Shown here: positions 1-64,000 of the stretch, in pieces
Layout: the number at the start of each line of letters is the position of its first letter
Numbering within the stretch: position 1 is the stretch's first letter
Source: Octopus sinensis
Taxonomy: Eukaryota
DNA length: 64,000 bases
Reading direction: 5' to 3'
Assembly: GCF_006345805.1 (NCBI RefSeq)
Contig: NC_043015.1
Span: 46,500,001 to 46,564,000, forward strand
The notes under the pieces: generated by a model
Databases searched by the model: none
What the model was told of the DNA's origin: nothing
The model's input: the letters and a program-made list of their open reading frames with translations, nothing else
Program-made: the position numbers and the translations under genes

Positions 1-242
1 ACAACAGAGGGCATGACCCAGCCAACGCAGACATCTCGTTAGGATGACTTGTCGGAGGGAGGTGATTCTGCACTGGTGTCGCACCGAATTGTTGGAGACA
101 AAGTGATGCCATTGGACATGAAGGATGCAGCGTAGACAGAGGTGATCAAAGGATTCTAGCGACTAGAAACCTTCGACTAGAGTGGACTGGAGCAACATGA
201 AATTAAGTGTTTTGCTCAAGAACAGAATGGATCACTCGGTCC

Positions 243-470
243 TATTTCTTTACTACCCACAAGGGGCTAAACACAGAGGGGACACACAAGGACAGACAAA
301 CGGATTAAGTCGATTACATCGACCCCAGTGCGTAACTGGTTCTTATTTAATCGACCCCGAAAGGATGAAAGGCAAAGTCGACCTCGGCGGAATTTGAACT
401 CAGAACGTAACGGCAGACGAAATACGGCTATGCATTTTGCCCAGCGTGCTAACGTTTCTGCCAGCTCGCC
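243..470 (-). mobile_element. tRNA-derived SINE family B (Nin/Deu-like core)
   Basis: Near-identical to the copies at 6643, 25931 and 59738; B-box GAGTTCAAAT; core gcctttcatcctttcggggtcgat. Confidence 0.8.
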
Positions 471-636
471 AGGGATCAAAACCACAATACCCTAACCACT
501 AAGCCACTTGTCTCCACAAATAAAAAGAACATTGAATAACCCAGATAGCTTTAGTGCTATCTCCTTTCTTTCACTGTCAACCAGAACAATCAAACTCCAC
601 TCATTACATACTGTCTCCTATCTCCACACCCTACAC

Positions 637-833
637 CAGTGCTTTTCAAACTTTTTGCTGGAGTGGAACCCCAAGGAAACATTCCACTGGCTCGAGGAAC
701 CCCCGTGCAATAATTTAATAGTCTTATGCACACATATCTGCACAGGAGACTTAAAAATTACTGCCGATTTTAGCAGTTTTGTAACTTCTTGCGGAACCCT
801 AAGGTTCCGTGGAACCCTGGTTGAAAGCCACTG
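637..833. mobile_element. hAT-type MITE
   Basis: TIR cagtgcttttcaa/ttgaaagccactg; 8-bp TSD ccctacac (629-636, 834-841). Confidence 0.85.
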
Positions 834-1049
834 CCCTACACTAACCACAATAACCAATCTTTCCTCTGTTGAATTCAATCTATTTGGAATTCCTTGCTTG
901 CTCTTTCCATGTTTTTCTTGCAGTAATTCAAGAACATCAACCACATCAATCTCACAGGTCTCGAGAAAGCTATAGACACATTCCTGTACCAAACCAAACC
1001 AGACCATTAAAAGAAATTTTTCTTTTGTTTTTAAATCAAGTAATTAAAT

Positions 1050-1500
1050 AAATGGTCAGTGGCAAGAGAGGAAGAGGCCGACCAAGAACCCGCTGGCTTG
1101 ACACCATCAAGAGTGATACTGGAATAGACAGCCAATCTGAAAGAAGTGGCCCAGGATAGAACTGACTGGAGGACACTGATCCAACGAGTAACCGAGAGTC
1201 GACTTCGACTGAGCGGATAGAGAGAGAAGTATTGTATATATATACCGTCAGTTGTTAAAGGTGAAAAATATGTTTTCAGAGAAAGCGATGGGGGTGGAGG
1301 AAGATAAACTATTGGAGAAGGACATGGAATGGTCAGTGGCAAGAGAGGAAGAGGCCGACCAAGAACCCACTGGCTTGACACCATCAAGAGTGATACTGGA
1401 ATAGACAGCCAATCTGAAAGAAGCGGGCCAGGATAGAACTGACTGGAGGACACTGATCCAACGAGTAACCGAGAGTCGACTTTGACTGAGCGGATAGATA
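1050..1500 (+). mobile_element. Two tandem RTE-clade LINE 3' fragments
   Basis: About 170 nt duplicated (1050-1220, 1328-1497), encoding MVSGKRGRGRPRTRWLDTIKSD...QDRTDWR, a typical RTE ORF C-terminus. Confidence 0.8.
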
Positions 1501-1854
1501 GATAGAATTAAATAAAAAAAACAAAAATAAATCAACAAGAAGCAAATTTAAATTCTATATGATGAATCGTCACATTTTATTACCTGGCATTTTCACAGAG
1601 TCAGAATGAAAAAATAATTTCCTGTTCTATCATTTCCTTCACAGGGATGTGTTTTGGAGTTTTTGGTAATCCTTGCAACAGAAAACATTTCAGTTCATTT
1701 TTGTTCTTCTATAGACACATACCAACATTGGTTGTAGAATTCCACAAAAAAGTTTTGCTTCTTTTTTTTATATATTTTTGGCTTCATTTTTCTGGTCCCT
1801 GGTCTTAAAGTTGTCAGAACGCCTTCTCAAACACAAATAATACACAGGAAATAA

Positions 1855-2080
<226 letters not shown>

Positions 2081-2849
2081 GTGGGAGGGGGGCTGTATGT
2101 ATGTATATATATTGGTTGTTTGGTGACTAACTTACTGATCAGTCAATGAAAATACTATAACAAACGTGTGGTAGATAGTCAATCACAGGGGGGGAGAGCC
2201 TCTGGGGGAGGGGGTAGTGGCATTTACATAGAACCAATGTTGAAAGATGAGGGGAGTAATACTGTTGTTTGTAAGATTATCCACAGGTTATGGAGCTCAA
2301 CAGTAACAGATGTGTTTTCAATATCAATATTATTATCAATTATTATTATTATTATCATTATCAGTTATCCATGAGAAAACTGAAAGATTCTGTCAAAAAA
2401 AAAAAAAAAAAGAAAAGGAAAAAGAAGAAAAGATAAAGGATATCCTTTAACACCAACATCAAGACAAAATTACTAATTTTATACAATATTTTGCAGAATG
2501 CTTCGACTGAATATAAATCAGATAAAAATGTCTGGTTGATGTGTGTTGTATACACATCTTAATTTTTACACTCCTTCTTTTTTCTATTTTTTTTTTCTTT
2601 TGATGGAATTTGTCTACTCCAAAGAAATGATAGCATTAACATTTTTTTTTTTTTAAATGCCGGTAAAACTGTTCTCTGAATATCCTGGATTACACTGTTG
2701 ATCTTTAACACATATTGACAGCAATTGCACAAGATAATTCCAAAATAATATAGACTGCAGCAAGTGAAGAGCAACCCATTGATAAAATGTCATATCATGT
2801 AAGTAATCCAAAATAACAGGCTGTAATGGAATAGCATTGTTCCAAAAAG

Positions 2850-2891
<42 letters not shown>

Positions 2892-3697
2892 GTGAAAACA
2901 ATGTCAAAGGGTAGTTTATGGTTGATTGCAAGATGGGAAACAAATTAGATTTCAGGTGAAATCTGTTCAGTCACTATCTGAAAATTTAATTTGAGTGCAT
3001 TACAAAAAAAAAAAAAGAAAAAGTTTTTCATTGAAGAAACTACTTTTGAAGGACAACAACTCTTGAATGGGTTAAAACAAGAATTTGGGATTTCATGTTT
3101 TTGCTTTTTGTGTCTTGTTTTTCTCTCATAAAATATTAATACATGCCCATAAAACTGTATGAGGTCTTTATCAACACTAACACGGAGAACCAAAAAATCT
3201 GGGCTTCTAACAAACAGATTGGTTTGTTTGTTAAGGATATCAGAAGAAAGAAATACTGACACATCATTACATGTGAGGTAAGTTAAAATGAGAATGGGGA
3301 AAAAATACAGATGGTTTCAGGGCAGAGGGTATTTGTCAAATGGTAGCAGAAATGGTGGTAGGATGGGTATGACAAAATAGGATAAAAAGAAATCTACAGA
3401 CAGTCTTTTTCTGTAATGTTTCCATTGTATAAGTTGTCTCAGAAATGTTTGTCTTCAGGTGATAGTGAGACAATCACACAGCTGAAAATTTAAAAGGAAA
3501 TTAGGAGAAAGTGATTAGTCCATATCGCAATATGTTCAAACTCCACAAGAAAAGTCTCTGCTTTTTTTATTTTTAGTCTTTTGGGATTTTAGTGATATGT
3601 ACAAAGCACAGCAATGAAAACAAGAGTTTTGAGGGAAAATAAAATGTAACCTAAAACTGTATGTATGTATTTATTTCAACTATAATTGTCTCAATCC

Positions 3698-3841
3698 TCA
3701 AGAAGAACAAGTGACTTCTTTCAGCATCAGATTGTCCTTCCTCCCATTGGAATCATGTCCTTGTTTAAAAAGCTGAACACTTAATTTACATAGGTCACTG
3801 TCAAAAATCTGAGTTGGATAAAGGCTAGGCTGTTCTACATT
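3698..3841 (-). CDS. ZC3H13: ZC3H13 terminal coding exon 18
   Basis: ctttcag acceptor; NVEQPSLYPTQIFDSDLCKLSVQLFKQ...TCSS*; TGA at 3700-3698. Confidence 0.88.
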   Translation of the reverse strand, partial: NVEQPSLYPTQIFDSDLCKLSVQLFKQGHDSNGRKDNLMLKEVTCSS

Positions 3842-4034
3842 CTGAAAGAATAAGAAAAGAAAATCATTATAAAACATGACATAAAACAAGCATCGTTATC
3901 ATTTAGCATCCGTTTTCCATGCTAGCATGGGTTAGACATGTTGACTGAAGCTGGTAAGCCAGAAATTTACACCAAGCCCCAGTCTGTTTTGGTTTAGTTG
4001 CCCTTCATAATGCCAACCACTCTACAGTGTGTAG

Positions 4035-4253
4035 TGAAAAAGAAGTAATTTCTCCTCTTCTCCTCTGGAAGCCATCTACTCGCAATACCAGAGGGCACGC
4101 ACACACTCTCCTACTCTGATGTAATCTCCAGGGATACAGGCATCCAGCAACAGGACCTCCGTAATGCCATGATGGACCATGAAGTCTGGCGTAGCATGGT
4201 AAATTCCATTGTCTCGACCACGGTCGAACAATGATGATGATGATGATGATGAT
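4035..4253 (+). mobile_element. RTE-like LINE 3' end with (ATG)n tail, nested in an older repeat
   Basis: LLLWKP...DVISRDTG...AMMD.EVWR C-terminal motif followed by (atg)n. Confidence 0.7.
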
Positions 4254-5124
4254 GTGTACTAGGTGTCTTTTACATTTCACCAGCACAGGTGCCTTTTAGG
4301 TGTCAAGGCACCAATGCCAATAACACATAAAAGGCATCCACTATACTCTGTAGAGTGGTCAGCATTAGGAAGGGCATCTAGCCATAGAAACCAAGTCAAA
4401 ACAGACAGATGGAACCGAGGTGGTTCTCTGACCCACCAGCCCCACGAAAACAAAAACATGCAAGAAGGAATATCTATGTTGCTTATGGAATTGGCTTACT
4501 GAACACTACTTAATCAGAACTTCAAATCTTGACTACAGCCACAGTGTTCTGTCTTTGACTGAGGCACATAACTATGCTGGATATAATTTGCCTCAATGTA
4601 CTAAAAAAATAAAAACGCAGTTTATTCCTACTTCATATTTAAGTGGTTAGCAGTAAGAACAACATCCAACTGTGAAAACCAATTGCACCAAGTTTGGGGT
4701 GAAATTTGTAAATTAAAGCTACCATTGGTTTCATGCTAAGAAAAACAGGAAAATACCCTAGTGCCTTAACAATTTTTTAAGTCAATCTCATGGACAAAGG
4801 TGTTTGCCTCCATTTTGGAAAACACATATGTATATATACACGATGAGCTTTTTTCAGTTTCCACCAACCAAATCCACTCACAGAGCCTTTGGCTACAGCA
4901 GAAGGCACAGGCTACACAGAGGGGCTGAATCTGAAACCATGTGGTTGGGAAGCAAGAGTTCTCAAACACAACACAGCCATGCTTAAATGAGCTGGTACAT
5001 CGAGTAATATGGGAAAAGAAACAGTTTTACTTGAATCCCTTTAAAACACAAACAATGAAAGAAGATACATCAATTTGACGCTGATCATTGATTATCATAA
5101 AAATAAGAAAAAACAAAACAAAAC

Positions 5125-5384
5125 CTTATCAATCTGGCAGAGCTGGCGCCGGATCTCCAAATCTCTCCTAGCACAGAGAGCCCGCCGATGTGATCCAATA
5201 TCATGAAGAAGATTACTTCTGTCTTTGTTCTTTTTTACAGAAGCCATGTGGAGAGCAGCAATGTGGTTTCGAAACTTGAACTGATCAACTTCAGGTGGAT
5301 TAGTATCTTTTGTTGAATTTTCATTTGTTGAATTTTCATTTGTTGAATTTTCAGTTGTTGAATTTTCATTTGGCTGGTCTTTGC
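5125..5384 (-). CDS. ZC3H13: ZC3H13 exon 17
   Basis: ttttctag acceptor, gttttg donor; ...IGSHRRALCARRDLEIRRQL matches the ALC.RRD..IR.QL motif; phase 1 to 0. Confidence 0.93.
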
Positions 5385-5569
5385 CTAGAAAAGATACATA
5401 TATAAATATAACGGGAAGATTTACGAAAATAAACAAAAGACGAAGGCAGGTGGAGTACAAACAAACAAATATATTAGTATGGCGCTCAGGAATAGAAATA
5501 GAACAAGTCTTTTATGTTTTGAGGCTACGCTCTTCGACGGAAAGATACACAGAAAAGAAACAAGGAGAG

Positions 5570-5631
<62 letters not shown>

Positions 5632-5644
5632 GGATGGATTAAAT

Positions 5645-5908
5645 CAAGGGTTCCCAAACTTTTTTGGTGTTGCCACCCGCTTGGCACCCAGGCCACTCAC
5701 CACCACAAATATAAGCCACTTTTTACAACAAATTCAAAACAACTGAATTTCACAAATAAAACTCAACCCATTTTCACACCAATTATTTTGTTGTTTTTTT
5801 GGCCACCCCCATTATCGCCCCACATTTTTCAATGCCAGCTAGATCTTTCCACCACCCCTAGGGTGGAGGTGGGGGTGTTAGAAGTACCACCCACCTTCAG
5901 AACCACTG
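5645..5908. mobile_element. hAT-type MITE
   Basis: ca.gg...ccactg ends; 8-bp TSD gattaaat (5637-5644, 5909-5916). Confidence 0.75.
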
Positions 5909-5950
5909 GATTAAATTATAATATTTTTATGATGTAAAAAAGAAATAAAA

Positions 5951-6463
5951 TACTGTAAATCCTCGAGTATAATCCGCATTTTCCCCCACAAATTTAACAG
6001 TTAAAATCCTTAGTGCGTACTATATACAAGGTTAAAAAGGAAAATTATTTTCTAAGCAATGTCCGAGTCCCTATTTGCTGTCCGGCAATGTTTATTCAGA
6101 CGCATTTTGTGATGTCGGACACGAAAATACCTTAAGCTAAGCATGAAAGCAATGAAGTCATAAAAGAATCATCCGTAACTTGCAGTAAGCAACATTTATT
6201 AAACGTTATAACTGTTATTTCTTTATTTTCTGCAAACAGAATGCACAAAAAAGCTACACGTTTGCATTATGTTATCTTTATAATAATAAAGGATGTTACC
6301 GTATACATTTTTATAAACCAAGGACGTTATATAGACCTCCCTGACTCAAGTTAGAGAAAGGGTGCATATTATACACAAGGTTTAGGTTTTTTAGAAGTAC
6401 AGCCCCCTAAAAATCCCCTGCATATTATACTCAAGAGCAGACTATACTCAAGGATTTATGGTA
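5951..6463. mobile_element. Tc1/pogo-type non-autonomous DNA transposon
   Basis: TIR tactgtaaatcctcgagtata/tatactcaaggatttatggta with TA ends. Confidence 0.75.
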
Positions 6464-6642
6464 GATTACAGTTAGTTTCAAAAATGAATATAGTCAGTTG
6501 TTCAATTGACTGAATAGCCCGAGGAGACATCATCATCATCAACATTCATTTTCCATAGTGGCAAGGAGTTCAGTCTCATTGTGTGGCGACTTGAGCAAGT
6601 GTCTTCTACTATAGACCCAGGCCAACCAATGCATTGACAGTA

Positions 6643-6879
6643 AAAGGCGGCAAGCTGGAAAAAACGTTAGCACGCTGGAGGAAATGCTTAGCGGTATTTC
6701 GTCTGCCACTACGTTCTGCGTTCAAATTCTGCCGCAGTCGACTTTGCCTTTCATCCTTTCAGGGTCAATTAAATAAGTACCAGTTACGCACTGGGGTCGA
6801 TGTAATCGACTTAATCCGTTTGTCTGTCCTTGTTTGTCCTCTCTGTGTTTAGCCCCTTGTGGGTAGTAAAGAAATAGAA
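6643..6879 (+). mobile_element. SINE family B nested in a family C SINE
   Basis: 15-bp TSD aatgcattgacagta (6628-6642, 6880-6894). Confidence 0.85.
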
Positions 6880-7185
6880 AATGCATTGACAGTAGATTTG
6901 GTAGATGGAATCTGAAAGAAAGCCATCATGTGTATGTGTGTCTCCTTATCTCGACATTGTGTGATAATTGTAAATGAGTGTCCCTGTCATACAAGCAGTA
7001 CCATTCATTTCCAATATTTTGTGAGAACATATCTGGCAATGGGAAAATATTACCTTGCTTAAAAAAAGGGTGAAGATTGGTGACATGAAGGGCATCTGGC
7101 CATAAAAAATTTGTGCCTCAATAAACTCCATTACAAAAGTGGACATAAAAAAACAATGATAAAAAAACAACAAATTACAATAAAA

Positions 7186-7590
7186 CATCATCATCATCAT
7201 CATCATCGTTTAAGGTCCGCTTTCCATGCTAGCATGGGTTGGATGATTTTGACTGAGGGCTGGCGAACCAAATGGCTGCACCAGGCTCCAGTCTTGATTT
7301 GGCAGAGTTTCTACAGCTGGATGCCCTTCCTAATGCCAACCACTCCGAGAGTGTAGTGGGTGCTTTTTACGTTCCACTGGCACGGGGGCCAGTCAAGTGG
7401 TACTGGCAACAACCTCGTTCGAATCCTTTCACACATGCCACCAGCACAGGTGCCAGTAAGGCAATGTTGGTAACGATCACGCTCGAACGGTGCCCTTTTA
7501 CATGCCACTAGCACGGAAGCCAGTTGGCTGCTCTGGCAATGATTACGCTCGGATGGTGCTCCTGGCATCCTACTAACACGGGCACAAAGC
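7186..7590 (-). mobile_element. Family A repeat: 5'-truncated RTE-type 3' end with (ATG)n tail and internal tandem units
   Basis: Highly repeated across the window (e.g. 9588, 12914, 18345, 19812, 21973, 23690, 26405, 31510, 36780, 48458). A longer related copy at 14200-14600 runs into an RTE C-terminus (GRGRLRKTWNKVVRED, - strand). Confidence 0.75.
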
Positions 7591-7690
7591 CAGGTAACAA
7601 AAACATGTGTCCACAGGCATAACACACACCAATGAATAGCAGTGGGAAATAAGAAATATCTGAAAGATTCAACTGAAAGAAAGAAATTAC

Positions 7691-7909
7691 CCTGTTCGTT
7701 TGTCTCTTTTATTTCCCTTAAATGTTTATTGCAAATGTCTTGAAGTTTAATGAAGATAAAGTCACCAGCAAACTGACGAGAGACACCAATCTTACTAAAT
7801 ATCCGGCCAGGCCTGAACCCCTGCAAAGCAGAGCCCAACTGTTCAGTAGGTTTCGGACGGTTTGTTTGCATCATGTGTGACCAATCAATATTGAGGACAT
7901 CAACAATAC
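7691..7909 (-). CDS. ZC3H13: ZC3H13 exon 16 (conserved C-terminal domain)
   Basis: ctttgcag acceptor, gtaatt donor; IDWS...GSALQGFRPGRIFSKIGVSRQFAG matches the family pattern IDWS...AL..F.PG.....G.S...AG; phase 1 to 1. Confidence 0.93.
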
Positions 7910-9107
7910 CTGCAAAGAAAGTAAGAAAGGAAAATATATAAATACATATAAGAAGTTTAGAAACTTCAAGAGAATGCAAAATAATTTGTTTTTAACCCCT
8001 TACCCGGCAGAAACGAATATATGCGTTTTGACCGAAATCGTTTTTTTCTATCTCTGGTGAGTTAACTTGTCAAAAGATAGACTCGCCAAAATCGACAGCA
8101 AACGAGTTCCTTCGTCTATTATAAACTCTTTTTTGACATATTCTATATACATATAGTAAAATAAAACAATTAAAAAATATGTCTGAAAAAATACATTTAT
8201 TTTCAAAATAATTGTTGGAACTTGAAGCAGATAATGCTATAAATGATAGAGCACTGTGCTGACCTCTTCTATTTACAGAGAAGGTGGGTTCGAATCTCAG
8301 GGGTAGCCTTCAACCTTTTCTCACCAAAAGAAATTTTAATCCAATATTCACATATTTATAGCTTTACAAATACAAATGTATTTATCATGAACAGTTTTAA
8401 AAAAAAGGGGGACATTTGCAGTGAAGAAATAAAAAAATAATGAAGCAAAACAAATCAATAATAATTAAGCAATAAACACGAAAGTCAAATGTAAAATTCT
8501 GCTATAAAAGCTTCAATCATCTTCATCCTTTAACATCTGCTTTCCATGCTGGCATGGATGGGTTGGATGGTTTGACCAGAGCTGGCAAGCTAGAGGGCTG
8601 CACCAGATTCCAGTCTGATTTGGATTGGCTTCTACAGCTGGATGCCCTTCCTTAGAAATAGAAACTTCTCAGAAAGATTTTTCGTAAGTGTAGGTAGGGC
8701 TATATAGTTAAGAAGCTTGCTTTGTAACGACATGGTTTGGGGTTCAGTCCCACCATGTGGCATTTTGGACAAGGGCTGACCATTGCCCTGTGAGTGAATT
8801 TTGTAGACAGAAACTGTGTGGGAATCTGTTATGTATGTGTGTGTGTCTTTGTGTTTGTCCTCCCTTCCTGCAGCGTGGCAACCAGTGTTGGTTTGTTTAT
8901 GCCCCATTAATTTAGGTGTCTTGGCAAAATAGGTCAATAGAATAAGTACCAGACTTGAAAAACATGTACTTGGATGAATTTATTCGACTAAACCCTTCGA
9001 GGCAATGGCAGAAAGAAGTAAAAAATAAAAGATAAATCAATGGAGGTCTGGACCTTGGTGATGAATTGTGGGGAAAAGGTGCCACGTTTTGAAGTAACTA
9101 TTAACGT

Positions 9108-9369
9108 ATATATTTAAGAGATGAGGAATTATGTACATTATTTACATTCAATGGATATTTGTCCTCATCTTGTGTTGTGAACACATTTCGGCTGATATAT
9201 CATCCAGACTTCATCAGGTGTCTTGGGGAAATTTCGAACCTGGGTTCTCATTCCTAAGGTATTTTTCGATGTTATTATTTTTATTATTATTGTTCAGGTC
9301 ACTACTTGGAATCGAACTCGGAATCTTGGGGTTAGTAGCCCGCACTCTTAACCACTACGCCATATGCCC
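9108..9369 (-). mobile_element. tRNA-headed SINE-like element with a hammerhead-like (Penelope-type) tail
   Basis: Head GGGCATATGGCGTAGTGGTTAAG...GAGTTCGATTC carries A/B boxes; tail GACAC-CTGATGA-stem-GAAA-TGTGTT. Confidence 0.7.
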
Positions 9370-9375
9370 ATGGGA

Positions 9376-9463
9376 CTGGCCGGATATTTACTAAGATTGG
9401 TGTACGTTGTCAGTTTGCTGGTGACTATATCTTCATTAAACTTCAAGACATTTACAATAAACA
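9376..9463 (+). other. Inverted intronic copy of ZC3H13 exon 16 segment 7723-7810
   Basis: 81/88 nt identical, without gaps, to the reverse complement of 7723-7810. Confidence 0.95.
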
Positions 9464-10045
9464 ATTATTAAAAATACCTTAGGAATGAGAACCCAGGTTC
9501 GAAATTTCCCCCAAAACACCTTAAGATGGCTGGAGGGTATATCAGCCGAAATGTGTTAACAACAAACAAGATGAGAGCAAATATCCGTCATCATCATCAT
9601 CATCGTTTAACGTCCGCTTTCCGTGCTAGCATGGGTTGGACGGTTCAACTGGGGTCTGGGAAGCCAGAAGGCTGCACCAGGCCAGTCAGATCTGGCAGTG
9701 TTTCTACAGCTGGATGCCCTTCCTAATGCCAACCACTCCGTGAGTGTAGTGGGTGCTTTTTACGTGCCACCGACACAGGTGCCAGATGAGGCTGGCGAAC
9801 GGCCACGGCCGGATGGTGCTTTTTACGTGCCACCGGCATGGAGGGTACGCAAGGCTGGCAACGGCCACGATCGGATGGTGTTTGTTACGTGCCACCAGCA
9901 CGGAGGCCAGTCGATGTGGTGCTGGCTACGGCCACGTTCGGATGGTTGAATGTAAATAATGTAAATAACTATTAACGTGTTGCTCAGTGAATGTACAACT
10001 ATTTCACCAAATACATAGCAAATTTAATAAAAAACATAAGCTCAC

Positions 10046-10171
10046 TTTTCTTTTTCTTCTTCTTGTCCCCACCGACTCCAAGGAGATCCAGGTCCAAATC
10101 TCCTGTCATGCTCTCTTCTTCTGAACTGATCTCTTCATACTGCATACTTTCAGTGTCTAGATCGATACCAT
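10046..10171 (-). CDS. ZC3H13: ZC3H13 exon 15 (YEEISSEEE motif)
   Basis: aacttcag acceptor, gtgagc donor; acidic YE.IS.EE motif preceding the C-terminal domain; phase 1 to 1. Confidence 0.88.
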
Positions 10172-10311
10172 CTGAAGTTAAAACAGAACCTAATTCAACT
10201 AAAACAGATAATTATGATGCCTCGTTTCTCCTGTCGCATTTGCAAACAATAGAAAAAGGAAAATTATTCATGTAAATTTCTATATATTAATAATAATAAT
10301 AATAATAATAT

Positions 10312-10470
10312 TACCGTATTTTAATGCACATAAGGAACCCCACCCCCTTTTTTTTCATCAAAAATTAGGTTTAAAAAATATGGTTGCTTCTTATACATGG
10401 ATAGTATTATAATCCCTTACAAAACCATTTTTCAAATTAGGGGGTTCCTTATACACGTTGAAATACGGTA
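10312..10470. mobile_element. Tc1/pogo-type MITE
   Basis: TIR taccgtattt...taaggaacccc/ggggttcctta...aaatacggta. Confidence 0.8.
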
Positions 10471-11234
10471 GTGGTGGTAATAATAATAATAATAATAAAT
10501 GCCCTGATCCTTTTTCTTAGTGTATTAAATTAGTGACTGGAAAAACAACAAAACAAAAAGGCACTACGTAAAACTAAAATGGAATTTTTACCGACTGCAA
10601 TCTCATACAGGAAATAACAACATTTCTCTATTTCCATTGAGATTTTAATTCAAGTATGAATATTTTAACCCTTGTGATACTAACCCACTCAAGACCAACC
10701 CTGCTTCTATGATACAAACTTTCTATATAAAATGAGCTAAATTAAAATTTCCCATTAAAATTCCATGTTAATCTATGTCCTAGTTACCAACTAAGTAATG
10801 ACCAAGATATTTGAGTAAATTCCTTGTCATTTTCAAAATTAATTGAAATAAAGAGGATGTGGGTCAACAGTAATATGGTAACGAAAGGGCCAATAAGATG
10901 ATAAATTGGGACCACAGGTATTTCAGAGGCTGGGTTAATAGTGAAAAGGTTAACCCTTTCGTTACTAACCCGGCCGAAAAATTTTTTGGTTCATAATACC
11001 AACCCGGCCATAACCGGCCGAGAGAACCTATTGTTATTTAAATGTAAATTTGAACCCAAATCTCGTTAGTACATTCGTTACCAACGTGTTCAGTGTAGTA
11101 ATACATCTAAAGCCAGGAACTTCTGATTAATTCAAAGAGATTATCATTATCAAGCTCACAACTGAGTACACACATAATCAGACATGATATACACACTTAG
11201 CTCTAGTATGGAAATAGAAAAGAAATGTACTTAC

Positions 11235-11668
11235 TAATATCAGAGTTCTGTCTTGGAGCAGGAGTGGCGACAGGGTTAGGAGGATTGGGAAGTGGAGGTG
11301 CAAAGTTCATGTTAGCAGCCATGTTGTGCATAGGATGCATGTTAATGGACATGGGGGGGTTGGGTAAACAGGAAGGAAGAGAGAGTGAGAGGGGAGGGAG
11401 GTTGTTCATGTTAGGCTGAGAGAGGGAATTGTGTGGAAGTATGCCAGACAAGAGGGGCGAGTTCATTGGTGGACCCGCCATCGACATGGCTACTAAACTA
11501 TGGAGGGGGACACAACCGGGTGCATCACCGAGTAACGGCTGCTTGATGACATTGGGCATAATATCAACAAGATTCCCATGATTGGAGGAGTCAGGCTGAG
11601 GCCGGAAATCAGACATCGGCTCCGGGTCTGGTAGCAATCGAGGTAAGAGTTCTGGCTTCATTCTGAAA
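11235..11668 (-). CDS. ZC3H13: ZC3H13 exon 14 (Pro/Met/Asn-rich)
   Basis: tttgtttag acceptor, gtaagt donor; core of ORF 11203..11676; phase 2 to 1. Confidence 0.85.
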
Positions 11669-13359
11669 CTAAACAAAGGAAAACCAAGATAAACACTTTC
11701 GCTTTAATCTTTAATTTAAAACTAAATAGAATTCAATGTGAGGTATACTTGCCATCTGAATATGGCTAACCACTAAGGGTGGGTGTTACTGTAGCTTGTA
11801 GCCCCAGGAGAACATCATCTCCAGCTGGCTTTAGGCACACTTTCTGTGCCCTTATGGTATTTGCAAAGGGAGGTCATCCTTCCCTCGTCAACCTAAGTGA
11901 TATGCATGGACTGCAGTTTCTAGGTATTGACCTGTCTTCAGCGTACGACAATCACCGGTTTTCGATGAAAGGGGTCCCAATGCAAATATTTATATCGTTT
12001 TTCCAGTATTTATAAATAAAATTCAACACAACCATAAATCATCCACAACAAATTATGTGCAAAAATTACAATGTCCATTTGTTGAATATAATACTTTGAT
12101 TTCATATCTCAAACGATACAGACAGCTGTCACTTATAACTGGGTAACATGTACCATGGTTTTATTAATTGTTTTAGGTGCCAATGTAGTTGTAAGCGGGC
12201 ATAGATACTCTCCTGACCCAGTGGAACAGCAAGGATTTGACAGCTGGAGAAAGAGGGAGCTGCACCAGTACCAGGCTTCTATGAATTTTCAACTGAGTAG
12301 TCTGGAGCAGCATGATACAAAGTACTTTGTTTAACTCTTTAGCATTTAAGCCGACCATATCTGGTTCAAATATTCTACCTGTTTTATGTTCAAAGTGGCC
12401 AGATCCAGCTTTTCACACTTAACCTACAATACGACTCTAAAAAATAAACAAACACATCATCAAAATCTCAAAGCTACGAGAGATAATGCATGATTGATTC
12501 CAAACATGGTGGATAAATATGCATTACAATTGAGAGAGTAATCTGAATACAAAAGGGTTAAAGACACAAGGCACCACCTGATCCTGGAATTGAACTCACA
12601 ACATTATGATCATGAGCCAAACATCCTGACTACTCAGCCACATCCCTTTTTCCATGCTAGCATGAGTTAGATGAGTACATATTATTGAGGTATTGTTCTA
12701 CAGCTGGATGCCCTTCCTTTACAAATACTTTTTTTTTATTCTACCAGGCTTCCAAAGCACAAAACTAGCAGATGAATTACTGACAAGGAATATCATTAAA
12801 AAAAATAGCCAACAATTCTCGCAGACTCCTTCACCACACATTTTCTCTTCACAAAAAGTTAACTTTCCATATTTCAGTAATTATATACAAAGATTAAAAG
12901 AATTTTAAGAAAACATCATCATTATCATCGTTTAACGTCCGCTTTCCATGCTAGCATGGGTTGGACGGTTCGCCTGGGGTCTGGGAAGCCAGGAGGCTGC
13001 ACTAGGCTCCAGTCTGATCTGGCAGTATTTCTACAGCTGGATGCCCTTCCTAACACCAACCACTCCAAGAGTGTAGTGGGTGCTTTTTACATGCCACCGG
13101 CACAGTGGCCAGAGGAGGCTGGCAAACGGCCATGATCGGTTGGTGCTTTTTACATGTCACTAGCACAGACACCAGTCAAGGCGGTGCTGGCATCGGCCAT
13201 GTTCGGATGGTGCATTTTTACATGCCACCAGTACGGATATCACAACTACAATTTCCATCTGATTTTTATTTTGATGCTGATGTACTTGACTCAATAGGTC
13301 TCCTCAAGCACAGCAGGTCACCAGTTAAAACAAAATTAAACATTCTATTGACTACTCAC

Positions 13360-13613
13360 CAAATATCTGATATTTCTTTATGGTGTCGATCCAGTAAAGT
13401 TCTATTGAGTGGTAGTCGAGGCATTGTGGAGAGGTTTGGTTTCTCCCAGTGGTACCGACTATTTCTTTCTTTGTGAGGTTGCCACATCCGATACTCCTCT
13501 TTCGGATTGTGCATTTGACGTATTGGTTGAGGTATGAAGCCGCCTCGGCCAGGACTCCGTTTGAACCTATCTTCCTTAATGTGAGGCTCAATAATAGGGA
13601 TTACAGGTTCTTG
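13360..13613 (-). CDS. ZC3H13: ZC3H13 exon 13
   Basis: catttcag acceptor, gtgagt donor; QEPVIPIIEPHIKEDRFKRSPGRGG...; phase 0 to 2. Confidence 0.85.
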
Positions 13614-13872
13614 CTGAAATGAGGCAATATAGTCAGTGGTTATTTTTAAGACATTGTTACATGGCCCAAGCTTGGGGCGGGGAAAGAAAAGCAAAATATT
13701 CTGCCGTCACACTGTAACTATATTCTTTTTTATTTTATTTATTTCAGTCATTTGACTGCAGCCATGCTGGAGCACTGCCTTTAGTCGAACAAATCGACCC
13801 CAGAACCTATTCTTCGTAAGTCTAGTACTTATCCTACTGGTCTCTTTTGCTGAAGTGCTAAGTTACAGAGAC

Positions 13873-14190
13873 AGTGTTGGCGAATCTCAGGAAGCATGGA
13901 AATTTTGAAGGATGCAGTGCTCCGACAACTAACAATTGATGCCGGCAGTTTGTTCTATGCTTCAAGCATCAGTTGTTAGTTGTCGGAGTACTGCATCCTT
14001 CAAAACTTCCATGCTTCCTGAGATTCGCCAACACTACACCTGATTTTCTCCCCTCCATACACACGCAAGCATGTATCTGATACATACACTGTTCGCTTCC
14101 CAGACATTTGTAAATTAAAGCACATGCTTTATACGCACTTTTGACAAGTTGTGGTGCACGTGAGCACTGTATACAATAATTTCATTATTA
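13873..14190 (+). mobile_element. CR1-like LINE 3' end with 5' inverted duplication
   Basis: Colinear non-inverted copy at 37345-37650 encodes ...EAWNKLLASVVSCRST.SFK...RQHYT*; tail (att)n. Confidence 0.8.
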
Positions 14191-15326
14191 TATATGTATG
14201 GGCTCCATTTGTCTGTTTCAGCATGGATGCCCTTCTTAACACCAACCACTTTACAGAGTGTAGTGGCTGCTTTTACATAATACCAACACAGGTGCTCTAA
14301 CATAGCACCAGCATGGGTGCTTCTGTGTGGCAGCGGTATGGGTGCTTTTACATGGCACCAGCACCTATGAACCTGCAAGACTAGGCTGAGAGAGGGATGG
14401 TTGTAGAGGACCTGCCTGTATGCATGGGCAGTCATGATTTTACTTAGCTTGATGTGTCCTCTCAAATACAGCAAACTCCCAGAAGTCTCAGTCCCTTGTT
14501 ATCTCCTATGAGGCCCAACATCTAAAGATCTTCTCTAACCACTTTGTTCCATGTCTTCCTGAGTCTACCCCTTCCATACGTTCCCTCCTAAATTAGAGAT
14601 CAGCAAAGTTTACAAATATTTTTAACAGTAACTATAAGACAAAAATGGCATGTGTGTGTGTGTATACAATGGACTTGTGTACATTTTTCATTGACCAAAT
14701 TTCATGAGGCTTTGATTAGCCTGAGGAGGACACTTTCTGAAGATGCCCAAGTAATGGATTCTCACCCAGAACTATGTGGTTGCAAAACAAACCTCTGAAT
14801 CACACAGTCAGGCCACTGATTAATTAGACTTACTATAAATGCAGGATAACTGGATATAAACCCTGAAGCCATTAGGTTATGTGAAGGAGTTAAATAGTTA
14901 CTCTTAATTTATACTCCATAAACTAAAAAAACGGGAGCAAATACTCATATGAATGAAGAATAATTAGGCTTAAATGTCTAATGTGACACTTCTGCCTCCA
15001 CAAAAAGACTTGTAAATTGCTGGAGTTTTTGGGAAGGAGGGGTCCATTGTTTACAAAACATTTTCTTCTTCAACATATTTACTTTGATAATAACATCAAA
15101 TGTTTAAAATCAAGTCAAATATACATAAAGTATTAGGTTTAAATTTCTCTCCCTCTGAAGTAGAGAAAATTTTTCCCTATATATCCAAACACACAGCATC
15201 AATATGATACACAGTAATACACAACTGGAATGAAGATATTTAAAATTATGAGCAGAGGACCAGATTATTTTCTCTTTGTTCTTTTAGTGAGTTTGAGACA
15301 ATAGAGCAGAAGCTTTAAATGCTTAC

Positions 15327-15454
15327 CTGGGGTTCCTCAGGCCGATTCAAAATATCATCAGCAGACTCATCATCAGACCAATCACTGAAAGTGAGTTCTT
15401 GGTTCTGAGACGGTTGAGCTGAAGGCTTATCTTTCTCATCATGCGAAGCAGCTA
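15327..15454 (-). CDS. ZC3H13: ZC3H13 exon 12 (FSDWSDDE motif)
   Basis: tttctagTAG tandem acceptor, gtaagc donor; contains the SDWSD motif typical of ZC3H13/Flacc; phase 1 to 0. Confidence 0.9.
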
Positions 15455-15558
15455 CTAGAAATAAAAGCAGACATGTATGTGTAAGCTGATTTGAATCATA
15501 AACTCGGAATCGTTAAAGAAAAGAGAGGATAGTTATGATGCAGCTACAGTAATTAAAA

Positions 15559-15922
15559 TCTCTATATATATAAACGGCAAAATGTCTGTGTGCGTGTCCT
15601 TTATACAAATCCACAATTTTTCAGTTAGAGAGCTCGCACTTTCTATGGTCATTCAAAACTGTCCAAGGGTGGTCGTGCACATCTTTACATTTCTCCTGTC
15701 ACCCCGCAAAGCCATTAAAAAATCAATAGAAATGACTTTTTTGTGAATTTTCTATCCAAAATCCAATCAAAATGCCTGAAACTTGATATGCCAAATGAAT
15801 GCCAGCTAGCTGTATGTGATTGGTCGGAGATTTGGACAGTACTCGCGTGTACGTGCGCATGCATGCAGCTGTATATGCATGCACTAGCACTATGACTCGA
15901 CGTTGCCGGGTCATAGTGCTAG
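15559..15922 (+). mobile_element. Non-autonomous Helitron
   Basis: Inserted at A|T; 5' TC(TC)TATATATA start; subterminal hairpin; 3' CTAG end. Confidence 0.7.
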
Positions 15923-16603
15923 TGATAAATAAAAAGGTTTCACAACAATCAAACAGGCATGGTTATGTGGTCTGAACCATGTGGCTTTTGATTTGAGACC
16001 AATGTGTGGCATCTTGGGCAAGTGTATTCCACTATAGCCTCAAGACGACCAATAATCAATGAGTAAAATTTGGTAAACAGAAACTGCATGGAAGCCCCAT
16101 GCACACATGTGCCTGTGTCATTGAGAAATGAGTGTAACAAACAATAAATTCCGTAAGTTCAGTGTGTTGAACAAAAATTTCTTTGTGGTGTTTATTCTGC
16201 CTCAGTTGTACAGAGACTCCCTTCTCACTATCATTATCAGAAATGCAGTGAACCAGTGACTGGCTCTTTGGAAACTTATTATCAATGACACTAATGTTCA
16301 CAAATGAACAATATAATTCACACCTTAACAATAATACTGCCATCACCATCACCACCAGCTTCATCACAACCATCATTCACCCCACTACTAAAGCATTCTC
16401 TATTGTATGAGTCTTGGCTTACTTGTTGCTTAATTTTACTGACCATTCCCACTTAGTAACAAAGTCTACTTTCATTTTTTGAGAAAAAATGATGCCCCAC
16501 TGTGCAGCACCTTGGGTATCTTCTACCATTGCTCCCAGTTCAACCAAAGCATTGTGAGTGGATTTGGTAGATGGAAACTGAAAGAAACAACACAACTACA
16601 AAC

Positions 16604-16745
16604 CTTTTGGAGATACCCCATGACAAACACGCTTCTTATCTTTCCCGTCCAGAGATGGAGATTTCGATGAAGATCGCTTTCTTTTCTCTTTCTTCTTTGG
16701 TCTGAGCTTTCTCATCATCAGACCTTTTACATCATCATAGAGTAA
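16604..16745 (-). CDS. ZC3H13: ZC3H13 exon 11
   Basis: ttatacag acceptor, gtttgt donor; LLYDDVKGLMMRKLRPKKKEKRKRSSSKSP; phase 0 to 1. Confidence 0.82.
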
Positions 16746-17947
16746 CTGTATAAAAAAAACAACTAGTGAGTGAGGGGGGAAAAAGGTGAAAAGAAATTTT
16801 CCGGACAATAACTGTGTTATACATAGTAAAGATCGATATATTCTTAAGTATAAGGGTAAAAAAACTGATGCTTAGCTCTGAATTCATGAACATTAAGCAG
16901 ATGACGAACAAATCTCTTAAGACAGGACATCTGCTTATCAACAAATAACATTCTAATAAGATTAGGTAGTTATTGCCCTTTAAATAAAGAAACACACAAC
17001 TGTCTCTTAGAGATACACTTAAATGTTTTACAGAGATTCACTCAAATGTCTTACGTAGAAATACTTTTAAGGGTCCTTCCCAAAGATGCATTTAAATGTC
17101 CTATCCAGAGGACTAGAGGATAAACTTAAATGTCTTACTAAGTGATACCCTAAAGTGTCCCACCTAGCAATACTCCTATGCATCCCACCCAGAGATAAAT
17201 ACATCATATTCAAAGGAATTCATCCTTACAAACATCGAACATTCTATTAACTTCAGAATCAATGCTGTTTAGAATGGCTGTCAGAATTTACCAAATATCT
17301 CAGACTGACCACAAGTACAAGGCATGAAAGCAGAGTCTTTGTGTAAGAGTTTAGTCACTTGTCAATTAATTTTACAATGGTAGATGATAGATATTGACTA
17401 AGTAAAATCTAAATTTAAGAAATTTATTAGCACCATGCTCTTTGAAAACAAAGAAAATTTACAGATACTTTTGACTGCTCAAGTTATCCTTCTTTTTAAA
17501 CCTGTTTTTATAATTCAACGTGACAACTCTGTTACTCTTACAAACTCACTTTCAATAAGAACCTATCCATGATTAAAGTTTGGGATTGCAATATTATTAA
17601 TACTTTTTATTGCAAACAGTTCACAGGTAAATGTGTGTCATCCAAATACAAAAATTCTCATATCTAAATTCTGAAGTGCTTCATGAATGAAGCAAACGAA
17701 AAATAAGTGGAACTTATTATACAGATGTGTTGGGTTCTTTGGAAGAGAAATGAAGTTTTTGGCAATCAGCCATATCTGCAGGGGGGGGGGGGGGGGTGAA
17801 GAGTGAACAAATGAAATAATATTGCATTTTTAGCAGCAAAACTAGCCCAACTATCATTCTATGGCTGAGTGGTTGAAATTATAGAAAAATCTTTCTAAAT
17901 TTTAAGGTCCTGACAATATAGAAATGAGTGAGAGGTACTAAAAATAT

Positions 17948-18345
17948 TTAACTCTTTAGCGTTCAGATAACTCTTTCAAATGTAATGCTTAGTTTGTTTA
18001 TATTGTTTTGAATTAATCATGCATTATCTCATAGCTTCAAGAATTTGTTGATGTGATTGATTATTTTTAGAATGATATTGTAGAGTAGGTGTGAGAGGCC
18101 AGATCTCTTATAGAATATTTGGGCTGGATATGGCTGGTTTAACCCTTTAGTATTCAAACCAGTCATATCCACTCCAAATATTCTACCTGTTTTATGTTCA
18201 AATAAACTAGATCCACCCTTTCACACCTACCCTACAATGTTATTCTAAAAGTAAACAATAATATCACTGAAACACTGAAACCACAAGATAATACATGATT
18301 AATTCAAAGCAATGTGATAGAATAATCTAAATGCTAAATGGTTTT
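17948..18345. mobile_element. Two piggyBac-like (TTAA) MITE copies in inverted orientation
   Basis: ttaac(c/t)ctttag termini; same family at 12330-12562, 33188-33415, 45948-46175 and 56076-56284. Confidence 0.65.
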
Positions 18346-18710
18346 TAAAAAAGGTTCCAGTGGCACGTAAAAAGCACCATTTGATCGTGGCAGTTTGCCA
18401 GCCTCGCCTGGCCTCCGTGCCGGTGGCATGTAAAAAGCACCATCCGATCGTAGCCATTGTCAGCCTCGTCTGGCCTCCGTGCCAGTGGCACGTAAAAAGC
18501 ACCAACCGATCGTGGCCATTTGCCAGCCTCGTCTGGCACGTAAAAAGCACCCACTACACTCATGGAGTGGTTGACGTTAGGAAGGGCATCCAGCCATAGA
18601 AACATTGCCAGATCAGACTGGGCCTGGTGCAGCCTTCTGGCTTCCCAGACCCCAGTTGAAACCGTCCAACCCATGCCAGCATGGAAAGCGGATGCTAAAC
18701 GATGATGATG
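18345..18710 (+). mobile_element. Family A RTE-type 3' end (antisense to the gene)
   Basis: Reverse orientation of the 7186-type repeat; tail gatgatgatg at 18700. Confidence 0.8.
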
Positions 18711-18765
18711 TGGTAAGAACAAACACCAATATTTACAAGTATTATTTATATTTGATAGTGTTTAG

Positions 18766-19090
18766 CAGTGTTTCTCAACTATTTTTTTTTTTATCTATGG
18801 ATCCCTTTGATTATTATTTTATTCTGGTGGACCCCCATAGCCATTCAATGTTTAAAAACTAGTTTTATAGAAACTTCTTCCAAAATTCCTATTTTGTTAT
18901 TTACTCATTAACTTGTGTTGGTTGAAGTATGAAAATGTTAGAGAAAAAAAACCTAGCTGTTTCTTGCATTACATACATTTAGATTAAAACTTTTCACGGA
19001 CCCTTAAAATACTACTGTGGGCCCAAATTTACCATTTCACTAGTGTGGACCCTACAAAAGTCTTATATGGACACCAGTTGAGAACCACTG
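18766..19090. mobile_element. hAT-type MITE
   Basis: TIR cagtgtttctcaact/agttgagaaccactg; TSD gtgt(t/a)tag. Confidence 0.8.
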
Positions 19091-19229
19091 GTGTATAGTA
19101 TTTCCATATAAACATCAGCAAAAACATCCAAATGAACATTATTAACAAGATAGAAATGGCATCTACAATTTATTTCAAACAGTCATGAATGATCGAATGA
19201 TTAAAGAGTAAAGATATAAAACATCTTAC

Positions 19230-19620
19230 CGGATTATCAACATCCTTAGGCTTCTCAGGGTCCTTAACTTTCAACCTGTCTGCTTCTTTATCTAAGAACT
19301 CTTTCTCTCTCATACCCCTACCAGGATCCCACTCTTTGCCTCTTTTCTTGTCAAGAATATGTTTGGGAAGTGGAGATCTTTGTCTGGCTCCGGGCCAAGG
19401 GCTACCATCAGGAAGAGGCCCTTCCTTTTCTCTCAACAAATCATTTTGATTTGGAGGCCACCGGTTATGAATCCATTCTCGGTTTACAGGTGGATCTGGG
19501 CGATGTTCCCCAACACTGCTGTGGCTGTGGAAAGACTCTACTGGTGATGTATCTCTGTGATGCTTCAATGAAGGTGACCGAGACCGAGCCTGGTCAGGTT
19601 CTTGATCTCTAGGGCGCTTT
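19230..19620 (-). CDS. ZC3H13: ZC3H13 exon 10
   Basis: tttacag acceptor, gtaaga donor; RKRPRDQEPDQARSRSPS...DVDNP; phase 2 to 0. Confidence 0.9.
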
Positions 19621-20540
19621 CTGTAAAGGTAAATAAAACAATAATCAGTAGAGCACAAGGCCTTGGATTTATAGAGCAACAAAAATGAGACTAGGTGATG
19701 CTGATGGCTTTATGGATACTGTTTATATTAGTTGGACTGTTGTCCTCATCTTGATAGTACTTTCACTGTTTCAGTTGTTATACAAACCAGCCTTTTTCAG
19801 GTGTTTTGTATTCATCATCATCATCATTGTTTAACGTCCGTTTTCCATGCTAGCATGGATTGGACGGTTTTGACTGAGGCTGGGGAACCAGATGGCTGCA
19901 CCAGGCTCCAGTCTTGATCTGGCAGAGTTTCTACAGCTGGATGCCCTTCATAACACCAACCACTCTGAGAGTGTAGTGGGTGCTTTTTACGTGCCACCTG
20001 CATGGGGGCCAGTCAGGCGGTACTGGCAATGACCTTGCTCGAACCCTTTATTTGATCTCCAGGGGCACACTGCTCTCATTCTGCTCTCTGCGTTTTGTGA
20101 CATTTTTTTGCTTCAGTTGAATCATGTGAATTACATTAGTGCCTTACCTGAGATTGAACTCAGAGCATCTAGGTGTCTGCACTGCATTAACCAATGTCTT
20201 CATCTATGAGCAGAGCACAGTAGATAAAGACATTGGTTAATGCAGTGCAGTCATTTAGAGGTTCTGAGTTCAATTCCAGGTAAGGCACTAAGGTAATTCA
20301 TGTAACTGAACTAAAGCAAAAAAAAAAAATGTTACAAAATGCAGAGAGCCGAATAAGAGCAGTGTACCCCTGTAGATCAAATAAATGTTTAAAGGGTTAA
20401 ATTCGAAATTCTGATACAACAACCAAGTTCAATGCAAGATACCTGAAGAAAACATAGTGAAAGCAACACTCAAGATGAGGCATTAGTCTGACTACTATAA
20501 ACAGCAAACATAATATAAATTCTTCATCTCAGAAATATAG

Positions 20541-20686
20541 GGCAATCCTTCAGTATAGGTACCGTAAGTGGCTTTGTTTACATTTCTGAAGAAAACAGAA
20601 ACTCTTTACTCCCACCCTAACCCCTTATATATATAAAAAAAAACACTTTCTTGAAATGTTTCCGGTACCTATACCGAAGTTACGCC
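20541..20686. mobile_element. MITE with GG..CC termini (Merlin-like)
   Basis: TIR ggc..cttcagtataggtaccg/cggtacctataccgaag..gcc; 8-bp TSD aaatatag (20533-20540, 20687-20694). Confidence 0.7.
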
Positions 20687-21304
20687 AAATATAGAATTGT
20701 TTTTCTCAAGGAAAATCAGTAGCACAAACTAAATGAAATGGTTTCAACTATGAACTGAGTAAGAGTTTTAGAATCAGCCTGGCAGGAGGTTATATTTACC
20801 GACATATTACAATGCAAAAGTAAGCCTTAGAAAGAAAAATTTCTTTAAAACAAAAAAAAAAAAAATCAACATTATTGTTTCTTAACCCTTTTGTTGTCAC
20901 ATTTCTATAAAAAAAAAAACACTGCATTTGTTTTTGTTAATTTTGAAAATAATGAAGAATTTAGTAAAATAACTTCAATTAATAAACATATTGGTCTTCA
21001 GAGCATAAATTAGCAAGCAATTTTGATGAAAATTTTTGATTAAGAATTTTTTTTTGTGTATGTATTTGTGTAAGTACTATGTTTATTTTTTGTGTGTATA
21101 TGTATGTGTTCATGTGTGTATGTATATTTGTATATGTTTATGTGCATGTATGTATATTTGTGTATGTATGTATGAGTATACACAGATACACATATATATA
21201 CAGTACTTACACAAATATACATACATAAAAATGTTATACGGAAATTGCCAAACAAACACCTTCATTATCATGATACTTTAACCAAAAGATTGCCAGATAA
21301 TTAC

Positions 21305-21716
21305 CTTCTGTCTAATCGTTCTTTCTCTCCAGGGGATACATTATGCTTGTCCAGCCTGTCCTCCAGCTTTGGTTCATCTTTACGCAACTCAGGCCTACGA
21401 GGCCCTTCACCAGGCTGTCTACTCTCCCAACGGTCAGTTCGCATGTCAATGCGGTCGGGTGTCATTAATAACCCGGTGCCCAGTTCCGGACGCCGATCAT
21501 ACAACTCCTCTGCATCTCTCCGTCCGTTTCTCCAGTCATCCCGACCGTCCGGTCGTCTCGTACGCCGCATATCTGGAATGTCATGTAGTTCCTGTCGAGG
21601 ATCATCATGACCTGGAAGACTCCTCTCGTTTCTGTGATCAGACCATTCTGGTGGCTCAGGACCGAAATAATCATCCCGGTGACGCTCCCATTCTGATCTC
21701 CTGCTAGGACGCTCTG
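21305..21716 (-). CDS. ZC3H13: ZC3H13 exon 9
   Basis: attccagCAG tandem acceptor, gtaatt donor; open through AERPSRRSEWERHRDD...RLDR; phase 1 to 2. Confidence 0.88.
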
Positions 21717-22935
21717 CTGGAATAGAAAATTTATCTAAAAAGCATATAAAAAAAAAACAAAAAAAAACATTTACTGTGGCTCAGAGAGGAGAAGCCAAAA
21801 GTAGTCAGACATGGAAATATACAAATAATATAGAACAATACAGCAGAAGGTTACAACATTTGAGGTGCTAGAAATGAAAATTAATAGAATACAGGCATGG
21901 TTGTGTGGCCACACAGTTCCAAATTTGTTCTCACTGTAGCTTCAGGTTATCCAATACCTTGTGAATGAGATTTCATCATCATCATCATCATCGTTTAGCG
22001 TCCGCTTTTCATGCTAGCATGGGTTGGACGGTTCAACTGGGGTCTGGGAAGCCAGAAGGCTGCACCAGGCCCAGTCTGATCTGGCAATGTTTCTACGGCT
22101 GGATGCCCTTCCTAACGCCAACCACTCCGTGAGTTTAGTGGGTGCTTTTTACATGCCACTGGCACAGGTGCCAGACGAGGCTGGCAAACGGCCACAATCG
22201 GATGGTGCTTTTTACGTGTCACCGGCACGGGGGCCAGGCAAGGCTGGCAACGGCCACGAACGGATGGTGCTTAAAGAAAAACTGTACAGATGTTTGTTGT
22301 ATATTAAGTGTGATACCTATGACTCAAGGTAAACACAGCCATTTAATAAATAAAGATCCATACAGTGAGTACCACACAAAATTACTGGAGTTGATGGAAT
22401 TGATAGAAAAAAAACCCTATGAAGGTAATATTCCTCCATTGACATAGTGACATAGAAGGCATCTGTGCTGGTGACACATAAATGGCACCCACACCAGTGA
22501 CATGTAAAAGGCCCTGGTGCCAGTGACATGTGAAAGGCCCAAAAATTTGAAACCATTAAAGCAGCGAGTTGGTGGAATCATTGGCAACTCGGAGAAGAAT
22601 ACTTAGTGGCATTTCTTGACTTTACATTCTGAGTTGAAATTCCACTGAGGTTGACTTTGCCTTTCATCCTTTCAGGATTGATGAAAAAGTACCAGTCATG
22701 CACTAGGGGGGGGGGTCAATGTAATCAACTACCCCCCCCCCCCTCACCAATCTCTCCCTATAGTAGAAAGGATTGTTAGTAATACACCAACATTTTAACA
22801 TTTACTCCCTCTGAACTTGTGAAATTAAAATAAACAGTGGCAGCTAATATTAAGTGGTAGATGGTTGTGTGCCTATACCTAAGAGAAAGTAAAAATGATA
22901 TTCAAAGATGAAAAAGAAATAAGTACAGAACTAAC

Positions 22936-22995
22936 CTCTACCAAGACCTGGAAGTCTGTCTTCAGGTGGTGGAACATACCCACGCCCACGATGTC
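22936..22995 (-). CDS. ZC3H13: ZC3H13 exon 8 (60 nt, symmetric)
   Basis: cttcaaag acceptor, gttagt donor; GHRGRGYVPPPEDRLPGLGR; phase 1 to 1. Confidence 0.75.
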
Positions 22996-24038
22996 CTTTG
23001 AAGAAAGAAATGACTTTTTTTTATTAAAGAAAAGAATTATAGTAAAAATAATGTTAAACAGTAACAAAAAAAAAAAACTTTAGACAAAGTCATTTCTGTA
23101 ATTAGTCTAAAAATAAGAGAATAAGGTGAACTTAAGAACAAAATATTCATCTCAGTAGATAGGAGGCTTATGTTATTATAGGTAACCTACAAGAAGAATT
23201 GAAATTAACTCTGCACCCTAACAAAATACTAAATTCAACACTAAATTCAAGGTTCTTACATACAGTAAGGTGAACCTGGTCACCAAGAATCAAGTGACTT
23301 GTTCATTGAGAAACACAATGTCGTCATCATTTAATGCCTGTTTTCCATAATGGCATGGGCTGGATAGTTTGACAGGAACTGACAAGGTAGAGGCCACACC
23401 TGGTTCCATAGTGTTTAGGTTTGGTTTCTACAGCTGGATGCCTTTCCTAACACCAACTACTTTACAGAATGTATTGGGTGCTTTTTATGTGGTGCCATCA
23501 CCAGTGCTTGTCAGAGACAAGATCTGAATAACTGACTTCTCAACTTAGCCATCTGCTTTAACACTGTATAAATCCTTCTAAATTCACATCTAAAAATAAC
23601 TGCTTGGTATAATTATTAGGCAATGAAACAGCCTTGACATGGTAGTTGGTTCTGCTAAAAGTCATAGTGTTCTCTCAAACCACACTTTACATCATCATCA
23701 TCATCGTTTAACGTCCACTTTCCATGCTAGCATGGGTTGGACGATTTTGACTGAGGGCTGGCAAACCAGAACTGCACCAGGCTCCAATCTTGATCTGGCA
23801 GAGTTTCTACAGCTGGATGCCCTTCCTAACACCAACCACTCCGAGAGTGTACAGTCTTTAAAAAACAAAAAGGTATACTGGATATCAATTAGTTGAGTGG
23901 CTCTTCTCTGGATACAGTCAATGATGTCTGTGTGCACAGTAGCAGCACTGTCCCAGATATGGGAGCAGCACTCCATTGTGAAAGAATGAAAGCTATCAGA
24001 AAGGGTTCACTCACACACATAAACAAAAGAAAACTTAC

Positions 24039-24173
24039 CACCAGCATCTGCTTGTCGTCCACGACTTCGTGGATTAACCCTTCCTCTTCCACGGCCACGG
24101 ATCTCCCACAACTCTGATGTAGGGTCACGGAATTCTGGAGGTAGACCACGGTCATATCCAAGGGGATCTTTAG
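24039..24173 (-). CDS. ZC3H13: ZC3H13 exon 7 (RG-rich)
   Basis: ctttccag acceptor, gtaagt donor; AKDPLGYDRGLPPE...RGRGRGR; phase 1 to 1. Confidence 0.85.
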
Positions 24174-24287
24174 CTGGAAAGAAAAACAGATTAAAAGTTA
24201 GAAACACATCATCCATGTATGTATGTATGTATATGTGCACATGCACATCCTGATCTGGAGGAAAAGAAATGTTGTTTATATAACTAC

Positions 24288-24467
24288 AGAGTGGCTGTGT
24301 GGTAAGTAGCCTGCTTACCAACCACATGGTTTCAGGTTCAGTCCCACTGCATGGCACCTTGGGAAAAATGTCTTCTACTACAGCCTCGGGGCCAACCAAA
24401 GCCATGAGTGGATTTGGTAGACGGAAACTGAAAGAAGCCTGTTGTATATGTATGTGTGTGTGAGTAT

Positions 24468-24520
<53 letters not shown>

Positions 24521-24745
24521 ATATATATATAGATATGTATATGCTTCTGTGTTTGTCCCCCCAACATCGCTTGACAACTGATGCTGGTGTGTTTATGTCC
24601 CCGTCACTTAGCAGTTTGGCAGGAGAGACCGATAGAATAAGTACTAGGCTTACAAAGAATAAGTCCTGGGGTCGATTTGCTTAACTAAAGGCGGTGCTCC
24701 AGCATGGCCGCAGTCAAATGACTGAAACAAATAAAAGAAAAAAAT
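24288..24745 (+). mobile_element. tRNA-derived SINE family C (CORE-like) with internal (TA)n
   Basis: gtggctgtgtggtaag...ggttcagtccc...gcaccttggg; related copies at 29175-29577 (-), 8690-9030 and 4835-4985. Confidence 0.75.
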
Positions 24746-25930
24746 ATCCTATTTTGAAGAGATGCAATGTTTTACATCGACACATAAAGGCAATTACGTA
24801 TTAAGGGTTTCCTTATCAAGCACCAAACCTTAGATTTTATGAAAATGGAGGATGTCTTTCTTAGTCATTGCTAAATTTAAATGATGTGAAATAGATACAG
24901 AAATCAAAACCAAATCATATATTCAGATTACAAAGGCTATTTAACAGCACTCACAGCATTTACATCTAGGTCTGTCACGAGCCCTTAGACTCAGAGGGAT
25001 AGAGTTTAGCCCAGTTTCCAATGGATTACAAAACCCCATCCCCTTGAAAAGGATGCCAGTCCATCGTAGGGTCAACTTTCCAGCAATGGTTGGAACTCAT
25101 TTACAACTGAGTGAACTGAAGTAACGTAAAATGAAAGGTTTTGCACAAGAGCACAACACACTGCCTAGTCTGGGAACTGAAACCACAATTTTACAAACAC
25201 AAATGCAACACCCTAATCACTAGGACACATGTTTTCATACTGACATGTAGCACTGATAAATATATTGATTTCAAATTTCGGCACAAGGCCAGCAATTTGG
25301 CGGGATGGGGTAAGTCAATTACATTAATCCCAGAGTTCAACAAGTACTTATTTTATAAACCCCAGAAGGATGAAAGGCAAAGTTGACCATAGTGGAATTT
25401 GAACTCAGAACATGAAGATAAGGGAAAAGCTGCTGAGCATTTTACCTAGCATATTACAATTCTGCCAGCTTGCCACCTTATTATTGATAAATATACTAAG
25501 AGGGGCAGATGGAGATTTAGCAGAAATTGATACACATTAATTTTGTTCCTCTACATTCTAAGTGTAAATCATATTGGGGTTAACTTTGTCTTAACTACTC
25601 CTGGGTAAGAGTATAAAAACTGCATCCTTCTGCCAAACTATGTTGAGCCAGAGTAGCAGGGTAGACTCACCAAACCAGTATGTACTCAAGCTCAAAGTCA
25701 TGACCTCTATATCAGACTGTGGTAGGTAGAGATCATGCTGTGGCCTTTGTCCTGCAGTGGACTGAACATGGGCAATCTAATCTAATCCAATCAAACTTCA
25801 TCTTGATAAGTAACAAGTACCATTAATATTTTTGATTCAATGAATTATAGTATCCCAACCCTGGCAATTAAAACTGGTATTGTCAAAGGAAGTTGCTAAT
25901 AAAGAGAGATGGTAGGTCGAGAGATGGCAG

Positions 25931-26163
25931 AAGGCGGCAAGCTGGCAGAAACATTAGCACGCGGGGCAAAATGCTTAGCAGTATTTCGTCTGCTGCTACA
26001 TTCTGAGTTCAAATCCTGCCGAGGTCGACTTTGCTTTTTATCCTTTCAGGGCCGATAAATTAAGTACCAGTTATGCACTGGGGTCGATGTAATCGACTTA
26101 ATATGTTTGTCTGTCCTTGTTTGTCCCCTCTGTGTGTAGCTCCTTGTGGGCAGTAAAGAAATA
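25931..26163 (+). mobile_element. SINE family B
   Basis: Flanked by the direct repeat aagagagatggtaggtc. Confidence 0.8.
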
Positions 26164-27517
26164 AGAGAGATGGTAGGTCTATTTACAGACTTTCAGACCT
26201 CATAGAGTATGTTGCATCGTCTTGAAAAATTAAATGTAGGCACATGCTGACTACAGATCAGATTTCTTAGAGTTTGGACACTTTCAATCCAATTATATCA
26301 CAGAAATGATCATCTAAAATTCAGAGGAGGTTAATACACTGAAAATATAGTTACACAATATATTCTTGTTGAAGTACACAGAAATGTAGATTTACATCAA
26401 ATATCATCATCATTTAACGTCCGTTCTCCATGCTAGCATGGGTTGGACGGTTCGACCGGGGATCTGGGAAGCCAGAAGGCTGCACCAGGCTCCCGTCTGA
26501 TCTGGCAGTGTTTCTACAGCTGGATGTCCTTCCTAATGCCAACCACTCCGTGAGTATCCACTTTTTCATGCATTCATGGGATGGATGGAGTTTTCTACGA
26601 TCAGATGCCCTTCCTGTTGCCAACACATACCAGCAAGGTAATATTCCCTTATGGCCAAACATATTTTTGCAGAATAGTGGAACTGAATGACATACATTTT
26701 ACAACAATTACATGTCAAATATACACACACAATGATGGACTGAAGGAGACATTTGAGTCCCACCTGCAGATGTTGCCAGTATTATGTTAAGAGAATTTAA
26801 TGACTCTAGTGTTGAACTGATTCATATAATCACTTAGTTTTACTATATTTCAATAAAAATGAAAAACAGGTACCAGTAATATAGTCCTCTTGGACAATGA
26901 GTTGAATCCATATCATATGAGCCAATGAACAAACAACGATGTGGTGGCTATATCTCTAAGAAATAATAAATAAAATAAATGCACCCTTTTAAAGCCTAGC
27001 CAGGCTCATGGGCCCGGTTTCCCAGTTTCAGTGGTGTGTGTGTTCCTCAGCTGGACGGGACGCCAGTCCATTGCAGTGTTACTCATTTTTGCCAGTTGAG
27101 TGCACTGGAGCAACGTGAAATTAAGTGTTTTGCTCAAGAACACAGCGCGTTGCCCAGTCTAGGAATCGAAACCACAATCTTACGATCATGATGCTGACAC
27201 CTCAACCACTAAGCCACGCACCTCCACAGATATCTCTAAGAAATAGCAACCAAATTTATCTCATATCATAACTCAATGTCTTAAAGGGCATGTTGGACAA
27301 TTTATTCTTGGATATACCAAGAGGAAAAAAAAAGGATAGCCACAGCTTGAACACTGCTTCTCCAATCATGGCTGACTCACGGCTAAACAACAGTAACTTA
27401 AATATCAAATATTTGCCTCTACTTCATGGAGAAAGTATTTTATCTGCTGAAATGAGAATAAATTAGACTTTTTAAAATAAATCATTAAAAACAAAAGGAC
27501 AACAAACAAAAAATCAC

Positions 27518-29001
27518 CTTCTTCATATCGGGGATCTGGCCGACCAGGTTGTGGAACACGTTCATATCTTTCTCGCTCATAAAGGTCTCGACTTGATCGA
27601 CCTCTTGAGCTATCATAATGAGATCGATCATCATATACGGTTCCAACAGGTTCTTCATTGTAACGCCGTCGTTCATCAAATGCATATCTGTCGGCTGGTT
27701 GGGGATATCTGTTGTCAACTCTAGTGTCAGACCGATAGTCCATGAAGCGTTCACCACGCTCCATCATCTGTCGACCAGGGGAATAGTCACAGTTCTCAGG
27801 GAAATAATTATTGTTAGGAAGAAGTCGACTACGACCAGGTGAATCAGGAGTTGTGTGCTCCTCGTGTCTGTAGTCGTCGTTAATGTCTTTACGTCTCATC
27901 TGCATAACCTCAAATGGAGATTGTTCTCGAGTCTCCCGTCTTTGGCGGGAAGGTGATCGTGAATGGCATGAGCCATAAGATTCTTTGGGGGACAAACCTC
28001 GCCGTGAAGGATTAATTGTTGATTCTGTATGCTCGGGAAGAAGGCGTCGAGATTTAACAAAGTTCTGTTGATCCTGTACTTCAGGATTACACACAGGTAT
28101 AAGCTTTTCCTCTTTGAATTGTCTTTTGCGGTCTGTACGACCCTCAGCAGAGTCAAGACTTTTATTATTACCACTACTACTACTACTGCTACTCTCTTTC
28201 TTTTTGGACAATTTTGGGTCCCTTTCAAGTTTATCATGATCCCTACTACTGCTACTACTTACAGTTTTTATGGCCCTCTCTGGTGTGAAATCTCTGTTTC
28301 TCCGATCACGACGTTCTCTCGGTGGAGATTCATTTCTCCATTCACTCTGCCTTGAACCAGAACTTTCTGGGTACATGGCTCTGTCACTTTTACTAAGTTT
28401 CCCTCGGCTAACATGCACCCTTTCTGGTAAACGACCCTTTTTGCTTTTTCGTTTTTCTCCTTCGTGTAAAGAGGAATGAGCAGATCGGTCATCATCTGAA
28501 GACAATGACCTGTCTTTGCTTAATGGCAAAGACGGTAACTTATCAGGAGTGATACCACGTGTTCGACTTCTCTTTCTCATGCTAAGTTTCTCGATAATAG
28601 AGTCCCTTTCTTGTGACACACCAGCCAGAGGTGAGCGCTTTGATCGCTTCTCCAAGGCTGGTGACAATGATTTCTTATGTCGAGATTTCTCACCAATACT
28701 CGGAGACCGCGAATGGCGGGATTTCTTCGAAGAAACAGAATAGCCATCACCATCATCAAGTGGTCTAAGTGGTTTCAATTCCTTCTGCCAATCATGTTTT
28801 GGAGAGAGAACTCTTTTACTTTTGCTACTGACACTATCAAATAAGGGAGTCGGAACTTTATGTCCCCTTAAAGATTCAAGTTCAGGAGATTTAGTTTCTG
28901 TTTCCGACAGTGATTCTTTGTGTTTCTTCTTTTTCATTCGTATTTTGTGATGTACATCTCGATCGCGATCTCTGTCCCGTTCCCGTTCTTCACCAAGTTG
29001 T
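27518..29001 (-). CDS. ZC3H13: ZC3H13 exon 6 (1484 nt, RS/RD/RE-rich)
   Basis: Core of ORF 27405..29054; ctctgtag acceptor, gtgatt donor; phase 2 to 1. Confidence 0.92.
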
Positions 29002-29174
29002 CTACAGAGAGAGGGTAAAACAAAATCGTCAATTATCGGCAAAATTTTACACATATACTTTAAACAAAATTAAAATACAAAAATTTAAGCAAAACTGTTT
29101 ATTTGACTGAATTCTGTTTGAAACTAAGATTCTTAACAAAAATAACTAAGATCTATAATGTGAAATACTTCTTA

Positions 29175-29577
29175 TACTCTTTTACTTGTGTCAGTCATTT
29201 GACTGCAGCCATGCTGGAGCACCGCCTTTAATCAAGCAACTTGACCCCGGGACTTATTCTTTTTGTAAGCCCAGTACTTATTCTATCGGTCTCTTTTGCC
29301 GAACCGCTAAGTAACGGGAACATAAACACACCAGCTTCGGCTGTCAAGCAATGCTAAGACGACAAACACAGACACGCAAACACACACACGCATATATATA
29401 TATACATATATACGATGGGCTTCTTTCAGTTTCTGTCTACCAAATCCACTCACAAGGCTTTGGTCAGCCCGAGGCTATAGTAGAAGACACTTACCCAAGG
29501 TGCCACGCAGTGGGACTGAACCCGGAACCATGTGATTGGTAAACAAGCTACTTACTACACAGCCACTCCTGCGCCTA
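29175..29577 (-). mobile_element. SINE family C
   Basis: Reverse complement of the 24288 element. Confidence 0.75.
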
Positions 29578-31822
29578 TGTATCATCTTGGAAATTATAAA
29601 TGTATGTTGAAGTAAGGAATCAAAATCATTAAGGGGAAAATATACCAGGTAGATACTAAAAGACAAGAGGAACTTCCGTCAGGAGTTCCGATATTGGAAG
29701 CAGCAATTTTCAAACAAGACACAAACAAATATCCTTATTAAGGACATTTCTCAAAGCAGGTGGTACCACCTCCAAGAAGACACTGGAAAACTTTATGTGG
29801 GCACTGGGTAGAGAGGAGGTGGTGGTAGATGGAGTAGGTGGCCTTAGACAGAGGAGGAGGAGGTGGTAAAAGTAGCTCTACTGTTTTCTTCATCTTTGTT
29901 TCCTATTTAGATATTAACTTTTTAAAATTTTCTATGTGATATTACAGAAACTGCTTTGAAAGCCACAATCACATCAACAACAACTGTAACAATAACAACA
30001 AACTTCAAAACGTGAATTTACTAAAATTTTCATATATACATCTACATTTAACTTTATTCTGAAATAATTTTTAGACTCAAATGAACCGGTGGCTTTCACA
30101 ATAGATGTGACTTCATCCTAATTGAATGTTATTCAGATACAATGCAGTCGGAATTGTGTATCTTCTCTTAGATTGTATACATATAGAAAAGATATCTGTG
30201 GAATAAAATCATTTGGTAAATTCATATGCTCTATAATGTATTATGAAACTTTTATAGCTGAACTTACAGCACTAAATAATTTGTGCATTGCATAAATCTA
30301 TCCTCTCTCTCTCTCACACACACGATTGGGCTAAGAGGAACTATGTTGTGCCATTCTGCCTGTTCTGAAACCAAATATCCAGCTAGATCAAAATTGTAAA
30401 CTTTCAGTAATGAAACTCAAAGTTTTTCATATGTGAGCCATAATACCTAAAATTACATTAGAGTAAGGTTAAGTATATATTATTAATATATACTATTAAA
30501 CAGATAATAAATATACTCCAGGATGTATTATGTAATTTTTTTATCATCACTTAATATTAGGCTGAGGAAAAAGTTTGTGCCCCATGTTAAAATAATGCTT
30601 TTTTTTTATATATTTTTGTGGTGCGTGTTCATTCATTCATGTCATGTTCAATGGTGACTCATGGCACATGAACTTTTTCCTCAACCCAATACATAATGAT
30701 CAATCTATGGCTACAGAGGTGGATTAACCAAGGCATGTAACTCTGATCATGTTTATGGTTTTGTCAGTTTGCAGCAGACATTTTTAACATAAAAACAAGC
30801 CCAACAAATATGAGTCACCCACTGAACATGAAAAATTGAGTGGAAAATGAGAATTTTTTTTTAAATATAGAATCTTATTAGCTTTTTGATACCATACACT
30901 CAACTCAAAAACACCTCTGCAAGAAATTAAGCAATATTTTATCTATTTCATGCAAATGACAGTTGTCAGTACATCATCATCATTATGATCATCATGATCA
31001 TCATTTAACATCCATTTTCCATGCTGGCACAGAATGGATATTTGACATGGTCCATAAAGCTGCAGAGCTGTGCCAGGCTCCAATGTCAGCTTTGGCATGG
31101 TTTCTACAGCTGGATGCCCTTTCTAAAGCCAACTACTGTACAGAGTGGACTGGGTACTTTTTCCATGGCACCAGCATAAGTGAGGGCACCAAGTAACTGG
31201 CAAGACAAAATAAAGAAAGAAAAAGGGAAAATCCCCATTGACTGAGTGACAGTGGGAGAGGCAGCTTTATGCTAGTTTTTTAAGGCTGAAATATGACAGA
31301 GGGACATTCCCAGGCGTCATGCTATCAAGGAGATACATGGTTGCCCCCCCACAATATGCAAGGATCAGTGAGAGTAGCTGGAAAGAGATGAAAATGGTGG
31401 TGATAGGGTGCCAGGGCATACAATCAAGGTATAAGAAGGTAAGTACAAGGGAAAATATACAATTATCCATTGCTGAGGAACCAGTTCTGTTAATTTTATA
31501 GAAAGAATCACTGTGCCGGTGGCATGTAAAAAGCACCCACTACACTCACGGAGTGGTTGGCGTTAGGAAGGGCATCCAGCTGTAGAAACACTGCCAGATG
31601 AGACTGGAGCCTGGTGCAGCCTCCTGACTTCCCAGACCCTAGTTGAACCGTCCAACCCATGCTTGCATGGAAAACGGATGTTAAACGATGATGATGATGA
31701 ATGGTCATTGAAATTCAAAACAGCAAGCTATGAAATGGGAAACAATACAGCAATCTCAGCCATTTTCACTCATTAAACTATAAATTAGGAAGACACATTA
31801 AAAATATTTAACTCTAACTTAC

Positions 31823-31924
31823 ATTTTCTTTTCTTTTGATAACTGTTCTATTGAACTTTGTGAACTTTTGATCTTGTTAAGTGGTGATTTAGAGGTTTTA
31901 TGCTTTTTCTTCTCTTTCTTTTTG
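31823..31924 (-). CDS. ZC3H13: ZC3H13 exon 5 (Lys-rich, NLS-like)
   Basis: atttccag acceptor, gtaagt donor; SKKKEKKKHKTSKSP...; phase 2 to 2. Confidence 0.8.
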
Positions 31925-33436
31925 CTGGAAATTAAATGGACACAAATAATATATTATTAGAAGACAATGATGAGAAACAAAACCTAAAACGGGCAATCTT
32001 AGGTTATATTGAACTGAAAAGAAACATCTCTGATATTTAAAGGTCATACAGTTTAAAGAACAAAGTCCCCTGTGAAATACCCAAATATGAAAATAAATTG
32101 TTTTTGTTATTATTATTTCTTAAAACAAATATTAAAAATAATTGCTATCTGTATATTGAATGTCGAAATACTATTAGAAGGCATGATTCTGAGAGATCGT
32201 CTGAGATAAAATCTCTTCATAGACTTGTGTTACAAATACAAAATCGGAGAGGAGACAAACATCATCACTGCAGTGACTCAAGAATGACAGACACATTTCG
32301 CTTTTCTTGGAGCTTGTCAATGCTATAGAAAGGCAAAATGTGTCATTTTTGTGAATCACTGCAGCAATGATGCTCCTCTCATTCCAAATACATACTCTAT
32401 TTTCAACACAAGACTACAAAGAGATATTTATCTCAGACATCAAACCTACTAATGGTGTGCATACATTAAGTACGATACAAGATAGTAAATTTAATTTAAT
32501 GCGGTTTCAATTGTAAACACCAAGTTACTTAAACAATAACATTAAAGAGACACTGTGAAGTTGAGGTACCAAGCTACTAGCTACATACAAGCTAGAGTTC
32601 AAAGACTACTACTTCAGGCACTATAGCATACTGAATGTTATCATACAATACTGAATGTTATGCAAATTTGCCTGACTGACATGTTCTACTTTTACCTCAC
32701 AGTTGAGATGTTAGATATAAAAGCAATTACTTTAACAAAACTTATCCCATCCAGCAAAAATCTCTTGAGATATTTATATAAAGTCAGTTTCAAATGCAAA
32801 TACTATATTTGATGGCAAGTAAGACTCATTTTTTTACCCACCAAAAACTCACCCCGAGTCCAATATTATGAAGTTGGCCCACCCATAAGATTTTCCCTGA
32901 ATCTGATCTGCTGAAATTGGGATGCATTAAATATGCCTGAGCATCTTTTTATGCCATAAAATATGATAATATCATAGTTAATAAATTAATATTATATACG
33001 ATAACAGGAATCCACATCACAGTAGGTATAGAATCCACATCACAGTAGGTATAGAATTCAATATAACTGATTATTGTGCCTTCGTAAGAATGTCCCAATT
33101 TACAGAGGAGTCAATACATGAATTGTCAGACAGATATGCATGAATAGTTGAAAGACAAATGTTAAAAGAAATATAAATAATCATTAATTACCCCTTTAGT
33201 ATTCAAATTATTCTGGCAAAAATTATGCTTGTTTATTTATATTATGCTGAATTAATCATCCATCATCTAGTAGTTTAGAGATTTCAATTATGTGATTGTT
33301 TAGTTTTAAAATGACATTGTAGGGTTGGTGTGAGAGGCCTGATCTGCTCGGTTTCAATATAAAACTGGGGGAATATTTTAGCCGGGTATAGCTGGTTTGA
33401 ATGCTAAAGAGTTAATATGGTTTAGAGCAAAGTTAC

Positions 33437-33531
33437 CTGGAGGGATTTAAACATGGTTTCATGTTTTTCTTGCTGTGTTGCTTCGAAGGTTCTGGAGAAC
33501 TGCGCAATGACCCCGATTCACTGCTTGTCAC
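33437..33531 (-). CDS. ZC3H13: ZC3H13 exon 4
   Basis: tttgtgcag acceptor, gtaact donor; VTSSESGSLRSSPEPSK...; phase 0 to 2. Confidence 0.8.
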
Positions 33532-36500
33532 CTGCACAAACAATTAATAAAAGTTCAGCAATCATATTTAATTCAATTAATTCTCCTTTAAACAGTGAAT
33601 GAGAGAACACAGATGCATATGAAAATATGAAAAATGCAGAAGTTCTTAGCAATCACTTCATCAACATCATCAACATTTAATGTCTATTTTCCATGCTGGC
33701 ATGGGTTGGACAGCCTGACAGGAACTGAACCAAGTTCCAATACTCAGTTTTGGCAAAATTTCTAGGACTGGATGCCTTTCCTAATGCCAACCACTCCAGA
33801 GTGTTCTGGGTGCTTTTTATATGGCACCATCACCATTGCTTTTTACGTGGCATCAGCAGCAATACTTTTTGTGTGATAACAACATTCACACCAATGCTTT
33901 TTACTTGGTACCTTGGCTTATACGATTCCAATTTTGTTGTGGTGGGTAGGTCTTCTCAAGTATTTCAGCCAGTCTAAACACCTTAACAATATCTAATTCA
34001 GTAGCTAAGGGGGGAAGCTGGCAGAATCATAAGCACACCAGGTAAAATGCTTAGCAGCATTTTATCTGTCTTTATATTCTTAGTTCAAATTCTGCCGGGG
34101 TCAACTTTGCCTTTCATCCTTGCTGAATGAAGTAACAGTTGAGCTCCAGAGTCAATGTAATCAACATAACCCCTCTCATGAAACTACTGGCCTTGTACCA
34201 AAATTCGAAACCAATATCAAAATTCAATACCTTACGGCAATCAGTTAAAATCTTAATTCGGTCAATCTCTAAATCAGTGTGTTTATATGCATGAATATGC
34301 CTGCATGCATGTGTGTGAGTCTGCTCACACATGTGCATACATACATGTTATTATCATAGTTTTAGTGTCCATTTTTCCACACATTGCATGCATGCAGACA
34401 GAATTCACTGATGCAGATTTTCTACAGCTGGATGTCCTTCCTGTTGCCAACCCACACATGTTTCCAAGCGAAGTAAAATTACACCCATGGCCAGACACAT
34501 TTTTCACAAAAGACATGGCTTATATGATGGCAATCGTCGTCATCATCATCATCAATTAACATTTTCTTTCCATGCTGGCATGGGTTGGATGGTTTGACAT
34601 GGAGCTGACAAGACTCCAACTGTCTGTTGAGGCATGGTTTTTTTACAGCTGGATGCCCTTCCTAATGCCAACCACTTAACAGAGTGTGCTGGGTGCTTTT
34701 TTACATGTCACTGGCAGTCCTCATTTACAATTATTGTATGATGTAAAGATGAGGACACACATACACACACAAAACAGACTTCTTCAAGTTGCTAACAGAT
34801 CCACTTACAAGACTCTGGTTGGCTCAGGTCTATAGTAGAAGACACTTGGCCAACCACATAGCCATGCCTTTACACACGTGTGTACTGTTACATATATATA
34901 TATTCTCCATATGCATACTATGTTTCTTGTCATCATTGACCATATTTTTGTAACAATTTGGTTTCCAGTATGAGAAGCCAATATATCAGGGGTCACTTAG
35001 CTTAATGGTACAGAGCAATTAGATGGAATCTGAGAGGTACAGGGTTCGATTTTCTGTAGCCATTTGCTGGCAGAAATGTTACAATGTTTAGCAGTGTTTC
35101 TTCAGACTTAACATTCTGAGTTCAAATGCTGCTGCAAACAACTCTGCCTTTCATCTTTTCCAGGTTGCTAAAGTAAAGTTGAGCACTGGGGTCAATAAAA
35201 TTAACTTACCCCTTCTCTTGAAACTAGTGGCCTTGAGCCAAAATTTGAAACCAATATAAGAAACAAATGCCTAACAAAGGAAAATCAATATTTGTTGTCT
35301 GATAAATATTAGTGACAATACAGTACTTATACATCTAAGGAACATGGAGGAAAACAGATTTGGCTTGTCAAGGACACATACAAAAGATCTGAATCAACAA
35401 TTCTTTATGCTACATTGTACAACTACAATTTTCTTTTTTTCTTTAATTTTAAAAACTTTCAGAATAAGTTTACTTGCAGTAGCTGGTGCTTGGCATTTTC
35501 AATGTCTTCTGGTAGAAGTACAAAATGTTTTACCCTACAAGCTATAACTGCTGTTAATGGAGGGAATTAGGAAGGAATTAAATGGAATTGCCAAGGTATC
35601 AACAGATCCAATCTTTGGCAAACACAAATGTTTAAAAAATAATTATTTCTAAACTGATCACAGTGGAAATGGACAAAGACAAATCACTCATTGTCCATCA
35701 ATGAACCTGGTAGTTCAGTTCATTGAACATTCATGGTTGGGAATCCCCGCTGAGATTAGATAATACTTGAAGGTGCTTATTTTCCTCTTTCTCGTATGAC
35801 CCATTAAAAAAAAAATTCTTACAACAAAGCAAAGATGTTGCTCAGCTACATAAATGCAGCAAAGCTGAAATAAAGTTGGCACAATCTGCATTAAAGACCC
35901 TACTTCATTTACAAGAAATTAATGAAATATGTCATCCTTCAATCAGGTTTAGCATCAGACTACATTCAACTGGTTGTCTGGCCTATTTTCGTATGTCCAA
36001 AGATTATCATCAACATTTAATATTCGTTTTCCATGCTGGCAAGAGCTGGATGGCTTGACAAGAACTGGCAGGACCAGAGACCGCACCAGGTTCCATAGTC
36101 TATTTTGGCTTGGATGCCCTTCCTAATGCCAACTACTCCACTGAGTATACTGGGTGTTTTTACATTGCACCAGCCCCCACACCAATGCTTTTTATGTGGC
36201 ACCTTAGTTTTAGAATCTCAATTCTGTTGTGGTGGGCAGGTCTTCTTAAGTACAGCAATGCGCCACATATCTCGATTCTTTGTCATATCCTTTGTAAGGG
36301 TCAGCTTTTTGAAGATGTCACAGAATAGAGATGTGTAGCAATTGCTGTTGGTAGCTAATTCTAAAGTAAACTATGCTGGTGTGAGATGACTACAGTTTCT
36401 TTGGATTTATTGTTTGGAATGTGCAGCACTAGAAAAGCAATTAATATTGTAGCTTATTGATGCGATTTTCTTTTTTGTTTTATCTCCAGCTCAAATTATT

Positions 36501-36779
36501 TTAGGGTAGTATTTTACTTCAAGTTACTTCAGTGAGCGCTTGTTGTGCTTAATGTTATAGTAAACTATTCTGATAAAGAAGATAAATTTTTCACACCAAA
36601 GTAATCCAAACTTTAAATTCTGATATTAAATCTTGAAACCCAGGTAAACATGCCCAGAACTTATAGGATTGGCAATGAAAAGATCAATAATTCTTCTAAA
36701 CCAAACAATTAGTAATCAATTCTAGTCAAGACATCTAACCTTCCTAATTAAAAAGAAATATTTTTTTTAAAATTAACCA

Positions 36780-37085
36780 TGTGTGCCGGTGGCACGTAAA
36801 AAGCACCATCCAATCGTGGCCATTGCCAGCCTCGCTTGGCCTCCATGCCGGTGGCACGTAAAAAGCACCATCCGACCGTGGTCGTTTGCCAGCCCCGTCT
36901 GGCACGTAAAAAGCACCCACTACACTCACTGAGTTGTTGGCGTTAGGAAGGGCATCCAGCTGTAGAAACATTGCCAGATCAGACTGGGCCTGGTGCAGCC
37001 TTCTGGCTTCCCAGACCCCCAGTTGAACCGTCCAACCCATGCTAGCATGGAAAGCGGACGCTAAATGATGATGATGATGATGATG
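36780..37085 (+). mobile_element. Family A RTE-type 3' end (antisense to the gene)
   Basis: Very similar to 18345-18710; (gat)n tail. Confidence 0.8.
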
Positions 37086-37344
37086 TAATGGTGAAGACTA
37101 TCACTGAATGACAAACTGGCTGTTCTTATACCAAAAGTTTTTTAGACAAGGAATGCCCTGTTTCATGCACAATAAAAATAACCTCAACTGCAAAACACTT
37201 TCAGTTAAGGTTATCCTTTATCATGGACTCAATGAATTAATATAGTAACGTGTTCTGCTAAAAGAAAATAGAATTCAAGATTCTATTCTTATTTCTGATT
37301 CATAACACCCATCTAACACCCATGGATATGTTTACAAAGTCAGG

Positions 37345-37650
37345 AAACAGCACAGCTCCTATGACTTTAGGAAACATTTTTTCACGCTGAGAGTTGATGA
37401 AGCATGGAACAAACTGCTGGCATCAGTTGTTAGTTGTCGGAGCACTGAATCCTTCAAAACTTCCATGCTTTCTGAGATTCGCCAACACTACACCTGATTT
37501 TCTCCCCTCCATACACATACAAGCATGTATCTGACTCATACATTGTTTGCTTTCCAGACATTTGTACATTACTGCATATATTTTATACGCACTTTCTGAC
37601 AAGTTGTGGTGTACCTGAGCACTGTATACAATAATTTCATTATTATTATA
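37345..37650 (+). mobile_element. CR1-like LINE 3' end
   Basis: F.LRV.EAWNKL motif, short 3' UTR, (att)n tail. Confidence 0.75.
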
Positions 37651-37843
37651 ATGTATAATAGTATTTATATAAAGCTGGTGATGACAATCTACTGCAAATT
37701 CATTGTAATAAAATTTAAAGGATGATGGTGATAATCATTGATAATCACCTATTGAGATCATTAATAATTGAAAATTTGTTGTTTTTTTTTTATTAAGAGA
37801 TTGTTGAGAAAACAAAGAGAAATGGCTGAGAATAACTTCGTAC

Positions 37844-38016
37844 CCGAACTGAATGTTCCCCAGAAAGCATATGCCTGTGAATCTTCTTTTCAATAGTCAA
37901 GTTTTCTCGTTGTTCTTCAGGAGGAGCGGGGAGGTTACTTAAAGCACGCTGAAGCTCCTGTCGCTTCCTCACCAGGGTGAGTTCTTCCTTAAAGTCAAGA
38001 TTTTTCAAGCTATCAT
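37844..38016 (-). CDS. ZC3H13: ZC3H13 exon 3 (conserved coiled-coil segment)
   Basis: DDSLKNLDFKEELTLVRKRQELQRAL resembles the ZC3H13 'EL.LE.KRQ.IQREL' block; atttcag acceptor, gtacga donor; phase 1 to 0. Confidence 0.9.
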
Positions 38017-41000
38017 CTGAAATAATGTTAAAAAAAAATTATATAATGTTCGTCTGAAATATTAAAAAATAAAAAGAAAAGAATGTGAAGAATAACACAT
38101 GCACTGAAAAAAAAAAATCCCCCTTGAAAATTGTTTAACTTCAGAGAGCATGAATTCAAAGAATTAAATTTTTAAAAAATAATTCTTTAGTTTACAACTA
38201 AAGGGAGTTAATTAACAGCTGGACGAATAGAAGGGAGATAATTGCAATTTGAAACTCACTCAAAGATAGTGAAAGTGACTGTATATATACACACATTCAC
38301 AAACACAATATATTTACCCCTTTCAATATATTTAAATTAGTTATTCATTTCATTTTGTACAGGAATGTTTATTTTATGAAATTCAATGAGTTATAAAAAC
38401 AGATTCAAAGAAATGGATTATAATATATTAGTTTTCAATTCAAGATTATGCATAAAAACAGGAAAAGAAATAATACCACAAATTTTATTTAGCCGAGCAA
38501 AGAGGTTACTGAAATAGTAAGATATTATGTTTTGACATAGCAACTTGTGGAATTGAGAAAGAAAATACCCTAAAATAATTTCACTATGTCAACAGTTAAT
38601 TTCTAAGTGTGAAGATTTCCCGTGCCATGCCAACAAAGGAACCTCTATGTAGTGCCTCGACCTGCTAGAAATAGAAACATCTCCCTTGCAATACTTCCTA
38701 CTGGCTTACAAAAGAAAAGAAAAGAAAAGAAAAAGATAATGTTATCATAGATATACCTAAAGAAAAATGGAATAACCACAATCTCTTCATGACATGACAC
38801 AGCCACAGTTTTCTGACAAATCACACCTAACCAGGTCTCTGCCTGTGTTCTTAAAATTATTTTAGACCATTTTATTTTGGGTGCACTTTTGCAAGTATAA
38901 AGGTGAGCTATTGCAAAGGTGAGTCCATAGAATGGCTTTAATATTTGGTTGTACTGATTTTATTTCGCTTGCATCAATAATATTTTGGGAAAGACATACC
39001 CCAACTCCCACTCTCTCCACTGATGCATTCTGCTAATCATAAAAAGTCAAAAGGAAAATAACAGGTGTGTCTGTAAAAACATGGACATATGAATAAATAT
39101 AAGCAATGTATAGTTTTCTGCGAATGTCATGGTATCCAACATTACATCAAAAAAAAGTTAGACTTTTCTAGGATTTCCAGAAACTACATTTGATATTGGG
39201 ACTCTACTGATAATTGGTTCCTTCAGGTATGAAACATCAGTACCTCATAGAAATAACAAAACACAGGTCTAAAAAGGTTGGATGATTTTTTAAACAAGAT
39301 AGAGGGGGGAAAAATAACCCTTCATTGCTAAATATGTATAGAGTCAATGTAAGTTGATTAGCATCCTTATCTGAAACATTAAACTTCGAATGCTGTTGTT
39401 TGTAGCACCAGACATTACGGCTTGATCAAAGCTACAAAGAAACAGCTTAATTTTTAAGAAATAAATAAATAAATAAATAAAAAGCTTTTAAGTCCATGTG
39501 TTTTTCGGTTTTACAATCTAATCATAAGCTATAGACATAATGCCATAAAATAAAAGACTGAATACATGAACATTATTATTATTTTTTTTTTTTTTTTTGA
39601 AGATGCTAAGAAGTTTGCAAAGGAAATTTAGTTGTAACATGAAGCAGATCCAGTGAACACATTGAAGCTCCTTTCCTAGCTTACACATAGAAAATTTATA
39701 GTGGGGGAAAACTGAGAATATTATATAAAAAATTATCATATTTTTATTGAAATACACTGCCATTTCTTCAATTAATTTTGAAAATAAGGAATTTTGGAAA
39801 ATAACTCTATCATTGTTAAGGTGGTTTGGAACAAATTAAAATTAACATTTTGAAAGATGGTTTTCATTTAGATCACTATAAAAACAGGAAATTTGTATAA
39901 GAACAGATATGGTATGAGGCAGATTGGTATGAAAAGGGTTAAAATAGAAAATATTATGTGCCATAACAGTACATAAGCTTTTTTGAATAATGTTTAAACT
40001 AAAAAGCAAACTAATTAGAAATATAGCTGAAGTGTACTATTTGTATATAGTGAATATATTCCTGGGGGTTACATTATCAGATTCCTTGTAGAGAGACTGA
40101 TTTCAATATTTGGCCAGAGCAAGCCCCAACAAAAATGTGTGTGATAGGCAATCACAAAAAGTTAGCAAATTACAGTTTGTATAAACTGTAATATTGTAGA
40201 AACACTGTCTTGATTATTTTACTGATTAACTATGGAGTTACAGAATTAATGAGTGAGCCTCTACACAGTAGCTTGACTTGCTACAAATAGCAGCCAAATT
40301 TCCCTTAAATCACAATTTTTTTAATATCAAACCCAACCTGAAACTGCCTCTAGTTCTATGGTACGAACTACCTGCCTTAAAGTGCTCTAAATTAAAACCT
40401 TTCATCAAAATTACGTTAGTTTATGTTCAGAACAGCAGCTCAATAACAAATATAATTATTCTCAAAATTAAATGAAACAATATCAGTGTATTTAAACAGA
40501 AATATCATAAAATGGGTAAAAAAATTTTTTTTTTTTTAAAGGGGGTAAGACACATTAGATGAGATTGTCCCAGATACAATATGGCTGAAAACAAATAAGA
40601 AAAAAAGAAAAGAAACAAAAAAGGCAAGATGGACATGACTAGGTGACTTTTTAAACATTTCAGTCCAATCAGTGCTGAACTAAGGACCAACTAACCAACA
40701 TGGATGAGTTAGTTATGTAGAGATGAGAATTAGACTGTCTACTTTATTTGTATTCTTAGTGATTAGTTTGTCTTTTTTCTTTTTTTCTTTTTCAGAATGT
40801 ACTATAAATCTTCCACTTTTTTTAAACATGAATCCTTGCATCTGGAATTTATATCCAATGTTCAATACTATCAGGAGTAAAGTGTCTTTACACAACTTGA
40901 ACAGCTATGTACGAATAGTTGAAGTACAGTGATATATATTTTTTTTTAAATATAAAAATTTGGGGCCACTAAGATACCTCATCACCACTATATATCTCTT

Positions 41001-43632
41001 TGAAGCACCTACTGATCATTCTCACCCTCGCTTCTAAATGTGAGTAGCTATGCAGCTCCCCTATACAGCAAGGACCTACCATGTCTACCACTTCTCTCCT
41101 AGAATAAAACTAAGTTCATAGTCTTACAAGCAGCATAGCAACCTCATTAGTGTCAGTAGCATGAAAAAAACACCCAGTACACTCTGTAAAGTGGTTACTG
41201 TTGGGAAGGGTTTAGAAACCAAGTTGAAGCAGTGTGGTCTTTAGACTCATCAAATCTTGCCAAACTGTCCAATCCATGCCAGGATGGAACATGGATGTTA
41301 AATAATGATGAGGGTAAAAACTACTTTCAATACTAAAGCTTCAAAATATATATATTTATTCCCTTTATACATAAAACAATTGGATGACACACTTGACCTC
41401 AATCAAACATGAAAAGCAAAAACTACTAATTTTTAGTAATGTCAAGTACAATAGGGTGGCTCCATCTGAAGCTGACCTGATGAACAATGTCTGTAGACAA
41501 GAACCATAACCCTACAGACAGAAACTGACAAGAAATATTTCCTAAATGTAATTTTCAAAAATATAAATACTGGATAAAATGAAAATTAAAATCAAAACTT
41601 CAATTCTATAATGAGAATCTATTATAAGTGGCATGTTGGAAGAGTTCTTAGAACATTGGGTAGTGTAGACTCCAGTTCTCTGCACTTTGAGTTCAAATCC
41701 AACAGAGGTCAACTTTGCTTTTCAACTTCTTGGGAGTTAATAAATAAAGTACAAACAAGTAGGGTCAATTCTTCTCTTTTTCCCTCTGTAACAAATTAGG
41801 TGTATTCGAACCTAGAGAAGGATAGATCGCAAGACATGCTCTACATCATGATGGCATATCTACAATTCTATGCTCTACAACATGAGAATCTATTCTTGTA
41901 AAAAATAAAAAAGAAGATAGCAGCAAATTTCCATGAGATAATTTACTGCAAGCAAGACCAGAAATCTGTAACTGTAGCAGAAAATTAAATATATAATGTA
42001 ATATAATCTTTTATGTTGTTGCTTAGCCCAAGGTCAGCCCTGAATGAGAAAAACAGATCATCAGTAGCATTTCAGCATGAACAGTCCCTTTTTATTTTTT
42101 AAAGATTACTTAGAATGGCATTATCCAATATGTCTTTTTCTTTTCCAACTGAGGGAGATTTACCTGTTTTTCTTTTTTTTTTCTATCAGATAAAGCAACC
42201 TTCATAGTGGAGCCTACATTATAGAAAGGTTTTAGCAGGGGAGCATAAATTGGAAACAGGACAGCTTTACGATAATAACAAAGAGATTACATGAGTGATT
42301 CCTTATATCAAAGAGATGAAGATCACAAAATGTTTTAAATGTCAATGTTCTAGATAAAGATAATGTGGAATATTAAAACCAGCCCAGGATGTCGTCTCAG
42401 AAATGATAAGGAGTGGGGGGGAGAGTTGAAGGTGCAAGAGGTTAGAGGGTAAAAATTGTTAACACAAGCAATTACTCAATAGGAAATATATATAAGAGAA
42501 GTGGGGGGGACCAATCACCAGCTGACCTAATAAAAAAAATTACCATAATTAGGAAAGTTATAGGATATACTAGAATAAGTGACGAGGAGCTCAAAGCACA
42601 AAAGGAAATTGTAGCAATGGAAATAGTTGTTTCCAACACTAGGTCCAGTCATTATTGTAATATGATAGCTTGTGTGCCCCAATGGCTGTGTAAGCTCCTG
42701 GTAGGGCCACTCATTCTAGACAGGTGTAACAACAGGGGCCAGAATAATATGGACCATCTCCTCTCAGAAGTAAAAATTGGCTTGTGTAGGGACCAACACC
42801 TCTACCGAGAAAGAAAGCAAAAGTTAGAGAAGTATTGATGACAGTTCAAAACCAACAAGATCTAGAAGAGGAAGGCCTTCCCTCGGGGAAACACGCCTGA
42901 AACACAAGTGAGGTCAGAGCCCACAAGGGAGGCAGAAGAGACAGAAAAAGCAAGGGTCCAACAGGAAAGAAGCAGAATAGATACTTCAGAGTTGAGAAGA
43001 GTGGAAAAAAGTTCACTGATGGTTCATGCATAATAGGGAGCAAAGGACTTAAGTAGGTAGTAAGTAGCAGTTTAAGTAATTATATTATGTGGATCGGTGT
43101 TACATTTAATGAATGGCATATTAGCACCATCATGAAAGAATTTGCATTAGGTTGACTGAGATATGAAGTCTGAGCTCATCTAATCAATCCAATTGTCATT
43201 CACTAGTAGATGGTTTTGTCACTACTGAACACCAGTTAGAATCTTTGATCTTATATAATAAATACATTGGACAGAACAACAGAAAAATTATATATTATAT
43301 TCTGAACATCTTATTCTTACATATCATTAACTATTATATGACAGCATGTGTGCAGTGGTTGGAAGTTGGACTGAGACATGACATATTTCGCTTGCTTTCA
43401 AGCTTTCAGTCAGCTACTTTATTATGTTTACTTGATCAAACCAGACTAGAATGGCTCTGCAATGTCACCAACAATCAAAACCATTAGAGTTAAAATCACA
43501 TGCAATAATGGGATTGAGATAACTATAGTAAAGTTAGTGCTGAAGAATACTAAAACAGATCATTTCAAACTCTATCACAACGAAAGTATACATCTGGAAA
43601 GACAACTGCAAATCCATTTTCTTGATAGAGAA

Positions 43633-43745
43633 ATCAACAAGCCATCTTCGTATGATCAACAAGCCGTCTTCGTATGGTCAACAAGCCATCTTAGTATAAT
43701 CAACAAGCCACCTTCATATAATCAACAAGCTATCTTAATTTATGA
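43633..43745. repeat. About 22-bp minisatellite, 5 copies
   Basis: atcaacaagcc(a/g)tcttcgtatg-like units. Confidence 0.8.
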
Positions 43746-46700
43746 CTAATAGTAATCATATTTCATATGATTACATTAGTCATGTATGAAGGAAGTTATA
43801 ATTATTCATTTTGATACCAACAAGCCTCAGATAGGTCCTGATTTTATGATTCTAACTTTCTCTTAAAATTATCTAAATTAAAACCTTCCACCAAAATTTT
43901 GTGTTAAATTATGTTCCAAACACCAGCTTAATACTAACAAAGTTATTTTATTAAATTCTTCATTATTTTCAAAAGTAACAGAAACAACAAAAGTGTCAAG
44001 GTCAGGTCTAGTAAAAGTTTTCAAGTTCAAATAACTTTTCATCAAAGCTTTCATACCAGCAACTTGTTTTATGAACAAAGTTGAGTTCTGAATAAAACCA
44101 CCTTCCCTACTTCTGTTGTGGTCACAACCTGAATCTATAGACAAACAGATATAGAGAGTGGGGAGAATACATGTCCAAACTGACAAAATGTACTTAATAT
44201 GATTAATTATTGCATGTTGAGTACACAGTATGGTTCACAACCGGGCAAAAGCTGAGTATATCTGGAACAACAGATATGTGGTTGCACATAGTTGCTTGGT
44301 CAACTATGTGTAATGGGTTTGTCAATCACAGCTGACCTGAGGTCACATAGAAGTTATGAAAGAATTCCATACAAATTGAGATGTGGCCCTCTCACCAATC
44401 AAGGAGGGCAGTAACACAAAATAAGAACTTGTTACAGATAGTGACAACCCATGCTAGCATTGAAAAGCATAAAATGATAACGCAGACTGAGTGTTCACAG
44501 ATGACTTGATTCTTATTCTAGTAATTCCAGAAGTTTGAAATTATATGAAAAACCAAAACTAAGTAATTGATTTGTAACAATAAGAAGCCTTGTGTTTGAT
44601 AGAATGAACAGGAACATAACAAAGTATAGGATTCAATAAAAAGTGTATCACAGACTAAACAAAATGTACCATTCTTTTAATTCACGACACATAACAGATA
44701 CATTCTATTTCTTAGGTTACCTAATAGCAATAACAGAAGCTAATGTTTAAGATAAATAAAGAAGTGAAATTTAGAGGACTATAGGCTTAAATGGGAACAT
44801 ATGAATTATCTTTCTACCCAAGCTCAACTAAATGATACATAAGCTAATGAATAAGCCTCTACATGGTTGCTAAACCGCCTAGAAATAGGAACTGAATCTC
44901 TCTCAAACCACACCCAACTGTTTTTAAAAAGCTCTAAAACCACTGTGCTTGAAAAGAGAAAAGATGATCTCTTTGATCATGGGTATTTTTGCTCAGAGCC
45001 TTCAGCTAAGGAGCAAAATCATCATCAATTATATGACACGTGTCAGATACTGAACGGTTGTTAATCATAGAATTGTTAGGACAAAATATTATTTGGAGAA
45101 AAAGAGTTCAGTATGAGACATTGTATGGTAAGAGGTCATGAGTGAGTAAAGAAAAAGATTGGGTGTTAAGGGATGACAACAGCAGTATGAATGAGAGAGT
45201 AAAAAAGAGAGAAATGAGATGACTTCACTGATATGAACATGTAATGCTAACAGGTGATATGTTATATGACAAAAATATAGCAACATGGTAAAAGAGATAA
45301 CATGGTATAAGACTAAGTTAAGGAAGATATATAAGGAGAAACTTTAGCATTCAGATGAAATGACATGAGCTTAAGCTACAGACAAGATAATCTTTATTTG
45401 TAAAGACATTGAATAGATAATCTTTACTAGATTAATCAAATGTGTGCATTTGTGTGACAAGCTCCCTCTGAAGAAGAATATAAAGAAGTTTATGGCTGAT
45501 ACTTAAATTTGTAACCTGTATCAATCAGTACCTTTCAATATAATTCCCTAGTCTACCATTTTATCCCTAAAGATTGGTATTTTGCAGCTAGATAACCTAA
45601 AGCAAGTAGAATTGTCCTATCCAGTAAAGGACTAGTTATCTAATATTTATGATCCTTAACCATTTTGATTACACACACACACACACACACACATATCAGA
45701 ATATAAAATTTAAAACTAAAAGTAGCTAATGTGACAAGTTTCAACAAAAGTATTTAAAATTTTAAAATAGACGAGGAGGTATTTACACATTTCATCATGA
45801 GATTTCGCTTTGGAACTAGCAGAAGTGAACAATTTCATTTTTCTTTTTTGTTCTTTTTCAAAGACACAATAATGGTAAATAATGCCAAATGGTCTACAAT
45901 TTAACATGAATAATTTTACTGAAAATGCTGCTTAAGCAATACAGATTTAACCCTTTAGCATTCAGATTATTCTGTAAAATGGTAAAGCTTGTGTATTCAC
46001 GCCATGTAAAATTAATCTTGCATCATTTCATGGCTTTGAGATTTCAATGATGTGATTGTTTATTTTTAAAATGACACAATAAGATAGCTATGAATGACCA
46101 TATATGACTAGTTTGAACATAAAATAGGTAGAATATTTTGGCTGGATATGGCCGGTTTAAACACTAAAGGGTTAAAGGTAATAAATAATTAAACATAACT
46201 ACTTCCTAATTTAGAAACTGACTGAGGGAGACAGATATAGATCTCCCTAGAAGCTTCTTGGTACACATGCACACACACACTCAGAAGCACTCACACCACT
46301 CAAATGCCTAATATTTTATTAAATATTGATAATTACATTTAAAGAGTGACACTTCAAATGGATTTAAATTAATAATAGTGAAAATAAAGATGGAAAAAAA
46401 ATAATAATTACAAAACAAAAACAAACAAAAATAACAGAAAATGATAATTGTTTTCTGAACTGTACTCTGCTTACAGCTCTCACACATCTCATGCGCACAT
46501 ACACACACACACACGCACATATGCACAAATAACAGTTTGCAAAGGTAAAAATCAATAACGATTCTGGCTGTGGCAGGAGAAGATGAAGACTGAAACCTGC
46601 AAAGAATTCAGATATATTCACCAAAACAGTAAAGTATGCTTCAATGTAAATATGAAGAGTCTTCAATCTATTCAAACTCATCCAGAATTTCTGTTTGTAT

Positions 46701-47232
46701 TACTTAACGGAATTTTTTTTTTTTTTTTTTTGGCATTTTAGTTTTTTTCCCCACCCATAAAATCAAATGCATAATTGAGGACACTGTGTTGAACATGAGG
46801 TGTACAAGTAACACGATAATTTAAAATAAAGGGGAAAAGAAATAAAATAAAACAACTTTATTGGCAAAGATTTCAGCAATAAGGATCAATCAATCTCACC
46901 AAGAAAAAAAAAAAAAGAAAAATTGGGGAAAACAGAAACAAAAGAAAAAAAGCAACTTGTTTGTTTGAAAAAAAAAAAGGTAAAAAAAAAGAAAGAAAAG
47001 ACATAATAAGCAAAACAGCAATCTCTTGATCCAATTTCCTGAAAAATCAAAATTCAATTGTTTGGTCTTGTTTCATTAAATTGCTTATCTTTGCAGACAG
47101 CATGTGAATATTACTGGTCTATAAATTGGAAAAATAGCTGAAGTGTAAAACTTACTGAAATTTTCATAATGTTTAAAAGCTTGAGAATTCTTTTACTCAT
47201 TTTACTTTTCTAAAGATCATCCCTTCAATGAC

Positions 47233-47271
<39 letters not shown>

Positions 47272-50200
47272 TAAATATCTATTTGGACTATTAGTATGTC
47301 GATTAAAGCACATTCACCATTTGGGCAACCTTATGCCATCCACAGTTACGATATAATTTTCACAGGAAAATGTACCATTCTTTTGATTCACTACACGTAA
47401 CAGATACATTCAATTTCTTAGGTTACCTAATAGCAATAACAGAATCTAATGTCTAAGATAAATAAAGGCGAAATCCGCAGTGTTTGTTGAGATTATAATT
47501 GATGAAGGAAACAGAAGATGGATTTAGTACGATTCTTTAAAGATTCGTACTAAATTCATCGTTCATTTCTTTCATCAATTATAAAATGAAATGCACAATT
47601 TCAATAAATTTTGAAAATAAACTAGACGTTAGTCAAATAAATAGCTTTTCCATTATCAAGTTGGTATAGGGAACATATATTAGTAAAAGATTCTTCCATA
47701 AAATTATAATGGAAGAATTTGGTTTATAAATGAACACTTTAAAATAAACATTCGTATCATAGAAGCAGAGGCAACTTCAGAATGAATTGCATTCAAAGGG
47801 TTATGACCCTGAACAGCACTGAAGACACTATTTTCGTTCCTTGCACTTCGATAGGGAGACACGTTAAATTTGCTTCAAACCTGCATCAGAAAGAACAAGG
47901 TTCTAACAGTTACTTTAAGGTTTACTCTCTTCAAAAATTCTTACCTACGGATTGGTGCAAGAGCATGGCTGCATGGTTAAGAAGTTTGCTTCTCAACCGT
48001 ATGGTTCTAGGATCAATTCTACTGCACAGCACCTTGGATGTCTTCTACTATAGCCTCAGGTTCACCAAATGTTTGGAATGGATTAGTGGAATCTTGTATG
48101 CAGATGCTCACCATTTACATGTGTGTATATGTATGTTTTGATTCATGCAATACGACTAGTTAAAAATAACAATGTTGTGTCAAAGGTCAACTTAGTTACT
48201 CAATAAAAATAAGTACCAGATTGAAATAACTGCTGGGAGCAATGTGATCAATTAAAACCCTTGAAAGGGATGCCCCAGTATGGCCACAGTCCAATGAATG
48301 AAACCAATAAAAGATTAAAATAGTTGATATATGTCTGATAAATCAATATATCTTGAATGCTATATCCTTAAAGAATTTATATTTTCTAAATTCTATATCA
48401 AAGTCTTTAACTTTTGAGATATCAGAGACAAAAGGCAACAAGCCGGCAGATTCGCTAGCATCATCATCATCGTTTAACGTCCGTTTTCCATGCTAGCATG
48501 GGTTGGACAGTTCAAATGGGGTCTGGGAAGCCAGAAGGCTGTGCCAGGCCCAGTCTGATCTGGCAGTGTTTCTACGGCTGGATGCCCTTCCTAACGCCAA
48601 CCACTCCGTGAGTGTACCAGGCAAAATGCTTAGTGGCATTTCGTTCGCCTATGTTCTGAATTCAAATTCCACCAAGGACGACTTTGCCTTTCATCCTTTT
48701 AAGGTCAATAAAATAGGCACCAGTTGAGTACTGGAGTCAATGTAATCGACTTACCCCCTCCTCTGAGCTTGCTAGCATTGTGCCAAACTTTCAAATCATT
48801 ATTACTATCATTAGGAATGGCAATTGTTAGAGGATCAAAGTGACTGCCTTGTCGTACGCCTTCAGCTCTGGATTTTCTGAATTTAAATGCCACAGAGGTC
48901 AACCTTCTTTTTATCCCACCCCACAGGAACAATAAAAATACAGTACCAGTCATTGGAGTAACAACCTCCCATCAAAATCGTTGGCCTCATACCTTAATCA
49001 GAAACCATTATTGTTACCCTTTTGACCGGGCTGCCGTGGCTTTTATGGGTTTTTCCACGAGTAACCTTTCGAAGCACCTCCCCCTATTGGGAGTTTTAAT
49101 CGTTACTTATATTTCGTTGTTATCCTGCTTTTGTACACGGACCTTTTTCAAATGGACAAAACCCTTTGTAACTTTCATCCTGTGCTTTGTCCCTTTATGT
49201 TTTAATTGATTTTTGTTAGCCCTTGTGGCCAATAAACGAATTAGTTATTATTATCATCATTAAATGCTTTCAAAGAAGACTGCCAATGGATCAAGTGGCT
49301 AGGGCGTTAGCCTACAAGCCAAAAGACTGATGGTCCATACCTGACCTGTACAATACACCACATACATCACTAAAACTCTTAACACTAAGTCAGAATACCG
49401 TGTGGAGAATCAGTTTGTTGCTACAAGTAGTGAACTGAAGATCTATATGAGCTAGAGTCATACTAGTGTAGAGGGGAAATTACTATCTATCTATACACAT
49501 TCATGTATGTGCATGCAGATGCAAATGAGAATATAAGTATGTGTACACACTCAAATTCAATATTAACCTTTTAATACCAGTTGGCAAACCCTTTACAACC
49601 ATACACATTGAAATAAAAGATTAATTATATAACTTAGAAATAACCAAATTATATGAATTGAAGCTAAAATAAAAAGCTTGATTACCTAAATACATCTTCA
49701 TAAATGAACAGTTATATAGCTGAGTTCATTCAGGAACGATTTTTGCACCTTAACTATAATGAATATTATTTGCTGAAATTTTCATTTCTAATTAGTTTTG
49801 CAACAAGTAAAAAGGGAAAACGCCAGGTAAGTAAGAGCTCAGTCAACAGAATAATGAAATAAACACATTTTGTTGAAATTTGTAATAAATTTATGTATCT
49901 TTGTAAAGTTGTTCATAAACAAAAAAAAACCGATGGAGGGGACGGGATCTTGGAATGAATTTGTTATCCCCCAAGAAACAATGTTTGGTAACAAGGTTAG
50001 GAGCAACAGTTTCAGTTCCAGTGTATATGTTCCTGTAGATACAACTTGTTTCAACAAACTTGCTTTCTTATTGATATAAATATAGAGAGACTGTAATATG
50101 TTATGACAGAGCATGCTGTGCCCAATGAGGAAATAGAAAAATATAGACTCTTAAACAGGAAAATGTTCGGTTCGGGAAAGTTTGTGATAAAAGGATCATT

Positions 50201-52153
50201 GGGGAAAATCGTTGTTGAATTTATGGTTGTGATTTAGTTATGATTAAAAATGTTGTTGAATGAAATTTAATACTGGAATCAGTATAGAAATATGTCAAAG
50301 AGGAACAGGTGAACTGAAGAGGCTAAAGCAATATGTTGTGAAATTATGTTGTGTAAAAAAAATACACAAAACACAAGCCCAACAAAGTATTGAAGATTTT
50401 CATGAGCTGTTTGCTTTCTTTTTTTCTTCTTTTTGCATGTATGGGTGTTACAAGTGGATGTAAAAAACTGGGCTTCTATTTGAATTCATGCAGTGTGCGG
50501 CAGATCGAAATATTGGTTTCTGTTGATATTGCTCATTAGCAATAGCTATACAGATAATGAAGTCAAGAGAACTGAAAGGTGACAGAGTTTTGTTCTGTTT
50601 TGTGTATATATTTTTGTGCGTGTATGTGTGTAGGGAGCACTAACACAAAATAATGGTAATCAAAAAAAGTCAACAGCAAAAAAGAGAGAATTTGTATTCA
50701 GTCTTTGTGATTAAATTGAATCTTGAAGGATTTTTTTCTTGCTTTTTTTTCTGCTTTTTTTTTTTTTTTTTGCTTTGAATGGTTGAAAATAAAATAGAAT
50801 GAAGAAAGTCACAAGCCAATGGATAACAGAAGATATGGAAATTATATGAATGAAAAAAATGTCACACCACAAGACAATGAAAATAAAAGGTCATCATTAT
50901 CACATTGGCTCATGTTTCATAATTCATGTGGACAGGCTTTTCCCTACCCATGTTCAATCTTAGTTTCCACGTATTACAAACTTCTCTGCATCTGATATCT
51001 ATTTCTCCTTCGCAAAGTGTTCATTGTCCTATCTCAGTTATTTAACAAACTCATCCTTAGAGGATTGAGTAAAAGTGCATCCAAGAAAAAGCTGTAAAGA
51101 GTTTATAGCAATCCCACACAGTAACTGGATGTAGTGGAACTCTTAATTATTGAAGAGAAACAATTTTCTTTTTATGAAATGAAGAGAATTAATAAATCAG
51201 TAAGAAAGATGTAATAAGTTGTGATTTCTTTGGTAAATAATTTTTCTTATGTTCCATCAATGTTTTTCCTTTTTGTTTTCTTTTCATTTTTGGTATCACA
51301 TAAGCATGTGTATCAATCATTCAAAGTTTTCTGAATGTTTTGTATTGTTGAATTAAAACTAAATATTTAAATTGTAAAAGAGGAAGCTATAGCCACAAGA
51401 AGCACTTGTTCTTTGCGTTTGTGGTTTGTTAAATGTTATTTTGGTTCTTTAGAAAATGTTCATCAAATGGAATGTATACTAAAAAGGCTAAAAAAGTTAA
51501 TGTGAAGATATATTATCTTGTTTAACAGTTAATATAATGATGAAACCATATGAAAAAAAAAGGAAAACAATCTGTTTTAAAGAAAAGTAATGATATGATT
51601 GATGTTTTGTTTAATGATTAGAATAAATAAAAGCATGATTTAGAAATGTTCATAGCCCTAAAATTTTTCTTCGGAAACAAAATTTTATTTGTGTGGAGTT
51701 ATTTTGAAGCCAAAGAACTTCAAAATATTTTATCCAGGATTTGTGAATATTTTGATTTTAAATACTAAAATGCAATTTTTTAATAGAAAGGACTAAGAAG
51801 ACAATTATATATCCAGAAACCCAAATTGTTTTCAAGGCAAGAAATTAATTTAAAAGTGACTACAAGGCAAATTTAACTTTCACTAAGATGAAAGCTCTGA
51901 ATTGTGAATAATGAAGAGCAGATTTTAAATGTTTTTCTCTTAAAAATTTATGAATGGTTCCCTGACCCATCAAGTCTTGAATTGTGAGGAAGGAAAAAAA
52001 AATGTAAAAATAAACTTTGGAGGGTAAACAGAATATATGTTGATATGTTCAGCTCAGAAATGTTTATGGAAATCGTCAGATGCAACTCAGGTCAGTCAAC
52101 AAATACTGAGTAAAGAATGTTTAAATAGATGAAATCAGAGAAAGAGAAAGAAA

Positions 52154-52192
<39 letters not shown>

Positions 52193-52530
52193 TCAGTTGA
52201 AGCCGCTGCTGTCAGTGCCACAGCCAAATATCTGGTCCACTTTACTGAAAGGCAACACGTGCAAAGATTTGAGTCAGTTAGGTAACATAGCTGCACAAGT
52301 TGAAGGAGTGGAAGTGGCAAGTAGTGAGCAACATCATCATCGTCATCATCACCATCATCATCATCCTCTTCATGAGATGTTTTCCCCAGGATTTTGTAAC
52401 TGTCACTTCAAGAGAAGTTTTTTTGTGGTTTTTTGATTATTTTTTTTTTTTTAGTGTGGTGTTTATATTTAACCTTTCTGTCTCAAGACAAGACCAAGGG
52501 ACAGAGCTGGCTTTCTTCAAAATAGCTTAC

Positions 52531-52754
52531 CTTCGGACCACTCCTCTGGTTCTTCACTATCTATTTCACTTTCAGGATCCACAGGTTTCTTAACAACTAC
52601 AGTGGACTTGATTTTGCCTTCCTTCTCATGCTTTATTTTGCTGTGACTTCTTTTTTCTGTGGAAGAGTTTTCTGTCTTTCTCTTGCGGTCACTGCCCTTG
52701 TCTCGATGGCTTTTTAATTTCAGCTTGATATCATCAGTATTATCACTTTCATGT
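52531..52754 (-). CDS. ZC3H13: ZC3H13 exon 2
   Basis: cttcacag acceptor, gtaagc donor; (R)HESDNTDD...ESEIDSEEPEEWSE; phase 2 to 1. Confidence 0.9.
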
Positions 52755-52921
52755 CTGTGAAGAAAGAGAAAATACACAAATATATAACAACTGACAAGAA
52801 TTGACGCCAATTAAAATTCTAAAAATTCTTTTTCATATAAACTGCAAATAATAGTTTTGGTATAAAAGATGAGCTACAGCAAATATTCTGCTCAGTTGGC
52901 CCAATGCAGTACCAGGCCTTA

Positions 52922-53285
52922 GTGGAGGCGCAATGGCCCAGTGGTTAGGGCAGTGGACTCGCGGTCATAGGATCGCGGTTTCGATTCCCAGACCGGGCAT
53001 TGTGAGTGTTTATTGAGCGAAAACACCTAAAAGCTCCATGAGGCTCCGGCAGGGGATGGTGGTGATCCCTGCTGTACTCTTTCACCACAACTTTCTCTCA
53101 CTCTTACTTCCTGTTTCTGTTGTACCTGTATTTCAAGGGGCCGGCCTTGTCACTCTCTGTGTCACGCTGAATATCCCCGAGAACTACGTTAAGGGTGCCC
53201 GTGTCTGTGGAGTGCTCAGCCACTTACACGTTAATTTCAGATCAACTGGAACCCTCATCGTCATTACCGACAGAGTGCTTCCACC
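52922..53285 (+). mobile_element. tRNA-derived SINE family D
   Basis: Head tggcccagtggttagggc...gtttcgattccc; 11-bp TSD accaggcctta (52911-52921, 53286-53296). Confidence 0.8.
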
Positions 53286-55098
53286 ACCAGGCCTTAACAG
53301 ATTGGAAGTGTTATCATGTACATGTTTTGTCTTGGTATAAAACATAGGCTACAGCAAATATTCTGATCAATACCAGAAATTTGCTCATCAGTTGCATGAC
53401 CATAACCTGTTGAGCATGTCCCTTAGTAGCTGATATGTGCATCTCTGATCACGAGCAGAAGTAGTGGGGGAGCAACATAGCCATGTGTTGAGAGGAATTC
53501 TTTGGGATTTGAATAATTCACCTCTGAAAACATGTTTTGTTTATCATCCTTAAACAAACCTTATTTGGGGATCTTTTGGGCATAATGGGCTACTCGACCT
53601 GAAGAAAATTCTAACAGTTTACTTTGATATGAGATCACCATGTTACATGCATATGGTTGTGATACATGTACCCTTATCAGATGGATAGTCATGATGGGTA
53701 TATTGGGCTTCATGTATTTGTACCCCGTGTCACTTTGATGACATGTGCTGCTCTCTCAATAATAATAATAATAATGAACTTATGGTATATAGTGCTCAGG
53801 TACGCTACAACTTATCAGAAAAAGTAACCTGCATGAACAGTATATAGAATTCATGTTATATGAAAGTAAATAAAAGGTCAAGGAAAAAAAAATGAATAAA
53901 AAAATTTTTTAATGGCAAATGTTTACACTAAAACTTAGAATGGTACTCTACTATGACTAGAATCAGATGAAAACTCTAAAGAATCTAAATAATAAAAAAA
54001 TGGTCAAAATTCTCCACTTTAAAAGGTCAGAAAATATATTAACCATAACTGTTTATCTCATGTCTCACAAAGGCTGATTAAAGAATGAAACAATTGGGTA
54101 CAGCTGTTTGGAAGATGACGAGTCAGTATGGTTGATTGGATATATAGCTGGAGACAAGCAAGTACACACCCCTAAACGCAGAAATATACACAAACAGAGT
54201 GAGATAGAGAGAGAGAGAATAATTTATCAACTGAACACACTTGGCATAAGCACTTTCCTTCTCCTCATACACATGGAGAAAGAGAGGGAAGGAGGAGAGA
54301 TCAAGAGAAACATTAAAATGTTTGATGTCAAGGAAGACAGTGGCAAATCACCAATGCCAAAACTGATGTGCTGGTACATACCCTGTTGAGTATGGACAAT
54401 AACAAACATTAAACAAGACTTTTTAGCCCTTTTGATACCAACCCACCTGAGATCACTTGATACCAACCCACCTTGGTTCACTTTTTAAAGTGATCTAAAT
54501 GAAAACATTCTACCAAAATTTCATACTAACTTATACTCCAAACTCCAGCTTCTCAATCATCATCATCATCGTTTAACGTCCGTTCTCCACAAAATCATTT
54601 TAGTAAATTCTGTGTTACTTTCAAAATTAAACAGAAATAAAAACAGTGTATTTCAACAGGAATATGGTAATAAAAGGGTTAAATATAAACTTCAGTATTT
54701 CTCTCGAGTTTTTGACCCAATGTTTTCAAATCTCATGTGATCACTCACTCCAAAATCTCCCTTGGCCTGTATGTACCAAAGGGTATTTTACACACTACTA
54801 ACCTACAATACTTTACACTCAATGCATCTATATTTCATGTATGTAACAGTGCAACTTTCGCTTCTGCACAAATAACTAATGCCTTTGTTGCACATCTGCT
54901 TTATCAATTCCCTAATGCTTACTTTTTGTAAAAAGCAGCATTTTACACCCCAACAACCTATCAGCCATATTTAGTTTATTTCTTTCCAACTATTGCAAAC
55001 TCAAATCCATTGAGTTCACAGCCAGAAAGCATCACACTATTTTGTAGTGAATCATAAAATACATTTTTCTTTTGTATTTCTTATGAAACATTTAATAC

Positions 55099-55375
55099 TT
55101 GCAGCGTGGAAGGTGTTTATAAGCCATTTAAGAAACACACAAAAACCGTTAGATTCACTTCAACATTTAAATGCAGCACAAAGTTTTGTCGGTGAACAGG
55201 TCATGGTCTCAAAGCGATGAAAATATTTTGACAAATTAAATTTAAATGTTGAAGTGAATCTAACGGTTTTTGTGTGTTTCTTAAATGGCTTATAAACACT
55301 TTCCACGCTGCAATTGTTTTCGTTCCAGCACACGATCTCAGATCAAGTCACTCGCTATGCAAGTACATCTCCGTA
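55099..55375. mobile_element. Fold-back retroelement fragment (Penelope-like inverted arrangement)
   Basis: 74-bp arms 55099-55172 and 55240-55313 with one mismatch; 12-bp TSD atttaatacttg. Confidence 0.65.
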
Positions 55376-57809
55376 ATTTAATACTTGAGATGGTATAAAG
55401 TCCACATAGGTAGTGCTAAAGGTTCAGTCTGAGAGAACAACTTTTCTTTGCTATACACTTGTCATCTTTTCTACTTTGAGAGTTGTTAACAAGTATGGAA
55501 GGAAATCAAGGTTATCTATCTGTAATAATCTGCTGTGGTACAATTATAAAGGAATTGCTTTAACAAATCTTAATATGCTGTACTACATATATATATTTAT
55601 ATCTGAGAAAATTGCCTATGGCTGGATGAGCCCACAGTCCCAGTGAATAAAATACTGTACAATCACCATGCTAAATTCTACAAAATATATATAAATATGT
55701 AAAAGTAATATACACATCACAACTGAACATATTTATTTATCAGTCAATTGTCTTACAAATAATATGTGTATATTGTGTCTATAACTGATTATGATTTTGA
55801 TTTTGTTCCATAGTTTATAAGTTTTATGAATAACAAGAATGTTGTGTCAGATTTCATTCCATAGTTAGGAAAGCATAAGTTTAAAGCTTTACATATGTAA
55901 ACCATAGCAAAATAATATTTCTCTAATCACTGCTATCTTCAGCTCTATTTTCACTATTAATTTATATCACCAAGCTAGCAAAACAAGCAACTGTTACTCT
56001 TGTTATGCAAGTTTAATCTACAACAACGAAACACAAACTTTAGAAAAATATTGACAACATATGCTGACCAATATCTTAACCCTTTAGTATTTTAACCAAC
56101 CATATTTGACCAAAACATTTTGTCTTATGTTCAGATTTAGCCTTTCACACCTACCCTACAGTGTCATTCTAAAAATAAACAATCACATCATTGAAATGTT
56201 GAAGCTATGACATAATGCGTGATTAATTCAAAACGGTGTGAATAAATAAGCATTGCTTTTGGTAGTCTGAATGCTAAAGGGTTACGCTAAGAGCAGGGAT
56301 GCCTGATTGGACAGACTACTGGATGACCAGTCAAGAGGTTGATAGTTTACACTGTCCCTAGCACTGCATGCATTATATCTCTGGTCAAAACATTTAATTC
56401 TCAACAGTCAAGTAAGTCTATTTAGCACTAAGTAGGCACTGCAGAGTAGTATAATTTCACTGTTGTTCACAGTAGATATATAGAAAAACTAATGTACAAA
56501 ACATTGGCTTGCAGTGCCAGTGGCACAAAAGAAAATAGCACCCAGTATACATTATGAAGTGGTTGGTATTAGGAAGAGCATCTACTTGTAGAAATCATGC
56601 CAAAACTGACACTGGAGCTTGGCACAGCCCTACGGTTTGTTGAATCTGGGTCAGGCGGTCAAACTTATGCCAGCATGGAAAATGGATGTTAGATGATGAT
56701 GATGAACTTGGAATTCCTCTTCTGGGAAATACTACTTACAACATGACTGACATTAAATCATAAGGCTTTATTTTATATCCATTCCAGAACACAGAAAATA
56801 TAGCTAAATATGCCCACAATATATGACAGGGTGTCCGCGAAGAGACAAACCACTATTGACCCTTTTGTTATCATATTACTGATGGAATACTTATTTTTGT
56901 TTCCATTCATTTTCAAAATAATGAAGAATTTAGTAAAATAACCTCATCATTAAGCTGATGTTTAAAATATAATTTCACATGAAATTTTGATAGATTTTCA
57001 TTTACATCATTTTAAAACAGGAAATTAGCATCATAGAACTCATGCAGGTTGGTACCAAAGGGGTTAATATACTTTTACTCATGGAAGCTTTTAGTGTGAG
57101 GATCTCTATTAACTTTACTTTCAAGGAGGTTTAACTGATTGTGCGAGTGTAGTTTTATAGCATGCTTCTCATTTAGTTGGATGAGAGCTTTTAATAATCA
57201 AATTTTTATGGGCATGTGCCTGCAAGCAAAGAAGTTGACAGTTCATCCCAGATTTAAAACATTTAAATTTTTCCACCTCTATTTATTTGATTGAAAAGAT
57301 ATGCCATATGCAAGGCATAGTCCATGGCTGTAAAGACTAGAGCAATACAATCTAACCCTTTTGTCACTGTATTTCTACAGGTGGTTCTTTTCATTTTGAA
57401 AAACAATCAAAGAATAGTCGCATTTAATAAAATAAATTTTACATTTATTTCTGTATTAACCTGATGTTTAAAATGAAGCTTAACAAAAAAGTTGTTGCGT
57501 AAAAATTACAATGGAAGGTTTTAAATTTAAACACGAACATTTTTAAATGGCAATTTTCCTTTCTATCAAATAAATCAGCAGCCTTAGGCAAGTTGGCATC
57601 AAAAGGCTTAATTTGAACAATGCATTTCTGAAATACAACTGAGCTCATGGAAAGTCATGAAACACTACCAATAACATTATATGGGACTGTAATGGGAGCC
57701 ACAAATACATTACATTTCAGGACATGATTAGATTTTCAATAGAGCCTTTATTCTGAGAAAATTATGACTAACAAAACCTTGGCAATTGGAAAAAACAAAC
57801 TGATAGGAT

Positions 57810-60800
57810 TCTTTCTGTTTTTTTGAAGCATTCGCTCGTTACAAGGTCCTTAGACCACCTGAAAACATAAGAGCTACTAGAGTAAAATGGACACTAGACA
57901 GAAGTCAATAGGTGACGATGTACTTTAGACTTAAAAGACTGGAGGTCATATTGAAGAGAAAAACAAGACTGTGGAAGGGAATTCCAAAGTTCAGAGGTGC
58001 GAGAGAAGAAACTGGTACTGTAAAGTGCTTTATGACACTTAGGAGGTTGTACATTATATTGATAAGAACTGGATGCAAGTCTAGTAGATCGCTGATAAGT
58101 TCTTAACCCAGAGAAGAGAGTTGAGCTGAACAATGTCCATGAAAATACTTATAGAAAAGAGACAAAGAAGCCACACAATGATGATGAGAGAGTGAATCTA
58201 ATTTAGAAGGTAGATCAGGACCCAAAGCATTACAAATATGGCGATGAATACGGTCCAACAGAGTTAAACACCTGCCTATATGTGACACCAGTACTAAATG
58301 CAGGGGCGAATGGTGGACTTATGTAAGTTCTCCAAGAAAAATCATTAGAGAAAGTCACTCCTAGGAGAAGAAGAGAGTGGCTCTCGGGTAAGTCAATACC
58401 ATCCATTGAAACCGATGGCAAAGAAGTTTAGTTTTCGATGGACTGAACGTTACAAGCCATTTCCTACCCCCACTCAACAACAGATCAAAGATCATTCACA
58501 AGCCATTTCCTACCCCCACTCAACAACAGATCAAAGATCATTCTCAAGGTTAGCAGCGATCTCAACCTTAGAGTACAAAGTAGAGTCATCAGCATAGACT
58601 ATGAGCTGACAGATGATATGATCGGGCAGATCATTGATAAAAAGAAGAAAGAGAGTTGGGCACAGGATAGATCCTTGAGAAACCTCATAGAATAACTAGA
58701 TGAAGATTGACCATCAAGAATAACCTTGATCCTATGGTCTTAAAGGTTAGAGAAGATGATGTTCAGCATGAAACCTGACACACCAAAGGATTGGAGGAGC
58801 TTCCATAGAAGTTCAGCATGCCAAACCCTATCAAATACCTTAGAGATATCAAAAGCAACTGCCCTAGCTTGACCAGATACATTCAAGGCACGATAAACAC
58901 TCGGATATATCAGTAAGAATATCAGCAGTAGACTGTCCAGTACAGAAACCATATTGAGAGTCAGAGAATAAACAATTTGAGTCAAGATATTTTACAAGAG
59001 AGTCATTAATCAAGGACACAAAAACCTTACTGATGATTGGTAGTAGACTAATTGGTCTATAATTACGAGGATTAGATCAACTGCCACAGTTCTTAAAGAA
59101 AGGAAGAACAGTTGGGAATTTCTATAAACAAGGAAAACAAGATTCTGAGATCACTTTCGGAAGAGCCTAGATAAGACAGAAGACAACTCAAGAGAGCACT
59201 TCTGAAGAACAAGGACTGGAATATCATCAGGTCCAGTTGCTTTACATGGATCCAACCATGTCACATTGGCTGCAACCTTAGCAGAAGAAATATGACAACT
59301 GTGTAACAGTTTATCAGTTTTGAGAAAAACATCAGGAAGTGGATGATAAGAGTCACTGAGAAGAGAGTGAGAACTAAACAGTTGAGCAAAGACTTCTGCT
59401 TTATCATCAGATGTCAAGACCTCAGGCCCGTTAAATAAAGGAGGAATAGAAGACTTATTGTTATCTCTAGGACTTTTAATAATTCTCCAGAAGTCACGAG
59501 AGCCTACTTTCTGGGATGATATATGATCATGAATGTGTTGCTCGTAGTCTGATTTAGCATCACGAATGAGAGCCCTACAGTGATTACAAGCAGAGGTAAA
59601 AAGTTGTTTATTCACTGCAGAATTATCTCGCTGAAACTGGAGGAAAAAATTATGATAGGCAACAGCAGCAGCACAAGCAGGTGAAAACCAGGATGAGGAC
59701 TGCGATTTCAGCTGGTATTTGCGAGATGGTATGAAGGCGGCGAGCTGGCAGAATCATTAGAACGCTGGGCAAAATGCGTAGCCGTATTTCGTCTGCCGTT
59801 ATGTTCTGAGTTCAAATTCCGCCAAGGTCGACTTTGCCTTTCATCCTTTCGGGGTCGATAGATTAAGTACCAGTTATGCAGTGGGGTCGATGTAATCGAC
59901 TTAATCCGTTTGTCTGTCCTTGTTTGTCCCCTCTGTGTTTAGCCCCTTGTGGGTAGTAAAGAAATAGGTATGAAGGTGTTAATACCAGTAGGAAATCCAA
60001 GTAGGAACTTCCCCAGCACAGGCCTCAACAGGTTTAGCAAAAATGCTGGTCCAAGGAACGTCACAAAAATTGTCCCAGTCACCACGAACATAGCCAAATA
60101 GAGTACGATTAATTGGGGACTTCTTGGCATCAGAACAATTCAGAGAAACAACATGATCAGATCACCCGAGTGGAAAATCATGACAAACCTTACAGATATC
60201 AGGATTTGATGCCAAAAAGAGATCAAGGAAGAAGGAAGATTGGTCATCATGATCAGGAATGCAAGTAGGAAAGTCAACAAGTTGTGTGAGCGATTGAGAA
60301 AGTGCAAAAATGCCAGATGCATTATGAGAAAACTTAAGTCACTCTTCATAGTGAATATTAAAATATTAAAAGATGAATATATTCGCAGAGTTATGAAACA
60401 AGAGAGCCTTATTGATGCTGTCAGAAACAGACTGTATAAAAGAACACTTTTGAGAAGATGGAAAACGATAGAGAAAGAACAAGTAGCTAATTGAGTGCAA
60501 AAGAGAAAATCAAAACACATGGAAGACTGCGGAGCATCCTCAAGATCTTCCTCACAAATGATGGGAAGACTGACACGAGCAAAGATGCCCAAGCCATGCA
60601 TACAATTGCGAGAGTCCTTCCGGTAGAGAGGAAGATAGCCAGGAGCGACAAAATCATTTGAAATGTCAGGACTGAGATTTGTCTCATTCAAAGCAAGGAT
60701 GTCAGGAGAGTTCTGAGCAAGAAAAGAGTCGACATCCGTAAGATTAGAACGGAGACTACATATATTGGAGAATGCAATAGTAAAAGGAGCTGAGTCTGGT

Positions 60801-61432
60801 TTGTGATTTTCTTTACTGGGGACCACCATGATTGAATTGATTTAAGAAAAAAAAAAAGGAGTAGCCAGGGATGATTTCCACCTTAACTAAGCAAGTAATC
60901 AGTTTCCCTATAATATTCCAGCAGACGATGTATTGCTTTGGGAAAGCCCACCGGATGCAGCTGCAGGGACCACCCCCATCCATGTATAACATGGCACTAC
61001 AGATACACCAATATTATACAACTGCTGATAGAGCAACTGCTGATAGAGCAACCTTTCCATGAGCCACCAGAGATTTTGGGCTCCTGACTACCAGAAAACT
61101 ACACAATCCAGTACCCTCACCAAGATCAACAAGAACAGAGAAATATGAAGACCAAATGAACTGGATAATGGACCTCATCCGAGGCTAAGACCAGCGTTCA
61201 AAGCCCTTACCAGAAAACAAGGCTAATAACTCAGCCTCTATTCAACCCAGTAAGCTAGGTAGGAGTGTGAAGCCAGGCGATAGGTAAATCCAAAAAACTC
61301 CTAAGGTACTTTTATCAAGACACCATCTCTAGGAAGGTTACTAACCAAAGCAAAAGAGTACCATCCTACCCTAACACAGTGTTGAATGGCCGTTGACGAT
61401 TACAGTAGTTCGTCCGCCCTTTGACAGGTCTC
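57810..61432 (-). mobile_element. Decayed near-full-length LINE (APE + RT; CR1/L2/Jockey group)
   Basis: APE FSNICSLRSN...PDILALNETNL; RT KATGPDDIP, AFDISKVFDRVWH, YADDSTL; many frameshifts; A-rich 3' end near 57815. Boundaries approximate. Confidence 0.88.
59738..59966 (+). mobile_element. Young SINE family B inserted in the LINE
   Basis: 10-bp TSD ggtatgaagg (59728-59737, 59967-59976). Confidence 0.88.
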
Positions 61433-61697
61433 ATTTTTTGTCCTGCAGGGTGTCCAACAATTACCCTCCTCACCAAGCAACGCTATAAGGATTTAAACCT
61501 TGCAATGTTCACCTCACTTACAAGCCTTGGAAGAACATGAACATTATAAGTTACCTCCCTTATCTTAGAAATGACAGAGACTACTCTCGTGTCTCATTAC
61601 AAGGAACATCTGAAATCACATTATAAAAAGATATACGAAAGGAGTGAGAAGCAGAGAGAGAAACTGAGGAGTAAGAAGAAAAATGGAAAGGTGGAGG

Positions 61698-61698
<1 letters not shown>

Positions 61699-61778
<80 letters not shown>
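61699..61778. repeat. (AG)n microsatellite near the exon 1 donor
   Basis: Directly visible. Confidence 0.95.
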
Positions 61779-61781
<3 letters not shown>

Positions 61782-61816
61782 GCTGAAGAAAGGCAGGTAG
61801 AAGAAAAAAACAATAC

Positions 61817-61962
61817 CTTTTTGAAGATCGGCTTCGATTTTCTGGTCCATTTGTTTCTTCAGAAAAGGGACCATGAAGAAATTTGCATTTTGAACCAAAT
61901 GGACATGCTCTTGTTAAAAGCCAGTTGCGGCACTTATCTACATATGCTGTTTTATCCATTCT
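61817..61962 (-). CDS. ZC3H13: ZC3H13 visible coding exon 1 (CCCH zinc finger); an upstream exon is probably outside the window
   Basis: Encodes RMDKTAYVDKCRNWLLTRACPFGSKCKFLHGP, a C-x8-C-x5-C-x3-H finger resembling the ZC3H13 CRNW...C...C..HGP motif. Acceptor ttttag at 61964/61963, donor gtattg at 61816, end phase 2. Confidence 0.9.
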
Positions 61963-62445
61963 CTAAAAAACATTAAGAAAAAATATGCGAACTACAGGAT
62001 TTATTTCAATATTATTAAAATAAATTCAACAGGAATATTGAAAAGAGTAAATAAATTTTAACAGTTCGGTCTCTTTTATAAAATCCTCATATACCAATAA
62101 CAGATGAGCAAAACTTTTTTAATCAGTCACTCTGTATACTATCAGCATTCTGAAGGAATGAACGGTAGAGTCAAACTTGGGAGAATTTTGTTTTAACTTC
62201 AGGACATAGACAAAATTAAATACAATAGAGACATTTAGATCAGTGCTCAACAACTTTACTCAGTCGCAAATACTTTGTTAAATGCTATTTTGATACCTTA
62301 TAGTAATGAGTTCAAATTCTTATTAGAGTTCATTTGCCTAACACTCTTCCACTGCCATCATCATCATCGTCAACATCCGCTTTCCATGCTGGCATAGGTT
62401 GGACAGTTCGACAGGTCCTGGCTAGGCAGAAGACTGCACTAGACT

Positions 62446-62663
62446 ATATGGCGGCTAGCACGCCAGGCAAAATGCTTAGCGGTTTTCCGTCTGCCGCTAA
62501 GTTCCGAGTTCAAATTATGCCGAGGTCAACTTTGCTTTTCATCCTTTCAGGGTCGATTAAATAAGTACAAGTTACGCACTGGGGTCGATGTAATCGACTT
62601 AATCCGTTTGTCTGTCCTTGTTTGTCCCCTCTACGTTTAGCCCCTTGTGGGCAGTAAAGAAAT
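62446..62663 (+). mobile_element. 5'-truncated SINE family B inserted in a family A fragment
   Basis: 16-bp TSD aagactgcactagact (62430-62445, 62664-62679). Confidence 0.85.
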
Positions 62664-63261
62664 AAGACTGCACTAGACTGCCAATAAAAATATAAACCAG
62701 TTGTTGCTTAACCCCAAGTCAGTCCCGGTCAAGTAGTAATCCTATGATCAAAGGAGTTACAGCTGTGACCAGTCACTTTCATATCTTTGACTACAATGTC
62801 TGATGTTGAAGCAGACATATCATTATAGCAAATATTCTGCTCAATACCACAGATTTGCTTGTCTGTTGCTTGGCTGTAACCACTTGAGCATGTCTCTCAG
62901 TGGCTAACAATATATGCATTTCTGATCATGAACAGGAGTAGTGGGGGAGTATCATTGCAATGAATTGAGAGGGGGTTCTTTGCTGCGTTTCAATAAATGT
63001 AACAAAAGCAAAGTTTGAAGGAAATATTAACCATTTTTCATACTTTATAGAGGTAAGCAAATAGGAAATAAGAGTGGCTACTCAAGGACAAAACACTGTA
63101 ATATGCAAAGGAACATGCAACTGACTACAGCTCTTTCATATAGAAAACATAACCTGTCAGCAAAAAGGAATCATTCATCAGTAATTGTTGCATTCAAGTT
63201 GATAAGGGGAGTAGAGAGCTCCTCCTATAAGTTATTAGATAATTCTAAACAAGACTTCTAA

Positions 63262-63752
63262 TACAGTAATCCCTCGCCATATCGCACTTCACCTATTGCA
63301 CACTCAGGACATTGTGGATTTTTCTGACTAATATAAGTAAATTTGTATCGTAGACTCCTCAGTATATTGCAGGTTTCTGCGACCGATAGGTATTTATATG
63401 CTTTTAGAGTTTAAATATTTCTGAGGTAAAATAAGCATTTTCACACATAAAAATTAATTATTGAAAATAGAGTACAGTACTGCACTGTATAACAGATTAA
63501 TTAAAATATATTAAAAGGAAATACATAGTGTACCGTAGATGAGTAAACAAAGAATTGCAAATACTGTATAGGAAATGAAATGCGGAAGGCGAGTGTGTGG
63601 TGTTGTTTTGCATTTATAATAAAATAAATATATACAAATTAGAAAAATGATAAAAAAAATATAGAGTACAGTACTGTTTCTACTTCACTGATTTTCACCT
63701 ATCACAGGAGGTTTTGGAAGTAAACACCTACGATAGTCGAGGGATTACTGTA
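63262..63752. mobile_element. Tigger/pogo-like non-autonomous element
   Basis: TIR tacagtaatccctcg/cgagggattactgta with TA ends. Confidence 0.85.
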
Positions 63753-64000
63753 TAAGCATAAACTCACAGAGTAGTAACAATGTTGCACACCGTTTATACC
63801 ACCAATAAATGACGCACAGTTTAAAAATCTGAAGTTTATAAAGAGCCAACATATAGTTTACCCCATTTGATATCTTCATTGGTCAATAAATACATATTTC
63901 TTTATTACCCACAAGGGGCTAAACATAGAGGGGACAAACAAGGACAGTCATAGGTATTAAGTTGATTACATAGACCCCAGTGCGTAACTGGTACTTAATT

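Follow-up and report, generated by a model that had tools for sequence, protein, structure and literature searches.

An antisense copy of a ZC3H13 exon segment in an Octopus sinensis intron is most likely a by-product of Penelope-like retrotransposon insertion

The intronic editing-complementary sequences of the GRIA2 Q/R site and of FLNA are conserved and have been shown to be edited. Penelope-like elements, a different source of inverted repeats, are described as carrying direct or inverted pseudo-LTRs (pLTRs), an optional tail at one end and target duplications (passages of PMC3846280 and PMC8557442); the tail is given as 30-40 nt in an excerpt of PMC8557442. Unrelated sequence captured between pLTRs, with target duplications, is reported for Penelope elements (PMC3846280, in part), and a purified Penelope-like protein has been shown to cut the two target strands and to extend both (PMC11167929, in part). 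The step that joins two inverted Penelope arms is called undefined in a section of PMC8557442. A literature search over partial texts found no description of a local source for the pieces captured by Penelope elements. Templated insertions have also been reported at LINE-1 sites (PMC11702581, in part).

The locus described here lies in a 64,000-nt stretch of Octopus sinensis DNA (the window). The initial annotation had claimed that an intron of an m6A-writer gene holds an ungapped 81/88 inverted copy of the next coding exon some 1.6 kb away. Direct comparison confirms this: the reverse complement of 9376-9463 is identical to 7723-7810 at 81 of 88 positions without a gap, identity collapses on either flank, and blastn within the window matches the copy to the exon segment with E 2e-32. 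It is located at a distance of 1565 nt from its source exon, in the upstream intron, and reads antisense in the ZC3H13 pre-mRNA. In the 2.7-Gb Octopus sinensis genome a search returned two matches only, the ZC3H13 exon and the copy at 9376-9463, with no third. The features of the locus are the following.

7691..7909, minus strand: ZC3H13 coding exon of 219 nt (tblastn; AG/GT ends; residues ~1493-1565 of 1698)
7723..7810, minus strand: source segment of the copy, entirely within exon 7691-7909 (direct comparison and genome search)
9095..9107, no strand: left target-site duplication of 13 nt, whose first 3 nt are alternatively element sequence at the right end
9108..9375, minus strand: left arm of the 5'-truncated Penelope-like element (family searches; contiguous with RT and GIY-YIG-like coding sequence in longer copies)
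Parts of the left arm, minus strand: tail ~9109-9128 (from the bimodality of the tail), pseudo-LTR to 9266, (ATT)n tract, tRNA-like stretch, palindrome-like end
9376..9463, plus strand: 88-nt copy of the exon segment, very probably captured, antisense in ZC3H13 pre-mRNA (comparison and genome search)
9464..9469, no strand: 6-nt filler from the copy to the right arm (junction reading)
9470..9586, plus strand: inner part of the right, inverted pseudo-LTR arm, 89% complementary to 9153-9266, inner 42 nt perfect
9588..9946, no strand: SINE-like repeat splitting the right arm, likely a later insertion (many copies in the window)
9946..9965, plus strand: outer end of the right arm, without tail (inverted match to 9129-9151)
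9966..9978, no strand: right target-site duplication (direct repeat of 9095-9107)
10046..10171, minus strand: upstream ZC3H13 coding exon (tblastn and contigs; longer in some protein records, with a start near 10196)

The seven differences between copy and exon segment comprise three isolated changes and four clustered within 5 nt; the minus-strand translation of the segment is GRIFSKIGVSRQFAGDFIFIKLQDICNKH. With no exon junction crossed and no poly(A), the copy was rejected as a processed pseudogene.

Eighteen ZC3H13 coding blocks are found in the window by tblastn with protein record P0001, and exon 7691-7909 is the 16th, third from last. Residues 1-45 of the protein were not found by tblastn within the 64-kb window, so the true number of this exon is at least 17; the earlier labels 'exon 16' and 'intron 15' hold as a count of coding blocks in the window but not as exon numbers of the gene. 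The exon translation shares 99% identity with an octopus ZC3H13 record and 69% with one from cuttlefish, and the exon is homologous to human ZC3H13 (PDB chain 7vf2_B, E 6.6e-10). These matches identify the gene as ZC3H13. ZC3H13 is, however, an accessory subunit of the m6A writer complex and not the methyltransferase, which makes the proposed link from editing to m6A writing speculative. The exon is joined to the upstream exon in contigs of two probable RNA runs (X9 and X11), and its length of 219 nt means that exon skipping would keep the reading frame. The next exon holds a 15-nt coding tandem repeat of NENST units (5306-5380) whose copy number varies among octopus ZC3H13 records. In one octopus annotation (P0006) ZC3H13 ends in a C-terminus that resembles a U6 snRNA phosphodiesterase, likely because the gene model has been fused with that of a neighbour.

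The copy is intronic, as the initial annotation had it, but it is not free intron sequence; it is enclosed in a transposon, where it fills the junction of the two inverted arms of a truncated Penelope-like retrotransposon (9108-9965) flanked by a 13-nt target-site duplication. Nested inverted repeats enclose it: 9225-9266 with 9470-9511 (42/42), 9153-9266 with 9470-9586 (89%) and 9129-9151 with 9946-9968. The loose ends of family contigs place the element edge at 9109, and contigs of runs X6 and X8 join 9590 to 9949, so that the SINE-like repeat is missing from other family copies. The element copy in the window is truncated and has no ORF. Its left arm contains CUGAUGA and GAAA boxes, but the computed fold is not a hammerhead, and Rfam gave neither a hammerhead match nor any real family. 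Beside the pLTR, in the 3' region of the family, is a tRNA-like stretch (9290-9362, minus strand); ARAGORN called no tRNA in it, and the Rfam tRNA model reaches just 19 bits in one other family locus (L005). The complementarity of the arms is uneven, perfect over the inner 42 bp and with ~10 mismatches and two gaps over the outer 75 bp, which may be chance or local gene conversion. A unique X6 contig departs from the window at 9105, two bases before the end of the left duplication, and continues for 24 unplaced letters; it possibly represents a variant or a site that lacks the element.

The family to which the arms belong is large, with 1497-2806 first-look candidates per query, 40 of which were scored for each query. 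Facing arms are present at 62 of 113 non-redundant family loci (the 113 include two from the window). Among the 52 pairs with both outer ends intact, a tail is found on exactly one arm in 44, and a flanking duplication of at least 8 nt in 34 as against 2/52 in a shifted control. The outer ends cluster at probe position 2 and at positions 20-30, which corresponds to a tail of ~20-28 nt. The slot after the left arm, which at ZC3H13 holds the exon copy, is occupied in many other copies by the end of an ORF. Two long family copies combine the same arms with an RT region and a GIY-YIG-like C-terminus. The long copy L165 carries the same arms as the window element and matches Pfam RVT_1 (E 1.3e-7, 32 bits against a cut-off of 29.6; one of five fragments scanned). 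The Pfam GIY-YIG model has no match in the family fragments scanned; the look-alikes score 0.96-0.97 in the Atlas, in clusters with PF01541 on 15-27% of members. A CVYSIPC..GRVYKGET motif was also observed. With facing arms, a one-sided tail, target duplication and RT in relatives, the family is Penelope-like. A MITE or Pack-type DNA transposon was rejected on account of truncation-variable arm lengths, asymmetric ends and arms that run into RT and GIY-YIG-like coding sequence. A second, different GIY-YIG-like ORF fragment lies upstream of a long family copy (L164:3505-4455), probably from another Penelope-like family.

The non-family interiors of the 62 two-armed loci were searched against their own 3-kb locus, and 20 loci were then searched at 10 kb. 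Two clear local captures (L065 and L005) are present among the 61 two-armed loci other than ZC3H13, and pattern searches added a weaker third case (L175); the loci were chosen by likeness to the ZC3H13 element, and the resulting capture rate of a few percent is rough. The insert in L065 (L065:1744-1831, G000:C9:29508394-29508481) is an 85-nt inverted copy, 94% identical to a source 3.4 kb away (29511832-29511916), with just two matches in the genome. It sits between two complete arms within a 12-nt duplication and starts right at the left-arm end, as in ZC3H13; its source shows no exon-like signs. L005 holds a 160-nt direct copy, 95% identical, of the flank abutting the element, and L175 a direct copy of ~125 nt, 82% identical to a putative source ~1 kb away, matched within its own locus. 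Since pieces of the neighbourhood occupy the same slot in other family copies, the copy in ZC3H13 most likely arose as a side effect of the insertion itself.

Inserts between complete arms were also sought with four pattern searches, which returned 18 locus ids from 15 places; by eye, non-family inserts occur at four of these (L065, L175, L171 and L172). No local source was found within 10 kb for L171, a piece of a dispersed repeat, or for L172, whose 129-nt insert between complete arms (L172:1501-1663) is unmatched in the other fetched loci. L020 was rejected as a local capture because its insert is a repeat present upstream in long family copies, and L091 because its 81% local match recurs at eight other loci. 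L038, L069, L110 and L171 are not captures, their interiors being other repeats or family sequence; L062 was not counted (its interior is another repeat; checked within 1.5 kb), and L042 gave no local source for its interior. Twelve further loci that have no clean facing pair contained no unique local copy beside an arm in the 10 kb searched. L005 and L065 are among the top two or three family matches to the window arms and may belong to a capture-prone subfamily, although the numbers are tiny.

The probability that the copy is an assembly artefact is close to nil. No contig piece covers 9376-9463 among the matches listed for the four runs, and for X6 the exon is uncovered as well, but gaps in such a list prove nothing. 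The initial annotation had argued from the seven mismatches that the copy is real; the argument is upheld, and is strengthened by clean junctions in an element with a target-site duplication and by the twin insert at L065.

Capture of the copy within the Penelope-like insertion, with either DNA or RNA as template, is in our judgement highly probable. More specifically, the copy was probably taken from nearby genomic DNA, with DNA as the template, during that insertion and is now likely a neutral passenger. A staggered cut would be followed by two cDNAs growing inward, to leave facing arms and the duplication; this order of events is modelled on the cutting and extension of both strands by the Penelope protein. 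Before the arms joined, one 3' end may have primed briefly on DNA that lay exposed 1.3 kb away from the cut, and have been extended by 88 nt. If the left arm folded back on its own strand, the observed orientation would follow, and brief priming on local DNA during end joining would account for direct and inverted inserts alike. Microhomology at the junctions is weak; a possible 3-nt microhomology requires one later mutation. The exonic nature of the template would be chance, and an occasional exon capture would be expected by chance given thousands of family copies. Decay of the copy since then has been no slower than that of the element. In the pre-mRNA the arms are predicted to pair first and to hold the copy in their loop, so that ADAR would act mainly on the intronic arm hairpin and exon editing, if any, would be partial, low and unselected.

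The same event could instead have used an RNA template, if the right-arm cDNA jumped to nascent ZC3H13 pre-mRNA, reverse-transcribed 88 nt and joined the left arm. The orientation fits, since the minus strand of the copy corresponds to a reverse transcript of the mRNA; the copy is entirely inside an exon, and template jumps have been proposed for Penelope (PMC3846280, in part). We regard this version as unlikely. L005 took its copy from DNA directly adjoining the element, a sign of a DNA template, the L065 source is without exon signs, and at ZC3H13 no exon junction is crossed, so RNA is not required.

The copy is diverged from the exon at 7/88 positions and the arms from the family majority at 11/353 scored columns (Fisher p 0.06 towards faster decay of the copy, p 0.5 when the changes are counted as four events; the numbers are small). 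The exon segment 7723-7810 is unchanged in runs X8, X9 and X11 and in protein record P0004, and at three of the four spots concerned cuttlefish agrees with the exon (S, SR, C); at least six of the seven changes are therefore in the copy. These figures bear on a later entry of the copy, in which a break in the palindromic centre of the already inserted element would have been patched by templated repair. Hairpin-forming junctions are prone to breakage, and the interiors of L038 and L069 are clearly later insertions of other repeats. Such a patch is nevertheless quite improbable at ZC3H13: the copy is diverged at least as far as the arms, thus not younger, and the insert begins exactly at the left-arm end both here and in L065.

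The copy was first noticed as a candidate guide for editing. The geometry of the proposed pairing stands, with an exon:copy duplex of ~83-90 bp (-132 kcal/mol by folding as an isolated duplex) in which 20 of 23 adenosines of the paired exon stretch would recode if edited; it competes, however, with an arm hairpin that forms earlier. Folding of 7691-9978, which the initial annotation had called for, gives a best nested fold with 129 arm pairs (127 with narrower bounds) and no exon:copy pairs. When the exon duplex is imposed, no arm pair remains and the penalty is 17 kcal/mol at 37 °C or 10 kcal/mol at 18 °C, a small gap for a 2.3-kb RNA; nested folding cannot hold both helices, which would form a pseudoknot, so the duplex may still form at times despite the zero count of exon:copy pairs. 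Transcription reaches the arm hairpin 1.3 kb ahead of the exon, the hairpin and the exon duplex cross, and a closed 203-nt loop should resist the winding-in of eight turns. The arm hairpin appears modestly favoured over the exon duplex.

The copy shows no sequence constraint and no sign of upkeep, and none of the seven mismatches sets a C opposite an exon A. Among 24 listed runs none is recorded as RNA; contigs of four of them were compared (X6, X8, X9 and X11), X9 and X11 being taken as probable RNA by guess. Each of these two gave a single long contig with the exon spliced in (5930 nt at depth 46 in X9, 5278 nt at depth 62 in X11), which differs from the window exon at 0 and 1 positions, respectively; the single difference, at 7717, lies outside the duplex and is common to X8. 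No majority A-to-G change in the exon was found in either of the two probable RNA runs, whose contigs drop minor variants and whose tissue is unspecified. In the upstream exon, X11 differs at 10104 (T>C, A>G on the RNA) and at 10086 (A>G), both changes being common to X8; these look like alleles, not editing. No recoded residue in the exon was found among the protein cluster members, where the octopus members that cover the exon are genome annotations. ZC3H13 is absent from the parts available of the supplement text of PMC8382921, PMC9068888 and PMC9699675, a text that has no site-level tables and hence is no evidence, and a literature search found no paper combining ZC3H13, cephalopod and RNA editing.

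That the copy, whatever its origin, works as an editing-complementary sequence which recodes the ZC3H13 exon or controls its splicing, and is kept for that, is very unlikely. The duplex is long and stable in isolation, has its partners within 1.6 kb, falls only 10-17 kcal/mol behind the arm fold and offers mostly nonsynonymous targets; editing of the arms could loosen them, and coleoid neural editing is reported to be concentrated in coding sequence (PMC9068888, in part), although in octopus introns and 3' UTRs hold most editing overall (PMC9699675, in part). Against this are the lack of constraint on the copy, the lack of a C opposite an exon A, and the contigs of X9 and X11, which carry the unedited, included exon as the majority form. 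The nearest inverted partner pair at this locus is moreover arm:arm and not exon:copy; between human Alu pairs, editing declines with distance to the closest inverted partner (PMC526178, in part). For the earlier suggestion of recoding or an effect on splicing we found no evidence. Some measurable, unselected editing of the exon is possible, though on our judgement somewhat doubtful. It is improbable that the family makes editing guides, a few percent of its insertions placing a nearby piece, at times inverted, in the same transcript, and that the ZC3H13 exon:intron duplex now recodes an m6A-writer scaffold in the neural tissue of one octopus lineage; if true, it would amount to a recoding cluster whose birth is dated, limited to one species and explained by a known mutational mechanism.

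Under the favoured reading, capture from local DNA, the locus is mostly an ordinary transposon scar that hints at a route for new editing duplexes. Short inverted copies of nearby DNA, left behind by an element family, would be a concrete source of dsRNA editing partners in cephalopods, and the locus offers a natural test through comparison of this exon in the presence and absence of the copy. If the exon is unedited, the locus is no more than an ordinary transposon scar and a caution that an antisense copy of an exon does not by itself imply an editing guide. The local captures also bear on how two inverted Penelope arms are joined.

Among known systems the octopus family most resembles the endonuclease-bearing Penelope/Poseidon-type elements as described in passages of the papers cited below, with which it shares an RT followed, in long copies, by a putative GIY-YIG-like domain at the C-terminus, 5' truncation, inverted pLTRs that face each other, a tail at one end, target duplications of 8-15 nt and host sequence between the pLTRs. 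It differs from Penelope as described in parts of PMC3846280, PMC8557442 and PMC11167929 in that the captured pieces are short, direct or inverted, and have their source within 0-3.4 kb, and the tail of ~20-28 nt is shorter than the 30-40 nt given for Penelope-like elements (PMC8557442, in part). LINE-1 templated insertions and twin priming (PMC11702581, in part) likewise involve two primed ends, an inverted structure, an intact target duplication and occasional templated inserts; LINE-1 is, however, a different class of element, and both octopus arms begin at the 3' pLTR, neither being primed internally. The arm:arm hairpin (117 bp, 89%) is a substrate of the kind formed by Alu:Alu pairs (PMC526178, in part) and the likelier ADAR target, but it is entirely intronic and its editing would not recode.

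With the GRIA2 Q/R and FLNA guides the locus shares an antisense partner of coding sequence that lies in an intron of the same pre-mRNA, no more than ~2 kb away. In contrast to those guides, the ZC3H13 copy is a decaying direct copy of the exon inside a competing hairpin, and is a candidate guide only.

Follow-up and report, generated by a model that had tools for sequence, protein, structure and literature searches.

The ZC3H13 gene and its intron

The window, by which is meant the whole stretch of 64,000 nucleotides of Octopus sinensis DNA that was analysed (contig NC_043015.1, positions 46,500,001 to 46,564,000), contains a minus-strand gene with a coding exon at 7691-7909 (-) that is 100% identical to residues 1493-1565 of protein P0002, named ZC3H13, of Octopus sinensis. 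P0002 maps as 18 coding exons within the window, the exon at 7691-7909 being the 16th of these; residues 1-45 of the protein are unmapped in the window, and the real number of this exon may exceed 16.

The exon is preceded by a GT-AG intron at 7910-10045 (-). RNA-like contigs of two runs, X9 and X12, connect 7907 directly with 10044 at GT-AG borders, and since these contigs splice across 7910-10045, the insertion described below is intronic, with the exon at 7691-7909 as the next exon downstream of it. The run comparison covered 7620-10230 and used contigs only, from four of the 24 listed runs (X3, X8, X9 and X12); the assignment of X9 and X12 to RNA is a guess, which is backed by the spliced joint. 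Beyond the rows listed, the comparison yielded a further 897 joints, 102 variant rows and 3,563 loose ends. In the first mapped ZC3H13 intron, at 57897-60338 (-), there are reading frames broken by stops and frameshifts, which we take to resemble a decayed LINE (endonuclease/RT-like wording); 59154-59753, inside these frames, gave no Pfam match.

Anatomy of the insertion

The insertion is bounded by a 13-bp direct repeat at 9095-9107 and 9966-9978, the left and right target-site duplications (TSDs), which is AT-rich at 10 of its 13 positions. The two 13-mers are exactly the same and are the only occurrences in the window when both strands are scanned; in a chance control, 20,000 pairs of 40-bp stretches were drawn at random with equal spacing, and 50 of them shared a word of at least 13 letters. 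Because the first three bases of the right TSD double as the end of the inserted element, the length of the duplication is 10-13 bp.

Within the TSDs lie two copies of one element in head-to-head orientation. The left copy, at 9109-9369 (-), is full-length (261 bases) and has its 3' end pointing left, and the right copy is 5'-truncated, with its 3' end pointing right; the right arm at 9470-9586 (+) and the segment 9153-9266 of the left copy are inverted repeats with 88.9% identity (10 substitutions and 3 gap columns in 117). The right copy is split at 9588-9945 by a later, unrelated and abundant repeat, family A, which has a CAT-repeat end and 62-bp internal units, is present in many copies in the window, and presumably lies on the minus strand and is of RTE-type kinship. 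Beyond family A the right copy resumes with its leftover 3' end at 9946-9968 (+), which pairs with 9129-9151 at 22 of 23 positions and has its last three bases in common with the TSD. A 3' extension, or tail, of 20-23 bases at 9109-9128 (-) is found in the left copy only, the right copy stopping at the equivalent of 9129-9132.

No open reading frame for the reverse transcriptase (RT) and GIY-YIG endonuclease of a Penelope-type element (PLE) was found in 9095-9978, and the element is thus not an autonomous PLE. Rfam returned merely chance hairpin and snoRNA matches over the locus, and a match to MIR2606, with 38 bits where the cut-off is 140, was discarded as reflecting the inverted arms. Family A has inserted next to or into relatives of the element at both 9588 and 19812, which may be a matter of chance given its abundance. 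The element's 3' end, at 9119-9170 (-), is predicted to fold into a stem-loop, with the right copy ending within its 3' side and the left copy just past its base; this stem-loop recalls the stem-loop initiation of reverse transcription reported for a PLE (PMC11167929).

The captured exon piece

The spacer between the two copies holds 95 bp of exon sequence at 9373-9467 (+), with 2-3 filler bases on each side. Its source at 7719-7813 (-) is entirely within the exon at 7691-7909, and the alignment of 9373-9467 (+) with 7813-7719 is gap-free, with 9 substitutions and 90.5% identity (E 2e-33). The piece is co-oriented with the right copy; its + strand reads as exon sense, and on the ZC3H13 transcript it is antisense to the exon. 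Since it contains no splice junction, an RNA template and a DNA template are inseparable for it. Four of the nine differences fall within five bases, at 9404-9408 (P 0.013 by chance), and possibly reflect one copying error or micro-rearrangement. A difference-free block of 38 bases adjoins the loop, at a P of 0.087, which is not significant, so neither selection nor conversion is claimed for it.

The preliminary description of this DNA, made from its letters alone, had already named the direct repeat, the inverted arms, the exon-16 fragment lying between them and the splitting of the right copy by family A, and in each case the measurements given above bear it out.

The element family

The 5' part of the element, at 9295-9369 (-), is a tRNA-like head with a box A-like motif (9362-9352) and a box B-like motif (9317-9309), which suggest a Pol III promoter. 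The search used a loose pattern, which matched 2 loci in the window against 0.3 expected by chance. SINE heads often fail tRNA matching of the ARAGORN or Rfam type, and here neither program gave a tRNA match for the head, nor is the head predicted to fold into a cloverleaf; of the earlier characterization of the element as tRNA-headed, it is thus the box motifs that stand, and not a tRNA match or fold. The head belongs to the family, because contigs from other loci, with 84-90% identity, link head, middle and tail in overlapping pieces. Family copies in the contigs extend about 6 bases past 9109, with loose ends lying before 9109.

The 3' part of the element, whose identity the preliminary description had missed, contains a minimal hammerhead-like motif of PLE type, at 9180-9222 (-) in the left copy, where the core is without mismatch, and at 9515-9557 (+) in the right copy. 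In both arms the motif consists of a 5-bp helix I, the core, one extra base, a long helix II (6-7 pairs) closed by G-C, and GAAA, and in both the same three bases of helix III, behind 9551, are missing. A hammerhead descriptor, which was composed after the sequence had been seen, matched the two arms only in 64 kb and gave 1 match in 30 simulated windows; the Rfam hammerhead models gave no match in 9000-10100. CGT or TGT is present behind 9551 in 69 contigs of X8 and 73 of X3. The CGT-bearing family copies gain a palindromic helix III, and so have all the listed features of the minimal hammerheads of metazoan PLEs (PMC4209133), namely helix I, the core, the extra base, G10.1-C11.1 and palindromic 15.2-16.2, helix III being complete only in these copies.

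The family is abundant: variant rows comprise up to at least 128 contigs, and the summed depth in X3 and X8 is 4-5 orders above that of unique exon sequence, a figure which is not a copy number. An exact-pattern scan found no further copies in metagenome contigs or viral contigs. As in tRNA-derived SINEs, the copies are short, dispersed, abundant and 5'-truncated, and by the loose pattern a box A and a box B lie inside the element at its 5' end; the 3' end consists of a stem-loop and unique sequence, in place of the poly(A) or simple repeats of a LINE-type 3' end. The family, with Pol III-like boxes before a PLE-type hammerhead tail, is likely a PLE-driven SINE.

Other arrangements of the family and other hairpins

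Contigs from other family loci show a head-to-head joint, 9366 to 9528, with no extra spacer (one contig in each of three of the four runs, the shorter side having 22-24 letters), and a partial-tandem joint, 9146 to 9109 (a single contig in one of the four runs). Inverted and partial-tandem insertions with a short TSD, as expected of a non-autonomous PLE derivative, are therefore both seen, the TSD at the 9-kb locus and the joints at other loci in single contigs. An older related head-to-head pair lies at 19710-19808 (-) and 20456-20513 (+; relative at about 20395-20540), with 69% identity to the 9-kb copy and 78% between its two members over 59 bases; between the members lie a family A copy and a hairpin element, and no TSD or locally copied spacer was found for them. 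The suggestion that this family generally places exon-complementary sequence beside its targets is not borne out here: one of the 18 ZC3H13 exons, that at 7691-7909, has a local copy in the window (9373-9467), and the two other inverted arrangements are without a locally templated spacer.

Three further hairpins occur in the window. A single-copy, MITE-like hairpin of 340 bp lies in a ZC3H13 intron at 20047-20385 (arms about 83-86% complementary, 14-base loop), and two young, near-perfect intronic hairpins, at 55094-55318 (79-bp arms, 96%) and at 13873-14035 (70-bp arms, 96%, with a partial copy at 37398-37489), are candidate ADAR substrates.

Number and age of events

The three bases missing behind 9551 in both arms are carried by many family copies, and this common loss suggests that both arms came from one template. 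The arms differ at 10 of 114 positions and the exon copy differs from its source at 9 of 95 (4 in the one 5-base cluster); among the variant rows listed, 4 of the 10 arm differences are assigned to the left arm and 3 to the right. Drift amounts to about 4-5% per arm and to 5-9% for the exon copy, depending on whether the 4-base cluster is treated as one event, and on the scale quoted in PMC13282606 this would place the insertion roughly 12-25 million years ago. Because of the shared 3-base loss, the similar decay of the three pieces and a layout that is that of published PLE inverted insertions, one integration likely made the whole structure. The preliminary description had proposed one integration with template switching; the single integration is supported on these grounds, and a template jump onto nearby host sequence is plausible, a DNA template being possible as well.

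An X3 contig spans family A, the tail, the TSD and the flank (9918-10230), and since it bridges this interval, a second organism label carries the insertion. A contig of X8 at 9961-10136 has just 5 letters on the element side and was counted neither as bridging nor as an empty site. No empty-site joint occurs among the 15 of 912 joints listed, in runs that differ from the window by about 2% or less where compared.

Origin of the structure

It is probable that the structure is the product of one insertion of a non-coding, SINE-like element by a Penelope-type RT/endonuclease, which left two head-to-head copies in a duplicated target and added, via a template jump, 95 bases of the next ZC3H13 exon. 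The TSD, the outward-pointing 3' ends, the one-sided tail, the hammerhead-like motif, the 3-base loss and the exon copy with its orientation are seen directly, and it is from these that we infer the nicking, the priming and the jump. A PLE-type enzyme, working in trans, would have made staggered nicks 10-13 bases apart in the target, with both DNA ends then serving as primers for the reverse transcription of RNA from a single source copy. The left end would have started at the distal site and been extended to the 5' head, and the right end would have started about 20 bases further in and stopped after about 140 bases, the right-hand cDNA then jumping, it may be supposed, from the element RNA to a ZC3H13 transcript still being made, at a point about 1.3 kb downstream. 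Joining of the left and right cDNAs would have completed the structure, into which family A would have inserted afterwards. In the intron today the two arms would form a hairpin that holds the exon copy in its loop; hairpin and insertion alike are most likely neutral, the insertion being a by-product.

Typical of PLEs are a copy that is inverted and 5'-truncated and a tail of 30-40 bp on one of the ends (PMC8557442); the one-sided tail at the octopus locus has 20-23 bases, or 26-29 to the family's usual end, as against the published 30-40. In a rotifer, PLE insertions are known that combine inverted head-to-head pLTRs with a TSD of 9-10 bp and, on one of the repeats, a tail of 31 bp; host sequence captured between the repeats, with the TSDs around it, is described there too (PMC3846280). 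A PLE protein studied in purified form cuts both strands of its target and extends them, favours AT-rich DNA, and starts at two RNA sites, which define the tail (PMC11167929). For LINE-1, insertions with RT products of opposite orientation, with template switches and, in three cases, with genomic pieces of local origin are on record (PMC11702581; PMC13174262). The capture of host sequence has a precedent in both PLEs and LINE-1. The orientation of the exon copy fits a host-transcript template, orientation alone being a 1-in-2 match.

The main rival to two-ended priming, and LINE-1 precedents exist for both, is a route which we regard as possible though doubtful, in which the left end alone was primed in the same single integration, its finished cDNA jumped onto an exon DNA strand, then turned back on itself, thereby producing the right arm, and was linked to the second target end by way of a 3-base overlap. 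Self-priming on an antisense template has been proposed for head-to-head PLE repeats (PMC3846280), and the common 3-base loss is accounted for equally well; this route, however, requires two jumps, while the right end is about 20 bases shorter than the left, as expected from two RT start sites, and the exon piece runs in the same direction as the right copy, which a switch on RNA predicts.

Rather unlikely is a reading in which the element is an ordinary LINE-dependent SINE, its hammerhead likeness a relic or chance and its inversion LINE-type twin priming. Twin priming does produce pieces of opposite orientation with discrete 12-18-bp TSDs (PMC13174262, PMC11702581), and the lack of an Rfam hammerhead match agrees with such a reading; but the element ends at its 3' side in neither poly(A) nor simple repeats, the two arms share overlapping sequence and each starts near the 3' end, the family form has the minimal hammerhead features, and tandem as well as inverted joints are seen.

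It is least probable that separate events were involved, with the left element inserting first and its 5' junction suffering a DNA break later, which was repaired with patches from exon and element. Local templating in break repair would likewise yield the common 3-base loss, and the exon copy seems somewhat more diverged (9/95) than each arm (about 5/114). Against this, the right copy runs at its 3' end without a gap into an intact right TSD, the divergences agree once the 4-base cluster is removed, and the outcome is a common PLE layout.

The question of exon editing

The exon copy is intronic and is antisense to an exon of the same transcript, as an editing-complementary sequence must be. 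It might now be a working sequence of this kind, which pairs with the exon in the pre-mRNA so that ADAR recodes ZC3H13, a role that we consider improbable. The copy lies 1,560 nt upstream of the exon on the transcript and the predicted duplex has -138 kcal/mol; the pairable part of the exon contains 24 adenosines, 20 of which would be non-synonymous if edited, and coleoids recode extensively (PMC9068888). Against this, the arms are only 203 nt apart, compared with 1,560 for the exon pairing, and with -163 kcal/mol are predicted to form first; opening the left arm is predicted to cost about 49 kcal/mol. In the preferred fold of the 2.4-kb transcript, which allows nested structures only, there are 105 arm pairs and no pairs of the exon copy, and topology would hinder the formation of a 95-bp helix in a closed loop of 203 nt. 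The claim that the exon had been captured into dsRNA finds no support in this fold, in which the copy is left in the loop. In addition, the decay of the exon copy is no less than that of the arms.

The contigs of both RNA-like runs, X9 and X12, have no A-to-G change in the exon; as contigs drop minor variants, this absence argues only against majority editing in the X9 and X12 samples. The sole exon difference, a C>G at 7717 in X12, is outside the copied part and is also present in X3 and X8. One supplementary file of PMC8382921 has no entry for ZC3H13, and no description of an editing-complementary exon copy made by a transposable element was found in the titles, abstract openings and passages of the literature consulted. 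An exon-editing role is possible at low odds, and the family is the more interesting subject.

Relation to known systems

The closest parallels are the EN+ PLE insertions with inverted pLTRs (Adineta vaga Pen2/Pen2a/Pen3a; Penelope/Poseidon, Naiad; PMC3846280, PMC8557442), which share the head-to-head repeats, the short TSD, the tail at one end, the AT-rich target and the capture of host sequence within the TSDs. The octopus element differs from them in having no ORF, a tRNA-like head and a shorter tail, and also in that its captured piece has an identified source, an adjacent exon of the host gene. The minimal hammerheads in the pLTRs of metazoan PLEs (PMC4209133) have the same short helix I, long helix II, extra base and G-C closing pair, the palindromic helix III being present in the octopus CGT copies, and dual hammerhead motifs on opposite strands, 100-700 bp apart, are likewise noted there; in contrast, both copies at the octopus locus lack the helix III bases and are predicted to be inactive.

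A Pol III-headed hammerhead repeat has its counterpart in the SINE-like elements of schistosomes, the named example of which we take to be SM-alpha. In these (PMC6765202, in whose reference list Sj-alpha appears) a Pol III-type promoter is likewise followed by a hammerhead in a short non-coding repeat; they are, however, tandem repeats with a canonical ribozyme, whereas the octopus element occurs in scattered copies, and its minimal motif and inverted junctions are of PLE type. Animal non-LTR retrozymes (10.64898/2026.07.22.740005) are also non-autonomous, hammerhead-bearing and proposed to be PLE derivatives, but they are defined as tandem repeats, and the available part of that source describes no tRNA-like head. 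Complex LINE-1 insertions (PMC11702581, PMC13174262) show the same extension from two ends, central joining, kept TSD and extra host sequence at the junction, while depending on another enzyme class and being poly(A)-primed, unlike the octopus locus. The PLE insertion pattern with host capture, the Pol III promoter followed by a hammerhead (in schistosomes) and the proposal of non-autonomous PLE derivatives are thus already known.

No description of an abundant octopus element with a tRNA-like head and a PLE-type minimal hammerhead tail was found in the titles, abstract openings and passages of the literature consulted. Ohshima and Okada reportedly described tRNA-derived retroposons of octopus in 1994; going by the title, these are likewise abundant octopus repeats. 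The present family could be one of their three retroposons, or an entry of Repbase or Dfam.

Implications

If captured exon pieces guide ADAR, they would give a concrete origin for editing-complementary sequences in a lineage that recodes, for which the present evidence falls short. A more far-reaching proposal, to which we assign a low probability, is that an abundant Pol III-headed octopus SINE rides Penelope-type enzymes, writes inverted pairs into introns and sometimes copies antisense pieces of neighbouring exons, and that it is in this way a mutational source of ADAR substrates and recoding sites. The mechanism of the inverted junctions of PLEs has been called undefined (PMC8557442), and the family, if it is moved by PLEs, would offer many dated insertions for their study. 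The locus itself offers a traceable donor of the captured spacer about 1.3 kb from the target, and with it a test of the distance and strand bias of host DNA capture. A SINE moved by a Penelope-type enzyme would, if confirmed, widen the usual rule that it is LINEs that move SINEs.
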